Positions 1 through 484 of a stretch of 484 nucleotides of DNA are shown here, piece by piece. The notes below the pieces were generated by a model that saw only the letters and a program-made list of their open reading frames with translations, was not told the DNA's origin and ran no database searches. This DNA comes from Escherichia coli (lineage in GTDB: Bacteria; Pseudomonadota; Gammaproteobacteria; Enterobacterales; Enterobacteriaceae). The DNA lies in the NCBI RefSeq assembly GCF_003334385.1, contig NZ_QOWN01000175.1; one strand, 5' to 3'. The position numbers and the translations under genes are program-made. The first letter of the stretch is position 1; each line of letters starts with the position of its first letter.

Positions 1-5
1 TAACC
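1..5 (-). rRNA. rrl: 23S ribosomal RNA, extreme 5' end (partial, continues beyond window start)
   Basis: Reverse complement of 1..5 is GGTTA, which I recall as the mature 5' end of enterobacterial 23S rRNA (GGUUAAGCGACUAAG...). The preceding spacer (rc ...GAAACATCTTCGGGTTGTGAGGTTA) matches the region recalled just upstream of 23S. The boundary could be off by a few nt; only 5 nt are in the window. Confidence 0.6.
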
Positions 6-66
6 TCACAACCCGAAGATGTTTCTTACGATTCATCATCGTGTTGCGAAAATTTGAGAGACTCAC

Positions 67-84
67 GAACAACTTTCGTTGTTC
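67..84 (-). other. Perfect 7-bp stem with GAAA (GNRA) tetraloop in the spacer transcript
   Basis: Minus-strand RNA reads GAACAAC-GAAA-GTTGTTC; the two arms are exact reverse complements and the loop is a GNRA tetraloop. Seen directly in the sequence; function (pre-rRNA folding or processing) is inferred. Confidence 0.6.
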
Positions 85-112
85 AGTGTTTCAATTTTCA
101 GCTTGATCCAGA

Positions 113-125
113 TTTTTAAAGAGCA
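113..125 (-). promoter_or_regulatory. Spacer boxA-like antitermination element (TGCTCTTTAAAAA)
   Basis: Reverse complement of 113..125 is TGCTCTTTAAAAA, one mismatch from the rrn leader boxA consensus TGCTCTTTAACAA. It sits downstream (in transcript sense) of a hairpin, the expected boxB-boxA order for the rrn spacer antitermination signal bound by the Nus factor complex. Confidence 0.6.
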
Positions 126-134
126 AAACTTCGC

Positions 135-156
135 AGTGAACCTTTGCAGGTACACT
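135..156 (-). promoter_or_regulatory. Putative boxB-like hairpin immediately upstream (transcript sense) of boxA
   Basis: Minus-strand RNA reads AGUGUACC-UGCAAA-GGUUCACU: an 8-position stem with one U.U mismatch and a 6-nt loop, about 9 nt upstream of the boxA-like motif. Assignment as boxB is by position and structure only. Confidence 0.35.
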
Positions 157-188
157 CTGAAGTATTTTTTATTTAATCACTACAGAGA

Positions 189-264
189 TGGTGGAGCTAT
201 GCGGGATCGAACCGCAGACCTCCTGCGTGCAAAGCAGGCGCTCTCCCAGCTGAGCTATAGCCCC
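189..264 (-). tRNA. tRNA-Ala (anticodon UGC), 76 nt including encoded CCA
   Basis: Reverse complement of 189..264 is GGGGCTATAGCTCAGCTGGGAGAGCGCCTGCTTTGCACGCAGGAGGTCTGCGGTTCGATCCCGCATAGCTCCACCA. It has a 7-bp acceptor stem with the G3.U70 wobble pair (the alanine identity element), a GGTTCGATCC T-arm, and anticodon TGC at window 229..231 (rc). Matches E. coli tRNA-Ala(UGC) as recalled; the identical alaT/alaU/alaV paralogs cannot be told apart from this window. Confidence 0.97.
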
Positions 265-306
265 ATAACATGTAGTTAAAACCTCTTCAAATTTGCCGTG
301 CAAATT
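265..306 (-). other. Spacer between tRNA-Ile and tRNA-Ala (pre-rRNA)
   Basis: A 42-nt interval between the two tRNA genes on the same strand (rc: AATTTGCACGGCAAATTTGAAGAGGTTTTAACTACATGTTAT). Contains a short inverted repeat, AAATTTGCACGGCAAATTT; the tRNAs are expected to be released by RNase P/RNase E-type processing. Confidence 0.85.
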
Positions 307-383
<77 letters not shown>

Positions 384-451
384 GTAGAGGTTTTACTGCT
401 CATTTTCATCAGACAATCTGTGTGAGCACTGCAAAGTACGCTTCTTTAAGG
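384..451 (-). other. Spacer between 16S rRNA 3' end and tRNA-Ile (pre-rRNA)
   Basis: A 68-nt interval (rc: CCTTAAAGAAGCGTACTTTGCAGTGCTCACACAGATTGTCTGATGAAAATGAGCAGTAAAACCTCTAC) directly 3' of the 16S terminus. By established knowledge this flank takes part in the 16S precursor processing stem with the leader, which is outside the window. Confidence 0.85.
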
Positions 452-484
452 TAAGGAGGTGATCCAACCGCAGGTTCCCCTACG
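452..484 (-). rRNA. rrs: 16S ribosomal RNA, 3' terminal 33 nt (partial, continues beyond window end)
   Basis: Reverse complement of 452..484 is CGTAGGGGAACCTGCGGTTGGATCACCTCCTTA, the conserved 16S 3' terminus ending ...GGAUCACCUCCUUA-3'. The anti-Shine-Dalgarno CCUCC corresponds to window 455..459 (ggagg on +). Confidence 0.96.

Follow-up and report, generated by a model that had tools for sequence, protein, structure and literature searches.

A stem-loop under selection in the pre-23S leader of Escherichia coli rrnD, a probable instance of the pre-rRNA leader helices

Introduction

The processing helix of pre-23S rRNA, in which the leader of the precursor pairs with its trailer, was reportedly described by Bram, Young and Steitz in 1980 and by Liiv and Remme in 1998. 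Leader-trailer helices flank 23S in nearly all prokaryotic genomes analysed, while leader-leader helices are variable (PMC11404451). RNase III cleaves at the 23S ends at +7/+3, and rnc mutants keep approximately 100 extra nucleotides at both 23S ends, on functional 50S subunits (PMC8708148); a time-resolved DMS study indicates that the 23S ends pair late (PMC10802402). In the 16S precursor, deletion of the leader helices hA/hB leads to a modest loss of activity along with fidelity defects, and the leader-trailer helix itself is essential (PMC10250234). In the same study, Fredrick and colleagues explicitly urge that pre-23S mutagenesis be revisited (PMC10250234).

A fragment of the pre-23S leader is also known as an RNA in its own right. 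Chinni et al. (2010; PMC2943607) cloned StyR-44, an RNA of 109 nt, from S. Typhi; it lies upstream of 23S in all seven operons and gives a northern signal in both S. Typhi and E. coli, and its discoverers could not rule out a metastable intermediate of maturation (PMC2943607). The same RNA was found again as sYJ118 after tigecycline treatment, where a by-product reading was raised (PMC3511261), and it is strongly increased by carolacton (PMC5615136). Here we describe a hairpin of the E. coli rrnD spacer that falls within both of these contexts.

Results

Identity and layout of the window

The window—the whole stretch of 484 nucleotides that was analysed—is matched at 100% identity along its entire length by E. 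coli K-12-type rrnD, and E. coli genomes likewise match at 100%. In a K-12 derivative, it is located in rrnD between rrsD and rrlD, and among the seven K-12 operons its 135-nt leader is an exact match to rrnD alone. Read as its reverse complement, the window gives the 16S-23S spacer of E. coli K-12 rrnD; its gene layout and the match to rrnD place the rRNA transcript on the minus strand. The principal features are as follows:

1-5, minus strand: first five nucleotides of mature 23S rRNA (GGUUA), the 23S starting at window position 5
64-88, minus strand: extended hairpin of 10 bp, consisting of the 7-bp core, a lower CAC/GUG segment (88-86 with 66-64) and a bulged U85
67-84, minus strand: hairpin core, with 5' arm GAACAAC (84-78), loop GAAA (77-74) and 3' arm GUUGUUC (73-67)
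116-125, minus strand: spacer boxA core (TGCTCTTTAA / UGCUCUUUAA), an antitermination signal, 2 nt upstream of the distal leader-trailer strand described below
189-264, minus strand: tRNA-Ala (ARAGORN)
307-383, minus strand: tRNA-Ile (ARAGORN)
452-484, minus strand: 3' end of 16S rRNA (Rfam)

The identity of the spacer element as boxA is established knowledge (PMC6614801, PMC8632103). The spacer additionally contains a boxB-like hairpin of its own at approximately positions 134-155 of the window, the loop of which is likewise of the GNRA type (GCAA).

The hairpin and its comparative support

A preliminary description of this DNA had placed a perfect 7-bp, GNRA-capped hairpin in the spacer between tRNA-Ala and 23S. 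Its sequence and strand hold up, as a repeat search returned arms of 7 nt at 67-73 and 78-84 that are 100% complementary and 4 nt apart; its location is equally borne out by the tRNA-Ala at 189-264 and the 23S start at 1-5, both on the minus strand. Positions 67-84 read GAACAACTTTCGTTGTTC on the plus strand of the window and GAACAAC GAAA GUUGUUC on the minus strand, the rRNA sense. The predicted free energy of this 18-mer, with seven Watson-Crick pairs and a GNRA tetraloop, is −7.4 kcal/mol (z = −4.8 relative to dinucleotide shuffles), and that of the extended hairpin at 64-88 is −11.4 kcal/mol. The seven core pairs are predicted to form with a probability of at least 0.94 when the hairpin first emerges from the polymerase; the corresponding value is at least 0.99 in all longer nascent prefixes, to 400 nt into 23S, as well as in the leader alone and in the leader together with the trailer.

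Orthologous spacers were collected in one scan of representative genomes, using boxA and the 23S 5' end as anchors. This recovered 64 loci from Escherichia, Enterobacter, Klebsiella, Citrobacter, Superficieibacter, Mangrovibacter, Pseudenterobacter, Dickeya, Edwardsiella, Photorhabdus and Xenorhabdus, from two endosymbionts, and from the Chromatiales genera Rheinheimera and Arsukibacterium; Salmonella is absent from the set, and the species from which StyR-44 takes its name is represented via the Rfam consensus alone. The scan yielded 28 distinct Enterobacterales variants, rising to 33 after a covariance-model search, from approximately 13 genera. All 33 distinct orthologues contain a single hairpin between the conserved GCUGAAAAUUGAAA and GUCUCUC, with stems of 8-15 bp (9-15 bp in the initial 28 variants) and predicted energies of −9 to −17 kcal/mol, and the sequences of these hairpins are largely unrelated.

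Covariation was scored for the 10-pair structure derived from E. coli on a plain MAFFT alignment (A1), which had not been fitted to any structure. In A1, 82% of cells are paired and two-sided changes occur at 9 of the 10 pairs; the covariation score is 0.58, as compared with 0.245 for column shuffles (0 of 500 reaching the observed value), and sliding the registers by 1-3 columns reduces the score to 0.05-0.18. A covariance model built from A1 found 67 places, one copy per rrn operon, and in the resulting model-fitted alignment (A3) 85% of cells are paired, with a score of 0.652 versus 0.242. The preliminary description had proposed covariation across enterobacterial spacers as a check, and for the stem the outcome is strongly positive, with observed scores of 0.58 and 0.652 against a background of approximately 0.24. 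In both alignments, G-U wobbles are frequent in the stem and are compatible with the rRNA sense strand only. The lower stem pairs covary between the Escherichia and Enterobacter types (A-U/G-C and C-G/A-U), and variation extends to the loop-closing pair within E. coli itself, which follows the classical series from C-G in rrnA, B, C, D and E through U.G in rrnH and rrnG to U-A in strain D4, where it appears in all seven operons (a state seen in 2 of 5426 genomes). Judged by these alignments, the stem is under selection as RNA. A literature search, the reach of which ended short of the older spacer-diversity papers in J Bacteriol and J Mol Evol, found no earlier account of compensatory changes in the E. 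coli spacer.

Flanking strands and the leader-trailer structure

The segments on either side of the hairpin, and those between it and 23S, include the following:

6-25, minus strand: leader strand of the proximal leader-trailer (processing) helix, as predicted by co-folds and RNAalifold
29-41, minus strand: second small leader hairpin (CGAUG-AUG-AAUCG region), variable among operons and absent or different in rrnG and many genera
56-62, minus strand: GUCUCUC, directly 3' of the hairpin with A63 unpaired; predicted partner GAGAGA(C) in the trailer
89-93, minus strand: junction nucleotides UGAAA, predicted unpaired, between the distal strand and the hairpin; nearly invariant in Enterobacterales
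94-114, minus strand: leader strand of the distal helix, AAUCUGGAUCAAGCUGAAAAU; predicted partner AUUUUCAGCCUGAUACAGAUU in the 23S-5S spacer, outside the window

When the rrnD leader, from boxA to 23S, is co-folded with the 23S-5S spacer, a continuous leader-trailer structure is predicted. The proximal helix, containing the RNase III site and 23S helix 1, is followed by an internal loop with the variable hairpin, then by GUCUCUC:GAGAGA, then by the hairpin at 64-88 as a leader-only branch, and finally by AAUCUGGAUCAAGCUGAAAAU:AUUUUCAGCCUGAUACAGAUU, which ends 2 nt from boxA. The same layout is predicted in 18 of 18 Enterobacterales operons having both flanks (leader and trailer co-folds from Escherichia, Enterobacter, Klebsiella, Xenorhabdus, Photorhabdus, Dickeya and Edwardsiella), with distal helices of 18-28 bp and proximal helices of 28-37 bp; an analogous branch appears in the co-fold for Arsukibacterium, a member of the Chromatiales.

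RNAalifold, applied to an unfitted MAFFT alignment of leader and trailer (A2), recovered both the distal and the proximal helix. The hairpin was not recovered from A2, in which MAFFT misaligns its variable arms in the longer context, a problem that A1 and A3 solved. In the distal helix, 94.9% of cells are paired and the predicted pair probability exceeds 0.96; several G-U changes are present, along with one compensatory pair (UA:7 / AU:6) among 15, the small number of double-sided changes reflecting the high sequence conservation of both strands. The GUCUCUC strand is invariant in 28 of 28 aligned Enterobacterales variants, and 4-7 of its 7 nucleotides pair with the trailer in co-folds of 18 of 18 operons; the support for GUCUCUC:GAGAGA comes from these per-operon co-folds only, as MAFFT aligns the trailer inconsistently. 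Complementarity between the flanks and the trailer is conserved on both sides of the hairpin, and the near-invariance of the flanking nucleotides (UUGAAAC, GAGUCUCUCAA) goes beyond what pairing alone needs. The two partner segments lie approximately 2 nt apart in the trailer (GAGAGA-AG-AUUUUCAGCCUGAUACAGAUU) and approximately 31 nt apart in the leader.

If these flanks pair as predicted, the hairpin would project as a side branch from a three-way junction within an extended pre-23S leader-trailer structure. For the leader-trailer helix of E. coli 23S, 27 bp is the length usually given (PMC10250234); in view of this usual description, the distal extension might form only fleetingly, or not at all, in the cell. 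The preliminary description had set the hairpin between boxA and the processing stem; its order, downstream of boxA and upstream of 23S, stands, but the hairpin lies inside the leader-trailer structure rather than ahead of it, with both flanks predicted to pair with the trailer. The approximately 100 nt retained in rnc mutants are close in size to the whole of this predicted leader-trailer structure.

Discussion

Proposed role of the hairpin

We think it probable that the hairpin serves as a structural "leader helix" of pre-23S rRNA, compacting the leader so that the leader-trailer helix can form. The stem-loop would fold on its own upon leaving RNA polymerase and then stay folded, until its flanks, AAUCUGGAUCAAGCUGAAAAU and GUCUCUC, could pair with the two near-adjacent segments of the 23S-5S spacer that are made approximately 2.9 kb later. 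A compact hairpin would tuck away approximately 30 extra leader nucleotides and hold the leader strands side by side for zipping by the trailer, and bringing these strands together would lower the cost of closing the three-way junction. Folding may also shield an A/U-rich stretch from nucleases, Rho and mispairing during the tens of seconds that pass until the trailer is transcribed. The role would be carried by the stem and not by its sequence, with the GNRA cap providing a stable, fast-folding closure as opposed to a required recognition element. Upon RNase III cleavage 7 nt upstream of 23S, the hairpin would depart with the leader fragment, detectable as the 109-nt StyR-44.

A role in compaction fits the observation that pairing is selected irrespective of sequence, with variable stem length and with any stable loop tolerated, and it agrees with the findings on the 16S leader and leader-trailer helices (PMC10250234) and with the variability of leader-leader helices (PMC11404451). 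We infer both the formation of the junction in vivo and the compacting and protective role from these comparative and folding data. The earlier suggestion that the hairpin aids co-transcriptional folding or processing of the precursor is plausible.

The GNRA loop

GNRA caps are generally favoured in structured RNAs, and the preliminary description had pointed to the loop as a motif for tertiary contact or protein recognition. It is possible that the loop is the functional part, docking in a helical receptor, such as 23S domain I or the minor groove of the neighbouring leader-trailer helix, or being read by a protein, and thereby organising the junction or early assembly. GNRA loops (GAAA, GAGA, GCAA, GUAA) do recur on five or more stems of unrelated sequence (Escherichia, Pseudenterobacter, Dickeya, an Enterobacteriaceae MAG and Gullanella), far above the approximately 1 in 32 expected by chance for a tetraloop; furthermore, loop variants on the Escherichia-type stem remain GNRA, with GAAA in most Escherichia operons, GAGA in rrnB and GCAA in Mangrovibacter. 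This recurrence hints at some selection on the loop, beyond pure compaction.

However, the loop is not a conserved feature: GNRA is present in 11 of 33 distinct orthologues (in the above lineages, Superficieibacter and Mangrovibacter) and lacking in the other 22. Enterobacter, Klebsiella and Citrobacter, as well as Xenorhabdus, Photorhabdus and Edwardsiella, have non-GNRA loops of 3-6 nt with no common motif, and the Rfam consensus loop at this position is uAAa. In addition, the 8-15 bp range in stem length would displace the loop by over half a turn of the helix. On the orthologue count of 11 in 33, the hairpin does not show the conserved GNRA loop of a tetraloop-receptor module; given the absence of GNRA from six genera, the orthologous sequences do not support an essential tetraloop-receptor or loop-specific protein contact. 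The cap seems to be favoured yet freely replaced, and we regard a functional loop contact as unlikely.

Transcription and antitermination

Another reading is that the hairpin is mainly protective or insulating during transcription, blocking Rho or nucleases or serving as a handle for the antitermination complex. Its location in untranslated, A/U-rich RNA 28 nt beyond boxA and its predicted immediate and stable formation are consistent with such a function, and the antitermination complex is known to hold RNA just 3' of boxA (PMC8632103, PMC6614801). However, boxA alone is reported to be sufficient to recruit antitermination factors (PMC10250234), and reviews of the system list no element of the nut-like site at the position of the hairpin (PMC8632103, PMC6614801). 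The window scan also revealed no features resembling an intrinsic terminator. As a principal function this appears improbable to us, although it overlaps with the proposed leader-helix role rather than excluding it.

Several more familiar identities were considered for the hairpin and set aside. The window scan found neither an intrinsic terminator nor a promoter on either strand; the core stem at 67-84 has G-C in 3 of its 7 pairs and is followed by GUGAGUCUCUC, and so lacks the G+C-rich stem with a direct U tract that an intrinsic terminator would show. The rrn boxB is ruled out by position, as the hairpin (64-88, minus strand) is located 28 nt 3' of boxA (116-125, minus strand). As a substrate helix for RNase III, the stem is too short, at 10 bp including a bulge versus the approximately two helical turns (roughly 20 bp) needed.

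A more elaborate possibility is that, in lineages that retain it, the GNRA loop could dock on the neighbouring leader-trailer helix and lock a defined three-way junction abutting boxA, such that junction formation upon emergence of the trailer would strip or hand over the antitermination or chaperone complex held 3' of boxA and act as a checkpoint for completion of 23S. The footprint of such a checkpoint would be the convergent acquisition of GNRA caps by stems of unrelated sequence and the unusual invariance of the junction nucleotides (UUGAAAC, GAGUCUCUCAA). We hold this to be a speculative proposal with little likelihood of being correct.

StyR-44

The hairpin is no uncharacterised element: it is already catalogued as a helix of a curated Rfam family and is not new. 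The match is located as follows:

13-121, minus strand: Rfam RF01830 (StyR-44), excised leader fragment including the hairpin; 109 nt, 124.9 bits

The covariance-model match of 124.9 bits (gathering score 54, E = 1.5e-21) spans model positions 1-107 of 107, and the hairpin is the central helix of the RF01830 consensus, with all ten pairs of <<<-<<<<<<<____>>>>>>>>>> formed and no non-canonical flags; the consensus loop of this helix is the uAAa referred to above. StyR-44 lies directly upstream of 23S in one copy per operon, and all seven K-12 operons have one. The match starts inside boxA, and its end at window position 13 is separated from 23S by exactly 7 nt. The known RNase III site (−7; PMC8708148) lies between window positions 13 and 12, and the extended hairpin is 51 nt upstream of it. 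Given these ends, StyR-44 is most simply the excised leader fragment.

The outer helix of the RF01830 consensus (GCUGAAAAUU/AAUUUUCGC) presents a different picture from the hairpin that it encloses. In the alignments, 75% of its cells are paired with zero compensatory change, and Photorhabdus, Xenorhabdus, Dickeya and Edwardsiella lack it while keeping its 5' strand invariant. This same 5' strand is used in leader-trailer pairing, with which the outer helix competes; its predicted probability is approximately 0.01 for the leader by itself and falls to 0 once the trailer is included. An outer helix enclosing the hairpin in the precursor was accordingly rejected in favour of leader-trailer pairing, on the grounds of its missing covariation, its loss in four genera and these probabilities, and it probably describes at most the excised fragment or a transient fold.

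These properties also bear on whether StyR-44 might be a genuine trans-acting small RNA, with the hairpin as its stabilising or functional module. Northern blots of both S. Typhi and E. coli show a discrete, growth-regulated RNA of 109 nt (PMC2943607), the RNA was re-found as sYJ118 after tigecycline (PMC3511261) and increases with carolacton (PMC5615136), and the minimum-free-energy fold of isolated StyR-44 includes the outer helix as part of a longer stem that has the hairpin at its apex. However, both its discoverers (PMC2943607) and later authors (PMC3511261) raise readings as a processing intermediate or by-product, and its 3' end coincides with RNase III cleavage at −7. The most obvious candidate for a seed, the sequence of the hairpin, is the least conserved part of the RNA, the outer helix that defines the free RNA has zero covariation and is lost in four genera, and StyR-44 is without a known target. 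We consider a trans-acting function very unlikely.

Lastly, a chance inverted repeat, or a DNA-level palindrome such as a protein-binding site with no RNA role, has next to no probability: although some perfect 7-bp hairpin with a 3-8 nt loop arises in 16% of dinucleotide shuffles of the window (n = 5000), a GNRA-capped one on either strand arises in merely 0.28% of 5000, and, independently of these shuffle figures, the comparative data (covariation at 9 of 10 pairs, G-U tolerated on the rRNA sense strand only, pairing kept while the sequence is unrelated between genera) rule it out, such that on the evidence of the alignments covariation has already refuted this reading.

Comparison with known leader helices

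These data confirm that a small hairpin of the most thoroughly studied rRNA operon is a genuine RNA structure under selection; little else changes. They show that conservation applies to the stem at this position and not to its GNRA loop, and indicate that the precursor probably does not use the RF01830 outer helix. They also set the pre-23S leader beside the pre-16S leader helices as their counterpart; removal of those 16S helices has an effect on ribosome quality.

The hairpin is known in kind, as an instance of a described class, the pre-rRNA leader helices. The closest described entity is RF01830 StyR-44, of which the window contains a member, with the same genomic position and the same 109-nt length. 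The hairpin also resembles the pre-16S leader helices hA/hB (Warner, Bundschuh and Fredrick, 2023; PMC10250234), which are likewise local leader-leader hairpins downstream of boxA. Like the 23S hairpin, hA/hB are tied to a long leader-trailer helix, vary among genera while that helix is kept, and are removed in processing; unlike it, they belong to the 16S leader, to which the 23S hairpin is not homologous, and their deletion phenotypes have been measured. With respect to the pre-23S processing helix (Gemler et al., 2024; PMC11404451), the flanks of the hairpin belong to its leader strand, whereas the hairpin itself takes no part in trailer pairing, and the predicted structure reaches to within 2 nt of boxA as compared with the 27 bp usually given.

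Two further parallels concern stem-loops near boxA. The V3 helix of the cyanobacterial ITS, in which the order is Box-B, Box-A, D4, V3 (PMC5658200), is likewise a variable stem-loop that follows Box-A and a conserved segment and precedes 23S, but it belongs to a different phylum and has no detectable sequence homology, the likeness being one of position only. The boxB of nut-like sites is also a small hairpin near boxA, but in rrn operons it is located upstream of boxA, on the opposite side from the pre-23S leader hairpin described here.

Leader–trailer pairing in pre-23S rRNA

The pre-23S leader–trailer helix is usually quoted as 27 bp long. The structure seems to extend as far as boxA, because the 23S-5S spacer complements a leader strand starting 2 nt past boxA, with 19 of 21 positions matching in E. 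coli, and this complementarity is held across genera by one compensatory pair.

Window 94–114, (−) strand: leader strand, predicted distal pairing; partner at 1044–1064 (−) in the 23S-5S spacer of L001, a locus that includes this spacer and the 16S leader.

The flanks of the GNRA hairpin, at 56–63 and 88–102 (−) (AAGCUGAAAAUUGAAAC and GAGUCUCUCAA), are near-invariant across Enterobacterales, and their trailer partners vary (GAGAGAAG, GAAGAGAC, GAGAGAC). Conservation of the flanks exceeds what pairing alone would be expected to need.

Other complementary segments and hairpins

The spacer boxA region (window 116–138) is also 74% complementary over 23 nt to window 427–449, just past the 16S 3′ end, with a duplex energy of −31.7 kcal/mol. 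This complementarity is probably an echo of the similarity between leader and spacer, since the 16S leader is a far stronger partner for segment 427–449 (−67.5 kcal/mol). Just 5′ of the spacer boxA, a boxB-like hairpin (window ~134–155, (−) strand; AGUG-UA-CCU-GCAA-AGG-UU-CACU in the centroid fold) likewise carries a GNRA loop (GCAA); another small GNRA hairpin, CGUC-GCAA-GACG, adjoins the 16S leader–trailer helix in the L001 16S leader.

On both sides of tRNA-Ile lies a 13-nt inverted repeat (window 277–289 and 383–395; 92% complementary). The minimum-free-energy fold pairs its two arms, closing a stem that encloses tRNA-Ile and the next hairpin; this predicted stem may be a processing stem. 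The interval between tRNA-Ile and tRNA-Ala contains a perfect 9-bp hairpin (window 288–308; transcript CAAAUUUGC-ACG-GCAAAUUUG).

Variation among operons and genomes

Comparison of the K-12 operons (L066–L071) revealed that a small second leader hairpin at 29–41 (−) varies among them (AAUCGUAAG, AAUCGAAAG, GGAUCGCAAG) and that rrnG has a shorter segment in its place; the seven operons therefore include at least four leader variants. In E. coli strain D4 (L072, NZ_CP010143.1), all 7 of 7 rrn operons carry a rare U-A closing pair (GAACAAU GAAA AUUGUUC); among 5426 complete E. coli genomes, just 2 have this pair. Strain D4 illustrates the fixation of a compensatory change by concerted evolution.

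Two loci, L054 (a MAG labelled Oxalobacter) and L059 (labelled uncultured Desulfovibrio), have clearly Escherichia-type 23S leaders, which match those of E. coli K-12 rrnA and rrnC with identity over the 136 nt compared. Because such leaders are implausible for the labelled taxa, these contigs are probably mis-binned or contaminant.

Comparison with the StyR-44 consensus

The Rfam StyR-44 consensus (RF01830) has an outer helix that competes with the trailer pairing.

Window 93–102 and 46–54, (−) strand: outer helix, StyR-44 consensus (GCUGAAAAUU/AAUUUUCGC).

No covariation was found in this outer helix, which is missing from Photorhabdus, Xenorhabdus, Dickeya, and Edwardsiella. The curated StyR-44 structure may be valid for the excised fragment only.
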